The notes beneath the pieces were generated by a model. It had not been told where the DNA came from. It searched no databases and saw only the letters and a program-made list of their open reading frames with translations. This document shows, piece after piece, positions 1-64,000 of a stretch of DNA of 64,000 bases (position 1 is the first letter of the stretch; each line of letters begins with the position of its first letter). The DNA is from Bythopirellula sp. GTDB taxonomy: Bacteria > Planctomycetota > Planctomycetia > Pirellulales > Lacipirellulaceae. The stretch spans positions 768,001-832,000 of the forward strand of contig OZ244170.1 of the NCBI GenBank assembly GCA_965216565.1. Direction: 5' to 3'. The position numbers and the translations under genes are program-made.

Positions 1-105
1 TCTAACTACTTCAATGTTTGTGACAGCGGCGTTTAGGCTATTGGCAACCGATCCTAGCAGCAGAAATTGCAGGAGGAGGAATACTCTAGATCTATTTCTC
101 AACAT
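1..105 (-). CDS. N-terminal fragment of a secreted protein (runs off the left edge)
   Basis: Manual translation from ATG at 105 gives MLRNRSRVFLLLQFLLLGSVANSLNAAVTNIEVVR, which is signal-peptide-like. GGAG lies ~10 nt upstream. Not in the ORF track because there is no stop inside the window. Confidence 0.6.
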   Translation of the reverse strand, partial: MLRNRSRVFLLLQFLLLGSVANSLNAAVTNIEVVR

Positions 106-741
106 TGGGTCTAAGCTCCGGTGATTGATTCTTTTGTCATCTCGTAAGTAATTCTGCTATGAGCAAAAAGCTCATAGACTCTTTGCAACCGGGTTTAGCT
201 TCACTAGTCGTTCCTGCCACGTGTTTTGGGGTTTGTCATCAATATTTGTTGGTAGGTCGATATGTTCGTAGGGACACCATTCCAAGCGAGAACCATCGGT
301 AGTCGCTATCTCGTTGCTGATGGAGCTACTGCCAACCGAGTGTTGGCTTTTAGCCGGAACTAATCGAGCAAAGAGCAAAGGCCTTAAACACGGCTGTACG
401 AAAAAACGTACGGATGTGTCTAAGGCCTATGGAGAGTGTCGCAGTAGCGGACTCGCTCGAATTGTCTAAAGAATTTGCAGAAGTTCGTTCCGGGGCAGAA
501 ATGCCAGTTGCGCCGTATTCTAAAGTCCTAAGCACACATTGCAAGTTGTATCCCCGTGAAGATCGGGTTTTTATGCCGAGATTGCTAGCCAAGAATCAAA
601 CCTGAGATTCTCTGTTAGTCGTGGTGTAGCAACGTCTTAGGGGTATTCTAAGCTGGTTCTAGGGCAGGGCCACTGTACTAGCATGGCGGCTGGATATCGC
701 CGCGTGAAGAGACTCTTATTGCTGAGTATTCAGGCTAACAA

Positions 742-796
742 TAGCCGGACCGCCACGCGGTCCGTAGTGCTTCGGAGGCAGGTGTGCCTCCGGCTA
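742..796. repeat. Palindromic REP/MITE-like element family A (TAGCCGGA...TCCGGCTA with GGAGGCACACYTGCCTCC hairpin), copy 1
   Basis: Reverse-orientation copy of the elements at 11607, 18475 and 40601. Confidence 0.8.
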
Positions 797-814
797 AGCC
801 GTCATGTGTCTTAC

Positions 815-1804
815 TTAGCTGACCAAGATGGCTTCGATCTCGGCCAGCTCTTCCGAAGAGAATGTTGGATTATCTAGGCAGCCCATGTTTTGCTCTAGCT
901 GCTCGACACTGCTTGCCCCTAACAGGACGGTCGTAATCCTGGAGTCTTTGCGAATCCATGCCAAAGCGAGTTGGGCCAAGGATTGGCCGCGACGGGAAGC
1001 GATGCCGTTCAACTGCCGGACCTTGCCGATGGTTTCTTCGTTGACTCGGTCTTCTTTTAGAAAGCCGTGAGACTTCGCGGCGCGCGAATCCTCGGGAATG
1101 CCATCGAGATAGCGATCGGTAAGCAGCCCCTGCGCTAAGGGCGAAAACGGTATGCAGCCAACGCCCTCTGCTTCGAGGGTATCCAACAGTCCATCTTCAA
1201 CCCAGCGCTCGAACATGGAATAGCAAGGTTGTTGGATCAGGCAACGGGTGCCCAGCTCCCGAAGGATGCGGCAAGCTTCTTGCGTTTGCTCGACGCCGTA
1301 GTTTGATATTCCGACGTAGAGGGCCTTGCCTTGTTGGACGGCACTGGCCAGCGCTCCCATCGTTTCTTCCAAGGGAGTCTCGGGATCGGGGCGATGAGAG
1401 TAGAAGATATCGACATAATCGAGCCCCAACCGTTGGAGGCTTTGGTCCAGGCTGGAAAGCAAGTACTTCCGCGAACCCCAGTCGCCATAGGGTCCCGGCC
1501 ACATCAGGTAGCCGGCTTTGGAGGAGATGATTAGCTCGTCGCGATAGTTGCCCAGGTCTTCGCGGAGCATCTTGCCGAAACTTTTCTCTGCGGAGCCAGG
1601 CGGCGGCCCGTAGTTGTTCGCCAGGTCGAAATGGGTGATCCCCAGATCGAATGCTCGCAGTGCGATCTCGCGTCCGTTGGCATAATTGTCGACTTCGCCA
1701 AAGTTATGCCACAATCCCAGCGAGATAGCGGGCAATTGGAGTCCGCTCTTTCCACAGCGATGGTAGCTTATCGATTCGTAACGATTGTCGTTAGCTTGAT
1801 ACAT
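815..1804 (-). CDS. mgrA: L-glyceraldehyde 3-phosphate reductase (aldo/keto reductase, MgrA/YghZ)
   Basis: GKSGLQLPAISLGLWHNFG, HFDLANNYGPPPGSAE and WPGPYGDWGSRKY motifs. ATG at 1804 is preferred over TTG at 1816. Confidence 0.92.
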   Translation of the reverse strand: MYQANDNRYESISYHRCGKSGLQLPAISLGLWHNFGEVDNYANGREIALRAFDLGITHFDLANNYGPPPGSAEKSFGKMLREDLGNYRDELIISSKAGYLMWPGPYGDWGSRKYLLSSLDQSLQRLGLDYVDIFYSHRPDPETPLEETMGALASAVQQGKALYVGISNYGVEQTQEACRILRELGTRCLIQQPCYSMFERWVEDGLLDTLEAEGVGCIPFSPLAQGLLTDRYLDGIPEDSRAAKSHGFLKEDRVNEETIGKVRQLNGIASRRGQSLAQLALAWIRKDSRITTVLLGASSVEQLEQNMGCLDNPTFSSEELAEIEAILVS

Positions 1805-1874
1805 TGCATTTCTCAAAAGTTATCTTGAACGTTTGGGGATATTTGTTCTCTGTCTACGTGGCCGCGTCAGTAGC

Positions 1875-1935
1875 TGCCATGCCGGGGTCTGCTGAGGCAT
1901 GTGGCTAGATTTCTCGGCGGACCTCGAAATGACAA
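1875..1935. repeat. Palindromic element family B (GTCATYYCGAGG...CCTCGRAATGAC), degenerate copy
   Basis: Related to 19663-19724 and 22100-22218. Confidence 0.75.
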
Positions 1936-1985
1936 TACGCTTCGCGTTTGTGTTTGCTGATTCACCCGGAGGTTACCAAGGGTCC

Positions 1986-2070
1986 GTCGAAAATAGGGAC
2001 AGGCACAACGACACAGCTTGCGATTGGGTTCAAACGGTGCTCGAGCGTCGAGCCAGTCCCTATTTTCGAC
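1986..2070. repeat. Palindromic element family C (GGGACAGGCAC...GAGCCAGTCCC), copy 1
   Basis: Terminal inverted repeat GTCGAAAATAGGGAC/GTCCCTATTTTCGAC. Related copies at 29269 and 49831. Confidence 0.8.
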
Positions 2071-2117
2071 TCCCAACTGTGAGTTGTAGTCTTAGCGTGC
2101 TTCAAAAAAGACGTCTT

Positions 2118-2543
2118 CTAGTTTTTCTTCTTAACAATCTCCTGCACTTTCTTTCGCAAGTCGTCGCTGTTCCAGCCTTGACGTTCTGCTTCGGCCAGAA
2201 CGCGTCGCTGTTGGTCGTGGGGTAATCTGGCTACCGCGGCGTGTGCCGACCAGGATAAATTTGGTCGACGGTTCTTTGCTGGGACACGCCGAGCGACCGA
2301 GGCATAACGGCTGACCATTTCTGTGGAGAGCGTTCCCCCACAAACCTCGGCGAACTCTTCGCCATGCAAATCTTCCCCCGCGTTGATCATGTCGCCAATC
2401 CACCAGGGGCTTGCTCGTTGGCACCAGAGAGCAAACTGCAGCGGGCCAGCCCATTCGCTGAGCGAAGGTCTTCCCTGTACTTTGACATGGGCTGGTTGGA
2501 ATTGAAATGGTCCCAGCCCCATTTTAGGTTCGTTGGTTGCCAT
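2118..2543 (-). CDS. LmbU-like putative transcriptional regulator
   Basis: SPWWIGD..YASVARR..RRPNLSWSAHAAVARLP..QRRVLAEAE..GW..DLR follows the LmbU family pattern. Confidence 0.6.
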   Translation of the reverse strand: MATNEPKMGLGPFQFQPAHVKVQGRPSLSEWAGPLQFALWCQRASPWWIGDMINAGEDLHGEEFAEVCGGTLSTEMVSRYASVARRVPAKNRRPNLSWSAHAAVARLPHDQQRRVLAEAERQGWNSDDLRKKVQEIVKKKN

Positions 2544-2613
2544 GCTGTTTCGTAGGAATAGGTGCTAAAGGATCGTAGCTGCCCGTAGATTTTACGTGAG
2601 TTATCTCCGATAA

Positions 2614-3678
<1,065 letters not shown>

Positions 3679-3702
3679 GAAGTCTAGCGCGGTTGACGCT
3701 AA

Positions 3703-4248
3703 TCAATTCATCATGAAGTAGGGCAAGCCAAACCATCCCAATGCAGTGATTGCCAAGAGGGCTGTGAACTTTGGGAGCGACAAGTTTCGATCGATCCGCA
3801 GTAGAGAGATTGTCATCAGAAAACTGGCCAAGAGACAATGCCAGCCATAGATGCCAATCGTAGGCCAATAGGGATTCCAAACCAGATCTGCCGCTCCTCG
3901 TTTTTCCGAGAAGGGGCCACCGGGTAGATTGCTGCCCGCGGTAAATAACTCCCAATAGGCTAAGAGGAAGAAAATGGCGCCCAAAATTGCTTCCACAATG
4001 GCATAGCGAGACGAGATCGGCTGTCCGCAATCGCGGCATTTGCCGCGCAGCATCAGCCAACCCAGGACTGGCACGTTGTCACGGGCTCGAATTGGGTGTT
4101 TGCAGTTCGGGCAATGAGAAGAACGCCACACGACCGACATGCCCAGCGGCAGTCGATAAGCAACCACATTCAAAAAGCTGCCCACGCAAGCGCCCACAAA
4201 ACCAAGCCAGAGGGCGGTGATCAAATCGATGGATGCATGTGGCGTCAA
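3703..4248 (-). CDS. Prepilin peptidase N-terminal (A24 N-terminal Zn-binding) domain protein
   Basis: GSFLNVVAYRLP, SHCPNC, DNVPVLGWLMLRGKCRDC. No GxGD catalytic motif. Confidence 0.85.
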   Translation of the reverse strand: MTPHASIDLITALWLGFVGACVGSFLNVVAYRLPLGMSVVWRSSHCPNCKHPIRARDNVPVLGWLMLRGKCRDCGQPISSRYAIVEAILGAIFFLLAYWELFTAGSNLPGGPFSEKRGAADLVWNPYWPTIGIYGWHCLLASFLMTISLLRIDRNLSLPKFTALLAITALGWFGLPYFMMN

Positions 4249-4384
4249 CTATTCGTTCCTTTGCAATGGCCCCTGGATACTGCCTGCAGTGAAGCTTGCC
4301 ACTTGGCAGGCGGAAGTTCTGCTTTAGAATCAATTCCACTTGTTACCAATTTATCGGACATCTCGCCGTTGAGGATAGAACAAT

Positions 4385-5110
4385 ATGCTTGAGTATCGCT
4401 TTAGAATGTCGCGTCTAGCCGTATTCGTAACGGCTTTGTTGGTTAGTTCTCCAACATTCGGAGAATCGGCGGCACTTGTCGAGTCGGAACCTCAACAGGA
4501 AACATCCTGGGTGGATCTGCTTGGTGACAACTACAAGCAACTGTGGCGGGGATATAAAGAGAAGAGCTGGCCTCAGGGTTGGAAGGTGGAGGACGGTGTG
4601 CTCTCGCGATTCGATGGCGGCGGCGACATCATAACCACGAAGAAATATGCGAGTTTCGAATTGCAGTTGGAATGGAAGATTTCTAAGGACGGCAACAGCG
4701 GCATTATGTACCGCGTGCGGACCGGAGACGATGCCCCCTATTTCTCGGGCCCCGAGTACCAAATTTTAGACAACAAGGGCCATCAGGATGGTGCTAACTT
4801 GTCGACATCTTCCGGGGCTCTTTACGCGCTGTACGCTCCAGAAAAAGATTGGACAAAGCCTGTTGGAAAATGGAATACGACTCGCATCGTTGTTCGTGAC
4901 CAACATGTTCAGCATTGGCTCAATGGACACAAGACGGTGGACTGCACGATAGGCAGCGATGATTGGAACGAGCGATACGAGAAAAGCAAATTCAAGGAGT
5001 GGGAACAGTTTGCCAAGAGTGCTGAGGGCCACATCGCGCTCCAAGATCATGGCAATTTGGTTTGGTATCGCAACGTGCGGATAAGAAGTTTGCCAAACAA
5101 GAAGCCGTGA
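4385..5110 (+). CDS. Secreted DUF1080 (3-keto-disaccharide hydrolase family) protein
   Basis: GNSGIMYR, GPEYQILD, GHIALQDHG and VWYRNVRIR motifs, plus a signal peptide. Confidence 0.9.
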   Translation: MLEYRFRMSRLAVFVTALLVSSPTFGESAALVESEPQQETSWVDLLGDNYKQLWRGYKEKSWPQGWKVEDGVLSRFDGGGDIITTKKYASFELQLEWKISKDGNSGIMYRVRTGDDAPYFSGPEYQILDNKGHQDGANLSTSSGALYALYAPEKDWTKPVGKWNTTRIVVRDQHVQHWLNGHKTVDCTIGSDDWNERYEKSKFKEWEQFAKSAEGHIALQDHGNLVWYRNVRIRSLPNKKP

Positions 5111-5289
5111 TTGATCTTGCCGGTAGGAAAACTGATTAACGCGGTGGGGCAGGTCCATCCTGTCCCACGGGCATCTACTGGAGCAGTCTGCTCTGTTTTC
5201 CTGCCAAGTGCCGTTGGTTAAAGCAGCTTCTACTAGTTAAAGTGGATAGTTCCCGCGGTCCCCTCACTCCTTCCTCAGTCTCGACCAGT

Positions 5290-8200
5290 ATGGCAAGCGA
5301 TCCACGGCTATCCGACCAGCAGCTTGCCGATATCAACAAAGCGGGTGCCCGACGCCTACTTTCAGGCAGCTTTCTCGGGCTACTGCTAACCCAGTTTCTG
5401 GGTGCGGCGAATGATAACATTTTACGCTGGCTGGTCATCGGTTTGGGAAAAGACTTTGTCACCGAAGATCGTGTTGGCTGGATTCTCGCCATGGGCAGCG
5501 CGTCGTTTGTGTTGCCATACGTGCTGCTCGCCGCGCCGGCCGGCTATTTAGCCGATCGATTTAGCAAGCAAAAAGTCATCGTCCTCTGTAAGACGGCCGA
5601 GATCTTTATCATGATCTTTGCTGTTATCGCGATCAGTTTTGGTAGCGTGCCGATGATGCTTGCCATCGTGGCAGCCATGGGAGCTCAGAGTGCCCTGTTC
5701 GGTCCGTCCAAGCTGGGCAGCATTCCCGAGATGCTGCACGAATCGAAGATCTCCTCGGCAAATGGCGTGCTGGAACTGGTAACGGTAGTTGCCGTGACTG
5801 TGGGGATGATCCTTGGCAACGTATTGACCGACGTCGTTGGTTATCGAGGCGAAGAGCGACTATGGATTGCGGGAGTGGCCTTGGTCGGTTTTGCCCTCTT
5901 GGGGCTCGCGGCTAGTCTGTTAATCGCCAGGCTTCCGATCGCCAATGCCAGCCGACATTTCCCCTGGGACGCCATCCGGCAAACCTATCGCGACGTGAGC
6001 AAGCTCACGAGCGATCGGGCGATGCTCCGAATTGCATTGGGAATTATGTTTTTCTGGTCGCTGGCGATGCTTGCGCAATTAAATATCGATCGATTTGCGT
6101 TTGAAGGAGGTGCTACGAAACAGACCCAGGTCGCTCCGTTACTATTGGCATTGGTCGGTGGTGTTGGCCTGGGCAGTGTCTTGGCGGGGATTTGGTCGAG
6201 TGGCCGTGTGGAACTTGGTATTTTGCCGTTGGGCGCTGGCGGTTTGGCATTCAGTGCCCTCATGCTGTTCACGGTCGAAGGCGAACTTTACGATCCCAGT
6301 AAGCACTGGACAATTAGCTATGTCGGAGCGTCCTTGTTGCTTTTTTCCTTGGGAATGTTCGCAGGGCTTTTCAATGTGCCTTTGGCTGCCTACATGCAGC
6401 GTTACAGCAAACCCAAAGATCGCGGGACGATCCTGGCGGCGAGCAACTTTCTGACGTTTGCCGGCATGCTGGTGACTTCGCTGCTGTTTTGGTTGCTAAC
6501 GACAAAACTGAACTTCTCACCGCGCCAAGTGTTCTTGCTGTGCGGAATTGTCACGTTGCCGGTTTTGATTTATATCGTCTGCATCATTCCGCAGGCATCG
6601 ATACGCTTCTTCGCCTGGATGGTGACTCACACGATGTACAAAATTCGTGTCTTGGGTCGCGAGAATCTACCGGAAAAAGGGGCGGCGTTGCTGGCCCCCA
6701 ATCATATTTCGTGGCTGGATGGGTTGTTCTTGGTTGCCATTTCACCGCGGCCTATTCGGCTGGTCATCGCAGACGATTTGGTGCAAAAGTGGTGGGCGCG
6801 AGGGCTGGCCAAAGTGATGGGGGCCATTCCAATTCGCCGCCGTGCCCCCCGGGCCACACTCAATGCCATTGAAACTGCTCGCGAGGCGTTAAAAAATGGC
6901 GAATTGGTGTGCGTTTTCCCCGAAGGCAAGGTGACGCGCTCCGGGCAGCTTCAGGAATTTCGCGCAAGCACACTCGATCTTATTCGGGGAACCTCCGCCT
7001 CGGTGATTCCTGTCTACCTGGATGAGCTGTGGGGCAGTATCTTTAGTTTTCGCGGCGGCCGCTTTTTTTGGAAATGGCCAAGTTTACGAGCACGGCCTGT
7101 TTCGATTTGGTTTGGCAGCCCGATCGCCAGCCCCGAAAGTATTCATACAGTTCGCCAAGCCGTGCAGGACCTCGGTGCCGAGGCCGTGGCAGGAAGGAAA
7201 GGACGCATGATGGTTCTACCCCGATTGATGTTGCGAAAGTGTCGCAAGGCGATGTTCAGCATGAAGATTGCAGATTCGACCGGTTCGCAAGTGACCGGCG
7301 GAATGTTGCTGATGCGTTCGCTAATTCTCCGCCGTTTGCTGAAGAAGCATACATTGACCTCGGACGAGAAGTATGTCGGCATCCTGCTTCCGCCATCGGT
7401 TGGTGGTGTGATTACCAATGCCGCGGTAACCCTGGCCGGTAAGGTGACCGCGAATCTGAACTACACCGTTACCAGTGAAGTGCTGAATGCCTGCATCCGT
7501 AAGGGAAATATCAAGCATGTGCTGACGAGCCGTAAGGTGATCGACAAACTCGACTTGGATATCGATGCCGAAGTCGTTGCGTTAGAAGATTTCGCCGACA
7601 AGGTGACTTTGTTCGACAAGTTGGTAGGGGGGCTGTTGGCGTTCGCCACTCCCTTGCCATTGCTCGAGCGTATTCTTGGCACGAACAAACTTACCGGCGA
7701 TGACGAACTCACGGTGATCTTTACCTCTGGATCAACCGGCATTCCTAAGGGCGTCGTACTGACCAACCACAATATTGGCTCCAACGTAGAGGCCATTGAC
7801 CACGTGGTGCACCTTCGCGCCGATGACACGCTGCTAGGGATCTTGCCGTTTTTTCACTCTTTTGGTTTCACTGTCACACTATGGACCATGTTGGGCTTGG
7901 ATGTTCGGTGCGTTTATCACTTCACCCCTCTCGATGCCAAGGCGGTTAGCAAATTGGCAGGTAGATGGGGAGCAACCGTGCTGCTGGCCACGCCGACTTT
8001 CTTGAGATCTTATATGCGACGCTGTTCGGTCGAAGATTTCTCGAAGTTAGAAATTGTGGTCGCCGGTGCTGAAAAGTTGCCTATTGAGCTGTGCGACAAG
8101 TTTGAAGAAAAGTTTGGCGTGCGACCCGTCGAAGGTTACGGAGCAACGGAGCTTTCGCCGCTGGTGTCAGTCAACGTTCCGCCGCAACGATCGCAAACCG

Positions 8201-8796
8201 AGGAAACAGACTTGAAGGAGGGCACCGTTGGCAGACCTGTCCCTGGAGTGACGGCAAAGACGGTCGATCCAGACACCCTGTCCGACCTGCCCTTGGGCAC
8301 TCCAGGCATGTTGCTCGTGAAGGGCCCGAATGTCATGCGTGGCTACTTAGGTGACGACGACAAAACAGCAGAAGTTGTTCGCGACGGTTGGTACGTCACC
8401 GGCGACATGGCCGAAATCGATAAGCAAGGGTTCATTCGCATAACGGGACGTCTCAGCCGGTTCTCCAAGATCGGCGGCGAAATGGTTCCGCACGAAAATA
8501 TCGAGGAAGCCATTCGGACGTACGTCCAAGGCGACGACGAAGAGGGTGTGCTAGTTGCTGTAACAGCAGTGCCTGACCTGAAGAAGGGCGAACGGCTAAT
8601 CGTCTTGCACCGTGAATTGAGATTCACCTCAGAACAAATTCGGGCGCATCTCACTCAGCAAGGATTGCCGAATCTATGGATTCCTTCCCAGGACAGCTTT
8701 CTGCAAGTCGATGAAATACCGGTGCTGGGAACCGGGAAGCTCGATCTCAAAGGACTGGCAGAATACGCGAAGAATCACTTCGGCACGGAGAACTGA
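5290..8796 (+). CDS. aas: Aas-type fusion: LplT-like MFS + acyltransferase + acyl-ACP synthetase
   Basis: TQFLGAANDN MFS start, NHISWLD and FPEG acyltransferase motifs, FTSGSTGIPKG and EGYGATE AMP-binding motifs. Confidence 0.92.
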   Translation: MASDPRLSDQQLADINKAGARRLLSGSFLGLLLTQFLGAANDNILRWLVIGLGKDFVTEDRVGWILAMGSASFVLPYVLLAAPAGYLADRFSKQKVIVLCKTAEIFIMIFAVIAISFGSVPMMLAIVAAMGAQSALFGPSKLGSIPEMLHESKISSANGVLELVTVVAVTVGMILGNVLTDVVGYRGEERLWIAGVALVGFALLGLAASLLIARLPIANASRHFPWDAIRQTYRDVSKLTSDRAMLRIALGIMFFWSLAMLAQLNIDRFAFEGGATKQTQVAPLLLALVGGVGLGSVLAGIWSSGRVELGILPLGAGGLAFSALMLFTVEGELYDPSKHWTISYVGASLLLFSLGMFAGLFNVPLAAYMQRYSKPKDRGTILAASNFLTFAGMLVTSLLFWLLTTKLNFSPRQVFLLCGIVTLPVLIYIVCIIPQASIRFFAWMVTHTMYKIRVLGRENLPEKGAALLAPNHISWLDGLFLVAISPRPIRLVIADDLVQKWWARGLAKVMGAIPIRRRAPRATLNAIETAREALKNGELVCVFPEGKVTRSGQLQEFRASTLDLIRGTSASVIPVYLDELWGSIFSFRGGRFFWKWPSLRARPVSIWFGSPIASPESIHTVRQAVQDLGAEAVAGRKGRMMVLPRLMLRKCRKAMFSMKIADSTGSQVTGGMLLMRSLILRRLLKKHTLTSDEKYVGILLPPSVGGVITNAAVTLAGKVTANLNYTVTSEVLNACIRKGNIKHVLTSRKVIDKLDLDIDAEVVALEDFADKVTLFDKLVGGLLAFATPLPLLERILGTNKLTGDDELTVIFTSGSTGIPKGVVLTNHNIGSNVEAIDHVVHLRADDTLLGILPFFHSFGFTVTLWTMLGLDVRCVYHFTPLDAKAVSKLAGRWGATVLLATPTFLRSYMRRCSVEDFSKLEIVVAGAEKLPIELCDKFEEKFGVRPVEGYGATELSPLVSVNVPPQRSQTEETDLKEGTVGRPVPGVTAKTVDPDTLSDLPLGTPGMLLVKGPNVMRGYLGDDDKTAEVVRDGWYVTGDMAEIDKQGFIRITGRLSRFSKIGGEMVPHENIEEAIRTYVQGDDEEGVLVAVTAVPDLKKGERLIVLHRELRFTSEQIRAHLTQQGLPNLWIPSQDSFLQVDEIPVLGTGKLDLKGLAEYAKNHFGTEN

Positions 8797-8808
8797 CCTT
8801 ATCTCGAG

Positions 8809-9654
8809 TCAGTCGACTTTACTTGCCAGGCGTGCCTTAGCCGGTTCGAGCGTAGATTGAGCATTGCAATCGTAGGCAATCTTCACGAGTTCGCTTTTGC
8901 TAGCCTCTGATACGTGCGGCAAGCTGTTGGTGAGTCTGGCGATTGTTGCGGGGCGGAGTTCCGCGGCTTGCGACATGCTGCTGATGAACTGCATTGTGTC
9001 GGAAAAGTTTCGATCTGCAGACTTTCCTACGAGGGGGTGAATGGCGCGGGCAAATAGCTCCAAGCTGGCACGATCGATTTTCACAAAAGTGTCGAACCTG
9101 GCTGCCACGTAGTTTCTACCGTTGGTTTCTTTCATGGAACCACTGCGTAGTACCATCACGCACTGGGCGCGGACTGGTTTTTTGAATGGTTTTCCTTCGT
9201 ACTGCCCCTCAGCGTACATCACTACGCGGTTTTGGGCATGGGAGTCGCACTTTTGCTCGACGATGACCAGCTTTCCCTCGGTGCCAACATTATCGGCCAA
9301 GCGGAAATTGTTCTCGCTGGTTTTCACTAGCTCGACATTGCTGATACCGAGCTGTCGCCAGATTTGCACCAGCGCATCTGGGTTTTGGACCAAGTAGGTA
9401 AACATTGGCGGATGACAATCGACGGTCATCGTTGGCAAGCGTCGATAGAGGCTCGCGTTATTCACCACGTGCATAACTTTCCGGCGATACTCCGGCGCAA
9501 TCCTCTTTAAGGGAATGGCGCGCACGGCCTCACGACGAGCCGCTTTCGAGGTCGTGGACGACGAGTTCTCCGCAGCGGAGAGTGTTGGGCTACTCCCAAT
9601 GATGGCCGCAATGCAAAGCGGCACCATGAGCGCACGAATAGTCCGAGTTGGCAT
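8809..9654 (-). CDS. Secreted hypothetical protein
   Basis: 281-aa ORF with a signal peptide. Confidence 0.75.
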   Translation of the reverse strand: MPTRTIRALMVPLCIAAIIGSSPTLSAAENSSSTTSKAARREAVRAIPLKRIAPEYRRKVMHVVNNASLYRRLPTMTVDCHPPMFTYLVQNPDALVQIWRQLGISNVELVKTSENNFRLADNVGTEGKLVIVEQKCDSHAQNRVVMYAEGQYEGKPFKKPVRAQCVMVLRSGSMKETNGRNYVAARFDTFVKIDRASLELFARAIHPLVGKSADRNFSDTMQFISSMSQAAELRPATIARLTNSLPHVSEASKSELVKIAYDCNAQSTLEPAKARLASKVD

Positions 9655-9851
9655 GCAGTTCCCCCCTGATGCGCACCCGCTGTTGGAAAGATTTGCGGGT
9701 CGTAGAACTATTTCGGCCAGTTCGACCCCGACACCGCACTATTTTTGGGAGTGCTGCGTCAGCATTGCTAGCACACAGGCGGCCTTGTGCCTGTGCTCGC
9801 AATGCTCGACAATCCGCGCCGTCACTCCACCGACGTTTGGAATCGACCGAC

Positions 9852-11126
9852 ATGAGCACTGAAAAAATCAGCGAATCCCTGGCGCAATTGGCAACCTTGT
9901 TTGTCTTTTGCGTGGCGTGTTTGCTAGTAGCTTGGGAGTGTTGGCCTCGCGTAGGCCAATGGCATAAGCGACATTTGGCCGGTCAGCTAGCGTCGCAAAT
10001 TGAACAGGCGCCGGAAGAAGAAGCAGAGCTCCTAGTCCACGAGCTAGCAGGATTGGGAACTGCCGCGGTCGATGAACTCGTTGCGGGCACGCTCTCTCAG
10101 CGGACGCTCGTCGCCGAAGCCGCCAGGTCGGAAATCGACGATGCTTTTGCAAATCATAGAATCCTGCTTGGACGCGGCAATCCAGAAGCCAGCATCCAAT
10201 TACTCGTCGATTTGTCCAAGGCTTTGGCAGAAAATTCGCCGCAATTCGGACCTCGCGGCAGGCGTTGGGCCGAATCGCTGATGTTGAAATTGGTAGATTT
10301 GACGGAACAGATTCCACCCGCCCCGGCTGCGATCATCCTAGAGCACAGTTCCCAGCTTTTGGCCGAGATCCCGCCGAACGGGCCTCGACAACAATCGTTG
10401 ATCACAAATGTGTCGCCACAGTCAGAGACGCAAGATGTCGTCACGCTGGGGCCCCCCAGCGTCGATCTGCAGACGCTTGCTGTTCCGACAGAGCAAACAC
10501 TAGCTCGGGCACAACCGCCCGCCAGCCAGCCCACCACGCAGTCACTTGCCCGACCCGTCACACCCATCGCGCCACAAGAGCCAACCGATCCGGAACCGGC
10601 CCAGGTCGATACCAAGGTTACTACCCTGCCTTGGGTCAGCTCGGGGAAATCTTCCTTGTCGGTCGAAGTCGACGAACCATCGCCTCCACGCCACCGCAGT
10701 GGGCTTGTCGATGTGCCCTCGCCAGGGCAAACCCAGCGCAGGGTCGCCCAACTGCGAACTCTGTCGACTCGGGTGCTACTGGAGAAACTGCCTCACGCCG
10801 AACAATTCTTGGCTGGACCTATTCGCTACGTGCTTGAGCGCCGGGGCATTAGTGAGGCAGAAATCGAAATGACGTCTTCAGTCTTTGCCGGCGATGTGGC
10901 ACAGCGATTGGCGCTGGTTGAGCAAACTGCCAAGTTGCCAGCCACCTCGGCACGCCGCCTGCTTCGCTTGATGCTAGAAGACTCTCACGCGGATGTTCGT
11001 CTCAGGGCTCTAACAACCTTGGCCACGATGAACGATCCTCAGCTCGCCAGTCTCGCCAAAGAGATCACCATTCGCGACAAGGATCCCCGCGTCGCCGATC
11101 TCGCAGCGGAACTGATGCGGAAGTAG
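9852..11126 (+). CDS. Membrane-anchored protein with Pro-rich linker and C-terminal HEAT-like repeat
   Basis: N-terminal TM segment and LEDSHADVRLRALTTL..DKDPRVADLA. ATG at 9852 is preferred. Confidence 0.75.
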   Translation: MSTEKISESLAQLATLFVFCVACLLVAWECWPRVGQWHKRHLAGQLASQIEQAPEEEAELLVHELAGLGTAAVDELVAGTLSQRTLVAEAARSEIDDAFANHRILLGRGNPEASIQLLVDLSKALAENSPQFGPRGRRWAESLMLKLVDLTEQIPPAPAAIILEHSSQLLAEIPPNGPRQQSLITNVSPQSETQDVVTLGPPSVDLQTLAVPTEQTLARAQPPASQPTTQSLARPVTPIAPQEPTDPEPAQVDTKVTTLPWVSSGKSSLSVEVDEPSPPRHRSGLVDVPSPGQTQRRVAQLRTLSTRVLLEKLPHAEQFLAGPIRYVLERRGISEAEIEMTSSVFAGDVAQRLALVEQTAKLPATSARRLLRLMLEDSHADVRLRALTTLATMNDPQLASLAKEITIRDKDPRVADLAAELMRK

Positions 11127-11553
11127 GAACTTCTAGATGGACGATCACTCATCGGAATCGGAGAAACTGTCAAACAAGTCGAAATTTCGACTGCGGATCT
11201 TGCCAGTCGGCTTTCTGTTGGCAATGGGCAGTATCGTTTTTGTAATCAGCATGTTTGGCATTTTCCAGATGGCCTTCACGACTTGGACCGGAATGCCACT
11301 TTACGTTGGAGGGCCAGTAGGCTTTCAGAAGTATCAAACTCTGGCGTCTGTTTGGTTCATCAATACAGGCGGCCTACTCGTTATTGCGGGACTGCTCTTA
11401 GAAAAAGGAAATTGGAAGAGTGCCCTAGTAATAGTTGCTCTGGTATTGCTGGCCGGAGTTATTCTGGAGAATACGGTGTTTGATCTGGGCAGATAGTTCA
11501 GGCGTCATCTTCTCCGATCGCGCTGCGGAACTGATGCGGAAGTAGGAACTTCT
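11106..11553 (+). repeat. 29-bp identical direct repeat (11106-11134 and 11525-11553) flanking a small gene
   Basis: GCGGAACTGATGCGGAAGTAGGAACTTCT occurs twice. Similarity extends to ~40 bp with 2 mismatches. Confidence 0.92.
11137..11496 (+). CDS. Small hypothetical membrane protein (3 TM)
   Basis: 119-aa hydrophobic ORF with lower GC than its neighbours. Confidence 0.7.
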   Translation: MDDHSSESEKLSNKSKFRLRILPVGFLLAMGSIVFVISMFGIFQMAFTTWTGMPLYVGGPVGFQKYQTLASVWFINTGGLLVIAGLLLEKGNWKSALVIVALVLLAGVILENTVFDLGR

Positions 11554-11606
11554 TCTCTCTTGAGTCTTTGAAAGCGATAGACAGCCAACGTATAGAGTTG
11601 ATCGCC

Positions 11607-11693
11607 TAGCCGGAGGCACACCTGCCTCCGGAGTGCTTTCTGAGTGCCTTGGTTCGCGTGCTTAGTGCCTTGGATCGCGTGGCGATCCGGCTA
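11607..11693. repeat. Palindromic element family A, copy 2
   Basis: TAGCCGGAGGCACACCTGCCTCCGG...TCCGGCTA with an internal ~18-bp duplication. Confidence 0.8.
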
Positions 11694-11719
11694 GGTTGTT
11701 GGTTCACTTTCCGAAAGCG

Positions 11720-13345
11720 CTACCGTCGTACGGTGGCCTCGACCTGTGTGATGCGTCCCGCTGTGACGTGGGAGCGACGGTACTGGGTCATATAGCCACG
11801 CGAACCATTGATGCCCACGCGACGTCCCACATAGGGTTTGAGATTTAGGTCTGGCGTGGGAGTGACGAACGACACAACATCGCCTCGGTCGTCGACGAGC
11901 GCGTATTGCGGGGCCCCTTCGCGGCGCGAGACAACGGGTTTCAACCGGCCCACGGCATCGTACTTCGATTCGTCCACTTCTTTGGCATTGCGCGAAATGG
12001 CATCGCCGGTTCCAGTCTCCAGATCGGAGCGAACTCGATCTCTGACTCCCGCCACTAGCTCCGCCATGGGCTCGACAGGAGCTCCCAAAGTTGGCACGGG
12101 ATAGTCTTCCTCAGCTTCCGCAGAGTCAGACAAGGTCGAGGGTTGCTGAGCCAATTGCGAACTGCCTCCGGCTGAGTACCCAGCTCGAATGCGGCGAAAA
12201 CGAACAATGCGTTCGATCACGTCGCGGATTTCGGCTCGTGCGTCTGACGACTGGACTTCTTTGAGCAAGGTTTCAGCCTCTGAACTGATCTGGTCGAATT
12301 GCCATGTTGTCGGAGGCTGACTCACGATTTGTGAGAGGCGTAATTGAAGTTCAACGATGCGCTCCTGATCGTCGACGCTCATCGATTTGGCAGTTTGTGG
12401 GGCGGAAGCCGTGGTTTGGGAATCGCCAAATTGTACTCGGGGAATCCCGGAAGTTGCTGCGTGCGTTTCGCTTGAGCCTACCGTCGAAGATGGCGACTGC
12501 AAGCCGGGCGTGGGTGTGGTGTACGGCTGTTGCAGCAATCCAGGAGCTTGGACGGCATGCGCTTGACGTTGAAATTGGGCCAGTTGCAATTCCGCAGGCG
12601 AACCGGCAACGATTTCAACATGACCGCCTCCACCTGTAGTTAATGGTGTTGCCTGAAATACCGCGTTGTTGCTCATGGCTTGATTGGCACCACGCAGGTG
12701 GTCGAAGGCATTGCCGGAGGAAGTGGACGTAGTTACTGGCGGGGGCGTGCTCGATTCCATTTGTTCACCAGGAAACCGTGCGCGAGACCATTTGCCCTTA
12801 GAGGTGCTTGTCAATGCCGGCGCAGTCACTTCCATCGGTGCCTGGCGTCCTAAGTCGTTGGCAGCGATCCAGCGGAACTCTCCCGCTGGAGGCACAACCC
12901 GTAACCAGTTCGGATCGTCTGAGGGCTGGCCAGGTACCACGCTTACGCGCTCTCCCTTGCGTAACATGACTTGCACGGCACTTCGCGTTGGCGAAAGTGT
13001 ACTGCCCACGCGAGTGACTGTTTTGTCGGCAATCACTTCCGCTGTGTTGTTGCTCAGCAATCGAACTTCGTACGCGGCTACCCAACTGAAGCTGCCTTCC
13101 GGAGGACGAATTGCGCACCAACCTTGTGAGTCGTGCCGATAGATTTCCAGAGCGAAACCTTGGGGTAGCTGCTGGGTGGGATAGTACCTTTGACCCGGTC
13201 CACTGCGGATATACGAATCTTGATGCACCACATAGGCGACGTAGGGAAATGTCTGTTGCGCCGTTAGATCCTGGGTGAAGAGAACCAAGGCGAGCAGGAT
13301 TGTAGCAATTCGTAAAACGAAGCATCGGAGGTCGGACCGGACCAT
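11720..13345 (-). CDS. Secreted protein with tandem SH3b-like domains
   Basis: Signal peptide, YIRSGPGQRYYPT, GWCAIRPPEGSFSWV and WLRVVPPAGEFRWI. Confidence 0.75.
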   Translation of the reverse strand: MVRSDLRCFVLRIATILLALVLFTQDLTAQQTFPYVAYVVHQDSYIRSGPGQRYYPTQQLPQGFALEIYRHDSQGWCAIRPPEGSFSWVAAYEVRLLSNNTAEVIADKTVTRVGSTLSPTRSAVQVMLRKGERVSVVPGQPSDDPNWLRVVPPAGEFRWIAANDLGRQAPMEVTAPALTSTSKGKWSRARFPGEQMESSTPPPVTTSTSSGNAFDHLRGANQAMSNNAVFQATPLTTGGGGHVEIVAGSPAELQLAQFQRQAHAVQAPGLLQQPYTTPTPGLQSPSSTVGSSETHAATSGIPRVQFGDSQTTASAPQTAKSMSVDDQERIVELQLRLSQIVSQPPTTWQFDQISSEAETLLKEVQSSDARAEIRDVIERIVRFRRIRAGYSAGGSSQLAQQPSTLSDSAEAEEDYPVPTLGAPVEPMAELVAGVRDRVRSDLETGTGDAISRNAKEVDESKYDAVGRLKPVVSRREGAPQYALVDDRGDVVSFVTPTPDLNLKPYVGRRVGINGSRGYMTQYRRSHVTAGRITQVEATVRR

Positions 13346-13644
13346 GCGAAGTTTCCTTAATCAGCAGACCGTTGCCGGGCGAAAATGCATCCCGCCGGGC
13401 AGAGAAAAGTAGAGATAGGCGAGGACTTATAGGGAATTCGACCGGTCGGCTCAAGATAAGCACCGCTGCTAGCTCGCAGAACGCTGTCCTGATACGATAA
13501 AAGTATGGTTTGAATTCTGCATAAAGCCTGTCCAGGGGCACCTGGCCCTGCTAGCAGTATTCAGCACACTGGACGACAGAACGCTTTTTCCTCGGAATGG
13601 CCCTAACATCGGTCTGTCTTTTTTCGGAATAGCGGAGGCAACGC

Positions 13645-15501
13645 ATGCAACTCGATCGGCTCGGGCCGTACAAGATCATCAAGCAGATCGGCAAGGGCGG
13701 GATGGGGGCCGTTTACGAAGCCGTCAACGACCGTCCCGGTCCCCAGGAGGGCCGTCGTGTTGCTATCAAAGCCTTGAGCCCGCAAATGGCGGCTGCGGAG
13801 GGCTTTCGTGAACGGTTCGAGTCCGAAATTGTCTCGATGATGCAGTTGAGCCACGAGGGGATCGTCCAAATCTATGGCAAGGGCGAGCAGGATGGCATTT
13901 TGTTCTACTCCATGGAACTTGTGGATGGCACAAGCTTGGAGGAGGAAATCGCTGCAGGTCGTCGGTTCAACTGGCGCGAAACCTTGCGGGTGGGGATTCA
14001 GATTTGCCGTGCTTTGAAGCATGCCCACGATGTGGGTGTGGTACACCGCGACATCAAACCCGCCAACTTGTTACTCACGTCGGATGGGAGAGTGAAGATC
14101 GCGGATTTTGGCATCGCGAGATTTTTTCACAATACGCAACTAACGACGGCCGGCGGTGTACTGGGGACGGCTGACTACATGTCTCCCGAGCAGGCAGACG
14201 GCAGGCAGGTCACGGAAAAGTGCGATCAGTATAGCTTGGGTGGCGTGATGTATGCCCTGTTAGCTGGCCGACCACCGTTCCAAGCCAAAACGATGCCGGA
14301 GATGTTGCAACTGCAACGTTTTGCCGAGCCAGAACCGGTCCGTCGCTACGCTAGTGACACTCCCGATCAACTCAACAAACTTATCGCACAGCTCTTGGCC
14401 AAAGAGCCGGAGGACCGATTTCCAAATGTGATGGTTCTCGGTCGCCACATGGAAGCCATGGAGAAGGCCCTTTCCAGAGATACGAAAGGCAAATCGGCAG
14501 AGCCTCAGAGCCCCGACCATCCTCAGAAGCCAACTGCGGAGTTTAGCGGCCAGAAGACACGTGCCGTCGACAACCCGGCTATCGATATGGACGAGACAAA
14601 GTCGGAGCCCATTTCGACGGACATTTATGATGCTGCGACGCTCGATGTTCCGGCTGACGGCGATGATCCCTACGCAACGATTTCCGATGTGCCTTTGACT
14701 CACGAGCCGTTGCGCTCGACGTTTACAACGATCGCAGAAGAAAAGCGGCGTCAGCAAAATGAGGGGGCCAACGTTAACTGGGGGCTCTATGCACAGTTTC
14801 TCTTGCTAGTGTTGCTATTAACAACCATGGTTTGGGGCGGATGGCAGCTCATGAAGCCGCACTCTGCGGATGATCTTTTTGCGATTATCACCCAGGCCGT
14901 TGAGGAGGAAGGCAACGATGGCCTACGAGATGTGTCACGCGAACTCGAAGATTTTCAAGATCGTTTTTCGGAGGACCCCCGTAATCAGGAACTGGATGTC
15001 TATCGCAAGCGACTGGAATTCTTGCGATTCGAACGGCAGGCTCGCGCCAAATCAAGAGTCGGTGGCAGCGATGCCGCAAGTCCTGTTGGACGTGTGTATC
15101 TCGATGCGATGCAACTGGCCGAGGGTTCACCAACCGAAGCATTGCAGACGCTTGAGGCAGTGGTTCAGCTATTCGATCCATTGAATCAAGTTCGTCAGGG
15201 AGATCCAACTTCGAATACCTCCAACACGGAATTGAGCAAGACAGACCGACGTTGGTTACTCCTGGCTCGCCAGAGAATTGTTGAGCTTCGAAATCAGCTC
15301 AGCGACGATGCCAAGCAGCAACTGCCTGCTGTGAGAGAACGACTCGCCGCAGCTGCTACGATGAGTGAATCGGATCCAGCCGAGGCGCAAGAAATGTATC
15401 AAGCCATCATTCAGATTTACGGCAATGAACCTTGGGCCAGCGAGATTGTCTCGCAAGCGCGAGCAGCCATCGGCAAGCCGGACGAAGAAGCGTCTCCTTA
15501 A
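13645..15501 (+). CDS. Membrane Ser/Thr protein kinase (Hanks type)
   Basis: IGKGGMGAVY, VAIK, HRDIKPAN, DFG and GTADYMSPEQ motifs, plus a central TM helix. Confidence 0.95.
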   Translation: MQLDRLGPYKIIKQIGKGGMGAVYEAVNDRPGPQEGRRVAIKALSPQMAAAEGFRERFESEIVSMMQLSHEGIVQIYGKGEQDGILFYSMELVDGTSLEEEIAAGRRFNWRETLRVGIQICRALKHAHDVGVVHRDIKPANLLLTSDGRVKIADFGIARFFHNTQLTTAGGVLGTADYMSPEQADGRQVTEKCDQYSLGGVMYALLAGRPPFQAKTMPEMLQLQRFAEPEPVRRYASDTPDQLNKLIAQLLAKEPEDRFPNVMVLGRHMEAMEKALSRDTKGKSAEPQSPDHPQKPTAEFSGQKTRAVDNPAIDMDETKSEPISTDIYDAATLDVPADGDDPYATISDVPLTHEPLRSTFTTIAEEKRRQQNEGANVNWGLYAQFLLLVLLLTTMVWGGWQLMKPHSADDLFAIITQAVEEEGNDGLRDVSRELEDFQDRFSEDPRNQELDVYRKRLEFLRFERQARAKSRVGGSDAASPVGRVYLDAMQLAEGSPTEALQTLEAVVQLFDPLNQVRQGDPTSNTSNTELSKTDRRWLLLARQRIVELRNQLSDDAKQQLPAVRERLAAAATMSESDPAEAQEMYQAIIQIYGNEPWASEIVSQARAAIGKPDEEASP

Positions 15502-15535
15502 TCACGAAATAGACTGAACTCGATTGGAAATATCC

Positions 15536-16843
15536 ATGACCGCCACTGAAAAAGGCCTCACTAGCCGTCGACTTAGCGAAACTGCATTCGAAAGGGCACA
15601 GCATCTGATGCCGGGTGGAGTGAACAGCCCGGCTCGCGCATTCGGAGCCGTTGGTGGTACGCCGTTGTTCTTTGATCGAGCTGATGGCGCTTACTTGTTC
15701 GACCTCGATGGCAATCGGTATATCGACTACATCGGCTCCTGGGGGCCAATGATCTTGGGCCATCGTCACCCGGCGGTGATCGCAGCGCTAGAGGAAGCCC
15801 TCACGCGGGGAACCAGTTTCGGCGCCCCAACGGAAGCGGAGAGTGAACTTGCCGAGCGAATTATCGACGCCGTTGAATCCGTGGACAAAGTGCGGCTAGT
15901 CAATTCCGGAACTGAAGCCACGATGAGTGCGATTCGCTTGGCGCGGGGATTTACCGGTCGCGATGTGATTGTGAAGTTTGCGGGGAATTATCATGGGCAT
16001 GTGGATAGCTTGCTCGTAGCGGCGGGTAGCTCTGCAGCCACGCTGGGCACGCCCAGTTCGCCGGGCGTCACCGCCGGCACTGCTCAAGATACTTTGGTCC
16101 TGGAATACAACGATGTCGCTGGGCTCGAAGAGGCATTCGCAAAACGGGGAGACGAAATCGCGGGCGTTATTCTTGAGCCCGTCGTCGGTAACATGGGCGT
16201 CGTTCGACCGAGCGAGGAATTCTGCACGGCGCTAAATACACTCACCAAGCAGCACGGTGCGCTGCTGATTTGCGACGAGGTGATGAGCGGTTTTCGGGTT
16301 GCCTTGGGCGGAGCTCAGCAACTTCTTGGGTTACGCCCCGACCTGACGACACTGGGAAAGATCGTCGGGGGCGGTTTGCCAGTGGGGGCTTACGGTGGCA
16401 GGCGTGACGTGATGGATCATGTGTTGCCCGCCGGGAAGGTCTTTCAGGCCGGCACGCTCAGTGGCAATCCCCTCGCCACGGCTGCGGGCTGTGCGACGTT
16501 ACAGATGTTGCAGGACGATCCACCGTACGAACGTCTGGAGGCATTGACGGCACGGCTTGAGTCTGGACTGTCCAAAGCCGCTACCGAAGCAGGACTTCCA
16601 CACGGAATATCACGTGTCGGCAGTATGATGACGTTGTTCTTCAACGGCGAAAATGTTAGCGATTGGCCCGCAGCCAGTCGCTGCAACACAGACGCGTTTG
16701 CTAAGTATTTCTGGGGGCTTATCGAGAAGGGCTCCTACATGCCTTGCAGCCAGTACGAAGCGCTATTCGTCTCCGCGGCCCACACCGAGGAGGATATCGA
16801 CACGACGATCGCCGCTGCGAAAGAAGTGTTGGCTACGTTGTAG
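15536..16843 (+). CDS. hemL: Glutamate-1-semialdehyde 2,1-aminomutase
   Basis: MPGGVNSPARAF, YIGSWGP, NSGTEATMSA, GKIVGGGLP and QAGTLSGNP motifs. Confidence 0.97.
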   Translation: MTATEKGLTSRRLSETAFERAQHLMPGGVNSPARAFGAVGGTPLFFDRADGAYLFDLDGNRYIDYIGSWGPMILGHRHPAVIAALEEALTRGTSFGAPTEAESELAERIIDAVESVDKVRLVNSGTEATMSAIRLARGFTGRDVIVKFAGNYHGHVDSLLVAAGSSAATLGTPSSPGVTAGTAQDTLVLEYNDVAGLEEAFAKRGDEIAGVILEPVVGNMGVVRPSEEFCTALNTLTKQHGALLICDEVMSGFRVALGGAQQLLGLRPDLTTLGKIVGGGLPVGAYGGRRDVMDHVLPAGKVFQAGTLSGNPLATAAGCATLQMLQDDPPYERLEALTARLESGLSKAATEAGLPHGISRVGSMMTLFFNGENVSDWPAASRCNTDAFAKYFWGLIEKGSYMPCSQYEALFVSAAHTEEDIDTTIAAAKEVLATL

Positions 16844-16850
16844 CCTTTGG

Positions 16851-18308
16851 CTACCGACGGGCATCGAATGGGTCGCGGTACTTTTCTGGTGTGCGATGCA
16901 TTTCGGTCATGCGATCGAACGCCTCCGCGCTCATCTCGTTACTCTCGCGGAACTCTTTAGCTGCTGGTTCCTCGACAAAGTCGACGGTGCCATGGTGGGC
17001 CACGACTAACTGCCAGATTGTTTTGATCGTCGTTTTAAAGAAGCTCTTGCCATGATTGAATCGGTTCAGTCGCGATTCGTGTAACTGCTCGCGAATCTTG
17101 GTTGCCAATTCTTCTGCATTGGCAGAAGGTACGATCATGTGAATATCGTAGGGAAATGGCACGCAGATGCCGCTGAGTTCTTCGATATGTTCTCGTGGAT
17201 CACCCAGCCGTGTTGAGCCGATGAGAAACACGCCTTCGCCGAAAGAACCAATGTTGGATAGCACGTAAAAGTAGCCAGCAGTCGGTTGATGCATGGGGGC
17301 AGAGGCTTCGCTCATTTTCTGCTCGGCAATCCGCAGCTTTTCCCGCATCTCTACGATCTTAGACTCAGAAGTATTCTCTGAGTCTTTCAAAATCGCGGAC
17401 AAGGAACTGGCAATCGACGATCGCTCCGATTCTGCCTGGCGCATCTCTTGCTCAATTCGCTCAATCACGCGCTGCTCCTCGCGCATCTTGGCTTCTACCT
17501 GCAACCGCTCGTTCTTATATTTGGCTTCCATCATGAACGCCTGGTGGTCCATTTCCAGTTGATGGAGCAACTCGTTTTCGCGATGATTCTTGATTGTGCA
17601 ACCACTTTGTCGGCAGAATTCAATGACTTGTTTCAGCTGGCGACGACTGTCAGGTAAATTGCTGGTGGTGAGATCTTTAGAGATCCGAAACAGCGCTTCA
17701 TCCAACAGCCGGTTTCCGACCGCATCGATGGTTGGCAGTGTTTTTTCAGTTTCCTCCACCCGCTTTTCGACTTTTTGATGGAGCTCTTTTGCTTGTTCCA
17801 CATGCGTTGAGAGAGATTGCTGAATACGACGCTTTTCTTCAGCAACCAGGGCATCGAAGTTCTTTTTGAACCCTTGATTGATCTCCCCTGCCGCCTTGAT
17901 TTTTGAATTGCTGACGAGCAGGGCCCGTTCCGCCTTCTTTTTGTCTAGCTCGGCTCGCGCAAGATTTCGTTTTAGCAGTGCCACAAAGCCCGTGCAGGCC
18001 AAGCCGGCCAGCAGACAAACCACTCCGCCCACAAGTGTGATGGTGGCTAAGTCATTGAAGAACGCCCAAAGCGTTACCAGGCAGCTCAGGATCGCTACCG
18101 CTAGAATTGTCCAGAGAGCCCAATCGATCCAGCCAGGTTGATTTCGTTTCGAAGTCTTTACCGGCGTAGCTGTTGGTTCGTTCGGATAATCGTAGAACTG
18201 CGAACGCTCCTTGCAGGAGGGGCATGCGCAGGGGCTTGCGAAAACGCTTTCGGGCGCCTTCACCTGAGCCCCACAATTTGGGCAGTAGCGAACGACCGTC
18301 GCTTCCAT
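16851..18308 (-). CDS. DUF4041 / T5orf172 (GIY-YIG-like) domain membrane protein with Zn ribbon
   Basis: N-terminal CPNC..CPSC, 2 TM segments, coiled coil and GYFYVLSNIGSFGEGV..VPFPYDIH. Confidence 0.8.
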   Translation of the reverse strand: MEATVVRYCPNCGAQVKAPESVFASPCACPSCKERSQFYDYPNEPTATPVKTSKRNQPGWIDWALWTILAVAILSCLVTLWAFFNDLATITLVGGVVCLLAGLACTGFVALLKRNLARAELDKKKAERALLVSNSKIKAAGEINQGFKKNFDALVAEEKRRIQQSLSTHVEQAKELHQKVEKRVEETEKTLPTIDAVGNRLLDEALFRISKDLTTSNLPDSRRQLKQVIEFCRQSGCTIKNHRENELLHQLEMDHQAFMMEAKYKNERLQVEAKMREEQRVIERIEQEMRQAESERSSIASSLSAILKDSENTSESKIVEMREKLRIAEQKMSEASAPMHQPTAGYFYVLSNIGSFGEGVFLIGSTRLGDPREHIEELSGICVPFPYDIHMIVPSANAEELATKIREQLHESRLNRFNHGKSFFKTTIKTIWQLVVAHHGTVDFVEEPAAKEFRESNEMSAEAFDRMTEMHRTPEKYRDPFDARR

Positions 18309-18474
18309 TTGCTCCCCTAGCAATCAGATAAGTTCTACAGTGCAGTGCCTGATACTCTCGATGCAGAAGCAATATCAGGGCAAAACATGGCTCGAAGCCA
18401 CAACTCACGCGTCACCCTATTGTTACATCGATATTCCTGCGTCGCAACTCGACCTGAAGGGATAGGACATAGGT

Positions 18475-18548
18475 TAGCCGGAGGCACACTTGCCTCCGGG
18501 AGTCGGCGCACCGCCCACCACGGCGGGTAGACAGCGGCGGTCCGGCTA
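18475..18548. repeat. Palindromic element family A, copy 3
   Basis: TAGCCGGAGGCACACTTGCCTCCGGG...GCGGTCCGGCTA. Confidence 0.8.
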
Positions 18549-18549
18549 G

Positions 18550-18583
18550 AAAAAAAGCCCAGGAACCGTTGTTCCTGAGCTTT
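18550..18583 (-). terminator. Probable intrinsic terminator of the CARDB gene
   Basis: GCTCAGGAAC/GTTCCTGGGC stem followed by a T-run on the minus strand. Confidence 0.6.
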
Positions 18584-18611
18584 CGCATTCATCCTTTACT
18601 GTAGTGAGGTG

Positions 18612-19475
18612 CTAGCCATTAAATGTCTTCAGCCGTTTGTTGTTCTGCTCATTCTGTTCCGGTAAGGCATTGCTGGGGTCGACAATCGCTTCGAATTGCA
18701 TTCCGACATCCATCCGCTCGACATTAAATCGAGTGTAGATTCTTTGCCCCGTGTTGATCTGTCTGACACGGCGAACATGGCTTTCCAATCGGTTTCCTGG
18801 ACCAAAATAAGATCGAAGTCTCACCGTGACGGATCTATTGAGGGGGACGGGACCAACATTTTGCACAGCGACCCAGACCTCTTTCTTCGTGCTATCGAAA
18901 CGTATGTTAGAGATTTTCAGGTCAACGGCGCGTTCGGTCTGGTTACCGATTTGCAGCGTGCCGACATTGTTGCGCTCGTTGGGCTCGATAACCTTGTATT
19001 CCGAGTCGATCGTTGCATAGACATTCACCTCATTCAGCGTACCGGTTCGCATCAGCATGTTAACGGATTGTTGGGGCATTAGGCTTCGTACCGGTAGGGC
19101 GCGATCGAGGACGACTCGTCCCGAGTTGTAGTCGCGGACTTGCACTCGTAACTTCGTGGCTGGGGCGGCAGTGCGTCCCATGTTGACTACACGGATTCGT
19201 AGCGAATTGTGATTTTGGCGGACGGAGGTGACTGCCAGGTCGATATGGGGAATCGACTTGTTATTGCTTCGTTCCAGGGTTTCGGCAGACGTCGTCTGTT
19301 GTGAACTGACCTGCTTCGTGGAGATTTTCTTCTTGCTGCCCGCGCTCTGGCTGAGCCCTTTGCGGGTGCGGTTCAATCTTTCGAAGCGGTCGATATTCCC
19401 CGACTGGGCCTGGGCCAGATTGACCAGTGACAGTGCACTCACGAGTACCAACATTGCTTTCGAGGAAGTGTTCAT
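18612..19475 (-). CDS. Secreted protein with two CARDB-like domains
   Basis: DLAV..VVNMG..IDSEYKVIEPNERNN and DLKI..VQNVG..VDPSNALPEQNEQNN. Confidence 0.8.
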   Translation of the reverse strand: MNTSSKAMLVLVSALSLVNLAQAQSGNIDRFERLNRTRKGLSQSAGSKKKISTKQVSSQQTTSAETLERSNNKSIPHIDLAVTSVRQNHNSLRIRVVNMGRTAAPATKLRVQVRDYNSGRVVLDRALPVRSLMPQQSVNMLMRTGTLNEVNVYATIDSEYKVIEPNERNNVGTLQIGNQTERAVDLKISNIRFDSTKKEVWVAVQNVGPVPLNRSVTVRLRSYFGPGNRLESHVRRVRQINTGQRIYTRFNVERMDVGMQFEAIVDPSNALPEQNEQNNKRLKTFNG

Positions 19476-19662
19476 TTCAGTTTCTCCTGGCCGCCTGGGA
19501 CGGCGATTATGGGTTGGGATGCCCAGTTGTGGGGCAATCTTGAGTGGCGGGCTTTAACGCTCGTTGGAGTATTGAGCGAAAGCCGCCGCGGAGTGTTACA
19601 GAAAAACTCAACTAGCTAAGGAGGTTCAGGGGTTCAGCCTTTGTTTTCAGCACCATCAGCCG

Positions 19663-19724
19663 TTGTCATCCCGAGGTCTGCCGAGGGATCTAGCCAGATT
19701 CCTCGGCAGACCTCGGAATGACAA
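19663..19724. repeat. Palindromic element family B
   Basis: TTGTCATCCCGAGGTCTGCCGAGGGATCT / AGATTCCTCGGCAGACCTCGGAATGACAA is a near-perfect inverted repeat. Confidence 0.85.
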
Positions 19725-19828
19725 TCCGCTTTGCACAAGTGCATTTCATTCGAGCTCCCAGACATACTGAGTGCCCTGTGTTATGATTCGAAAGACAAAA
19801 CCTTCTCCGTAATTTTGAGAATGTTGAA

Positions 19829-20569
19829 ATGCCCTCGTACGCTGTTATCCTGCCCGCTGCTGGAAAGAGCAGTCGGTTTCGCGACAAGAATTACAAGAAG
19901 CCCTTCGCCCCCTTGGGTGGTAAGGCGGTGTGGCTGCACGGTGCGGAAAAGTTTCTCAATCGCAGCGACGTCAAACAGTTAATCGTGGCGATCAGTGACG
20001 ACGATCGCGAAGACTTTAATCGTAAGTTTGGGGCGAACCTTGCGGTGCTGGGAGTGGATGTTTGTAGCGGGGGTGCAGAGAGGTCCGATTCCATTCGCAA
20101 CGCGCTGGCAAAAGTGCAGGAGGGCATCGACATGATTGCGGTTCACGATGCCGCCCGGCCCTGCATTGCCGACAAGTGGATCGACGCCGTGTTTGCGGCG
20201 GCGGAAAAGCACGGGGCGGCAATCCTCGGCGTACCGGTAGCGGCGACGCTCAAACAAGTTGGAGCCGGAAAGCAGATCGAGCGAACGGTCGATCGCCGCG
20301 GTCTGTGGGAAGCGCAGACGCCCCAGGTCTTTCGCCGTGAACTTTTGGAGAAGGCCTACGCCACCGGCGACATCCAGTCTGCGACCGACGATGCCAGCCT
20401 CGTCGAACAGTTGGGGCAGCAGGTCGTTGTCGTCGAGGGCTCGCCACTCAACTTGAAAATCACAAGTCGCGACGATCTCAAGCTGGCCGAGCAAGTGCTG
20501 CGTGTCTTACCGAAGCCGAAGCTCGAAGGTGGGGGGAACCCGTTTGCTGGGGATGATCTTTGGCGGTAG
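19829..20569 (+). CDS. ispD: 2-C-methyl-D-erythritol 4-phosphate cytidylyltransferase
   Basis: PAAGKSSRF, GGAERSDS, VHDAARP, AQTPQVF, TDDASL and NLKIT motifs. Confidence 0.96.
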   Translation: MPSYAVILPAAGKSSRFRDKNYKKPFAPLGGKAVWLHGAEKFLNRSDVKQLIVAISDDDREDFNRKFGANLAVLGVDVCSGGAERSDSIRNALAKVQEGIDMIAVHDAARPCIADKWIDAVFAAAEKHGAAILGVPVAATLKQVGAGKQIERTVDRRGLWEAQTPQVFRRELLEKAYATGDIQSATDDASLVEQLGQQVVVVEGSPLNLKITSRDDLKLAEQVLRVLPKPKLEGGGNPFAGDDLWR

Positions 20570-20570
20570 G

Positions 20571-20721
20571 AGCGGAGAGCAGAGAGCGGAGAGCTGAGAG
20601 CTGAGAGCTGAAAGCTGACCGCTACGAGTAGGCAATTTCGGATATCGGATATCGGATTTGCTAAGTAGAATGCCCTTCCCTATTTGGTAAATCCGCAATC
20701 TGAAATCCGCATTCCAAAATC
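20571..20721. repeat. Intergenic 7-mer tandem repeats (AGCTGAG-type; TCGGATW / AATCCGC inverted arrays)
   Basis: Heptamer arrays visible between ispD and tyrS. Confidence 0.75.
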
Positions 20722-20723
20722 CT

Positions 20724-22013
20724 ATGTCCCTCCTTTCCGACCTTCGCTGGCGTGGCTTGATTCACCAAACGACTGATGACGGGCTCGATGCCTGGCTGGA
20801 GGAAAAACCGCGCACTCTGTACGTCGGTTTCGACCCCACGGCCGATAGCCTGCACGTGGGGAGCCTGTTGGGATTGTTGGTGATGCGACGCTTCCAGAAA
20901 GCGGGGCATAAGCCGATTGCGGTGGTCGGCGGGGCCACGGGCATGATTGGTGATCCCAGCGGCAAGAGCGAGGAGCGCAACCAGCTCTCCAAAGAGGTGC
21001 TTGAGGAAAACGTGGCGGGGATGGCCAGCCAAATGCGGCGGTTTCTCGATTTCGACTCCGGCAGTTCCTCGGCGGAATTGGTGAATAATTTCGACTGGAC
21101 CGGCCCGTGGAGCTATCTGGAATTTCTCCGCGATGTCGGCAAGAACTTTCCCGTTAACGTCATGTTGGCCAAGGATTCAGTAAAGAGTCGCCTGGGTCGT
21201 GGGGACGACGATTCGCAAAGTGGCGGTATGAGCTACACTGAGTTCAGCTACATGCTGCTGCAAGCCTACGACTTTGTTCATCTCCACGAGCAGCATGGCT
21301 GCGAACTGCAGGCCGGTGGCAGCGACCAATGGGGAAACATCACCGCCGGGATTGATTTGGCCCGCCGCATGCAGGGGGCCCAACTCTACGGTCTTACTTG
21401 GCCGCTGTTGACCAAGAGCGACGGCACGAAGATGGGCAAAACCGAGAGCGGTGCAGTTTGGCTCTCGGCAGAGCGGACCAGCCCGTATCAGTTTTATCAG
21501 TATTGGGTTAACGTCGACGATGCTGATGTTGGAAATTTCTTGAAACAGCTCACTGAACTATCTCCAAACAGAATAATGCATTTAAGTATACGAGCGAGAA
21601 ATCATCCAGAGAAACGCGAGAGTCAAAAGCAATTGGCGGAGGAACTCACGAAGCTTGTCCACGGGGAGGAAGGTCTGATCGCCGCCATGCGTGCAACCGA
21701 CATTTTTTTTGGGGCTGAGATCAGAAATTTGAACGACGCCCAATTGTCCGAGATCTTTGCTGATGTCCCCAGCAAGGAGCTTCCTGCAACGCAACTAGCC
21801 GAAGGATTGCCGGTACTCGATGCTTTAGTGGCCGCCGGCCTATCCAAGACCAAAAGCGAAGCCCGCCGCACGGTAAAGCAGGGTGGGGCGTATGTGAACA
21901 ATCGCCGTGTGGAAGAAATCGAAACTACGCTCGGCAAAGACCACCTAGCGAGCGAAACGGTGATCGTCCTGCGGAGCGGGAAAAAGAAATACGCCCTGCT
22001 GCGGTTCGTGTGA
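20724..22013 (+). CDS. tyrS: Tyrosine--tRNA ligase
   Basis: YVGFDPTADSLHVG, GGSDQWGNI, KMGKT and a C-terminal S4 domain. Confidence 0.97.
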   Translation: MSLLSDLRWRGLIHQTTDDGLDAWLEEKPRTLYVGFDPTADSLHVGSLLGLLVMRRFQKAGHKPIAVVGGATGMIGDPSGKSEERNQLSKEVLEENVAGMASQMRRFLDFDSGSSSAELVNNFDWTGPWSYLEFLRDVGKNFPVNVMLAKDSVKSRLGRGDDDSQSGGMSYTEFSYMLLQAYDFVHLHEQHGCELQAGGSDQWGNITAGIDLARRMQGAQLYGLTWPLLTKSDGTKMGKTESGAVWLSAERTSPYQFYQYWVNVDDADVGNFLKQLTELSPNRIMHLSIRARNHPEKRESQKQLAEELTKLVHGEEGLIAAMRATDIFFGAEIRNLNDAQLSEIFADVPSKELPATQLAEGLPVLDALVAAGLSKTKSEARRTVKQGGAYVNNRRVEEIETTLGKDHLASETVIVLRSGKKKYALLRFV

Positions 22014-22099
22014 AGCTTAGGCCGAGCTAACAGACCGGTAGAAAACCTAGTTTATGGGAATCTCTAGGCACTGTCGTTCAACCTCAGCCAGGGCAAGAG

Positions 22100-22218
22100 T
22101 TGTCATTTCGAGGTCCGCCGAGAAATCTAGCCCGCATAAATTACTCTGTTAGAACTGAGTAGATGTCGCGGCTGACTCAGACGCGACGTAGATTCCTCGG
22201 CAGACCTCGGAATGACAA
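22100..22218. repeat. Palindromic element family B, long-spacer copy
   Basis: TTGTCATTTCGAGGTCCGCCGAGAAATCTA...TAGATTCCTCGGCAGACCTCGGAATGACAA. Confidence 0.85.
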
Positions 22219-22249
22219 TTGAAGCTTCGCACCAATTCGCAGGCGTCTC

Positions 22250-23323
22250 TTACTCGTTACGTACTTCGCCGCCGTTGCGGGTGGCCATGGCTCGCCAGAC
22301 GAGCAGGTCGATATCGCTGGTGATGCTACCGATGGAACCATCCATCTTGGCCACATTCACCACGTCGCCGCTGTGGTAGCTTCGCGAAATGACCGCAGCA
22401 TAGGTACTAGCATCGGGATCGAAGCTGCTGTCGCCCGGCTGACGCATTCGCCAACTGGTGTAGTCGACGTCGTATTGCTGGCCGTCATGGGTATGAATGA
22501 CTGGAGTGTTGGGAGTGAAGGTCGCAGTAAAGCCGGATTGATGGATGCGACCATCAATCCATTCTGTGTGACCGGTCTCATTCTTGAAGCTTCCACCATG
22601 TGGAATTTCGGAAGTAAGGTTTGGAATTGAAGTGGGAGCATTTTGGCCATCGCGCATGTAGGGTTGCCAACCCTTCACCTCGGCAAGCATCAGTGTATTG
22701 GACATGCCATCTGTAAACGTTTTCCCGGCATTTCCCTTGTTGCCGCCAAAAGCTCCCTGAGAATCGTCAGGGTTGCGGGGGTCGTGGACGAGCCACACAC
22801 CGCCGTTCACGCCATAGTTGGTGATGTAGTCGCGTGCATTACCGGTGCCGCTGTCGATGCGCACTTCGTCGCGGGCTTCGCTGGGACAAATGAGCGTTTC
22901 GACACGGGTCGCCTTGAGCAAAGGTTCGCCGCTGGAGAGGGCCGCACTCTTGCTGCCGTAGTTCATACCGCTTTGGCCATAGAAGTGGTAGTCGACGTTA
23001 AAGTCGATGCGATCCGCCAAGTTGGAGGCCTCAACGTAGGGCAGGATGCGGGATAAAGCACTCCAGCGATACTGGGTGCTGGTGTTATCGATGAGAATCG
23101 CAGGAGGGAATCGCCGGTGGGCACCTTCGTAATTGTGCATGGCCAGGGCCAGTTGCTTCATGTTGTTGGCACAGCTCATCCGCCGTGCCGCCTCGCGAGC
23201 CGCCTGCACAGCAGGCAGCAGGAGGGCGATAAGCACCCCAATAATGGCGATAACAACCAGGAGTTCAACCAAGGTAAAAGCCTGTTTGGACTGGCTTTTC
23301 GGGGCTTGCTTTTCCGTTCTCAT
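22250..23323 (-). CDS. DUF1559 protein (pilin-like N-terminus, H-X9-DG-type C-terminus)
   Basis: [40 protein letters not shown] and [16 protein letters not shown]. Confidence 0.93.
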
Positions 23324-23458
23324 CGCCGTTTTCCTGCAATTCCGGGTGGATTTTGGCCTCTGGAGCAATCGAGAATCAATCTCAATTAATGATTGACGCA
23401 ATTTTCTCTGTTATTAATCACCTGTCAAGGCGTGGCCTCAAATCTTCTCGTGAAAATG

Positions 23459-23497
23459 CAAAAAGCCTCGACCACGAGAATTGTGGCCGAGGCTCTT
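23459..23497 (-). terminator. Probable intrinsic terminator after mmsA
   Basis: AGCCTCGGCCAC/GTGGTCGAGGCT stem plus T-run on the minus strand. Confidence 0.65.
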
Positions 23498-23524
23498 AAT
23501 CTAGGTAAGCAAGGAGGGCTGGTT

Positions 23525-25030
23525 CTATTTGGTCTTCCACACGGGATCTGCGTGCGACTGGTCCGCAGAGCGGAACCAGCGCGTGAGCGTCATTTTCTGA
23601 CGTGTGTAGAAGTGGACGCTCTCGGTGCCCTGAATATGGAGATCGCCGAAAAACGACTGATTCCACCCTGTGAACGGGAACCAGGCCATCGGAGCGGGAA
23701 CACCGACATTGATGCCGATCATACCGGCGTTGAAGTGTTGCTTGAACTGACGAGCGGCGTAGCCATCTTTGGTAAAGATCGAGGCACCGTTTCCATACGA
23801 GCAATTGCGGCCAATTTCCAGGGCCATTTCCAGATCCTTCGCTCGGACGACCGACAGCACGGGGCCGAAAATTTCCTCAGTCGCCAGTCGCATACCGGGC
23901 TCGACCTGGTCAACCACGCTCGGGCCAAGCAAGAAACCCTCGCCCTCGGCGTTTTCGCGGCCATCGAGTTGTACTTTGGCGCCTTCGCCCGAAGCAATGT
24001 CGAGGTACGAAGCCACGCGGTCCACATGCTCCTGCCGAATGAGCGGGCCCATGTCGACATCGTCATTACCATCGCTGGGTCCCACCCGGAACGAACCGGC
24101 GTAGTCGCACAGCTCGGAAACGAGCGGGTCGGCCATTTCACCCACCGCGACGGCCACACTGCCAGCCATGCAGCGTTGTCCTGCACAGCCGTACGCACTG
24201 GCGGCGAGGGCCTTCACGGATTGCTCCAAGTCGGCATCGGGCATGATAATCAGGTGATTCTTTGCCCCACCCGCAGCTTGCACGCGTTTGCCGTGCTTGG
24301 TGCCTTCCTCGTAGATGTATTTAGCGATGGACGTCGAACCAACAAACGAAACGGCGGCCACGGCAGGATGCTTGAGCAGCGTATCAACGCAGCGCTTGTC
24401 GCCATGGGCAATGTTGAACACGCCAGGGGGCAAGCCGGCTTCGATCAAGAGCTCGCCCAGCCGAACGGACGAAAGGGGTACTTTCTCGGAGGGCTTCAAG
24501 ATGAATGAGTTGCCGCATGCGATCGACACCGGGAACATCCACAGTGGAACCATAAATGGAAAATTATAAGGAGTGATTCCCACGCAGACGCCGACCGGGT
24601 GACGGTTGGTTTCAGCATCGACATCCGTGGCAATGTTCGGCAAGGTGTCGCCCATGAGCATCGTTGGGACGCTACTGGCAAATTCCACCATTTCGAGTCC
24701 GCGCTGGACTTCGGCCCGTGCCTCGGGAAGCGTCTTGCCATGTTCGGTCGTTACCAGTCTTGCCAAATCGTCAAAGTTTTGCTCGATCAGATCGCGAAAC
24801 TTAAACATCACCCGGGCACGTTCAACAGCGGGAGTCGCCGACCAGTCCGGCAAAGCGGCCTCTGCTGCTTCGATGATGCTGACGACTTCGTCTTCATCGC
24901 AGAGCGGTACCTGACCGATGACTTTGCCGGTGGAGGGATTGAAGACCTCCGTAGTTTCTTTGGTCGGACTGGTTTTCCAAGTTCCGCCTACGAGCGTAGG
25001 CACAGGGTTGGTTGCTGTTGTTGTAGCCAT
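23525..25030 (-). CDS. mmsA: CoA-acylating (methyl)malonate-semialdehyde dehydrogenase
   Basis: GITPYNFPFMVPLWMFP, KPSE, FVGST, GAKNH, AGQRCMA, EEIFGP and GINVGVPAP motifs. Confidence 0.95.
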   Translation of the reverse strand: MATTTATNPVPTLVGGTWKTSPTKETTEVFNPSTGKVIGQVPLCDEDEVVSIIEAAEAALPDWSATPAVERARVMFKFRDLIEQNFDDLARLVTTEHGKTLPEARAEVQRGLEMVEFASSVPTMLMGDTLPNIATDVDAETNRHPVGVCVGITPYNFPFMVPLWMFPVSIACGNSFILKPSEKVPLSSVRLGELLIEAGLPPGVFNIAHGDKRCVDTLLKHPAVAAVSFVGSTSIAKYIYEEGTKHGKRVQAAGGAKNHLIIMPDADLEQSVKALAASAYGCAGQRCMAGSVAVAVGEMADPLVSELCDYAGSFRVGPSDGNDDVDMGPLIRQEHVDRVASYLDIASGEGAKVQLDGRENAEGEGFLLGPSVVDQVEPGMRLATEEIFGPVLSVVRAKDLEMALEIGRNCSYGNGASIFTKDGYAARQFKQHFNAGMIGINVGVPAPMAWFPFTGWNQSFFGDLHIQGTESVHFYTRQKMTLTRWFRSADQSHADPVWKTK

Positions 25031-25255
25031 GGCATGGTTCCACTAAGGAAAAGGTCACTTCTGAGTGCTTGTCCTAGGACGATCAAGGAGCATTGTCAAA
25101 AGCACGACTGCTTATGTCATTTTCCAGGGATCGTACCAACAAAGCACTAGGTAGTTGCCACTACACTGGTAGTAGCGAGCAAGGTATCTGTTATCATAAC
25201 AGGCTCGTCGTGGTCGTCGACCAGGGGTAATCTTTCGATTCTGAGGAATCCTATT

Positions 25256-26125
25256 ATGTCTCGACTCGTTCGTGGCGCGCTTGTTCAGGCAACTCTTTCT
25301 GAGCCCACCACCTCGCCAGTGGAAAAAATCAAACAGTCAATGATCGACAAGCATGTGCACATGCTGCAGGAAGCTGCTGATAACGGTGCCCAAGTGGCAT
25401 GTTTTCAGGAATTGTTTTACGGCCCCTACTTTTGTGCTGAGCAGGATGCCAAGTGGTACGACCTAACCGAACCAGTTCCCGATGGTCCGACGATCAAACT
25501 CTTCCAGGAGCTAGCCAAAAAGCACGAGATGGTGCTGGTGCTCTCGGTGTACGAAGAGGACTTAGCCGGTGTGTACTACAACACCGCAGCCGTGGTGGAT
25601 GCCGATGGCAGCTATCTAGGTAAATTCCGCAAAATGCACATCCCCCAATGTGCCCCCGGTTTTTGGGAGAAGTTTTACTTCCGTCCCGGCAACCTCGGCT
25701 ATCCGGTATTCGACACCCGCGTTGGCAAAGTGGGCGTTTACATTTGTTACGATCGCCACTTCCCCGAGGGAGCTCGCTGCCTGGGACTCAACGGCGCGGA
25801 GATTATTTTCAATCCGTCCGCAACCGTCGCGGGACTCAGCGAGTATCTGTGGAAGATCGAGCAGCCCGCGCACGCCGTGGCCAACCAATACTTTGTCGGA
25901 GCCATCAATCGACCCGGCTTTGAAGAGCCCTGGCGCATCGGCGAGTTCTATGGTCAAAGTTACTTCTGCGATCCGCGTGGCCAGTTCATCGCCGAGGCCT
26001 CGCGCGACAAAGACGAAATAATCTATGCCGACATGGACTTCGACATGATCCGCGAAGTGCGCAACACCTGGCAGTTTTTCCGCGATCGACGACCGGAAAG
26101 CTACAGCGAAATGGTGGAGCTGTGA
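25256..26125 (+). CDS. Beta-ureidopropionase (nitrilase superfamily)
   Basis: QELFYGPYFC, RKMHIP, FWEKFYF and ICYDRHFPE motifs in a pyrimidine-catabolism context. Confidence 0.9.
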   Translation: MSRLVRGALVQATLSEPTTSPVEKIKQSMIDKHVHMLQEAADNGAQVACFQELFYGPYFCAEQDAKWYDLTEPVPDGPTIKLFQELAKKHEMVLVLSVYEEDLAGVYYNTAAVVDADGSYLGKFRKMHIPQCAPGFWEKFYFRPGNLGYPVFDTRVGKVGVYICYDRHFPEGARCLGLNGAEIIFNPSATVAGLSEYLWKIEQPAHAVANQYFVGAINRPGFEEPWRIGEFYGQSYFCDPRGQFIAEASRDKDEIIYADMDFDMIREVRNTWQFFRDRRPESYSEMVEL

Positions 26126-26137
26126 TTGAAGTAGGAA

Positions 26138-26200
26138 TTGCAAATTGACCATTGGCCAATGCAAATTTCAAATTTGCAATTGAATATGGCCAATTTGCAA
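26138..26200. repeat. Intergenic 7-mer-type (TTGCAAA) inverted array
   Basis: ttgcaaattgaccatt...atggccaatttgcaa. Confidence 0.6.
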
Positions 26201-26244
26201 TCGCATGAATGCCGACTAATCTGGTCCGTTACAAAGTTTTCTGA

Positions 26245-27750
26245 ATGTCGAACACCCCAGCATCGTCGGCACGCGTGATTTATGGTCTCGACGATCGGCC
26301 TCCGTTTCCGAAGGCGGTCGTGCTGGCGATTCAGCATGTGTTGACCATGTTTGGGTCGACCGTCTCGATTCCACTGCTGTTTGGCCCGGCGATGGGGATG
26401 ACGATTGACCAGATTGCCCTGCTGATTTCCTCGGTCATGATTTGCAGTGGCGTGGGGACTTTTCTGCAAGCGACCTACGGCTCGCGATTGCCGATTATCC
26501 AGGGCGTTTCGTTTTCGTTCATCGCTGGTTTCTTTGCGATCATCGGTAGCGTGAGTGAACGTGGTGGCGACGCCGCGGAGATGATGCAGTACATCGCCGG
26601 TGCGGTGATTGGTGGGGCGGTGTTTGAAATGGTGATCGGCTTCTCGGGGCTCATGGGGCAGGTGCGCAAGTTTCTTTCACCGGTGGTTGTGGGTCCTGTG
26701 ATCATGTTGATCGGGCTGGCGCTTTTCAATCACGGCGCACCCAAGGCGGGCACGGATTGGGCCATCTCTGGGCTGACCATGTTTTTGATCATCCTGTTCT
26801 CGCTGGTGCTCTCACACAAGATTAAGTTCTTTCAACTATTCCCAATCTTGGCTGCATTAGTCATCGTTGTCTCGCTGTGTTGGGGCCTTACCCTCGCTGG
26901 GGTTTATGAAAAGGGCGATGCTTCATTCGTCGACACCTCCGCTGCCGCCAGTAGCGAGTGGGTCCGCATGGATCTGGGGGAAGTGATTTTCCCCTGGGGC
27001 TATCCAAAATGGAATTTGGGTTTCTTCGTCGCAGCGCTGGCCGGCTATCTGGCTTCGATGATCGAATCGTTCGGCGACTACCATGCCTGCAGCCATATGG
27101 CCGGCGGTGGCGACCCCACCCCGAAACAGATCTCCCGGGGCATTGGCTTTGAAGGGGTTAGTTGCGCGCTCACGGGGATATTGGGCGGCTTCAGTTCCAC
27201 CAGTTATTCAGAGAACATTGGCCTCATCGGCCTGACGAAGGTGGGGAGTCGGTATGTTGTACAGATTGGTTCGATCCTCCTCATTGCCCTGGGATTCTTT
27301 GGCAAATTTGGCGCGCTGGCCGCGGCTATCCCTGAACCTGTGGTCGGGGGGGTTTACTGTGCAATGTTCGGTTTGATTAGTGCTGTGGGTGTGCAGCAAT
27401 TGGCCAAGTGCGATTTGCACAGCGATCGAAACTTGTTCATCGCCGGATTTTCGCTGTTTATGGGACTCAGTGTCCCAGCCTATTTTCAGTCCGTCGCCAG
27501 TGTCGAAGGCATGCAACCCGGTGATATTTTGGCAACCTACCCACCGACGGCTGAAACCTGGTTGGACGAGTTGCCACAAGGAGTTCGCGGTGTAGTAAAC
27601 TCAATAGGCACAACCGGAATGGCGGTAGCCGCGATACTAGGACTATTGCTCGATAACTTAATCCCCGGCACCGCGGCCCAGCGAGGGCTCGATGATCCGG
27701 GTGTGTTGGTGCCCGAGGCGGGCGATATAGGTGTTGAACCAGAGGAGTAA
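26245..27750 (+). CDS. NCS2 family nucleobase (uracil/xanthine) permease
   Basis: IQHVLTMFG, RLPIIQGVSFSF, ESFGDY and TSYSENIG signature. Confidence 0.93.
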   Translation: MSNTPASSARVIYGLDDRPPFPKAVVLAIQHVLTMFGSTVSIPLLFGPAMGMTIDQIALLISSVMICSGVGTFLQATYGSRLPIIQGVSFSFIAGFFAIIGSVSERGGDAAEMMQYIAGAVIGGAVFEMVIGFSGLMGQVRKFLSPVVVGPVIMLIGLALFNHGAPKAGTDWAISGLTMFLIILFSLVLSHKIKFFQLFPILAALVIVVSLCWGLTLAGVYEKGDASFVDTSAAASSEWVRMDLGEVIFPWGYPKWNLGFFVAALAGYLASMIESFGDYHACSHMAGGGDPTPKQISRGIGFEGVSCALTGILGGFSSTSYSENIGLIGLTKVGSRYVVQIGSILLIALGFFGKFGALAAAIPEPVVGGVYCAMFGLISAVGVQQLAKCDLHSDRNLFIAGFSLFMGLSVPAYFQSVASVEGMQPGDILATYPPTAETWLDELPQGVRGVVNSIGTTGMAVAAILGLLLDNLIPGTAAQRGLDDPGVLVPEAGDIGVEPEE

Positions 27751-27756
27751 CTGACG

Positions 27757-29112
27757 ATGTCGCAAACCACCAAGTCTCTACAGCTTCCCATTGTCGATCA
27801 CAAGCCGACGCCTTACGACGGCCCGTCGCGGGACGAAGTGATCGCACTACGGCATCAGTACGTTTCTCCAGGCGTGCTCACCTACTACCGCGAGCCGTTG
27901 ATGGTTGTCGAAGGCCATATGCAATACGTGTGGGACGAAAAGGGACGGCAGTATCTGGATGCGTTTGCGGGAATCGTGACCGTGAGCGTGGGGCATTGTC
28001 ATCCCGACGTCATGGAGAAGGTCAACGCGCAAAACGGAAAGCTACAGCACACCACGACCATCTATCTGCACCCGGCTATTGCCCAGTTTGCAGAAAAGCT
28101 GGCGAGCAAGATGCCTGAGGGGTTATCGCGTAGTTACTTCACCAACAGCGGCAGCGAAGCCAACGAAATTGCGATTCTCTCTGCCCGAGAGTACACGGGC
28201 AATCTAGATGTCGTGGCCTTGCGCAACGGTTACCACGGCGGCACGACGACTCCCATGAGCCTCACAGCCCATGGCACCTGGAAGTTTCCTTCCAATACGC
28301 GTAGCCACGTGCTGCACACGCACCCGGGCTATTGCTACCGGTGCCCCTACGGCCTGGAATACCCATCCTGCGACTTGAAGTGTGCCCACGACATCAAGAA
28401 TGTGATCGAGTATCAGACGCCCGGAGAGATTGCCTGCTTCATCGGCGAGCCCATCCAGGGCGTGGGCGGCACGATTGTGCCTCCGCAAGAGTACTTTCAA
28501 ATTGTCTACGACATCGTCCGTCAACATGGCGGTATCTGCATAGCAGACGAAGTGCAGGGTGGTTTTGGTCGCACCGGCGAGCATTTCTGGGCTCATCAGA
28601 ATTTCGACGTCGTGCCTGACATGGTCACCATGGCCAAGGGTATTGGGAATGGAGCGCCTCTCGGTGGAATGACGACCACCGAGCCGATTTCTGAAATGAT
28701 GGCCAAACGGATCCACTTCAACACCTACGGCGGCAATCCGGTGAGCATGACGCAGGGCCTGGCGACGCTGGAAGTGATAGAAGAGCAGGGCATCCAGCAG
28801 AATGCAAAAGAAGTGGGGGCCCATCTAAAGAACCGTTTCCACGAACTCGAGGACAAGCATCCAATGATCGGCGATGTGCGCGGATTAGGACTAATGTTGG
28901 GAATCGAACTAGTAAAAGACCGCACCACCAAAGAGCCCGCCTCCCAGGCGGCCGCCGACGTGATGGAAAAGTGCAAAGAGCACGGACTAATCATCGGCAA
29001 AGGTGGCCTCTACGGCAACACACTCCGCATCAAGCCCCCCATGTGCATCACCAAAGACGACGCCGATTTCCTGGCAGATTGTTTGGATTTGGTGCTGGGT
29101 GAGGTGTCCTAG
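27757..29112 (+). CDS. Class III PLP aminotransferase, AGXT2/PYD4-like (probable beta-alanine aminotransferase)
   Basis: YLDAFAGIVTVSVGHCHP, NSGSEAN, DEVQGGFGRTG, MAKGIGNG and HFNTYGGNP motifs. Confidence 0.88.
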   Translation: MSQTTKSLQLPIVDHKPTPYDGPSRDEVIALRHQYVSPGVLTYYREPLMVVEGHMQYVWDEKGRQYLDAFAGIVTVSVGHCHPDVMEKVNAQNGKLQHTTTIYLHPAIAQFAEKLASKMPEGLSRSYFTNSGSEANEIAILSAREYTGNLDVVALRNGYHGGTTTPMSLTAHGTWKFPSNTRSHVLHTHPGYCYRCPYGLEYPSCDLKCAHDIKNVIEYQTPGEIACFIGEPIQGVGGTIVPPQEYFQIVYDIVRQHGGICIADEVQGGFGRTGEHFWAHQNFDVVPDMVTMAKGIGNGAPLGGMTTTEPISEMMAKRIHFNTYGGNPVSMTQGLATLEVIEEQGIQQNAKEVGAHLKNRFHELEDKHPMIGDVRGLGLMLGIELVKDRTTKEPASQAAADVMEKCKEHGLIIGKGGLYGNTLRIKPPMCITKDDADFLADCLDLVLGEVS

Positions 29113-29268
29113 CGGAGAACTGAGCGAGACTTGGGAATCGAGAAAAGTAGTTTTCTCTTAGTCCCTCGCCCCTGTGGGGAGAGGCAAGGTGAGGGGAGCA
29201 ATAAATGCCGAAGTTATTTTTTCTCGATTCCTTACCTGTCCCCATCTCAAGCGGTACTGCAGTGGTCC

Positions 29269-29355
29269 GTCGAAAAAGGGGACAGGCACGACGACGCAAT
29301 GTGTGCGCGTGGGTACATGCCGTCATAGGGCATCGAGCCAGTCCCCTTTTTTGAC
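29269..29355. repeat. Palindromic element family C, copy 2 (preceded by a CCCTCGCCCC..GGGAGAG..GGTGAGGG hairpin at ~29163-29196)
   Basis: GTCGAAAAAGGGGACAGGCAC...GAGCCAGTCCCCTTTTTTGAC. Confidence 0.8.
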
Positions 29356-29392
29356 TACCGGGCACGGGAGTATTAGACTAGCGGAGTAATCC

Positions 29393-29644
29393 ATGAGTCA
29401 TCAGTTCAGCGTAATTGTTGATCTAAATGTTAGTTCCGAGGAGCAAATGTTAGAGATCGCCGATGTCCTCGGAAATGCGGGCTGTCTCGATTCATCGGTC
29501 GGAGGTCATCCAGAGGGAGTGGAGCTGAGCTTCGACCGAGAAGCAGAATCTCTCGACTCCGCCTTGAGATCGGCTATCGCAGAAGTCGAGTCTGCAGGAT
29601 ATCGAGTGAAACGTGTTGAGATGGCACGCGAAGCGATCAGTTAG
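29393..29644 (+). CDS. Small acidic hypothetical protein
   Basis: 83-aa ORF with a GGAG RBS and an AGCLDS..LSFDREA..SAIAEV pattern. Confidence 0.7.
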   Translation: MSHQFSVIVDLNVSSEEQMLEIADVLGNAGCLDSSVGGHPEGVELSFDREAESLDSALRSAIAEVESAGYRVKRVEMAREAIS

Positions 29645-29671
29645 CTGTTACAGAATAGAGAGTCGGAACGA

Positions 29672-30169
29672 ATGTTTTTGCTCGCAACTAAGTTCTCAGT
29701 ATTCTGCTTGAGTTTCTTTATCGTTCTGTTTCTGGTGAGCCTATTTTTAGAAATGCCTGACATAGCCATAGATGGTAAGAGCATGGATCACAAGACATCT
29801 ATTCCATTAGGCCATTTTCGATGTCTTGCTTTTGGAGGGAGTCTTTGGTTCTATACCGGTGCCTACCCTTATTGTGGCAGCATCATCGGAATCCAAGGTG
29901 TATGGGACGGAGTGCCAGCTGAAAAGCATGAGGATTGGGCATGGGTCTATCAGCAGTATGGCTTGGTGCAACAGTCGTACATTGACATGTCGGGCAATTC
30001 CGTTGGAAAAGTAAGATTTGGGGATTTCCCAGGTATCTACTATCGGCACTTTGAAACCAAGAGTGGCTCTATTCCTTGGTGGACACTCGCCACAAGTATC
30101 TTCTATCCCATTGCATTGTCTGCGGTGTTGCCTTGTGCATGGAGCATCAAGAGATTAAGAACGCAGTAA
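29672..30169 (+). CDS. Hypothetical membrane protein (lower GC)
   Basis: 165 aa with hydrophobic segments at both ends. Confidence 0.65.
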   Translation: MFLLATKFSVFCLSFFIVLFLVSLFLEMPDIAIDGKSMDHKTSIPLGHFRCLAFGGSLWFYTGAYPYCGSIIGIQGVWDGVPAEKHEDWAWVYQQYGLVQQSYIDMSGNSVGKVRFGDFPGIYYRHFETKSGSIPWWTLATSIFYPIALSAVLPCAWSIKRLRTQ

Positions 30170-30214
30170 ATGAAGTAATTGCATCAATCCTCCGATTTTC
30201 GTGGTCCAGCCCAC

Positions 30215-30637
30215 TCAGCACGTCTTCGGATTTTTGATCATCGATTTGGCTGAGGCGTGGATGACCTTCTCTAGCACGTCCACATCGACATCAGCTAGTC
30301 GTTTGATGTAAAGGCAGCAGACACTAGTTTTGTGTTTGCCAAGTTTTTTGAGCAGTTTCTGGTGTGCGTCGAAACCGTCCATAATGTACAGCGAGATCTC
30401 CCGCTTGCGGGGGGAGAAGCCAATCAGGAACCAATCGCCTTCTCGGCCGCTTTTGTATTTGTAGTGGTAGCTGCCGTAGCCGACGATGCTGTCGCCCCAC
30501 ATTTTGGGACGTTTGCCGGTGGCGGCTTTCATCATTTTCATCAGCAGTTTGCAATCTTTGCGTTTCTGATCGTCCTCGATCGCATTGACGAATTTGCTGG
30601 GGCTCGCGTCGTTGGGTTTGGTTTTGACATCCGCCAT
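30215..30637 (-). CDS. DUF1801 (YdhG-like) protein
   Basis: PKMWGDSIVGYGSYHYKY, GFSPRK and KLGKHK..CLYIKRL motifs. Confidence 0.9.
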   Translation of the reverse strand: MADVKTKPNDASPSKFVNAIEDDQKRKDCKLLMKMMKAATGKRPKMWGDSIVGYGSYHYKYKSGREGDWFLIGFSPRKREISLYIMDGFDAHQKLLKKLGKHKTSVCCLYIKRLADVDVDVLEKVIHASAKSMIKNPKTC

Positions 30638-30640
30638 CGC

Positions 30641-31078
30641 TTACGCCTGCTTTTCTGCAAAGTCTTTGAATTGCCGCATAAACTGCCAGGAACGTTTCTT
30701 GAAAGAGCCCGGCATGAACATGGCCATGATTTTGATGACCCCGGTACAGCGAAATTCAGTATCGAACTTCCAACGTGTGTGCTGAGGCCCTAAATCCAGG
30801 AAGTGATTGGAAACGCTATTCCAAACGCCCTCTGTTTCATAAGTTCCAGAAAACTCGTCCGGCAGATTGCGTTCAGTGATCGTCTCGATCATCTTCACTT
30901 CGCGTCGCCCCATTTGATAGACGAGCTCAGACTGAGCACCGACGGTTCCCGGCTCACCCTTGATATGCTCGAAACTAACCAAGTCCGGTTGCCACGCATG
31001 CATTTGCTTCGGATCGTCGAACAATGCCACGACGGTTTCCCGGGGCCGATTGATATCGATCTCTAGCTTGTACTTCAT
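30641..31078 (-). CDS. SRPBCC/START-like family protein
   Basis: MKYKLEIDINRPRE..WQPDL..MIETITERNLP. ATG at 31078 is preferred. Confidence 0.85.
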   Translation of the reverse strand: MKYKLEIDINRPRETVVALFDDPKQMHAWQPDLVSFEHIKGEPGTVGAQSELVYQMGRREVKMIETITERNLPDEFSGTYETEGVWNSVSNHFLDLGPQHTRWKFDTEFRCTGVIKIMAMFMPGSFKKRSWQFMRQFKDFAEKQA

Positions 31079-31241
31079 GGAGGAACCACGGCGCGATGGC
31101 AATCGGGCAATTGAGGATAATTTGGCTAATTTTAACTGCGGAAGGTACCTAGTGGAAGCTATACGTGCGTTGCCTAGGTGCTCCCGGAGCGTTATGTTGA
31201 AGTAATCAAATGAACCTCTTTTCTTGCTGGGGAGGCTAGTC

Positions 31242-32369
31242 ATGCCTACTTTGGAAACGACCGTCAATGGGCTTAAGATGCCTAACCCTTTTGTCATTGG
31301 CTCTGGCCCTCCGGGCACCAATGGCAATGTTATCGGCAAGGCTTTCGACGAAGGCTGGGGAGCCGTCATCTGCAAGACCATTAGCCTCGACGCCTCGAAA
31401 GTGGTGAACGTACAGCCCCGCTATGGGCGGTTCCGTGGCAGGGAATCCAAAGAGATCATCGGCTGGGAGAATATCGAGCTGATCAGCGATCGCAGCTTTG
31501 ATATTTGGGTGGAAGAACTCAAAGCAGTGAAGGACAAGTATCCAGATCGAATTCTAATCGCCTCGGTGATGGAAGAATTCCGCAAGGATGCTTGGGTTGA
31601 GATTATCGAGCGTTGCGAAGCGCTTGGCGTCGATGCCTTTGAACTGAACTTCTCCTGCCCGCACGGCTTGCCCGAACGCAAGATGGGCTCGGCGATGGGG
31701 GAGAACCCCGACATCCTGGAAGAAGTCTGCGGCTGGGTAAACGCCGTAGCCACCGTCCCGGTCTGGGCCAAGATGACTCCCAATGTGACCCACATCGAAG
31801 ATCCCACGCGGGCCTCCCTTAAGGCGGGTTGCGAGGGCATCGCTGCGATCAACACCATCCGCAGTGTCGTGGGTGTCGACCTGGACACGCTGAAGCCAGA
31901 ACCCTCGGTCGAAGGGTACACGACCCCCGGTGGTTATTCTTGTCGAGCGGTGATGCCAATCGCTCTACGAATGGTCATGGAAATCGCCCAGGTTATTAAA
32001 AAGGAGTATCCGGACCGCACACTTAGCGGCATCGGCGGTGTGGAAACCGGTAACGACGCGGCTCAGTTTATTCTGTTGGGCGCAGATACCGTACAAGTCT
32101 GCACGGGCGTGATGAAGTTTGGCTATCGTATGGTGCAAGATATGTGCGAAGAGCTATTGGAGTTCATGGAAAAGCACAAGTTCGAGACGCTCGACGACTT
32201 CAAAGGCCATAGCGTGCAGTATTTCACCACGCACTTCGATCTGGTCAAACGCCAGGCTGAAGCACGTGCAGCGAAGAAAGCCGAGCACGACAAGAAGATG
32301 ATCCAAGCCGACGACCAATGGAGCGGCGACGACTTCGTCGAACAAAGCGACGCATTGGCTCGGGGTTAG
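31242..32369 (+). CDS. preA: Dihydropyrimidine dehydrogenase FMN subunit (PreA/PYD1 type, no C-terminal Fe-S domain)
   Basis: NPFVIGSGPPGT, GWENIELISDR, ELNFSCPHG, KMTPN, INT and SGIGGV motifs. Confidence 0.9.
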   Translation: MPTLETTVNGLKMPNPFVIGSGPPGTNGNVIGKAFDEGWGAVICKTISLDASKVVNVQPRYGRFRGRESKEIIGWENIELISDRSFDIWVEELKAVKDKYPDRILIASVMEEFRKDAWVEIIERCEALGVDAFELNFSCPHGLPERKMGSAMGENPDILEEVCGWVNAVATVPVWAKMTPNVTHIEDPTRASLKAGCEGIAAINTIRSVVGVDLDTLKPEPSVEGYTTPGGYSCRAVMPIALRMVMEIAQVIKKEYPDRTLSGIGGVETGNDAAQFILLGADTVQVCTGVMKFGYRMVQDMCEELLEFMEKHKFETLDDFKGHSVQYFTTHFDLVKRQAEARAAKKAEHDKKMIQADDQWSGDDFVEQSDALARG

Positions 32370-32378
32370 GTCTTAGTT

Positions 32379-32506
32379 GAACCACGGAGATAAAAAGACA
32401 GGATGACGGGATTAGCTGGATTTACAGGATGAAGCAGTAGACCTGGATCTTTATCTCGTTAATCCTGTCATCCCGTCTAAAATAGCCTTCGTGCCTTTGT
32501 GGTTCA
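32379..32506. repeat. Intergenic short-unit inverted repeat array
   Basis: gacaggatgacgggattagctggatttacaggat / aatcctgtcatcccgtc between convergent genes. Confidence 0.55.
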
Positions 32507-32516
32507 TCTAGAACAA

Positions 32517-33896
32517 CTAAAAGTGCGTCGGTTCGCGGGTTAGGAGTTCGCCGCGACCGAGCGTGCCGACGAATTTTCCGTCGCGTGACTGCACTTCGCC
32601 GCGGACGGTCACCACGCTGGGGCGGCCTTTGAGCTCCCAGCCCTCGAACGCGCTGTAGTCGACGTTCATCTGCTGTGTCTCGACAGAAATCTTGCCCCGA
32701 TAGTCGGGATCGTAAACAACCAAATCGGCGTCACTGCCGACTTTCACGGCTCCCTTGCGAGGGTAGAGCCCAAACAGCTTGGCCGCCTGAGTGCTGGCAC
32801 AATCGACGAAGGTATTGAGGTCGATGTGCCCCTCGCACACGCCATGGGTGTAGAGCAAATTCACGCGATCTTCGACCGAGGGGATGCCATTGGGTATCTT
32901 GGTAAAATCATCGCGACCCATCTCTTTTTGATCTTTATAGTCGAAGGGTGCATGATCGGTGCCCACGGTGCTAATGAGCCGCGATCGGAGTCCCGCCCAC
33001 AGAAAGGGCTTGTGTGAGGGCTCGCGAAGCGGCGGGGACATCACGTATTTGGCACCCTCGAAATTAGGCAATTCTGAGTAGCTGCGATCGAGTGTTAGGT
33101 AGGGAATCACCGTCTCGATCCAAGCCTGCACGCCACGCAAGCGGGCGGATTGAACGGCTTCGAGTGCTCCTCGGCAGGAGGTGTGCACGCAGTACACATG
33201 GGCGCCGGTCATTTCCGCGAATGTCATCAGGTGACTTACGCCTTCGGTTTCGACCTGGGGAGGCCGGGATCGCTCGTGCCATTCGGTTCCCGTCTTGCCT
33301 TCGGATATCAGCTTGTTTTGCAAAGCGGTGACTAAGGTTTCGTTCTCGCAATGAGCGGTAACGATGACTCCCAATTTCTTGGCGAGTGACAACGTATCGA
33401 AGAGTTCTTGATCGGTGACTCCGAAGGCACCCTTGTATGCCAGGAAAATTTTGAAGGAAGCGATGCCTTGGTTGACGATTTCGCGCAGTTGCGATTCGGC
33501 CTGTTCATCGTAGCGTGACACGCCCATGTGGAAAGTGAAATCGCAGGCTGACTGCTCTGTCTTGGATTTCCACAATTCGAAGGTTTCCAGCGGCTGTTCT
33601 TCGCGGCTGGGGCAGCACATTTCGATCAGAGTTGTCGTCCCACCAACGAGGGCCGCTCGGCTTGCCGTTTCGTAATTGTCCTTGGCATAGGTCCCCATAA
33701 AGGGCAGATAGATATGCACGTGGGGGTCGATGAAGCCAGGGAACACATATTTCCCTGCAGCGTCGATAACCTCTGCATCGGCTGGAGCATCGATATGGGG
33801 AGCGATGGCCTTGATGGTTTCGCCTTCGCAAAGGACATCAGCCACAAAATCATCGGCGTCGGTAATGACTCTTCCGCCCTTGATCAACAATGCCAT
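32517..33896 (-). CDS. hydA: Dihydropyrimidinase
   Basis: PGFIDPHVH, GGTTT, SFKIF, HCEN, YVMSPPLR, GTDHAPF and KIPNG motifs. ATG at 33896. Confidence 0.95.
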   Translation of the reverse strand: MALLIKGGRVITDADDFVADVLCEGETIKAIAPHIDAPADAEVIDAAGKYVFPGFIDPHVHIYLPFMGTYAKDNYETASRAALVGGTTTLIEMCCPSREEQPLETFELWKSKTEQSACDFTFHMGVSRYDEQAESQLREIVNQGIASFKIFLAYKGAFGVTDQELFDTLSLAKKLGVIVTAHCENETLVTALQNKLISEGKTGTEWHERSRPPQVETEGVSHLMTFAEMTGAHVYCVHTSCRGALEAVQSARLRGVQAWIETVIPYLTLDRSYSELPNFEGAKYVMSPPLREPSHKPFLWAGLRSRLISTVGTDHAPFDYKDQKEMGRDDFTKIPNGIPSVEDRVNLLYTHGVCEGHIDLNTFVDCASTQAAKLFGLYPRKGAVKVGSDADLVVYDPDYRGKISVETQQMNVDYSAFEGWELKGRPSVVTVRGEVQSRDGKFVGTLGRGELLTREPTHF

Positions 33897-34183
33897 CGAA
33901 TCACTCCAGAAATCGAGTCGGATAGGAACTACAGGCCAGCGGAGAGGGCGGGGGAACGATTTCAACCGCCCTGTTTTCCAGGCACATTTCGATTGTGCCA
34001 ACGGCAGGGTTCCGGTCAAGTCGGTTATACCGAAATTGAGGCGATTCGTCTCGCAGTCTGAATCGTGCTCTTGCTGTGCGTGCTACCTAGTGCAGGCTTG
34101 AAAGCTAAGCTTTGAAGTCGAATGTCTACTTGATTCAGATAGTATTTGCGTAATGGGCGGACCCCGATGGGCCCGAATTCTTT

Positions 34184-35632
34184 ATGAAGGTCTGCATGAA
34201 AACTCGTAACCGCTCGTTTCTGATCGCCTTGCTGGTCATCTGCCAAACCGCCTGTCTGGGTTTTGGTGTGATTTGGGCCACGGGATGGCTGTGGAATAAG
34301 TTCGAAGACGTGGTCTACGACTATGTCGTCGCCGAAGGCCGAGCGGTTGCTCATGGGATCGCGCTCAAGACTTCTACTTTAAAACTAGAAGATGTTGCCC
34401 CTGGAACTAGTGAATGGGAGCAACTGCAAGAAATGTGCGAAACAGAAGCGATCCCGCACAATGGCTTTCTGTGTTTTATGCGTCAGGACAATGGGGCCAT
34501 GTTGTGCCATCCCAAGCTTTGGCAAGATCCGGGCCTGCTGCGTCTGTTTCCAGGACGTGGATTGTTAATAAACGACGCCGGGGCCACGCCGATTGTGGAG
34601 GTCACCCGTGCGGACGATGAATTGCAGAGTGCGGTTACTGGTAAAGTCGATCTGGACGGCGATGTCTACGTGTTTACCGGATTTGCGTTCCCTGATTCGA
34701 ATATCACTCTTGGCGTCTATCAATCAGACATGGCCATTGACTTGTTCATTGCATCGACCATACGACCCGTCATGCAAGTTGGCTATGTGCTGGTAGCATT
34801 TGTTGTCGGGGGGACGTCGATTGTCACGATGTTCCTCATCAATCGTTATGAGAATGGCCTTAAGGAGGTCAACTCCCACCTGGAAACACAAGTACAGGAC
34901 AGGACCAGAGCGCTGCTGAAAACACGCAATGCCGTGACCGTGGGATTGGCTAGGCTCGCTGAGTCGCGCGACAAAGACACAGGGGAACATCTCGAGCGAC
35001 TTCGGTCGTATGTAACCGTGCTTGCCTCGGAATTGGCAAAGACTAATCCGGAGATCGACCACCATTTTGTTGCTGATTTGTCGGTTGCCGCGACTTTGCA
35101 CGACATTGGCAAAGTTGGCATCCCGGACGAAGTCCTGCTGAAGGAAGGTAAGCTAACTCCCACAGAACGACAGGCCATGGAAATGCACACCACTTTGGGA
35201 AGCGAGTGCCTGTCTGTCGTGCGACGCCAATTGGGCGATGATGATTTCTTGGAAATGTCTCAGCAAATTGCTGCGTCACACCACGAACGTTGGGATGGTT
35301 GCGGCTATCCGGAAGGCCTGCGTGGAAAAGAGATCCCCCTTCCGGCACGCCTCGTATCCCTTGCGGACGTTTACGACGCCCTCACTTCAGAGCGACCGTA
35401 CAAAGAGGCTGTTAGTCACGAAGAAGCGAGGGATTGGATTGTGACGCGATACGGAGAGCACTTCGATCCTGCTATCGTAGAAGCCTTCGTCGCTCGCGAA
35501 GCCGACTTCCGTCGGATCTTTGAAGAGAATCAGAAGAAGCTTGCGGCAACGCAAGAAGCCACACAGCCGATGAAAGTAGCCCCTCTAGGGCCAATTGAAG
35601 AACGAGCGATCTGTGATGCCCCGCAAGTGTGA
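34184..35632 (+). CDS. Membrane sensor HD-GYP phosphodiesterase
   Basis: 2 TM segments around an extracytoplasmic domain, plus TGEHLER, LHDIGK, HHERWDGCGYP and DVYDAL. Confidence 0.92.
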   Translation: MKVCMKTRNRSFLIALLVICQTACLGFGVIWATGWLWNKFEDVVYDYVVAEGRAVAHGIALKTSTLKLEDVAPGTSEWEQLQEMCETEAIPHNGFLCFMRQDNGAMLCHPKLWQDPGLLRLFPGRGLLINDAGATPIVEVTRADDELQSAVTGKVDLDGDVYVFTGFAFPDSNITLGVYQSDMAIDLFIASTIRPVMQVGYVLVAFVVGGTSIVTMFLINRYENGLKEVNSHLETQVQDRTRALLKTRNAVTVGLARLAESRDKDTGEHLERLRSYVTVLASELAKTNPEIDHHFVADLSVAATLHDIGKVGIPDEVLLKEGKLTPTERQAMEMHTTLGSECLSVVRRQLGDDDFLEMSQQIAASHHERWDGCGYPEGLRGKEIPLPARLVSLADVYDALTSERPYKEAVSHEEARDWIVTRYGEHFDPAIVEAFVAREADFRRIFEENQKKLAATQEATQPMKVAPLGPIEERAICDAPQV

Positions 35633-35658
35633 GGATCTTTTGCTCTTCACGATTGAGG

Positions 35659-36684
35659 CTATTCCAATTCGTCTGCTAACTCTTCGGCTTCATGCAGCAT
35701 AGAATCGATTTTCTTGCGAGCTGAAACATAGTAGCAGGCACCCACGGCAGCAAACGCATACATCATGGCACGAAATGCGAGCGCGACGATTGTGCCGTCG
35801 CCCTGCGGAGCGCCGATCTTGGTGTAGAAAAACTCTACGGTAGCCTCCAGCGTGCCGATGCCACCCGGCGTAAGTGGTAGAGTTCCCGCCAGCAAACTAG
35901 GGGGCACTATCGAGGCGCACTGAGTGAGCGTGGGTTTGAAGACGGGCAGTCCCTGACTAATCAGCCAAAACGAGAGAATCAGTAAAGAATGGGTTGCCAT
36001 TCCCAGTAGCAATCCCGCAAACACGTATTTGCGACGTTTGTGGTAGGTGGCCGCAGCATCGATTAGACGCGTCAGTGTGTGGCCTACCAGGGGAATGCCA
36101 TCGGCAATGTCTCTGACACGTTTGCCGGTGGCCAGTGGACTCATCGACCAGGCGAACCCAGCCGTCCCCACAGCTAAGGCCGACCAAACTACGAAGCGCA
36201 ACTGTTCGATCAAACCTTTGTCGCTGATCTGCTCATCGACGAACAGCAGTCCTAGCGCTCCGACAATCAGCATGGCGTACAGGCCCACAGCACGGTCAAT
36301 GAGGACTGTCGCGATAGCCTCTGTGCGATTGCCTTCTTGTTCGCGTGCGATGAAAACGGCCTTGAGCAAATCGCCGCCAATACTCCCGGGGGAGATCTGA
36401 TTAAACATGAACCCCAAGGTGCCCAGCCGAAAGGCGTCGCGGAGGTGGAACTTCAAGCCCAAGGCCCAAACAAATAGATACCACCGCACAAAGCTCAACG
36501 AGAAACCAGTCAGAACCATTCCCCAGCCGAGCAAGAGAAATAGCCAATTCTTGGGTTCACTAGCGAGGCGAGAGAACCCATCGCTCGATTGGATGCGTCC
36601 TAGCAGAAAGTAAAGGATGAGCCCGGCTACTGCTATTTTAATGACGGCTATCAGCAGCTTTCGGCGATGCGACTGGTGGGACAT
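35659..36684 (-). CDS. Lysylphosphatidylglycerol synthase TM-region (UPF0104) protein
   Basis: VRW, PGSIGGDLLK, DRAVGL and LPLTPGGIG..E motifs. Confidence 0.88.
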   Translation of the reverse strand: MSHQSHRRKLLIAVIKIAVAGLILYFLLGRIQSSDGFSRLASEPKNWLFLLLGWGMVLTGFSLSFVRWYLFVWALGLKFHLRDAFRLGTLGFMFNQISPGSIGGDLLKAVFIAREQEGNRTEAIATVLIDRAVGLYAMLIVGALGLLFVDEQISDKGLIEQLRFVVWSALAVGTAGFAWSMSPLATGKRVRDIADGIPLVGHTLTRLIDAAATYHKRRKYVFAGLLLGMATHSLLILSFWLISQGLPVFKPTLTQCASIVPPSLLAGTLPLTPGGIGTLEATVEFFYTKIGAPQGDGTIVALAFRAMMYAFAAVGACYYVSARKKIDSMLHEAEELADELE

Positions 36685-36792
36685 AAGGTAGGCGGGCGGC
36701 GTTGACAATTGGGGCAGAGGGTGATAGTTTGCCAGTTTAACCAGCCGCCGACCACCTCAATAGGCGGCGTGTGGTTAAGACAGATCTATCAC

Positions 36793-36865
36793 GGGGGATT
36801 AGCTCAGTTGGGAGAGCGTTTGGCTGGCAGCCAAAAGGTCAGCGGTTCGAGCCCGCTATCCTCCA
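36793..36865 (+). tRNA. tRNA-Ala (GGC)
   Basis: Cloverleaf with acceptor GGGGGAT/ATCCTCC (G3:U70), anticodon arm TTTGG-CTGGCAG-CCAAA and GGTTCGAG T-loop. CCA is not encoded. Confidence 0.96.
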
Positions 36866-37004
36866 CTTGCCGATTTAGATCACGATAAAGCCCTTGGTTG
36901 CCTAGCTGGCTCCCGAGGGCTTTTTCATTTTCTCTGCTTCTGCTTCTTTCGGAAAAATTGCGAATGAGAGCTCAGCCTGGGGCACTGGATTGGGGAGACT
37001 AGAA

Positions 37005-37036
37005 CAAAAAAAGGCCGCCCCACAGGGACGGCCTTT
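37005..37036 (-). terminator. Probable intrinsic terminator of the PEP-CTERM gene
   Basis: GGCCGTCC/GGGCGGCC stem plus T-run on the minus strand. Confidence 0.7.
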
Positions 37037-37065
37037 GTGATGTCTTTTTGAACGCTGAAAACTAC

Positions 37066-37932
37066 TTAGCTTCGTCGTCGGCTTGCAACGCCTGCCAGCA
37101 GGCCCGAGAGCAACAACAGTGCTGTCGTCGGCTCAGGGATGTTTGTGGTGATGGTCACGCCATCGGCATCCTTCTTCTGAATAAAGGAACTGTTGCCGTT
37201 CTCGCTGGTAGCAACCAGAGTGTTATCGATGGCAACATTAACCTTGGTCGCACCAAAGGTGTAAGGAATACCCAAGAGATCAAGCTCAGCATTGATGTCG
37301 ATCATGCCTTCGCCAGACCAGGCCGTATTGAATACAGGTCCGCCACCGCCATCGGTGAGGAGACCGTAGTCACCGTCGGACGGGGTGAAAACCATTGAGG
37401 TCGTGAGATTGATAGCTCCAGGTGCGGGTGCACCGTCAATTTCAATGACGTCAACAAAGATGTTGGCAAAGACAGCCGTGGAGGTAAAGTCGGTTCCAAT
37501 GCCGGCCAATGTCGTATCGCCACGCTCCAGGAACTTGATGTTTTCAATCACGCTCAGTTCTTTGGCTTGCACCATGAAGTTCAGCTGACCATCGGTGATG
37601 TCAGCAGCATGGCCTGTCGTAGCATCGGACTTCGCTTGGAAGCCCATAGGATCGAAATCGATGCTGTCACCGGTTACCGCGGTAGGTGCACCAAACAGCA
37701 TAGCGGCGCCACCATTGGGATCTTCTGTATTGGATTCAGAAACGGCAGTGTACCAGACGGTGTCACCCATCCAGCCGTTCATGCCATTCGGATCGGTATC
37801 TGGGCCAACGTAGTTGATCGTACCAGCCAAAGAAGTGGCAGCCGGTAGCAGCAGAGAAATCACCAACGCAGCGCACATGAATAAAGAGAAGGCGCGCGTA
37901 TGAAAAGCGAATGTCCGTGTTGTCGAAATCAT
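37066..37932 (-). CDS. PEP-CTERM sorting domain protein
   Basis: Signal peptide and C-terminal IPEPTTALLLLSGLLAGVASRRRS. Confidence 0.92.
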   Translation of the reverse strand: MISTTRTFAFHTRAFSLFMCAALVISLLLPAATSLAGTINYVGPDTDPNGMNGWMGDTVWYTAVSESNTEDPNGGAAMLFGAPTAVTGDSIDFDPMGFQAKSDATTGHAADITDGQLNFMVQAKELSVIENIKFLERGDTTLAGIGTDFTSTAVFANIFVDVIEIDGAPAPGAINLTTSMVFTPSDGDYGLLTDGGGGPVFNTAWSGEGMIDINAELDLLGIPYTFGATKVNVAIDNTLVATSENGNSSFIQKKDADGVTITTNIPEPTTALLLLSGLLAGVASRRRS

Positions 37933-38449
37933 TAGTCCGTTTCCTTGCCAGTGATGTCCTGGTCGATCTTGCTTCCTGAATAAATCCGATACGGTATGAA
38001 TCAGTTAATTAGAGCGTCCACGCACCGCCCCGGTAGCGCAGATTTACCTTGCTCTGGCGTTATGATAAGGGGGTTTCCCACACATTGCAATCAAATGGTT
38101 GCAAGAAAAGCGGCTATTCTCGGCTAGGCCTAACACGAGAGCGATATTGTCTATTTTTCGTATTCTACGGCACCGTTAAACACTTGGTTTGAATAGGTTT
38201 ACGCAATGGCAAGACACTCGGGAACCTCTCCCCCACTTTCTATCGGACATGCGCATTCAAATTCACGGTATTGCGCATCGTAGGCAGTTTCCCCCATTCG
38301 CTTAGAAAGCGAGCTGAATCCAGATGCTATTGAGACCTGACGAGATTGAGTAAAACGAACCTGGAAATTGATAATGCACAGGCGAGATGGTATTTTCTGG
38401 CACTTGCGAATCACTTGCTCTTCACTCCTGATTGTTGGTGGAGATAACC

Positions 38450-39133
38450 ATGGCTAAAGAAAAATTCGAGCGTACTAAGCCACATGTCAACGTCGGCACG
38501 AATTCCGCAACGTTGGAAGATACCTCGGGTTCACTAGTTGTTACCGACTCTGCGATACCTACTGGGAACGACTCAGGATCCACGGATGTTGGCGCGTCTG
38601 GTCTTTCTCTAGACGGACCGGCGTCTCCCTCGCCAACTGTTGAATACACGGCTTCAGTAGCCTTTCCAATTGACACCGATTTTGTATTCGATCCAAACAG
38701 CAGTGGCGCCGCTGAATCGATCGACTTTCAGTTTGAAGTGATGTCACTTGGTATTGCTGGGGCAGACGATGTCGAAATTTCTCTGGCTATCTTGCAGGGC
38801 GAAGCGTTTGTCTTCTCGCGAACAGGTGTCTCGCTAGTTATCGATAGTGCGGATACAAAATGGACTCCGTTTCAAGTGACAGACGCACAGGCCACAGAAT
38901 TCAACGCAGTTGATGGAGGGAGTGAGCGCCCCGACTTTAGTCGGCCCTTCCAATTCGGCTACTCGTTGACTAGCGAATACACCAACACCGCATTGGATGT
39001 CGACTTGGCACTGGACAACATGGTTGTGGAGATTACCACCATTCCCGAGCCAACATCTCTGGCGCTCGTGGCAGCAATGGGTGTGTCGCTGCTTTGGGAC
39101 CGTCTGTGGCGAGACGATAAGGGGCCTACATAG
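38450..39133 (+). CDS. Chimeric ORF: EF-Tu N-terminal 17 aa fused to a PEP-CTERM protein lacking a signal peptide (possible pseudogene)
   Basis: Starts MAKEKFERTKPHVNVGT after a GGAG RBS and ends IPEPTSLALVAAMG.. Confidence 0.8.
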   Translation: MAKEKFERTKPHVNVGTNSATLEDTSGSLVVTDSAIPTGNDSGSTDVGASGLSLDGPASPSPTVEYTASVAFPIDTDFVFDPNSSGAAESIDFQFEVMSLGIAGADDVEISLAILQGEAFVFSRTGVSLVIDSADTKWTPFQVTDAQATEFNAVDGGSERPDFSRPFQFGYSLTSEYTNTALDVDLALDNMVVEITTIPEPTSLALVAAMGVSLLWDRLWRDDKGPT

Positions 39134-39150
39134 AACGTCGAAGAAAAGTC

Positions 39151-39651
39151 TTAGCGGCCAGATAGCTTCGTCGGCACAACGGGGTCTTTGCTCGCCACTT
39201 GTGCCGTCCGCTTATTTAGCAGCGGGTAAACACGTTTGGCAAACGCCCTCGGCTCGACATAGCCTTCCATAAAATCGAGGACCTTACCATCGGGTCCAAT
39301 CAGAATCGACGACGGATAGCCTCGAATGCCAAGTTTCTTGACGAGAGCCTGATACTCGTTGGCATGAGCCAAGACGCTCTCGGTATTGCCAACCAGCATC
39401 TTTTCAATTGCCGGATGGCGGTAAGTCTCCTTAATCATCTTCTTGCAATAAACGCAGTTGTCGGAAGTGAACATTACCAGGAGAGGTTTTTTCCGAGCAA
39501 CAGCCAGATTCCAGCCCTGTTCTACATTCTTATGGGCAAATAGTGCTTGAGTCTTGGCCGGAGCTTTGCTGGCAGTTTGGGCATGCGAGCTGCCTGCTCC
39601 TATAGCAATCGTGAGGACCAGTGCCATGCTGGCTAGAAAGACGCGGTACAT
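39151..39651 (-). CDS. Secreted thioredoxin-fold protein (CVYC)
   Basis: KPLLVMFTSDNCVYC and GIRGYPS. Confidence 0.87.
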   Translation of the reverse strand: MYRVFLASMALVLTIAIGAGSSHAQTASKAPAKTQALFAHKNVEQGWNLAVARKKPLLVMFTSDNCVYCKKMIKETYRHPAIEKMLVGNTESVLAHANEYQALVKKLGIRGYPSSILIGPDGKVLDFMEGYVEPRAFAKRVYPLLNKRTAQVASKDPVVPTKLSGR

Positions 39652-39813
39652 GCAATGGCCTCGAAAATGGGCGGTGTCAGGCTGATGAAGGATGTTGACG
39701 TAGACGGTCTGTCGCCGTCAGTACCCATTATCGTCGGGAGCGGCAAACAAGTAGTGTGAATCAGTCCACAAACTCCGAATTTCGTCGACTAAGCGATAGA
39801 AGTGCAGTTCACA

Positions 39814-40386
39814 TTATCGCGTTTGTGACGAAGTTTTCGAAGAGGCAAGGCTTGTTTGCAGACGTCGCTCCAGAGTTTTTCTGTCAACATAGCCTTCGAT
39901 CACATCCATGATTTTGTTGTTCGGGCCCACAAGCACGGTGGTGGGATACCACTTTACCTTGAGTTTTGCGACCAGTTTGGGATGCTTGTTGCGTGTGACA
40001 TAAAGCGTCTCGAAGGATTTCACAAGCATCTGTTCCATGGCAGGCTGTCGGTAAGATTCTGCCATCATCTTGTCGCAGTGGTGGCAGCCGGACATCGAGA
40101 CGTAGAGCAGAATGGGGCGATTCGATTCCTGCGATGCGGTCCAAGCTTCGGGATACGTCGAATAGCCGAACAAGGATCGTGGCTTGTCGACCACGGTTTT
40201 GCAGGACGTCAGCATCGTGGGGGACTTCGTATGCGCAACTAATTTGCAAGATTTTGCTGCTCCTGCCAGGTGGCGAGTGGAGGTCTTGTCTGCTTCGCAT
40301 TCTCCTCGGGCAGAAGTCTGAATGTAAAGTAAAGTCATCAGTGTTACGGTACCGATGACTACTCTTCTTGAACTCGATATAGCCAT
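39814..40386 (-). CDS. Secreted thioredoxin-fold protein (CHHC), paralogue of its neighbour
   Basis: RPILLYVSMSGCHHC, KWYPTT and EGYV shared with 39151-39651. Confidence 0.85.
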   Translation of the reverse strand: MAISSSRRVVIGTVTLMTLLYIQTSARGECEADKTSTRHLAGAAKSCKLVAHTKSPTMLTSCKTVVDKPRSLFGYSTYPEAWTASQESNRPILLYVSMSGCHHCDKMMAESYRQPAMEQMLVKSFETLYVTRNKHPKLVAKLKVKWYPTTVLVGPNNKIMDVIEGYVDRKTLERRLQTSLASSKTSSQTR

Positions 40387-40600
40387 ACTCAGTTCGCCTT
40401 TCCTACCAGAGCCGTGCGGTTGCGGTCCCCGCCTCCTGGTAGATATCGGCATCTGCTAGCGTAATTGTTCCCCGGAAGGTCGGTGGGGCTCACGCTTCCC
40501 GAAAAGACCGCAAGCGTGACGATCGGCATCGAGAGCCTTGCCGTCACAATCGGCATAAATGATTAGACGCAGTGCGAAAGAAGACGCACCAACTTCAGAA

Positions 40601-40650
40601 TAGCCGGAGGCACACTTGCCTCCGGGATTCGGCGGAAAGAGTGGCGGTTC
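40601..40650. repeat. Palindromic element family A, partial copy 4
   Basis: TAGCCGGAGGCACACTTGCCTCCGGG. Confidence 0.75.
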
Positions 40651-40796
40651 AACCGTTAGCGAACTGGAATTGGAGTGCTACTCTACATCGCTAATCTACA
40701 TCGCTAAGAGCGTTTTCAGCGTTGGCGTTCCGCTGTAATGTGGTCATTTCGCTGTGTCTTGGCAGACACCGCCAACTAAGAGGCGGACCGAGAAAG

Positions 40797-43700
40797 TTAA
40801 ATGCGCTTTAGTGAACTGAATACCTGCGGAAGCAGTTTCTCATCCAGCCACTGACCGTCATGAGGGTAGCCTTCCCGCTGGCTCGCAACCGTGGCAAGTT
40901 CCCTGTCCACGGTCGGTTCGACCAAGAGGTTAGTAGACTCGAATACCTTGTCGCGTGTGGTTTCATGTAACTGGGGAGTTTCGTCGATCAATGTGGTTGG
41001 CTGCTCTTCGGGGCTGTGGAACAACTCCCATGCGATCGCTGCGTCGATCAAGTCATCTGTTGATGCATTCGCAGCCGGCGATTCGAGTGCGAGGGATTGG
41101 ACAGGTGCACTATCTAAACTGGCTGCCAAAGGTGCGGGCTGACCATACTGCAATTCCCACACGCCAAGATCGTCGCCGTCGGCATCCAGGTCGTTATCGG
41201 CATCGCCGTCGGGTCCGTAGGCAGTCGCGAGGCCGACTCCCTGTTGCCAGGCCAGAAAATCGAGTCCGGTGACCAAGCCATCCTGATCGAAATCGGCCGT
41301 GACGACCTGCACTTCGAAGGCGCCGATATCTTGCACACCGTTGGAGATGCGTGCGAATCCCTCGCCCCGTTGATCGAACGTCGGGAGCAAACATCCAGAG
41401 TGCTCTCCCGTATCGACGGCGGCACCGTCGGCAAGTAGGGCCACTGTCTGCGTCGGACCGCCGTTATCGGCGAGCACGCCGGTCGGCAGAAGTGCGGAGA
41501 GGCCAGAGCTGGTAATCACTTCGGCTGTCGCTGCAAAAATGTCGGCAGGCGTTAAGCCTGTCTCTACGATCGTAGTGCTATCGAAGCGTGTGTCACCGAC
41601 AATGCCATGAGCCTGAAGGAGTGCTACAACATTGATGTCGTCAGAGGATTCTTCAAGGAGGATGGTGTCAAACGCGACGTTGCTAGTGACCATGCTGTTG
41701 GAGAGCGTGAGGGTCGATAATGTGGAAACTCCGCCGCCCGCAAGATCATCGCCCCCCTCAACGGTATTGCCGGCGACCGTGCTGCCCACCAGGATCACGT
41801 TTGTGCCAGAGATTCCTCCTCCTGCCGAATCATCGGAGCCAAACGCCCAATTTCCACTGACCGTGCTGTCTTCTAATGTGACGTCAAGTATGGCGGCGAT
41901 ACCCCCACCACGGGCGAATAGTCCACTGGCCAAATTTCCGCTCACCGTGCTGCGTAGTAGCGTGAAGTTTTTCGCCCCGTAGATTCCCCCGCCTCGAATT
42001 TTGGCCGCGTTGCCAGAGATCGTGCTGTTCTTCAAATTAAAGAGTCCATCGCTACTGATCGCCCCGCCCACTCCGTCGACGTCGCCGCCGGTTAGTGTGA
42101 GTCCAGAAATCTCCACACCGACACCTGGAACAACTACATTAGCGATTTGAAAATGGCGGTAGCCGTCGAAGGTACCAAACATGTTGTCGGTGCCATCGCC
42201 TGCGTCAATCGTCAAGAGATCGGCCCCGGGGCCGTTGATGGTGAGTTCGTCGAGGATGAGAGGAAGTTGCGAACCGATCTGGATCACCTGCTGGGTACTA
42301 AACAATGGATCGGCGAAAGTAATGACGTTAGCGCCCGCCACTTCGTTGGAAAGGATGATCGCCTCGCGGAGGGAGAGTTGGCCGGGAAAGAAAACTCCAT
42401 CGACAACGTCCGACACTGTCGAGACGATCAGCCCTTGGGATGGAAGCACCGCGGGAGTTTCGACGGCTCCAATATCGACCCGTCCCGCTAAGACTCGAGG
42501 AAACCCAACGCCTCGCTGGTCGTGGAAGACTAAACTGTCGTCGAAATTGGGGTCGCCCGCGTTGACTACGGCACTAATCGATAGAGGAAGCTGCGTGCGG
42601 GTAGGTCCACCGTTATCGGCTAACAGACCAATCAGCGGCTGGTTGTCGATATTGACAATATTGTTGCCTCCCAGCGGCGGCACATCTGGACCAAAGTAAT
42701 TGAATTGGCCCGCAAGGTTTCCGGTGCCTTCCAGGTTGTTTGCAGCTCCACCCGCCAGCTCGTTCCCCGACAGGATCGTGTTGTTCAGTGTGAGCCCGCC
42801 CGGCGCGCTCCGCTTTTCGATACCACCGCCAAAGTTTTGGGCTGTGTTCCCTGTGATTGTCGAGTTGGCAATATCGATGTCGCCAAAGCCGCCGAACTTG
42901 GAAAGGCCACCGGCCCGGTCGGCCGTGTTGCCCGTGATCGTGGCCTGGGTGATGTTGGCAGAGGCTTCGCGGGTGAAAATGGCTCCGCCTTCTAGCGCCG
43001 AGTTTCCTGCGAAAGTGCTACGGGTGATGGTTAGCCGCAGCAGCGAAGTGCTGGCAGGCCCACCGGTATAGATGGCCCCGCCGCGACCTTGCCCGCCCAG
43101 GGCCCGGCTGTCGGTAATCTCGACCTGGTCGAGCGAGAGCACTCCCCGATTGTGGATGGCTCCCCCGCCACTGCCGCCGAGGGCATCTCCTCGGGTGAGA
43201 GTCAGCCCGGAGAGGGTCGCGTCGGTTCCCAATACTATGCTGAACAACCGCGACTGATGATTGGCGTCGATCGTCAGCAGGTCGGCGCCCAGTCCCGTGA
43301 TAACCACGTCTTCTGTTAGTTCCAGTTCGCCATCACTGAGTGTGATCGTCTGCGAAGCGAGCGCCGCGTCGAAAGTTATGGTATCGGTTCCCGACTGGAA
43401 ATTGGCGATGGCGACGGCTTCTCGCAGACTAAGTTGGCCCGCAGAGTAGTCCCCATCCACCACATCTGTGGCCGTGGATACCTGGAGGCTGCCGGGCAGG
43501 TCTGCCGGTTGGAGTTCGAATGCTCCGATGTCGGTCTGAATCGAGGGTCCAGAAATATTGGGAAAATCGTGAATCGCCTGACCACGCTGATCGAGAAATC
43601 CGAAAGGACTGTCTCCCTGGTCGATAGCGGCACTACCGGGAATCAAGGCATGCGTGGGAATAGCGCCACCATTAGACAGCAAAGCTCCCAGCTTGGGATC

Positions 43701-44618
43701 GCCACCGATGAGGTTAAAGGAGTCGACATTAAGAGTGCCGAAGACGTTTTCGAATGAGGAAGCCGAATTGCCAGCGATGATGGTGCTTACCACATCAAGA
43801 TTGCCGCCACCGCTCTTAGCAATTCCGCCCCCCAGATTTCCGGCGGAGTTGTTGAAGATGGTGCCATTGTTGAGGACCGTCGCGCCGAATGCTCCGATGC
43901 CTCCCGCGTTGACCTCCGCCGTGTTGAGTGAGACGGTACTGGTTTGCAGATTGAGCGTTGCTCCTGAGCGAGCCAAAATCCCCCCGCCATCGCCACCAGG
44001 TTGACTGACGGGCAAATTCTCGTCGGTTCGCACATGATTGTCGGCGATTGTACTTGAATTGATCGACAACGCACCCGACTGCTGCAATACTCCGCCACCG
44101 TAAAAGGCGTAATTCTCGGTGATGAAAACTTGATCAAGCGCCAGGTCGGCATCAGCAAAAATAGCCCCGCCGTCCAAGTCCAATGTATCGACGTCGCCAC
44201 CAGTCAGTTTTAGTCCACTAATCGTGGTAGCCGCTTCGACGCGGAACACTCGGAAACCGTCCCCGGTGCCCGCGATGTTATCGCCGCCGTTTCCCGCGTG
44301 GAGGGTGACCTTGTCTGCGCCTGTGCCGTTGATCGTGACGTTGTCGGTGATCGTCGGCAACTGCGAGCCTAGATTGATTGTGCCCACCACTCCGGAATCG
44401 AACTGGATGGTGTCTGCTCCGGGGCTGGCATTGGCGTCGATGATTGCCTGACGCAGACTCCCCAGCCCCGAGTCGGCCGTGTTCAGCACGTTAATCGTCG
44501 CCAACATGCGGCGATCTTCGAGCGCTTCTATCTGCAAGCGGCGAGCATACGAAGATTTTGCAAAAATATGTGAACTAAGGTTGGACAGTCGGGAACGAGC
44601 AGCAAGAGGTCGTCTCAT
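40797..44618 (-). CDS. Large secreted beta-helix protein (3 x CSLREA/choice-of-anchor-Q-like modules plus dockerin-like C-terminus)
   Basis: LEDRRMLA planctomycete signal, SLRQA/SLREA x3, GGAI repeats, NGGPT..DIGA.E x3 and ADFDQDGLVTGLDFLAWQ. Confidence 0.88.
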   Translation of the reverse strand: MRRPLAARSRLSNLSSHIFAKSSYARRLQIEALEDRRMLATINVLNTADSGLGSLRQAIIDANASPGADTIQFDSGVVGTINLGSQLPTITDNVTINGTGADKVTLHAGNGGDNIAGTGDGFRVFRVEAATTISGLKLTGGDVDTLDLDGGAIFADADLALDQVFITENYAFYGGGVLQQSGALSINSSTIADNHVRTDENLPVSQPGGDGGGILARSGATLNLQTSTVSLNTAEVNAGGIGAFGATVLNNGTIFNNSAGNLGGGIAKSGGGNLDVVSTIIAGNSASSFENVFGTLNVDSFNLIGGDPKLGALLSNGGAIPTHALIPGSAAIDQGDSPFGFLDQRGQAIHDFPNISGPSIQTDIGAFELQPADLPGSLQVSTATDVVDGDYSAGQLSLREAVAIANFQSGTDTITFDAALASQTITLSDGELELTEDVVITGLGADLLTIDANHQSRLFSIVLGTDATLSGLTLTRGDALGGSGGGAIHNRGVLSLDQVEITDSRALGGQGRGGAIYTGGPASTSLLRLTITRSTFAGNSALEGGAIFTREASANITQATITGNTADRAGGLSKFGGFGDIDIANSTITGNTAQNFGGGIEKRSAPGGLTLNNTILSGNELAGGAANNLEGTGNLAGQFNYFGPDVPPLGGNNIVNIDNQPLIGLLADNGGPTRTQLPLSISAVVNAGDPNFDDSLVFHDQRGVGFPRVLAGRVDIGAVETPAVLPSQGLIVSTVSDVVDGVFFPGQLSLREAIILSNEVAGANVITFADPLFSTQQVIQIGSQLPLILDELTINGPGADLLTIDAGDGTDNMFGTFDGYRHFQIANVVVPGVGVEISGLTLTGGDVDGVGGAISSDGLFNLKNSTISGNAAKIRGGGIYGAKNFTLLRSTVSGNLASGLFARGGGIAAILDVTLEDSTVSGNWAFGSDDSAGGGISGTNVILVGSTVAGNTVEGGDDLAGGGVSTLSTLTLSNSMVTSNVAFDTILLEESSDDINVVALLQAHGIVGDTRFDSTTIVETGLTPADIFAATAEVITSSGLSALLPTGVLADNGGPTQTVALLADGAAVDTGEHSGCLLPTFDQRGEGFARISNGVQDIGAFEVQVVTADFDQDGLVTGLDFLAWQQGVGLATAYGPDGDADNDLDADGDDLGVWELQYGQPAPLAASLDSAPVQSLALESPAANASTDDLIDAAIAWELFHSPEEQPTTLIDETPQLHETTRDKVFESTNLLVEPTVDRELATVASQREGYPHDGQWLDEKLLPQVFSSLKRI

Positions 44619-44936
44619 TGGGAGCCAATCTGAGCAAAAGACGGAAAGTGACGGAGTAGCGAAAAGTCGAAAAAGACATTCCGGCACCGAACTTATCGTG
44701 GAAAGCAGTATACCCGAAGATTCGCAGCAGAGTTGTTGATTGTGATCTGAGGTTGATCTGCGAATTCCAACTCCGTTGCTCAATGCAACTTCCATCCTGC
44801 GAGTCTTCGAGGCTGGTTTGCTAATGGCAGACGACTAAACGAGTTGCGTCGCTTTAGCGCGGAGCTGAAGCAGATAGAGGGAAGACCAGACAGACCGTAG
44901 TCTTTAATCCGATGAAGAATTCAGGCGCAGGGCGAG

Positions 44937-45470
44937 TTAAACGGCAGCGCCCATCTCACGTGCCTTCTGCACGCCTACAAAACCATCGCGAGCTTTGAGG
45001 CAGGTGTGGCGAAACGCCTCGGGGTGTGGCACGCCGAACAGTCGGAAAGTTTCAACGTCGCCATTTCGGAAAACCAGATCCCCGGCTGGATACCATCCCT
45101 GGCCTGGTTGAACATCGATTTCGACGGTGTCGAACCGATCGAGCGAAACGCTCTGTTGTTCTCCGCCACCAAAGGCTTGTTCGACTAAGACACGGCGATT
45201 CGTCAGCCGGTAGCGGCGACAAAAAGGATTTTGGACGCCGAACACCACGAACGGGACTCTTGGAAGAACCATCAGAAAATAGATTGGCAAGATGATCGGC
45301 ACCGAAAGGAGAGCCAGGATTGGCACGCCAAAAACGCTGATGCCGCTGGTGGCTTCGAACATTCGGCCCCACCAACGTCCAAACCCATTAGCCGCGAGCG
45401 ATGGCCAGACGGTCATCACCGTGACTTCTTTATCAAGATCGGACACTACACCCGCGATGGCTTGGGCCAT
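44937..45470 (-). CDS. Bacterial PH-domain membrane protein
   Basis: TM segment followed by RYRLTNRRV..GDLVF. Confidence 0.75.
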   Translation of the reverse strand: MAQAIAGVVSDLDKEVTVMTVWPSLAANGFGRWWGRMFEATSGISVFGVPILALLSVPIILPIYFLMVLPRVPFVVFGVQNPFCRRYRLTNRRVLVEQAFGGGEQQSVSLDRFDTVEIDVQPGQGWYPAGDLVFRNGDVETFRLFGVPHPEAFRHTCLKARDGFVGVQKAREMGAAV

Positions 45471-45575
45471 TTCTTCCTACCCATATTCCTAAGTTCGCAC
45501 GGAAACCAATTTCCTACACCCTGTGTAGGGACGTAAATTACCACACAGATAATATGTCGGCTAGGGGAGGGGGGG

Positions 45576-46577
45576 CTAGGTTCTAGAGCGAGACAGAAGC
45601 CCACCGACGAGGGCCCAGCTCAACAGGCTCACTATGCCCGGTTCGGGCACCGACGCGACCGCTGCCAAAGGTGCAGTCGTAGCCCCGGCAAACGTTGAAA
45701 TACTCGAACCTGCTTGAATTTGCCACTCCAGAAAATCAAGTCCATCCACGCGTGTGTCAAAATATGCGTCTCCGGCGATTTGCAGGGCAGCGTTCCCCGT
45801 TGTTCCGTAGCCGATATTCCATGCGGTCAGGTCGTCGGAATCGACGTCTAGATCGCCATCGAAATCGGCACTGTAATCGGGTGCCAAGTCATCCAGTCGA
45901 TCATCCACCCAATCTTGGGCTGCGTTGCGGGCAGCAGTAGCAGAACCTAACGTGCCGAAAACTACATAAAATGGCTTGGAGCGGTCGAGGGAGTTCATGC
46001 GAGTACGCAGGGCAACCAGGTAAATCCCATCCACTGGGTTGGTACCGGAGACGCCGTCGTCCATTTCCCAGTCGCGATGTCGGTGTATTGCGCCAAGTTG
46101 ATCGGTGTTTTCGAAGATTGCCCCAGTTTTTAGAGTCGGTGAACCGTCAATGATAACGAGCCCACTGGCTAATGTTTCGAGCGCGAATAGATAATTCGCG
46201 GTCGGAGTCGCACCAAAATCGACACTCCCCACGCCATCCCAATACATAAAGTTGGAAGTGTAACCGTCAATCTTCATCGGTAAAAAGTCGAACTCCAGGC
46301 CTGTGTTGGCCGGTAGGGCTTCAGCATCGGCAGGCATGTCTGGGTTGCCAACTCCCAATGAATTCCAGCCGGGATCGTTGATCGAAAAATTGCTATCGAA
46401 ATCTAGGGCATAGGTGCGTTCTCCCAGGGTCCACTGATTGGAACTAAAATCTGCACTTCCGTTTGTCAATCGACCGGAGAAGTCTTGCACCAAGATGTCC
46501 GAATGCTGGGCCAGCGCGAGCATGGGCAAACCAGCTAGCGTAATGAAAGTGAGAATGGCATATCTGACTGAATACAT
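45576..46577 (-). CDS. PEP-CTERM protein with His-motif domain and dockerin-like repeat
   Basis: Signal peptide|QHSD, YWDG, IHRH, DGIYL, ADFDGDLDVD and VPEP+TM. Confidence 0.85.
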   Translation of the reverse strand: MYSVRYAILTFITLAGLPMLALAQHSDILVQDFSGRLTNGSADFSSNQWTLGERTYALDFDSNFSINDPGWNSLGVGNPDMPADAEALPANTGLEFDFLPMKIDGYTSNFMYWDGVGSVDFGATPTANYLFALETLASGLVIIDGSPTLKTGAIFENTDQLGAIHRHRDWEMDDGVSGTNPVDGIYLVALRTRMNSLDRSKPFYVVFGTLGSATAARNAAQDWVDDRLDDLAPDYSADFDGDLDVDSDDLTAWNIGYGTTGNAALQIAGDAYFDTRVDGLDFLEWQIQAGSSISTFAGATTAPLAAVASVPEPGIVSLLSWALVGGLLSRSRT

Positions 46578-46659
46578 GATGATCTGTTCCTGTTATTGAA
46601 TTCTAAAAACAAGGCGGCCCAGTCCCTACGAGTTGGCCAGGACCGCCTTGTGCTAAAGA

Positions 46660-47508
46660 CTAGGATTTCGTTGTCCTATAACGCGAAACAGCAGTAAGTC
46701 CCAGTGCCATAAATGCAATTAAGCCGGTTGTCGGCTCGGGAACGACAATGTTGTCTTCCACGTATTCAACGGCTTCTTCATAAAAGGCAAAGTCTTTGCC
46801 CAAAGCCACTGCATCCGTGGTGTTTCCTTCTTCCAGTGCTTCTAGAGCCTCTTCCACTTCGTGGGCGTCTGCCCCATTGGTGATCAGTTCGTCGACCAGC
46901 AACACGACATAGAAATTGTCGGAGGTTGTCAATGTGTCGACATCGACCACGGGTGAAATTAGATAGACACCGTCAGCAGGAATCGCATTGGGATCTGAGT
47001 TTTCGAGAATAAACTCCGGATGACCATCCAAAAAACCGTTCGAGTTTGTCGTTGCAAAGCCTGAGGAAGGCTCGAACTCGAACGTTGTATTCACCGGTGC
47101 GGGACTGAAATCTACAGCACCGATTCCATCCCAATAGAATAGGTCGGAAGATGCGCCATCCACCGTGAAAGTGGTGGCAGTGGCACTGACGTCGGCCAAG
47201 CCAGGCAATGCGCTTGCGCCTAGTGCAGCCAGCTCGGCGGGATCGCTATAAAATCCTGGTTCATCAGACTCGTAATCGGGAGGATCAACGAGTCCAGTTC
47301 CCGGAATCATGATCGATTCGAAAGCGCTGACTCCCAGGCTGAACAATTCGTTATTCGGATCGCCGATGTCTTCGGCAGAACCAACCGCTACTTGTCCACC
47401 TACGTCAGCCAGCAACACGTCGCTGTGCTGAGCGTAGACGGCCGAGGAGGGGGCCATCACAAGAGTAATCGCTAGGATTAGTTTTGGGTCTTTAATAGTT
47501 GAAAACAT
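46660..47508 (-). CDS. PEP-CTERM protein with His-motif domain (paralogue of its neighbour)
   Basis: Signal peptide|QHSD, YWDG, LDGH, DGVYL and VPEPTT+TM. ATG at 47508. Confidence 0.85.
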   Translation of the reverse strand: MFSTIKDPKLILAITLVMAPSSAVYAQHSDVLLADVGGQVAVGSAEDIGDPNNELFSLGVSAFESIMIPGTGLVDPPDYESDEPGFYSDPAELAALGASALPGLADVSATATTFTVDGASSDLFYWDGIGAVDFSPAPVNTTFEFEPSSGFATTNSNGFLDGHPEFILENSDPNAIPADGVYLISPVVDVDTLTTSDNFYVVLLVDELITNGADAHEVEEALEALEEGNTTDAVALGKDFAFYEEAVEYVEDNIVVPEPTTGLIAFMALGLTAVSRYRTTKS

Positions 47509-47680
47509 TATTCTGTATAACCTTAGTTGAATAATCAGGATGAACTTAAAAATATCTGCTGCGCAGTGATGCACAGGACAGTAACTCTTTCGAAGTACTG
47601 AGCACGCCGGCGCGCACTCGTAACACTGCAACCAGAGAGTGGTTGCAAAATTGAAAATCGCGTTGCGAATAACCTGATGT

Positions 47681-48421
47681 CTAGCGAACTACAGCCTGCG
47701 CGAAATTGGAATTCTGGTCTCCCTCATCGCACCAAGCGGCAATATCATCCGCCGGAATCGATTTGACATGGCCATCCGCGTAAAGATAGTTAGCTACGTC
47801 GCCCTGATGACGGGTGACTGCTAACTGGCTCTGCACGGCTTTCCAAACGAGACCTTCGTTATCCTTGTCGTAGACATTCGTTTCGCTAAACCAAGTATCT
47901 GACTCCACATGATCGAACCTGGTTCCGAGGCCGAATTGATTTGCCTCGAACATCAGGATCGTATTGTGAGTTTGCGCCAGATGATTGAAGTTGTCAGCGA
48001 AGCCTGGGGGGCTGTCGACAAAATCTCCACCCAATGTCGTCTTGGGCGGCGGAGGTTCAACGAGATAACCGTTCATCGCATAGCTGGTCCCCGGAAAGTC
48101 CGGGGTTTTCGCCTTCTCGATGAGTTCGATGTCTTCCGGGCAGAACCGCATCTTGTCTACGTTCTCCAGCCAAGGAGAAAGCTCATAGATCCAAGAACGG
48201 TCCTTCGCATGATTATGGCTTGTTAGCGGGAACATCCCGTCGTGCGTATCCACATGTTGGTGAATCGCCAATCCGATTTGGCGCATATTGTTCGCACATT
48301 CCATTCGTCGGGCAGCCCCACGGGCAGCCTGAACGGCAGGAAGCAACAAAGCAATTAGCACACCAATAATGGCGACGACAACGAGTAATTCGACTAACGT
48401 AAACCCATGACGCATGCGCAT
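47681..48421 (-). CDS. Short DUF1559 protein (pilin-like N-terminus, H-X9-DG-type motif)
   Basis: [22 protein letters not shown] and [24 protein letters not shown] before ATG 48421. Confidence 0.9.
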
Positions 48422-48543
48422 GGTAGACCTCGAATAATTCGATTCTCTGAATCTCCTTGCATGATTGCCCTCGGTTCTATTTTTCGAAGGCAACAGCAAT
48501 AGACAGTCGAGCGCAGGCCCGACCGACAACTTCGCAACGCGAG

Positions 48544-48954
48544 TTATGCGAGAGGAGGACCGCGAGCGAGATGGCTCTCGGGAACAAAAAGAGGCGAAAT
48601 CTGCTCAGAGGCGGGGATTTCTGTACCTAGCTCGGTGACAACTTCGTCTAGGGTGAAGTCAAAGACGGGCGTCTGCGCCTGCGTCAAGAATTCGCAAATC
48701 GTGCAATCGTTTTCGATTGAACTGAATTTGGCCTGCTTGTGGCTAGCGAGGTGCGATCCACAGCATGCAGTGACGACAACACGCGAGCAGCTTTGCCCAT
48801 GACCAGCGTCTTCACAGGCAAGCTGAGTGCCGTGGTCGTGGTGAACGTGCCAGAGATCGTGCAGCCCGTAACCCAGCACGCCCGCGGAGCCATAAATCAG
48901 CAACAATACAGCGGCAATAAAGCGTTGCGGGCGTGATCGTTGGCAGGAGAACAT
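48544..48954 (-). CDS. DUF2946/CruR-like protein: TM, His/Cys-rich, CxxC, C-terminal RGPP
   Basis: [18 protein letters not shown]..43 aa..RGPPLA*. Confidence 0.78.
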
Positions 48955-49054
48955 GGGCCGGACTATATGCTAAGTGTACAAAAAGCAGTGCTCGAGTCTG
49001 CTGATTGTAGGGTCTTCGTGTGCAGAGGTCAATAAAAGTCCAGCCTAGTCGAAA

Positions 49055-49528
49055 TCAGGCCAATGGGGCGTCGTTTTGCTCGACCAAGGCACTCAGATAA
49101 AGCAGGCTGGAGCCTTCGGCCCGGTTTTTTCTGCTGGTCAGCATACTATGGGCAGCTTTCAGCACGTCGCGACGACTTACCTGTCCCATGAGCACACCAT
49201 CTTCCAAGACCGGCAGTCGTCGGTATGGCGTGAGCAAGAATAATTGCGCGATGGAAAGCAAATGGGTATCGGGCTCGATCGTCTGGGCCTCGGTATCCAT
49301 GAATAGGCGAACTTCGCTAGAGGGCAGTTGCTCGTAAGCGGCGTCCATTATGACCTGCATCGAACATTTCTCGGAGAAGACGCCCAGGTATCTGCCGTTA
49401 GAATCGACAACCGGGGCACCGGAGATGCGATTTCTCAGCAACATGCTGACTGCTTCCATGACATCCATTTCAGGACGCAAAGTGACGAGCTTCTTAACCA
49501 TGCAATCGCGAGCCGAAATTTGAGTCAT
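49055..49528 (-). CDS. CBS-pair domain protein
   Basis: ISGAPVVD..GVFSEK and RRLPVLE..GQVSRRDVL. ATG at 49528 with an AGGA RBS. Confidence 0.9.
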   Translation of the reverse strand: MTQISARDCMVKKLVTLRPEMDVMEAVSMLLRNRISGAPVVDSNGRYLGVFSEKCSMQVIMDAAYEQLPSSEVRLFMDTEAQTIEPDTHLLSIAQLFLLTPYRRLPVLEDGVLMGQVSRRDVLKAAHSMLTSRKNRAEGSSLLYLSALVEQNDAPLA

Positions 49529-49677
49529 TGCATTCTTCCTAACCAAGAAAAGTAAATAGTCTCGTGAGCAACCAGCAACCGAGAATGGCATTTGCTGAGA
49601 AAAGTAATTCCAGCTGCTCAGTCCCCAGCATAACATTCCTGGTAGAGGCACCGCCAGTAATGTTTGGCAAAAATGTC

Positions 49678-49721
49678 TCGTGAAAACTTTCACGAACCAG
49701 ACATCGTGAAAACTTTCACGG
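49678..49721. promoter_or_regulatory. Two tandem palindromic operator-like sites TCGTGAA-N4-TTCACG (Rex-box-like)
   Basis: TCGTGAAAACTTTCACG at 49678 and 49704. Confidence 0.6.
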
Positions 49722-49830
49722 GCGCGATCAAACTTGGCTAAGCAAACCTAGCCAAGCAATTGAGTAAGAATCGCTTCCACGCGTTCCTCGCCCCTTCGGG
49801 GAGAGTGTGGTACTTACTCGCAAGGTGAGT

Positions 49831-49913
49831 ACGAAATGGGGACTGGCTCGACGCTCGAACTCGGTTGGCCCCCTCGATGTACGCAGTGTCGTCTTGTCAG
49901 TCCCTTTTTTTCG
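49831..49913. repeat. Palindromic element family C, copy 3 (inverted)
   Basis: GGGGACTGGCTCGACGCTCGA...CAGTCCCTTTTTTTCG. Confidence 0.8.
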
Positions 49914-49994
49914 AGAGAAGTACGTGAACCAAGTAAGCAAAGTGGTACTCCTGTTCTCCACCCCACGTCTGAAATGGCTGGAAGGAGAACAACA

Positions 49995-50282
49995 ATGGAC
50001 CACAAGATCGATCCCAACCACATTCCGCATTGCGACGACCTTTCGCATTGGGCGCTCTTGGAGGGCAGAAGCGATGCAACCTCCCAAGACTTGCGGCAAC
50101 GCCACCGCCACGGCTCGCAATCCACCGCAGAAATGATTCAGACCGCGATGGGGGTGGTGGTTGTCATTGCTGTATGTTGCTTCTCCGCCTGGTCGGCTCT
50201 TCGCGGTGCAGATGACCGCACGGAGGAATCCCGCTTAGACGACGCATCGCTGGCGCAGCAAGAGTTCCACTTTCGGCCGTAA
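49995..50282 (+). CDS. Small single-TM hypothetical protein
   Basis: AGGAG RBS before ATG 49995 and one hydrophobic segment. Confidence 0.6.
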   Translation: MDHKIDPNHIPHCDDLSHWALLEGRSDATSQDLRQRHRHGSQSTAEMIQTAMGVVVVIAVCCFSAWSALRGADDRTEESRLDDASLAQQEFHFRP

Positions 50283-50377
50283 ATTCCGTAACCCGATCGA
50301 TCCGTTTTACTTGCGGTCAGTTCAAGTTTGCAGGAACATAGAGGAGTAACTAAACCGTACCTCTTGCAGACTGAAAT

Positions 50378-52124
50378 TTGATGGAACTGGGTTCAATTCT
50401 CGACGCAATGGTAGGGGCACTCGTAGGAGTGCTTGGCGTTTGGTTGGCGTTGGGGCGGGGGCATTGGTTCCTGCGGTTCCTTGCTGTGGCCCCGCTCTTG
50501 CTTGGACCTGTTTTGATTCCTGCCTATGAAATGGTCTATCACCATTCGATTGGCGTCGCCTTGATCGTATTGGCAATCGCACTTTACCGGCAATGGCGAC
50601 CGTGGCGATGGCGTTACTCTTCGCGGACTATTCTGCTGGCGATGGTAGTGCTTGCCATCTGCGCAGCTGTGTTTGCCAACTCGCCCGAGTTTCACATTAG
50701 TCAGTGGCTAAGTTTTCTGGGTATTGGTATCGCAATTGCGTTTGGCACGTTGTTGTGTCTTTGGACGGTACGGGCAACTGGAAGCCGCTTGCGGAGGATA
50801 ACCATCTTCTTCACCGCTCTTCTCATGATCATCGTTTGTGGATACGCAATTTACGTTCTCCATTATCATCTCTTCTTGAGTCGGAACAGAACCGGTGAAA
50901 CTCTCCAGAGCTTGTGGGATGGTAGGTTCTTCCAGTGGTACTATACTCCTGAGTGGCTGTCGTGGTGGTTTAATTACAATGCGATAACTGCAATTCTCGC
51001 GGCGTTTCTGGTGCTAGTCTTACTCCTTCTAGCTCGAGGCAGCGGTTGGATTTCTCTGCTGGGCGAGTCTGGTAAAGTATTACCCACAAACCGATTCAAT
51101 TTGTTGTATCGTCTTGGCTTCGTGACTCTTTTGTTTTCTTTGGCGATTCTTCCTACCTATGTGTTCTATCGCTTAATGACGCCGGAGCCCTATCCGATTG
51201 CTGACGAAGGCAGTCGAGGAGAATTCGATGAGTTTGTTGCCATTGGTCGGGAACTCAACTCGAAATACGAGGGGCAATTTAGAACATTGCTGACAGCTAG
51301 CCCTGCAGAGGTCACTTTATTACTTGAAGAAATGAGCCCACTTCTGGATCGAGCAGCTCGATTCTCGGAAAAACCTGAGTTAAATTTTGCCCAGTATTCT
51401 TCTCCTCAAAACGAAAGTGGCGAAGACGACCTGACATACAATGTTCTCTGGTGGTTCCTCTATGAACATCTCTGTGCTGAGAGATTCGGCACGATCGAAG
51501 AGAGGATTGAAACGTTAGGCCCGTGTTTAAGATTTGCGCGTCTGCTCAACGAACAAGAGGGAGCTCGACTTGGCTACTACAATACATCGGAAACAATCGC
51601 GGCTCGAAGCATCAATGACATGATGAGTATTCTAGATGAGAGCCAGTGCAGAGTACTTTCGGAGAAGTTGCTCGCCTTCGATCGTCAGCGGTTACCTTTG
51701 GCAGACCGGATACGTTACCAACGGTTGTGGGACTCAAACGCAGGCTGGCAATTTCACTTAAAATTGCTGCTTGCAGATCTACCTGGCGTGGAGCCGTACG
51801 AAGCAGAGATTGCGAACTATTATTCTACGGTTCGCCAACTTAGAACAGTGATTCTACAACTCGTTTTGCAGCGTTATTATTTGGAGCACAATGCTATCCC
51901 GGGAACATTGGCAGAACTAGTCCCCGAGTACCTCTCCACCATACCGGAAGATCCCTTCTGCGAAAAACCACTGCAATATAGACGCCTCTGGAGTGGTTTC
52001 GTGCTCAGCAGTTGTTGTGAAGTTGAGCCCAAAAAGGTGATCTTGGCCACAGGTCCTGCAGGGCCGTATATGTGGGAGCAAATCAAGAAGTATTCCGGAC
52101 ACGCATGGATTTGGTTGAGGGCTG

Positions 52125-52144
<20 letters not shown>
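50378..52144 (+). CDS. Multi-TM hypothetical protein with C-terminal GspG-like P..L.EL.P.YL..IP.DPF motif
   Basis: 588-aa ORF with lower GC. It overlaps the convergent aminopeptidase stop by 20 nt. Confidence 0.75.
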
Positions 52145-53237
<1,093 letters not shown>

Positions 53238-53456
53238 GATTGTCGGTCGGCTCTGCAAGTGAACGAAAATAGCCGCGATCTGACAGATCGCCGGTTTATC
53301 AAGAATCTTTCGAGAAATGATAAAGCGACTCTAGGTACCACACAACGTGAGAAATCCTAGGATGGGGTATAATTGATCTGGTAACTGAACCATCAATCGC
53401 AGAAAACCGACACCAGGAACCAATCACAATTACAAGCCGCAAAAGGCAATGCCAAT

Positions 53457-55391
53457 ATGTCCGATCGAACAACTGACGAATTGAATTCCCCCGAGTCCGC
53501 AGAGCAGGAAGCATCCTTTGCCGAAACCGCGATGAAGCTAGGCGGAAAAAGCGAAGAAGAAGCCCGTCGCACCGGGGCCATCGATAAGGCTGACGACCAG
53601 GTCGAGGCGCTCTTTGCCCCCCAATACCAAACCGTCAGCAGCCCGGCCCATCGTGCCGTGTGGGATCGCGGTGTGCCGGTAGATCTATTTCAAAGCGAGC
53701 CAGTCACCCCTGCACCTGAAATCCAGCAGGTGATGGACGCCTCCGTTGAAATCGTCAATCGGCATCGGCAGGCGGGCTCGCTGCTAAACGACGACGGAAA
53801 GCTTACCGAGGAAGTTCTGCAGGACTTGGCGGGTGCGGGTTATTGGGGGCTACTGGTAGACAAGGAGTATGGTGGATCGGGAACACCGTTCGCCGTGTTT
53901 GCAGAGTTCCTCACTCGCATGGCCACTGCCGACCCCACGGTCGCGGGCCTGGCCTCGGTACACGGGTGTATCGGTGCGGTCGACCCCGTACGAACTTTCG
54001 GCAATGCAGAGCAAAAGCAAAGGTTCCTGCCAGGCCTTGCCGACGGCACTCGACTGAGCGCATTCGCACTTACCGAACCCTGCGCGGGTAGCGACCTCAC
54101 CGCGATGCGTACCACCGCCCGGCTCGAGGGCGATAGCTATATCGTAAATGGCGAGAAGCTATTCATCACCAACGTTGTCCCAGGACGAACGATCGGCTTG
54201 GTTTGTATCATCGACGACAAGCCGGCTGTGCTCGTGGTGGAATTGCCTGACGAGGAGAACGACAATTTTCAATTGCGGAAGTACGGGCTTTGGGCTTTGA
54301 AGCATACTTACAACCGGGGGATTATCTTCAAGGACTTCCGCGTCCCGGCAAGTAACTTGTTGGTGCCCACCAAGGGCGATGGGCTGACGATTGCCTATCA
54401 CGGATTGAACTTGGGACGCGTATCGCTGTGTGCCAATGCGGCAGGCACCATGCGAGCAATGATGGCGAGCATGATCCCCTGGGCAAAATTCCGTGTGACA
54501 TACAGTGAGGCGATTGCCAATCGCGAGTTAGTTCAACGTCGTTTGGGCGAAATGGCTGGGCTGATCACTGCCTGCGATGCACTCGTCGCTTGGTGTGGAG
54601 GACTTATCGACCGTGGTTACCGCGGCGAAATGGAGTGCATCATTGCCAAAATCTTTGGCAGCGAAGCCCAGAAACACGCTGCGATCGAGCTATTCATGAA
54701 AACCCACGGCGGGCGCTCCTTCCTGCACGGACATTTGCTCGGCGACAACGTGCACGAGTATCTCGCGCCGTGCATTTACGAAGGGGAGGGCGAGATGCTG
54801 GGCATGGCGTTCTTCAAGTCGCTGGTGAAAGATCATGGCAAGGCCTACTTCGAGCCAGTGGGCAAAGCCCTGGCTGCCGCGGGGATCAAAAAGCCGAACC
54901 CACTCAACCCAGCCCATGCCTGGGCTCTGAGGGAAGCCGCGCTACCGTACATCAAATGGCGTGCGGCTCGAACGCTGATGCCTACGGCTTCGAGTGAACT
55001 CCCGAAAATGCCCAAAGCACTGGCCCGTCATGCAGAATTCGCTTGCACCAAACTGCAAGAGATGGCACTAGAGATCAGCGGCACCATGTCGAAGTTTCAG
55101 TTGTCGCTTGTCGACCGGCAATGCCGCATGGCCGAGCTTTCGGGTCGTTGCCAAGATTTGATCATCGTGCTGTGCACCAGTTTGTACGGGGCCCGACAGG
55201 ATGACGAGATTGTCCGCGAATCGGCCGACGTTCTTTGCCAGCAGCTAATACAGAAGTATAAAGGCAAACGACCTTCGAACCGTTTCTATCGTCAAATCAC
55301 CACACTCGGTGAGGCGATTGCCGATGGGAAGTTCAAGAGCATCGAAGGCTTAAATCCCGATGAGATTATGATGAAGTATGAGAAGGCGTAG
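53457..55391 (+). CDS. Acyl-CoA dehydrogenase family protein
   Basis: EYGGSG, AFALTEPCAGSD, NGEKLFITN, LNLGR and IYEGEGE motifs. Confidence 0.92.
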   Translation: MSDRTTDELNSPESAEQEASFAETAMKLGGKSEEEARRTGAIDKADDQVEALFAPQYQTVSSPAHRAVWDRGVPVDLFQSEPVTPAPEIQQVMDASVEIVNRHRQAGSLLNDDGKLTEEVLQDLAGAGYWGLLVDKEYGGSGTPFAVFAEFLTRMATADPTVAGLASVHGCIGAVDPVRTFGNAEQKQRFLPGLADGTRLSAFALTEPCAGSDLTAMRTTARLEGDSYIVNGEKLFITNVVPGRTIGLVCIIDDKPAVLVVELPDEENDNFQLRKYGLWALKHTYNRGIIFKDFRVPASNLLVPTKGDGLTIAYHGLNLGRVSLCANAAGTMRAMMASMIPWAKFRVTYSEAIANRELVQRRLGEMAGLITACDALVAWCGGLIDRGYRGEMECIIAKIFGSEAQKHAAIELFMKTHGGRSFLHGHLLGDNVHEYLAPCIYEGEGEMLGMAFFKSLVKDHGKAYFEPVGKALAAAGIKKPNPLNPAHAWALREAALPYIKWRAARTLMPTASSELPKMPKALARHAEFACTKLQEMALEISGTMSKFQLSLVDRQCRMAELSGRCQDLIIVLCTSLYGARQDDEIVRESADVLCQQLIQKYKGKRPSNRFYRQITTLGEAIADGKFKSIEGLNPDEIMMKYEKA

Positions 55392-55408
55392 TTAGCGGGG
55401 GAAATGCG

Positions 55409-55612
55409 ATGAAAGACTCATTCTGGTCTGGTGGTGCTGAAGCTCACGACAAAGCAATTCGTGAGTACTACCAGGAGCAGATCAAAGAGGTTGAGTTGCG
55501 AATTATTTACTGCGCAGACGAACAAGAGCGTGCGCTACTGCGAGTGAGGCTGGAGAGCATCGAAAAGAAATATCGGGAGAAGCGCCGCGCTAGTGGGCGG
55601 TTTATCTTTTAG
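55409..55612 (+). CDS. Small coiled-coil hypothetical protein
   Basis: 67-aa ORF with a GGGGG RBS-like tract right after the acyl-CoA dehydrogenase gene. Confidence 0.5.
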   Translation: MKDSFWSGGAEAHDKAIREYYQEQIKEVELRIIYCADEQERALLRVRLESIEKKYREKRRASGRFIF

Positions 55613-55661
55613 CAAGATGTCATGGCGATCCGTCGGAACGCGGCTATGTCTTGACGCGCAC

Positions 55662-56870
55662 TTACGTTTTTGCGGGCCAGATGTTGAGCCAACTGCGTGT
55701 TTTCGAGCCGTTGGCTCCCTCCTCGCCCTCTTCGCGGACCTTGCCGCAAATAGCGTCGGAGAGTTGGCAGATAGAATTCGTGATGCCCGCCTTGGGAGCA
55801 TGCTGCAACAGTGGCACACCATTGTTGCGGACTTCGACCATCACTCGATAGTCATTGGGAATCTGCCAGTAGATGTCGCGGCCGATCGTTTCCTGGGCTT
55901 TTTTCAAGCTAATTTGACCGGCGTCCTGGCCGGCACGGTTCACGACAATCTTTACTTTGTTGCGGAGCGATTGATCGTCGTCGAAGCTCATCATCAATCG
56001 CACCACATTTCGCAAGCAGGGCAGATCGAGCTGGGTGATCATTAGCACATCGTCCGCCAGCCGAAACGATTCCATGTCCAATGGCCCGAAGGCCTTGGAG
56101 GTATCCATCACGATATGCGTGAAAGATGTCTTCAAAAGACCCACCACACGGCTCAGGTTTTCTGGGGAAATGAGCTGGGCATCTTCCAATTGCACCGGTC
56201 GTGGCAAGAGGTGGATGCCGGAGGAGTGTTTGGTGAGCGACTTTTTAAGCAGAGTGAGATCGAGCCTCGCAACGTTCTGCGCGACGTCGGCCAATGTGTA
56301 TTCGGGAATCGTGTCTAAAAATACATCGGCGTCGCCCAAAGCTACGTCGAGATCGATCAAAGCAACCGACTGGCCCTCTTCGGCGGCCAGTGCACAAGCC
56401 ATATTCACCGCTACGCTGGAGGTTCCCACGCCTCCCGTGGCACCTGCCAGGGAGATGACTTTACAGCCTTGGTTGGAATTGCCGGAGGCCGCTCCTTGCT
56501 GCTGCTTAACGCGTTGCAGAGCGGTGGCTAGGTCTTCTGGTTTGAGCGGCTCGGTGAGAAACTCCTTCGCACCTGCCCGCATCGATTCCAAGATCAATCG
56601 GCCGTCGGTGGAACTGCTCGTCACCAAGATGGTGCACTTGGGCGCTTGGGCAGCCACTTCGGTGATGAGTCGGGTAGCTTGCTCTGGATCGGAATCCATC
56701 GCAATCAGGCCGATATCGGGCTGCGTTTGCTCGATGACGTCGTTGAAGAACTCGTAGCGCGAGCACTCGGCTTCTAGCCATACCATGTCCAACCCCACGA
56801 GCACCGATTTCAGGTTTTCGCGTGAGGCTTCGTTGGGATCAACGACGGCGATTCGCAATACGTTAGGCAT
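55662..56870 (-). CDS. cpaE: Tad pilus CpaE/TadZ (receiver-like + deviant MinD ATPase)
   Basis: MRAGAKEFL, GATGGVGTSS, IDLD and IPNDY..NNGVP motifs. Confidence 0.88.
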   Translation of the reverse strand: MPNVLRIAVVDPNEASRENLKSVLVGLDMVWLEAECSRYEFFNDVIEQTQPDIGLIAMDSDPEQATRLITEVAAQAPKCTILVTSSSTDGRLILESMRAGAKEFLTEPLKPEDLATALQRVKQQQGAASGNSNQGCKVISLAGATGGVGTSSVAVNMACALAAEEGQSVALIDLDVALGDADVFLDTIPEYTLADVAQNVARLDLTLLKKSLTKHSSGIHLLPRPVQLEDAQLISPENLSRVVGLLKTSFTHIVMDTSKAFGPLDMESFRLADDVLMITQLDLPCLRNVVRLMMSFDDDQSLRNKVKIVVNRAGQDAGQISLKKAQETIGRDIYWQIPNDYRVMVEVRNNGVPLLQHAPKAGITNSICQLSDAICGKVREEGEEGANGSKTRSWLNIWPAKT

Positions 56871-56998
56871 TGAAACAATTCTCGAAAATGGGGCGCGAGG
56901 CACACATGGTCGGCTTTTATCTAGTAGTTGTGTGAGACTCTAGACCTGCCATTGCTGCCTCGGGAGAGAGTTCGCCTCCCTGTGCTAACGTACCTTAT

Positions 56999-58801
56999 TT
57001 ATTCCGTGTCGTAGCCAACAGGACCGATTAGTCCGGGTGTCGTGGTTGTAGGACGCGGTTGTTGGTAAGTGGGCCGAAACTGTTGTGCCTGCCGAGCATA
57101 GGCCGCTGGCATTTGGTAGCGAGGCTGATACAAGGGGCCTTTGGCAGCCGGGTCGCCAATGGCACCTGAGTTGATAGCCGGGCCACCGTTTTGCTGTAGC
57201 AAGCCTTGGTAGGCTGGCACAGGCGTTACTTCTTCGCCGGGGTAGTTGTTTATGGCTGGTGCAGACATCGGTGCTGCCTGCGGAGTCATAGGCTGTCCCT
57301 CGTACACCTCGGGGCTGTACGAAGAGGAGCATCCCGAACCATAGCTGGAGTTGCCGCTGGAGCAACTGCCATCGTAGCAACCACCGCGATTGCAGACACG
57401 AGTTTTGCCACAGAAGTTGGCAGGTCCGCAAGGTCCGCAGGATGGGACTTCCAGGTGGCCACCACCATAGAGCTGGCAGTTGGTCGGAGAAACCGTCTCC
57501 ATGCCGGGTCCACAAGGTGGGACTTCGTGGGGTTCCATGCCGTCGGCAAATTCAGGTGTGACGAGAATCAAGAGTTCGATCTCATTGACTTCCTCTTCCA
57601 CGCTGCGGAACGCTGCACCGACGTAGGGCAAATCGCCGAAGAAGGGGAGGCCCCGTTCTTGGGCTTCGATACGAGTTTGAATCAAACCGGCGAGTGCCAG
57701 TGTCTGGCCCGCTTTGAGTTCTACACCTGTATCGACTTCGCGAACTGTTAGAGCAGGCACGGTGAACTCTTGAAGCTGGATACTTCGCGAGTCATCGATC
57801 TCGCTCACGCGTGGTCGAACTTCCAATCGAATGTTGCCGTTGCCGAGCACGATGGGTACGAAGTCGATCTGTGTACCAAACTTCTTGTACTCGACGGTTG
57901 TCTGACCGAGACCCGATGGAATGATGATTGGCAATTCACCACCAACATTAAAATGTGCCGGGCGGCCACTGACGGCGGTTAGAGTTGGATCAGCTAGGAT
58001 CTTGGCTACATTGTTTTGCTGTAGGGCGTTGATGAATCCGAAGAAGGAGTCGCCGCCGTCTACCACTGCGAATCGTGCGGTATCGCCACTAACACTCGCG
58101 GTGACGCCAGATGTGTTGCTGGAAATGGACGACAACAATCCTGAGACACTAGATACAAAGTGACTTCCGTTCCCGGCTTGCTGGATGAAGTCGAAGCCAA
58201 GGCGACGCAATTTCGTCCGCGAGACTTCCATCACCTTTACCTTCAGAATCACCTGCTGGACACCGCCCACGGTGATGTTGTCGACAATCTTCGGAGCATA
58301 GTCCTCTGCGAGACGGACAATGGGGCTAACGTCTTCGGGACGCTCAACGAATCCTTCCAGAACCAGGCTATTGGTCAGTCGTACGACCTTGACCGATGCT
58401 CCAGGGAAGAGCCGCTGCAGGGCATGCTCTAGTTCTTTTACATCGCCATAGATGGTGACGTCTACCGAGTAGACTTCGCCTTCCTCGTCCCACAGATTCA
58501 CTTGCGTGACACCCGGTTTGCGAGCGGCGATCTGCACCTGGTTGGCGCTCAGGGCGTTGACAGACAACAACTCGGGGTTGTTGACCACCATCCGCGGGAT
58601 GCGCTTTTCCAGTGTCAGGATACGGCTGGAGTTGACCGTCAGCTCCAACCGCTCGTTAGATTGGGTGATGTTGCGTATCACGTTGGACTCAGCCGACGCG
58701 ACGCCACCAAGATTGGCAGGCAACAAGAGAATCCCCAACGCCCAGATTGCTGGGACACGGGAAAAAACGGAAAATCGATTCGCGGGATTTATGGCGTACA
58801 T
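56999..58801 (-). CDS. cpaC: Tad pilus secretin CpaC/RcpA
   Basis: QQVILKVKVMEVSR, LADPTL..SG..F.VGGE.P, GLPFFGDLPYVGAAF and ELLILVTP motifs. Confidence 0.93.
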   Translation of the reverse strand: MYAINPANRFSVFSRVPAIWALGILLLPANLGGVASAESNVIRNITQSNERLELTVNSSRILTLEKRIPRMVVNNPELLSVNALSANQVQIAARKPGVTQVNLWDEEGEVYSVDVTIYGDVKELEHALQRLFPGASVKVVRLTNSLVLEGFVERPEDVSPIVRLAEDYAPKIVDNITVGGVQQVILKVKVMEVSRTKLRRLGFDFIQQAGNGSHFVSSVSGLLSSISSNTSGVTASVSGDTARFAVVDGGDSFFGFINALQQNNVAKILADPTLTAVSGRPAHFNVGGELPIIIPSGLGQTTVEYKKFGTQIDFVPIVLGNGNIRLEVRPRVSEIDDSRSIQLQEFTVPALTVREVDTGVELKAGQTLALAGLIQTRIEAQERGLPFFGDLPYVGAAFRSVEEEVNEIELLILVTPEFADGMEPHEVPPCGPGMETVSPTNCQLYGGGHLEVPSCGPCGPANFCGKTRVCNRGGCYDGSCSSGNSSYGSGCSSSYSPEVYEGQPMTPQAAPMSAPAINNYPGEEVTPVPAYQGLLQQNGGPAINSGAIGDPAAKGPLYQPRYQMPAAYARQAQQFRPTYQQPRPTTTTPGLIGPVGYDTE

Positions 58802-58930
58802 CCTTGTACTTCCTTCGCGTGGTTGTCTAGCAAGTCGCATTCATCGTGCTGCGGGGCACCATGATCGACTAGCCTCTTTGGTTCGAGACTTCCGTGTCGC
58901 GAACCCCCCTAGTTAGTAAACAAACTCTTT

Positions 58931-59965
58931 CTATTTCGTCCTGAGATCGATGGGGAAGTCTGCCCCATCGGCACCCAGATCTAATTCCTCACTCAAGTCT
59001 TGGGGCGAAGCAACGTTGTCCGAGTTCCCTGAACCCGGTTGCGATGCGTTCACATACTCTTCCAAAGGCTCGCCGGTTCTTTCGTCGAAGCGTACTTCGG
59101 CAACTTCACCGGGATAAATGATCTTCATCGAGAACGCGGGCAACTCGTTCGTGCGATTGTAGTCGTCGCGAACGGCACCACTGATGCCGCCTTCTTCGCC
59201 GAGTGCACTGGTCTCACGCTCTTTTTCACGGCTGTTCGACTCGCTGGAAGCGAAGATGTCTGCCGTGTCGGTTTCGGTATCGTCGACGATGCTGTCGTCG
59301 TCTGGATGCCGAGGAATCAGGCTGATTTCGCCAACATTCTCGGCAGTGGTGATTCGATTGGCTTGCTCGGGGGTGACCACGAGCGAAACTGTCTTGGCAA
59401 CGGTTCGAGCTTCATTGCCTTCGGCATCGCGTTGAACTGCCTGGTCGACAGCATAGACGCGGATGTTTTGCAAGAAGATCTTCGTGAAAGCATGCGGGAT
59501 GTTTTCACGTTCGTTGCGACGGACATAAATCTGCACGTCGACACGATCGCCGGGGCTCAACAAACCGGCGGCACTCTTGCGAGCATCAACCGACACGGTT
59601 TTTAAACGCATCTTAGGTGGAATGCCGGAGATGGGGTCGTGGCGTTGGCCCTTGCCCATCATTTTGCCATCCATGATCGGCTCGCCGGCGAAAATGACTG
59701 TTCGCGGACGACGGTCTTCCAAGTCTTCCCAGGAGGTGATTGCTCCTACTGGTACCTTGCTCTTAGGCCATTCCTGCAGCGAGACCATGCTATCGTCGAT
59801 CGGGTCGTTGAGATTGATATTCTCAAGGGCCACGTAAATCGGCGTAGTTTCTACGACAGCTTGTTTGACGTTCTTGCTGTCTAGAACCTGGCTAATACCA
59901 ATAGACGCGACCAGGCCGCAACCTAAGGCTAGTGCCAATAGAATTAATGATTTGGGACGCATCAT
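58931..59965 (-). CDS. cpaB: Flp pilus assembly protein CpaB/RcpC
   Basis: SAF-like domain, AGLLSPGDRVDV, LQNIRVYAVD and TVSLVVTPEQA. Confidence 0.93.
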   Translation of the reverse strand: MMRPKSLILLALALGCGLVASIGISQVLDSKNVKQAVVETTPIYVALENINLNDPIDDSMVSLQEWPKSKVPVGAITSWEDLEDRRPRTVIFAGEPIMDGKMMGKGQRHDPISGIPPKMRLKTVSVDARKSAAGLLSPGDRVDVQIYVRRNERENIPHAFTKIFLQNIRVYAVDQAVQRDAEGNEARTVAKTVSLVVTPEQANRITTAENVGEISLIPRHPDDDSIVDDTETDTADIFASSESNSREKERETSALGEEGGISGAVRDDYNRTNELPAFSMKIIYPGEVAEVRFDERTGEPLEEYVNASQPGSGNSDNVASPQDLSEELDLGADGADFPIDLRTK

Positions 59966-60354
59966 ACCCCCCTAGGCATGAGGTCAGTAGTAAACTGATT
60001 AAAGGCGCTTGCTTGCGGCATCGTGCCGAAGCGCCACGCAAGACCTGACAATTTGTCGAGTCTCTTTGTGCCTCCTGTGCATCCGGGGTAAGTTTGGTTT
60101 GACCTTCGAGAACCAGACTTTCCGGCGGTTTGTTTCGTTATTGATCCCCGCAGGGATCGCTTATTCGCTGCCGTACATTACTTAGCTTGTCAGTGTTATT
60201 CGGCACGAGTGTGTCAGGCGGTCCAGATTATTCGTTCGGAATGATCGGATCGTACCTCAATGGGACTACTCTGCTAGCAACCTCAGGCTGCCGTGCGGCG
60301 CGTGGCGTCGCGGCTAAACACCCTAACTCTCATCTCTTGTCTCTCGACTCTTTT

Positions 60355-60930
60355 CTACAACTGCATTCCGTGCCAAGCGAAGTAGGCAATCGAGCCGATA
60401 GCAATGGGGATACCGTAAGGCAGCAGGAACATTCTGGATTTTCTTTCGGCGGCGATCTCAGCTAGCTTCTCTGGATCTTTCACCGTGGTAATTTCGTTGA
60501 GGATGAACCAGAACTGGTTCTTGTGTTTGTCCCAGGTCTTGGTCCACAGCACCATGCCGAGGGCAATCACTCCACCGACAACAGCCGAGACAGCGAAGGC
60601 AAAGAATGTGACGGTGGGCCACATCCAGGCTCCGACGCCTGCCAGCAACTTCACGTCGCCAGCACCCATGCCGCCGATGGCGTAAGCAGGGAGTAGCAAA
60701 GCCAGGCCAACAACAGTTCCCATCAGGGTGTAGCCGAGGCCTTCCCAACCGGCGTAAGGTGAAAACGCGGCACTGTAGACCCAACCACTGAGGATCATCG
60801 GATACGTGATCCAATTGGGTACCTTCAGTTGCAAGCCATCAATGACCGCTGCCACGATGAGCGTGATTGTCACGAACCAAACGTGCCAGGTCTCGGCAAA
60901 CCAACTCCACATATCGCTGTTTTCAACCAT
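60355..60930 (-). CDS. cpaA: Flp prepilin peptidase CpaA/TadV (A24)
   Basis: IDGLQLKVPNW, GGMGAGDVKL and LPYGIPIA motifs. Confidence 0.93.
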   Translation of the reverse strand: MVENSDMWSWFAETWHVWFVTITLIVAAVIDGLQLKVPNWITYPMILSGWVYSAAFSPYAGWEGLGYTLMGTVVGLALLLPAYAIGGMGAGDVKLLAGVGAWMWPTVTFFAFAVSAVVGGVIALGMVLWTKTWDKHKNQFWFILNEITTVKDPEKLAEIAAERKSRMFLLPYGIPIAIGSIAYFAWHGMQL

Positions 60931-61004
60931 CGTGCCTATTTCCGTGTTTAGTGTGTTGTTGAGGGACTTGTCAGGCAGCGGCTGGTCTCAGTTGCAGGTA
61001 ACGC

Positions 61005-61115
61005 TTATCCACGGGGCATTAGCAAACAAGTTGCCAGTGCCGCCAGCGTGGCAAAGCCCACCATGGCCAATTCAAAGGCTGCAATGAGGAGCGGCTCTGG
61101 AATTGGCAGAAACAT
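61005..61115 (-). CDS. 36-aa single-TM peptide between flp and cpaA
   Basis: Manual translation MFLPIPEPLLIAAFELAMVGFATLAALATCLLMPRG*, with AGGT upstream. Below the ORF-track size cutoff. Confidence 0.45.
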   Translation of the reverse strand: MFLPIPEPLLIAAFELAMVGFATLAALATCLLMPRG

Positions 61116-61242
61116 AACTGATTACCTATCGCTGTTGTGTGCGCCGAGGCCGTAAGGGCTTTCGGCTATCGAACCATAGCTTAGAAAACAGGCGTGCAAG
61201 TGTCGGAAAACAGTTTTTCTGATTTAGCGATCCGAAGATCAC

Positions 61243-61348
61243 TAGCCCCCGGCTCTGCCGGGGGATGAAATATCCTCATACTCAGTACGAATCCCCCGGC
61301 AGAGCCGGGGACTACTCAGTACGAATCCCCCGGCAGAGCCGGGGGCTA
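61243..61348. repeat. REP-like family D: three CCCCCGGCAGAGCCGGGG hairpins (one inverted, two tandem)
   Basis: TAGCCCCCGGCTCTGCCGGGGG, then (TACTCAGTACGAATCCCCCGGCAGAGCCGGGG) x2. Confidence 0.85.
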
Positions 61349-61350
61349 CG

Positions 61351-61386
61351 AAAAAAAACCTCTCGGGACACAAGTGTCCCGAGAGG
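61351..61386 (-). terminator. Intrinsic terminator after flp
   Basis: CCTCTCGGGACAC/GTGTCCCGAGAGG perfect stem plus T8 on the minus strand. Confidence 0.85.
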
Positions 61387-61429
61387 CGTTGTCAACTAAC
61401 AAATCCCGTATAGGGTGTTAACTGATGGC

Positions 61430-61609
61430 TTAACTGCCGCCCAACTGGCCAGCAACACTTGTGAATGTCGCGTTGGCGTTCGTACCTACGGAACGAATGG
61501 CGGTCAGACATACGATCACAATCAACGCCAACATAACAGCGTATTCGACCGCAGTAGGCCCATCTTCCGAGACGAGGAAACGTTGTACCTTCTGTGCAAA
61601 CTTCTTCAT
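61430..61609 (-). CDS. flp: Flp family type IVb/c pilin
   Basis: Manual translation MKKFAQKVQRFLVSEDGPTAVEYAVMLALIVIVCLTAIRSVGTNANATFTSVAGQLGGS* (59 aa), with a GGAGG RBS. Confidence 0.95.
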   Translation of the reverse strand: MKKFAQKVQRFLVSEDGPTAVEYAVMLALIVIVCLTAIRSVGTNANATFTSVAGQLGGS

Positions 61610-61832
61610 AGCATTCCTCCGATTCTCGGATGTCCACCTCTATGGAGGCGACACCCTATAAGGTTGTCGGGAGATTCACTGAATAGGAATGTCTCCCGGT
61701 TTTCGGCATAGTCACTACACCCTTACCTTACGGGGGGCAGAACCTGCAAATTGCAGCGTCTATACCTAAAAAATTAAACAAGTGATGCGAATCATCTCTT
61801 GAGGGTTGCGTCCGCATCATGCGGAGCGTGTA

Positions 61833-61912
61833 TCCTTTCGGTAGCCTGGCGAACGAGTTGCTCGTCCCATGGCTTTGCGCCCTAGCCTTACGACTAGTTT
61901 GCCCTTTCGAGG
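61833..61912 (-). promoter_or_regulatory. Cyclic di-GMP-I (GEMM-I) riboswitch
   Basis: Minus strand reads AAAGGGCAAAC-TAGTC-GTAA-GGCTA-GGGCGCAAAGCCATGGG...CCAGGCTACCGAAAG, matching the GEMM-I consensus, upstream of flp. Confidence 0.88.
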
Positions 61913-62273
61913 ATGATTACGCAGCAGGCTCTTCTTGCATGACTGCTCTCACCTAAGACGTCCGTGAGTACCAGAAACTGGTAAGGAGAAGAGAAGTCTT
62001 GCTGGCGACCGCCTGCGGCGCTCACCGGTGTGGCCTTTCGCGACTGCCTGTCGTTTCCGGCTACACTTGAAACCTATGTCAGATCCGACTGATGTCAAAC
62101 TTCTCTGGACCACTCTCGCCACTTTTTCTTCCGGGCGCGTTAGAACCGTTTCAATCTGATTGAATGCCTCGCGAGATAACCCATCTTGGGTCGGAATTGT
62201 GGTGTTTTTGCAACCTACAGTTGTGGAGGTGCAACCCTTATTGACTCAGTTCCACGTCTATCGTTAGGCCACT

Positions 62274-63152
62274 ATGCAACTCCTGCTCGAAAAGCTTGTT
62301 CGCTTGGCACAAGAATCTGCCTGGAATTACCACGCGGGCGGTGCGGTTGCCACAGAACCGGCTGCTTGGGCGTGTCTTGCACTAGCGGAACACGGTGAGC
62401 ATGAGTCAGCAAAGCTGGCAGCAGAGTGGTTGCAGCAAGTCCAAGACAAGAAAGGTTCGGTAGGCGTGACCCCTACGCAGTCCTTACCTGCTTGGACGAC
62501 GAGTTTGGCAATCTTGGCTTGGAGCAGTTGTGACAGCTTGACGGGCGAAGGCCGCTACGAAGCATCTCTCGCACGTGCGTTGGAATGGACATTGAACGCA
62601 CGCGGCAAAACGGCCGAACGTCAGAGCGAAATCGGGCACGACCCAACCCTGGTCGGTTGGTCCTGGGCCGAGGGCACCCATTCCTGGCTCGAGCCAACAA
62701 CCCTGTTCGTCATGGCGCTAAAGGCCGCAGGCTATGCCAATCATCCCCGCACCCGCGAGGCAGTGCGGCTAATCGTCGATCGGTTGCTACCCGATGGCGG
62801 CTGCAACTACGGCAACACAATGGTTCTTGGTCAAACTCTCTTGCCTCACGTCCAACCGACGGGGTTCGCCATGTTGGCATTGGCCGGCGAAAGGAGCAAC
62901 GATCCCAGGGTCGCTAAATCGCTCGACTTTCTAGAAGATTCGCTGCAATCCGATTCATCGACGGCCTCCCAATGTTATGCCGTATTGGGCTTGAATGCAC
63001 ACGGCCGCGACACTTCCCAGACAGAGGAATGGCTCGCAGCGGCCGCCCAGCGAGAAACGAGTTGCTATCGCTTAGCGCTCATTGCCTTGGCTCGGAAGAA
63101 CTCTCAGAGATGGCTATCTCCGAAGCGAGCTGTGGAGGTTGCCGGCTTATGA
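62274..63152 (+). CDS. Prenyltransferase/squalene-oxidase-repeat (alpha/alpha toroid) protein
   Basis: EPAAWACLAL, WLQQVQDKKGS, GWSW..HSWLEPT and DGGCNYGN motifs. Confidence 0.75.
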   Translation: MQLLLEKLVRLAQESAWNYHAGGAVATEPAAWACLALAEHGEHESAKLAAEWLQQVQDKKGSVGVTPTQSLPAWTTSLAILAWSSCDSLTGEGRYEASLARALEWTLNARGKTAERQSEIGHDPTLVGWSWAEGTHSWLEPTTLFVMALKAAGYANHPRTREAVRLIVDRLLPDGGCNYGNTMVLGQTLLPHVQPTGFAMLALAGERSNDPRVAKSLDFLEDSLQSDSSTASQCYAVLGLNAHGRDTSQTEEWLAAAAQRETSCYRLALIALARKNSQRWLSPKRAVEVAGL

Positions 63153-64000
63153 GTTGTCCGAAAAAACAATCGGGTTGGAAACCTTCGCGCCGAACTGTAT
63201 TGGCTGCTGGGGGAGCAACTGTCGCGGGTCTCGCCGGCACTAAGTTAGCCACTTGGGCAGCTGACCGTCGACGGGCGAACGTTTTTATTGCGAAGAACCA
63301 GAAATACGACGGAGCGCTGATCGCAACGATTCGCGATGGCTTACTGGCATGCGATCTCAAGCCGGAGCACTTTCGCGGCAAGCGTGTCTTGCTGAAGCCA
63401 AATCTCGTTGAGCCAACTCGTGAAATTCCACATATGACGACTCACCCATTGGTGATTAGTGCTGCCGGCGAAGTGTTTCAACAATGGGGCGCTACGGTTC
63501 GAGTTGGCGAGGCCCCGGGGCATGTTCGCGATACCGAAATGGCGCTCATTGAATCGGGTGTTGGCGAAGCACTCAGGGACGCGGATCTTTCTTTCGCCGA
63601 CTTGAATTACGAGGAAGTCGCCTGGCATCGAAATCGTGGCCGTGTTAGCCCACTAAAAGGGATTTACTTCCCACGATCCGTGGTGGAAGCCGACTGGGTG
63701 GTTTCGTTGCCCAAGATGAAGACCCATCACTGGGTGGGACTAACCTGCAGTATGAAGAATTTCTACGGCGTATTGCCGGGAATCAAATACGGTTGGCCCA
63801 AGAACGTGCTCCATCACAATGGAATCCCGCAAACGGTTGTCGATATCAATGCCACTTTGCCCAGCACTCTGGCGATTGTCGACGGTATCGATTGTATGGA
63901 GGGCGACGGTCCCATCCTGGGAAGTCTCAAGCAGATGGGCCTCATCGCAGTAGGGCGAAGCTTACCCGCAGTGGACGCCACGATTGCACGGATCATGGCG
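63149..64000 (+). CDS. DUF362 domain protein with Tat-like signal (partial, runs off the right edge)
   Basis: Manual translation MSCPKKQSGWKPSRRTVLAAGG..VLLKPNLVE..TTHP..SLPKMKTHHW..MKN..EGDGP. ATGA overlap with the upstream gene. Confidence 0.85.
   Translation, partial: MSCPKKQSGWKPSRRTVLAAGGATVAGLAGTKLATWAADRRRANVFIAKNQKYDGALIATIRDGLLACDLKPEHFRGKRVLLKPNLVEPTREIPHMTTHPLVISAAGEVFQQWGATVRVGEAPGHVRDTEMALIESGVGEALRDADLSFADLNYEEVAWHRNRGRVSPLKGIYFPRSVVEADWVVSLPKMKTHHWVGLTCSMKNFYGVLPGIKYGWPKNVLHHNGIPQTVVDINATLPSTLAIVDGIDCMEGDGPILGSLKQMGLIAVGRSLPAVDATIARIMA

Follow-up and report, generated by a model that had tools for sequence, protein, structure and literature searches.

A putative zinc-responsive arrest leader in a four-gene operon of Bythopirellula sp. 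with a pilin-like DUF1559 protein and two candidate zinc-scavenging surface proteins

Gene content of the operon

The window, a stretch of 64,000 nucleotides from Bythopirellula sp. (assembly GCA_965216565.1, contig OZ244170.1, positions 768,001 to 832,000), contains a four-gene module on the minus strand; sequence and ORF checks place all four co-oriented genes at the coordinates given for them in the original prediction (Table 1). The four genes form one operon, with the leader as its first gene. The N-terminal helix, His stretch, CTIC, 43-residue spacer, and RGPP near the stop codon that had been described for the leader were all recovered on recomputation: the 19-mer of highest hydropathy (mean 1.94) begins at residue 13, CTIC at 84, and RGPP at 131, two codons before the stop. 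The promoter candidate is not above chance by count (3 such sites found vs. 3.1 expected), its position being its sole support.

Table 1. Features of the operon (positions in the window).
Feature	Position	Strand	Basis
Sigma-70-like promoter candidate	49004..49032	-	50 nt before leader ATG; 10/12 matches
Putative arrest leader ORF, 136 aa: hydrophobic helix, His-rich stretch, CxxC, 43-aa spacer, RGPP-LA-stop	48544..48954	-	
Leader hydrophobic helix, residues 13-31, invariant H32 directly after	48862..48918	-	Hydropathy and alignments
Leader CxxC (CTIC), residues 84-87, predicted metal ligands	48694..48705	-	Invariant in homologue alignments
Leader RGPP, putative arrest motif, residues 131-134	48553..48564	-	Sequence; arrest by analogy with RAPP/RGPP peptides
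Intergenic region, 122 nt, predicted hairpins	48422..48543	-	MFE folds without shuffle control
Short DUF1559 prepilin-like protein, 246 aa	47681..48421	-	HMM matches, N-methyl motif, clade membership
PEP-CTERM protein 1, 282 aa: signal-peptide-like N-terminus, H28-S-D30 ... D161-G-H163, predicted beta-sandwich	46660..47508	-	
PEP-CTERM protein 2, 333 aa: same domain, H25-S-D27 ... H165-R-H167, then Asp-rich dockerin-like region	45576..46577	-	
Terminator-like hairpin 3' of last gene	45513..45537	-	Pattern match only

Judging from the sequence, the start codon of the DUF1559 gene is most likely the ATG at 48421, and it is this placement that sets the gap to the leader at 122 nt. A start at TTG 48529, with translational coupling, was rejected; the N_methyl motif occupies residues 1-27 counted from ATG 48421. 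In MFE folds of the spacer (without shuffle control), a Shine-Dalgarno-like GAGG is not clearly sequestered. The DUF1559 protein has an N-methyl motif and an H-X9-DG C-terminus, matches PF07596 above the cut-off, and falls just under that of TIGR04294 (18.6 against 19 bits). A fold search with its predicted model (pLDDT 92.4) returned nothing at E<=0.001 and two weak type IV pilin matches. The genome has 41 DUF1559-like genes, and just one of them, the shortest and the one described here, is preceded, within 600 nt, by an ORF that ends in RxPP. By FastTree, 71 of the 74 DUF1559 proteins linked to the His-motif domain (see below) belong to one clade of 75 (support 1.0) with invariant H137, H171, and D182 (trimmed-domain numbering), and the 40 other DUF1559 proteins of the genome lie outside it.

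Both downstream proteins end in recognizable PEP-CTERM tails (protein 1 scores 14.9 bits vs. a Pfam cut-off of 20.7; the tail of protein 2 gives no match), and an exosortase (EpsH) is encoded in the genome. Among 34 members of the family defined by their His-motif domain, PF07589 was matched by 23 at E<=0.1 and Dockerin_1 by eight; the matches are to tails and dockerins only, with no Pfam or NCBIfam model found for the domain itself. A PDB sequence search with the domain gave nothing below E 0.25, and the protein 1 model (pLDDT 89.1) retrieved generic beta-sandwich matches alone (Foldseek TM-score by query length <=0.27; best Z 6.8). Homology to ZepA was rejected (no NF040463 match, profile similarity 0.4%). 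The choice-of-anchor M models NF038134/TIGR03769 had no HMM match in the 34 members, and hhalign gave 1.8% against a shallow, 4-sequence choice-of-anchor M template, aligned over the HxH...GxY stretch. The best ESM Atlas look-alike of the domain (0.91) was automatically named "metallo-mystery pair four-Cys protein," a family linked to copper.

The His pattern varies among 117 such domains, with [HD]xH present in 99 and HxD in its strict form in 58; protein 1 carries DxH (DGH) instead of HxH, and protein 2 has HSD...HRH. The HxD-to-HxH bracket spans about 130-140 aa, and the same bracket occurs as a zinc motif, about 150 aa apart, in ZnuE/F/G and CmrA of C. diphtheriae (PMC12445094). These proteins and ZepA/All3515 (PMC10957091) match the features predicted here in being exported, surface-sorted, His-bearing proteins of zinc acquisition; zepA also occurs in operons with the module described here and behind the same type of leader. 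Unlike this operon, the ZepA and ZnuE/F/G, CmrA systems are under Zur rather than a leader, and neither gave a significant profile match. From their motifs, the two surface PEP-CTERM proteins may well bind zinc, and a zinc version of the switch would put forward the His-motif domain as a new candidate for zinc scavenging at the cell surface.

The leader family, its cargoes, and associated Fur-family genes

The combination of motifs in the leader goes beyond chance: eighteen ORFs of 50-260 aa in this genome end in R[AG]PP, and four have a nearby CxxC. Of 251 genomes in the order, 128 have the leader family, as do 17 of 301 phylum genomes. Lack of conservation of RGPP and CxxC had been named as evidence against the original prediction; C84, C87, and A130-R-G-P-P134 are invariant across the query and 22 homologues (an alignment that excludes the 98%-identical P0001). 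More broadly, the C-terminal R[AG]PP motif occurs in 104/104 unique leaders and 60/60 test loci, the CxxC-to-RxPP spacer is 42-45 residues in 96/104 leaders, and CxxC is absent from two of the first 18; this conservation is partly built in because the leaders were collected from related genomes with a profile that contained both motifs.

The leader had been proposed to be of the DUF2946/CruR type, and the CruR-like architecture stands, whereas formal membership of PF11162 (DUF2946) does not: a Pfam search of the query leader gave no matches, and relatives remain below the cut-off, with weak matches in 6/23 (best E 0.001) and a best score of 22.3 vs. 23.7 bits. Among the look-alikes scoring 0.96 in the ESM Atlas is a cluster of DUF2946. 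In CruR of Bordetella pertussis (Bp2923, DUF2946/PF11162), CxxC and its spacing are required for regulation (PMC9426467), and arrest by RAPP/RGPP and by CruR was demonstrated in vitro (PMC12992588). Like CruR, the query is the first gene of its operon, with an export-type N-terminus, a CxxC at a fixed distance from a C-terminal RxPP (45 residues in CruR, 43 in the query), a long intergenic region (162 bp for cruR-bfrG (PMC9426467), 122 nt here), and cargo suited to metal uptake. It differs from CruR in scoring below the PF11162 cut-off, in its RGPP motif and conserved His cluster after the helix, and in its cargo of DUF1559 and PEP-CTERM proteins, with no copper-homeostasis cargo found in cargo scans that covered 55/108 downstream ORFs on Pfam and a zinc context in the family; the CruR operon is affected only moderately by zinc (PMC9426467). 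By analogy, the query would very probably act as an arrest leader, and it is quite probably metal-responsive.

A neighborhood survey found the predicted synteny of the leader with the DUF1559 subfamily and the His-motif PEP-CTERM genes to be conserved; these genes are one cargo among several that the leader family precedes (median gap to the GFTL motif 192 nt, 74 loci). Directly downstream of leader relatives are ZepA/all3515 (NF040463 above cut-off; five loci), which mediates zinc uptake (PMC10957091), ZigA (score 610, cut-off 600), a porin-like gene with a ZnuA/ABC operon (two genomes), and choice-of-anchor-M PEP-CTERM proteins; a ZIP-family transporter lies 3' of the module in locus L032. 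In 6/60 loci the leader precedes an ArsP_1 permease with similarity to families annotated for efflux, at scores under the respective cut-offs. A second, Cys-rich leader type also precedes the His-motif domain and the short DUF1559, and its other cargoes include PepSY_TM and DUF4198. These zinc markers come from the loci of relatives and not from this operon. ZepA had no match in this genome (in a search without a positive control), which has one ZnuA-family operon with no Zur-like box nearby. As the relatives stand before known zinc-uptake genes, the leader is likely to be zinc-sensing, and the metal-scavenging reading of the original prediction is supported, with the cargo context appearing to narrow the metal to zinc.

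Upstream of 14/60 test leaders, vs. 0/285 control windows and 0/29 type-B leaders, lies a palindrome of 17 bp that closely resembles the Zur box of Desulfovibrio (PMC545781; that box being itself a prediction); three permease loci (L123, L147, and L165) carry it. Next to the module at L088, L089, and L090 are zepA and a gene of the Fur family, and other genomes have a Fur-family gene at this module where the leader would otherwise stand; these Fur-family genes are labeled Zur from context alone. No Zur-like palindrome was found near the promoter of this operon, and a genome-wide box scan gave no clear regulon (41 sites at score >=13.5 vs. 16 in shuffle). The Fur subfamily of L088-L090 was not found in this genome (best 25-30% identity), and the leader is thus the sole visible control here.

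Metal identity and direction of control

We infer that zinc is fairly likely to be the main metal of this switch. The same arrest switch could instead respond to copper, as in CruR, to cobalt/nickel, or to several metals, the zinc genes being merely the context of some members; this is unlikely, although both characterized DUF2946 leaders respond to copper, copper genes prevail among those tabulated downstream of RAPP in PMC12992588, and both the look-alike name of the His-motif domain and the occurrence of the domain and short DUF1559 behind the Cys-rich leader with PepSY_TM and DUF4198 cargoes point the same way. Against this, none of the families CopC, PCu(A)C, SCO, YcnI, and multicopper oxidase was found among the 55/108 downstream ORFs scanned on Pfam or in other cargo scans, and ZepA, ZigA, ZnuA, ZIP, and the palindrome all indicate zinc.

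Less likely still is a switch in which Cys/His residues sense metal periplasmically during export and metal strengthens the stall, such that excess metal turns on surface sequestration. The model for this is CutF of Rhodobacter capsulatus (DUF2946; bioRxiv 10.1101/2025.02.05.636593), like the query a Cys-containing leader with a proline-rich tail that controls the next gene, and the conserved N-terminal hydrophobic helix, the requirement of CutF for its signal peptide and its stalling on copper, and the permease cargo with its resemblance to efflux-annotated families are in keeping with it. Unlike CutF, in which copper-induced stalling opens an RBS hairpin for a detoxification oxidase, the query precedes cargo that points to limitation, and no hairpin that clearly masks the RBS was seen; further, ZepA, ZigA, and ZnuABC are limitation genes, the palindrome at the permease loci fits repression by metal, and the stalled form is the expected default state because RGPP arrests by itself (PMC12992588, available text). 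A leader that monitors secretion or membrane insertion (SecM/ApdP-type) and couples surface-protein synthesis to export capacity, with His/Cys secondary, would accord with the discovery of RAPP/RGPP peptides upstream of sec genes and with the mostly exported cargo, but is the least probable of the three given the near-fixed distance of CxxC in 96/104 leaders, the cytoplasmic ZigA cargo, and the substitution of a Fur-family gene for the leader at the same module.

Proposed mechanism and previous description

Returning to the zinc-limitation reading, it is probable, by analogy with CruR, that the operon is on under metal limitation, and it is rather plausible that the putative zinc-responsive arrest leader of this four-gene operon would turn on expression of two candidate zinc-scavenging surface proteins and a pilin-like protein. 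When zinc is scarce, the ribosome would remain stalled at RGPP and thereby keep transcription from ending early, probably by the action of Rho, within the 122-nt spacer, allowing expression of the downstream genes. When zinc is plentiful, the metal would be bound by CxxC and the His residues immediately beyond the exit tunnel, after which the chain would fold and pull, the stall would be released, and the operon would be off. Rho is encoded in this genome, although a rut site sought near RxPP was not shown, because C-over-G enrichment there (third codon positions, 1.15-1.25) is no higher than in the DUF1559 body (1.32). The PEP-CTERM proteins would be exported, anchored by means of the exosortase, and bind zinc via HxD/HxH-type pockets. 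In the weakest step, the short DUF1559 protein would enter a pilus-type fiber and help to display the surface proteins or pass metal on; its participation in metal uptake is tentative. A zinc version of the switch would provide the first testable function for one clade of DUF1559, a large pilin-like family of planctomycetes.

More speculatively, planctomycetes could run much of their zinc-starvation response via a CxxC-43-RxPP nascent-chain sensor copied before zinc-uptake genes, replacing or stacking on Zur-type repression, with one DUF1559 clade forming a zinc-harvesting pilus with an undescribed PEP-CTERM zinc-binding family. If the zinc version is true, the arrest scaffold would have been retuned by metal, and the same module could be controlled interchangeably by ribosome stalling or by Fur-family repression. 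The leader, a short ORF, is amenable to in vitro and E. coli reporter work.

In the literature we found metal-sensing arrest peptides for copper only, and no description of the zinc link, the His-motif domain, or the leader/Fur-family swap. The main text of PMC12992588, as far as available, makes no mention of DUF1559, PEP-CTERM, or zinc and discusses no planctomycete leader. The claim that the arrangement had not been described holds to this extent, but not for the adjacency of RAPP and DUF1559, which is already tabulated without comment: in the source table of Fig. 4B (EMBO J 2025; PMC12992588), "DUF1559 domain-containing protein" ranks in the top 30 of the classes that follow RAPP uORFs (112 vs. 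68, 6.5-fold), and the uORF list of the same paper contains "zinc-regulated TonB-dependent receptor" rows.

The leader and its family

The leader of the four-gene module has the architecture originally noted for it: residues 13-31 form a hydrophobic helix, and a His-rich stretch, CTIC (84-87) and RGPP (131-134) follow, with the stop two codons past RGPP. Judged from its sequence, the leader is real and conserved; C84, C87, H32 and ARGPP are invariant across 22 homologues, which bears out the expected conservation of CxxC and RGPP. The proposed DUF2946 assignment is not formally supported: the leader gave no match in Pfam and NCBIfam scans, but six of 23 relatives matched DUF2946 weakly, and in the ESM Atlas the leader lies (at 0.96) beside a DUF2946 cluster.

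A broader leader profile was present in 17 of 301 genomes sampled from the phylum and 128 of 251 from the order; the profile itself includes CxxC and R[AG]PP, so motif conservation is partly circular. Among 104 unique leaders from fetched loci, chosen for ending in R[AG]PP, the CxxC-to-RxPP spacer is exactly 43 residues in 58 and 42-45 in 96, and CxxC is absent from two. All 60 later loci, picked without an ending filter, also end in R[AG]PP.

Features of the module and its flanks (window coordinates)
Feature	Position	Strand	Basis or remark
Four-gene module	45576-48954	minus, all same direction	sequence
Leader ORF, 136 aa	48544-48954	minus	helix, His-rich stretch, CTIC, RGPP
DUF1559 gene	47681-48421	minus	
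PEP-CTERM gene	46660-47508	minus	
PEP-CTERM gene	45576-46577	minus	
Promoter-like site	50 nt 5' of leader		pattern match only
Terminator-like hairpin	3' of last gene		pattern match only
CBS-pair protein	49055-49531		flanking, upstream of module
Bacterial PH-domain protein	44937-45470		flanking, downstream of module; weak match
Large planctomycete extracellular repeat protein	40797-44795		

A gene resembling the PH-domain gene lies a few kb past the module in several relatives, and the C-terminal dockerin-like stretch of the repeat protein resembles that of PEP-CTERM protein 2.

The DUF1559 gene and the surface proteins

The second gene encodes a prepilin-like DUF1559 protein (PF07596, E 3.4e-15) with N_methyl at residues 1-27 given a start at 48421, and thus a gap of 122 nt to the leader. 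This genome has 41 DUF1559-like genes, among which it is the shortest and the only one with an RxPP-ending ORF upstream. Used as a query against 41 genomes, it had 44 other matches, 40 of which were fetched: 18 have an RxPP leader directly 5', 17 a type-B leader (Cys-rich, with a PPP-motif ending), three neither, and two lie at contig ends. The His-motif PEP-CTERM domain adjoins DUF1559 in 38 of the 40, in line with the predicted synteny. The converse search added 10 genomes from other classes that carry the domain, each with a short prepilin-like gene directly 5'; these loci show a leader (three), a contig edge (one), an adjacent Fur-like gene identified by eye (two) or an AT-rich element (four).

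In a FastTree phylogeny of 151 sequences, rooted on one paralogue, 71 of 74 domain-linked DUF1559 sequences fall in one clade of 75 (support 1.0), which contains none of this genome's 40 others. A second, longer leader-associated group forms a separate clade (19 of 26). This solitary DUF1559 stands alone behind the leader (L062, L063, L065, L066, L070, L071, L073, L074, L113, L133, L135 and others; L-numbers denote loci fetched from other genomes) and is rich in His/Cys/Glu motifs, raising the possibility that the pilin itself binds metal.

The third and fourth genes encode paralogues, each with a signal-peptide-like N-terminus and a PEP-CTERM-type tail, and are the sole copies of the His-motif domain found in a search of this genome. 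The domain has no Pfam or NCBIfam family model; its fold is confidently predicted as a beta-sandwich, for which fold searches gave no close solved structure. The conserved polar residues of the domain are an N-terminal His, present in 96 of 117 domains and part of HxD in 58, and [HD]xH, which follows ~130-140 residues later in 99; this is the same bracket as that described, in the available text, for the Corynebacterium diphtheriae zinc proteins ZnuE/F/G and CmrA (PMC12445094). At three loci, choice-of-anchor-M proteins with this bracket stand in for the domain downstream of the leader or of DUF1559. Profile comparisons did not establish homology to choice-of-anchor M (1.8%) or ZepA (0.4%); zinc binding by the surface proteins is thus argued from motif and context.

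Leader cargo and the likely metal

Sixty leader loci were selected from ~150 listed order hits, spread over the ranking and favouring new genomes and larger contigs. A prepilin-type gene occurs within the first two positions in 41, and the His-motif domain within the first four in 27. Other direct cargoes are ZigA behind some leaders (NF038288, above cut-off), two choice-of-anchor-M PEP-CTERM proteins, and an ArsP_1 permease accompanied by DUF58, transglutaminase and MoxR genes. Five loci contain a second leader copy, placed directly 5' of an all3515/ZepA gene; ZepA is a PEP-CTERM exoprotein for which a role in zinc uptake has been demonstrated (PMC10957091). Within the phylum sample, two leaders head an operon of a porin-like gene and ZnuA/ABC genes, and a third precedes the same porin-like gene at a contig end. 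A ZIP-family transporter is the last gene at L032, and Pfam scans of 55 out of 108 downstream ORFs found no copper-specific family. By gene content, the leader cargo points to zinc.

A 17-bp palindrome 5' of many leader loci resembles the Desulfovibrio Zur box, itself predicted (PMC545781, in part). Of the 60 later loci, 14 have an upstream site that scores at least 18 with a matrix built from 15 sites, a threshold reached by none of 285 control windows and none of 29 type-B leaders, with which the palindrome was never seen. The exact pattern occurs only nine times across five relatives: five at the module (part of the set defining the pattern), two between a Fur-family gene and zepA, and two elsewhere. 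In three genomes the module is flanked by both a Fur-family gene and zepA. The Fur-family proteins of L086, L088, L089 and L090, which adjoin zepA and the palindrome, form a distinct subgroup (mutual identity 57-84%); MerC is next in L089. Subgroup and palindrome are a candidate planctomycete Zur and operator, and this second layer of control would agree with zinc. A search of the window's genome found neither, leaving the leader as the only visible control there.

Against zinc, every zinc marker comes from relatives, one cargo is an efflux-like permease, and the domain's ESM Atlas look-alike bears an automatic name hinting at copper. CutF, a Rhodobacter capsulatus DUF2946-family leader, works in the reverse direction (bioRxiv 2025, in part), which also counts against a response to zinc limitation. 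The permease operon (DUF58, transglutaminase, MoxR ATPase, ArsP_1) is conserved behind RxPP leaders (L059, L060, L123, L140, L141, L147, L155, L162, L165), at three of these loci with a Zur-like palindrome, which points to metal import by this permease group. At L061, L064 and L069, the leader precedes genes for a full-length DUF1559 protein, a beta-propeller and a lipoprotein carrying an HGDH motif, with a weak AztD match at these loci (E 3.4e-05).

Proposed switch and related control elements

By analogy with CruR, the copper-responsive leader of Bordetella pertussis, a stalled ribosome would be the default state and would allow transcription through the long spacer region; metal on CxxC just outside the tunnel would release the stall, and transcription would end. 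The 43-residue spacer presumably places CxxC near the tunnel exit, judging from tunnel length. The CruR spacer is 45 and varies by no more than one or two residues, and regulation requires both CxxC and the spacing (PMC9426467); CruR arrests at RAPP in vitro (PMC12992588; both in their accessible parts). Rho and exosortase are encoded in this genome; neither a rut site at the module nor an RBS-masking hairpin in the leader-DUF1559 spacer emerged when sought.

This type of arrest switch is already known, for copper, and the arrangement was only partly new. The available CruR text notes a few homologues in Planctomycetes, with no DUF1559 entry in three supplementary files searched, whereas RAPP-to-DUF1559 adjacency is a row in an EMBO J 2025 source table (PMC12992588), and further overlap with that survey's tables, including the RGPP table, is possible. 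The literature searched, mostly outside subscription journals, described neither a link to zinc nor the His-motif domain nor an exchange of the leader with Fur-family control.

At L093, L094, L095 and L097, which have no leader, a conserved AT-rich, palindrome-like element 5' of the prepilin gene overlaps promoter-like sequence and is a different candidate operator. The type-B leader (~200 aa, PCxxxxCGC...CW..CCC, with an invariant Cys ~50 residues before the C-terminal PPP; L015-L018, L020, L023, L024, L027, L028, L030, L033-L039, L101-L110) precedes members of the same short DUF1559 clade and, at other loci, DUF1559 plus PepSY_TM, DUF4198 or porin-like genes. Two members scanned had no Pfam match, and a genome search did not find the family in this genome. 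It occurs in 27 of 301 phylum genomes, weaker matches spanning just the N-terminal part, and is possibly a leader for another metal.
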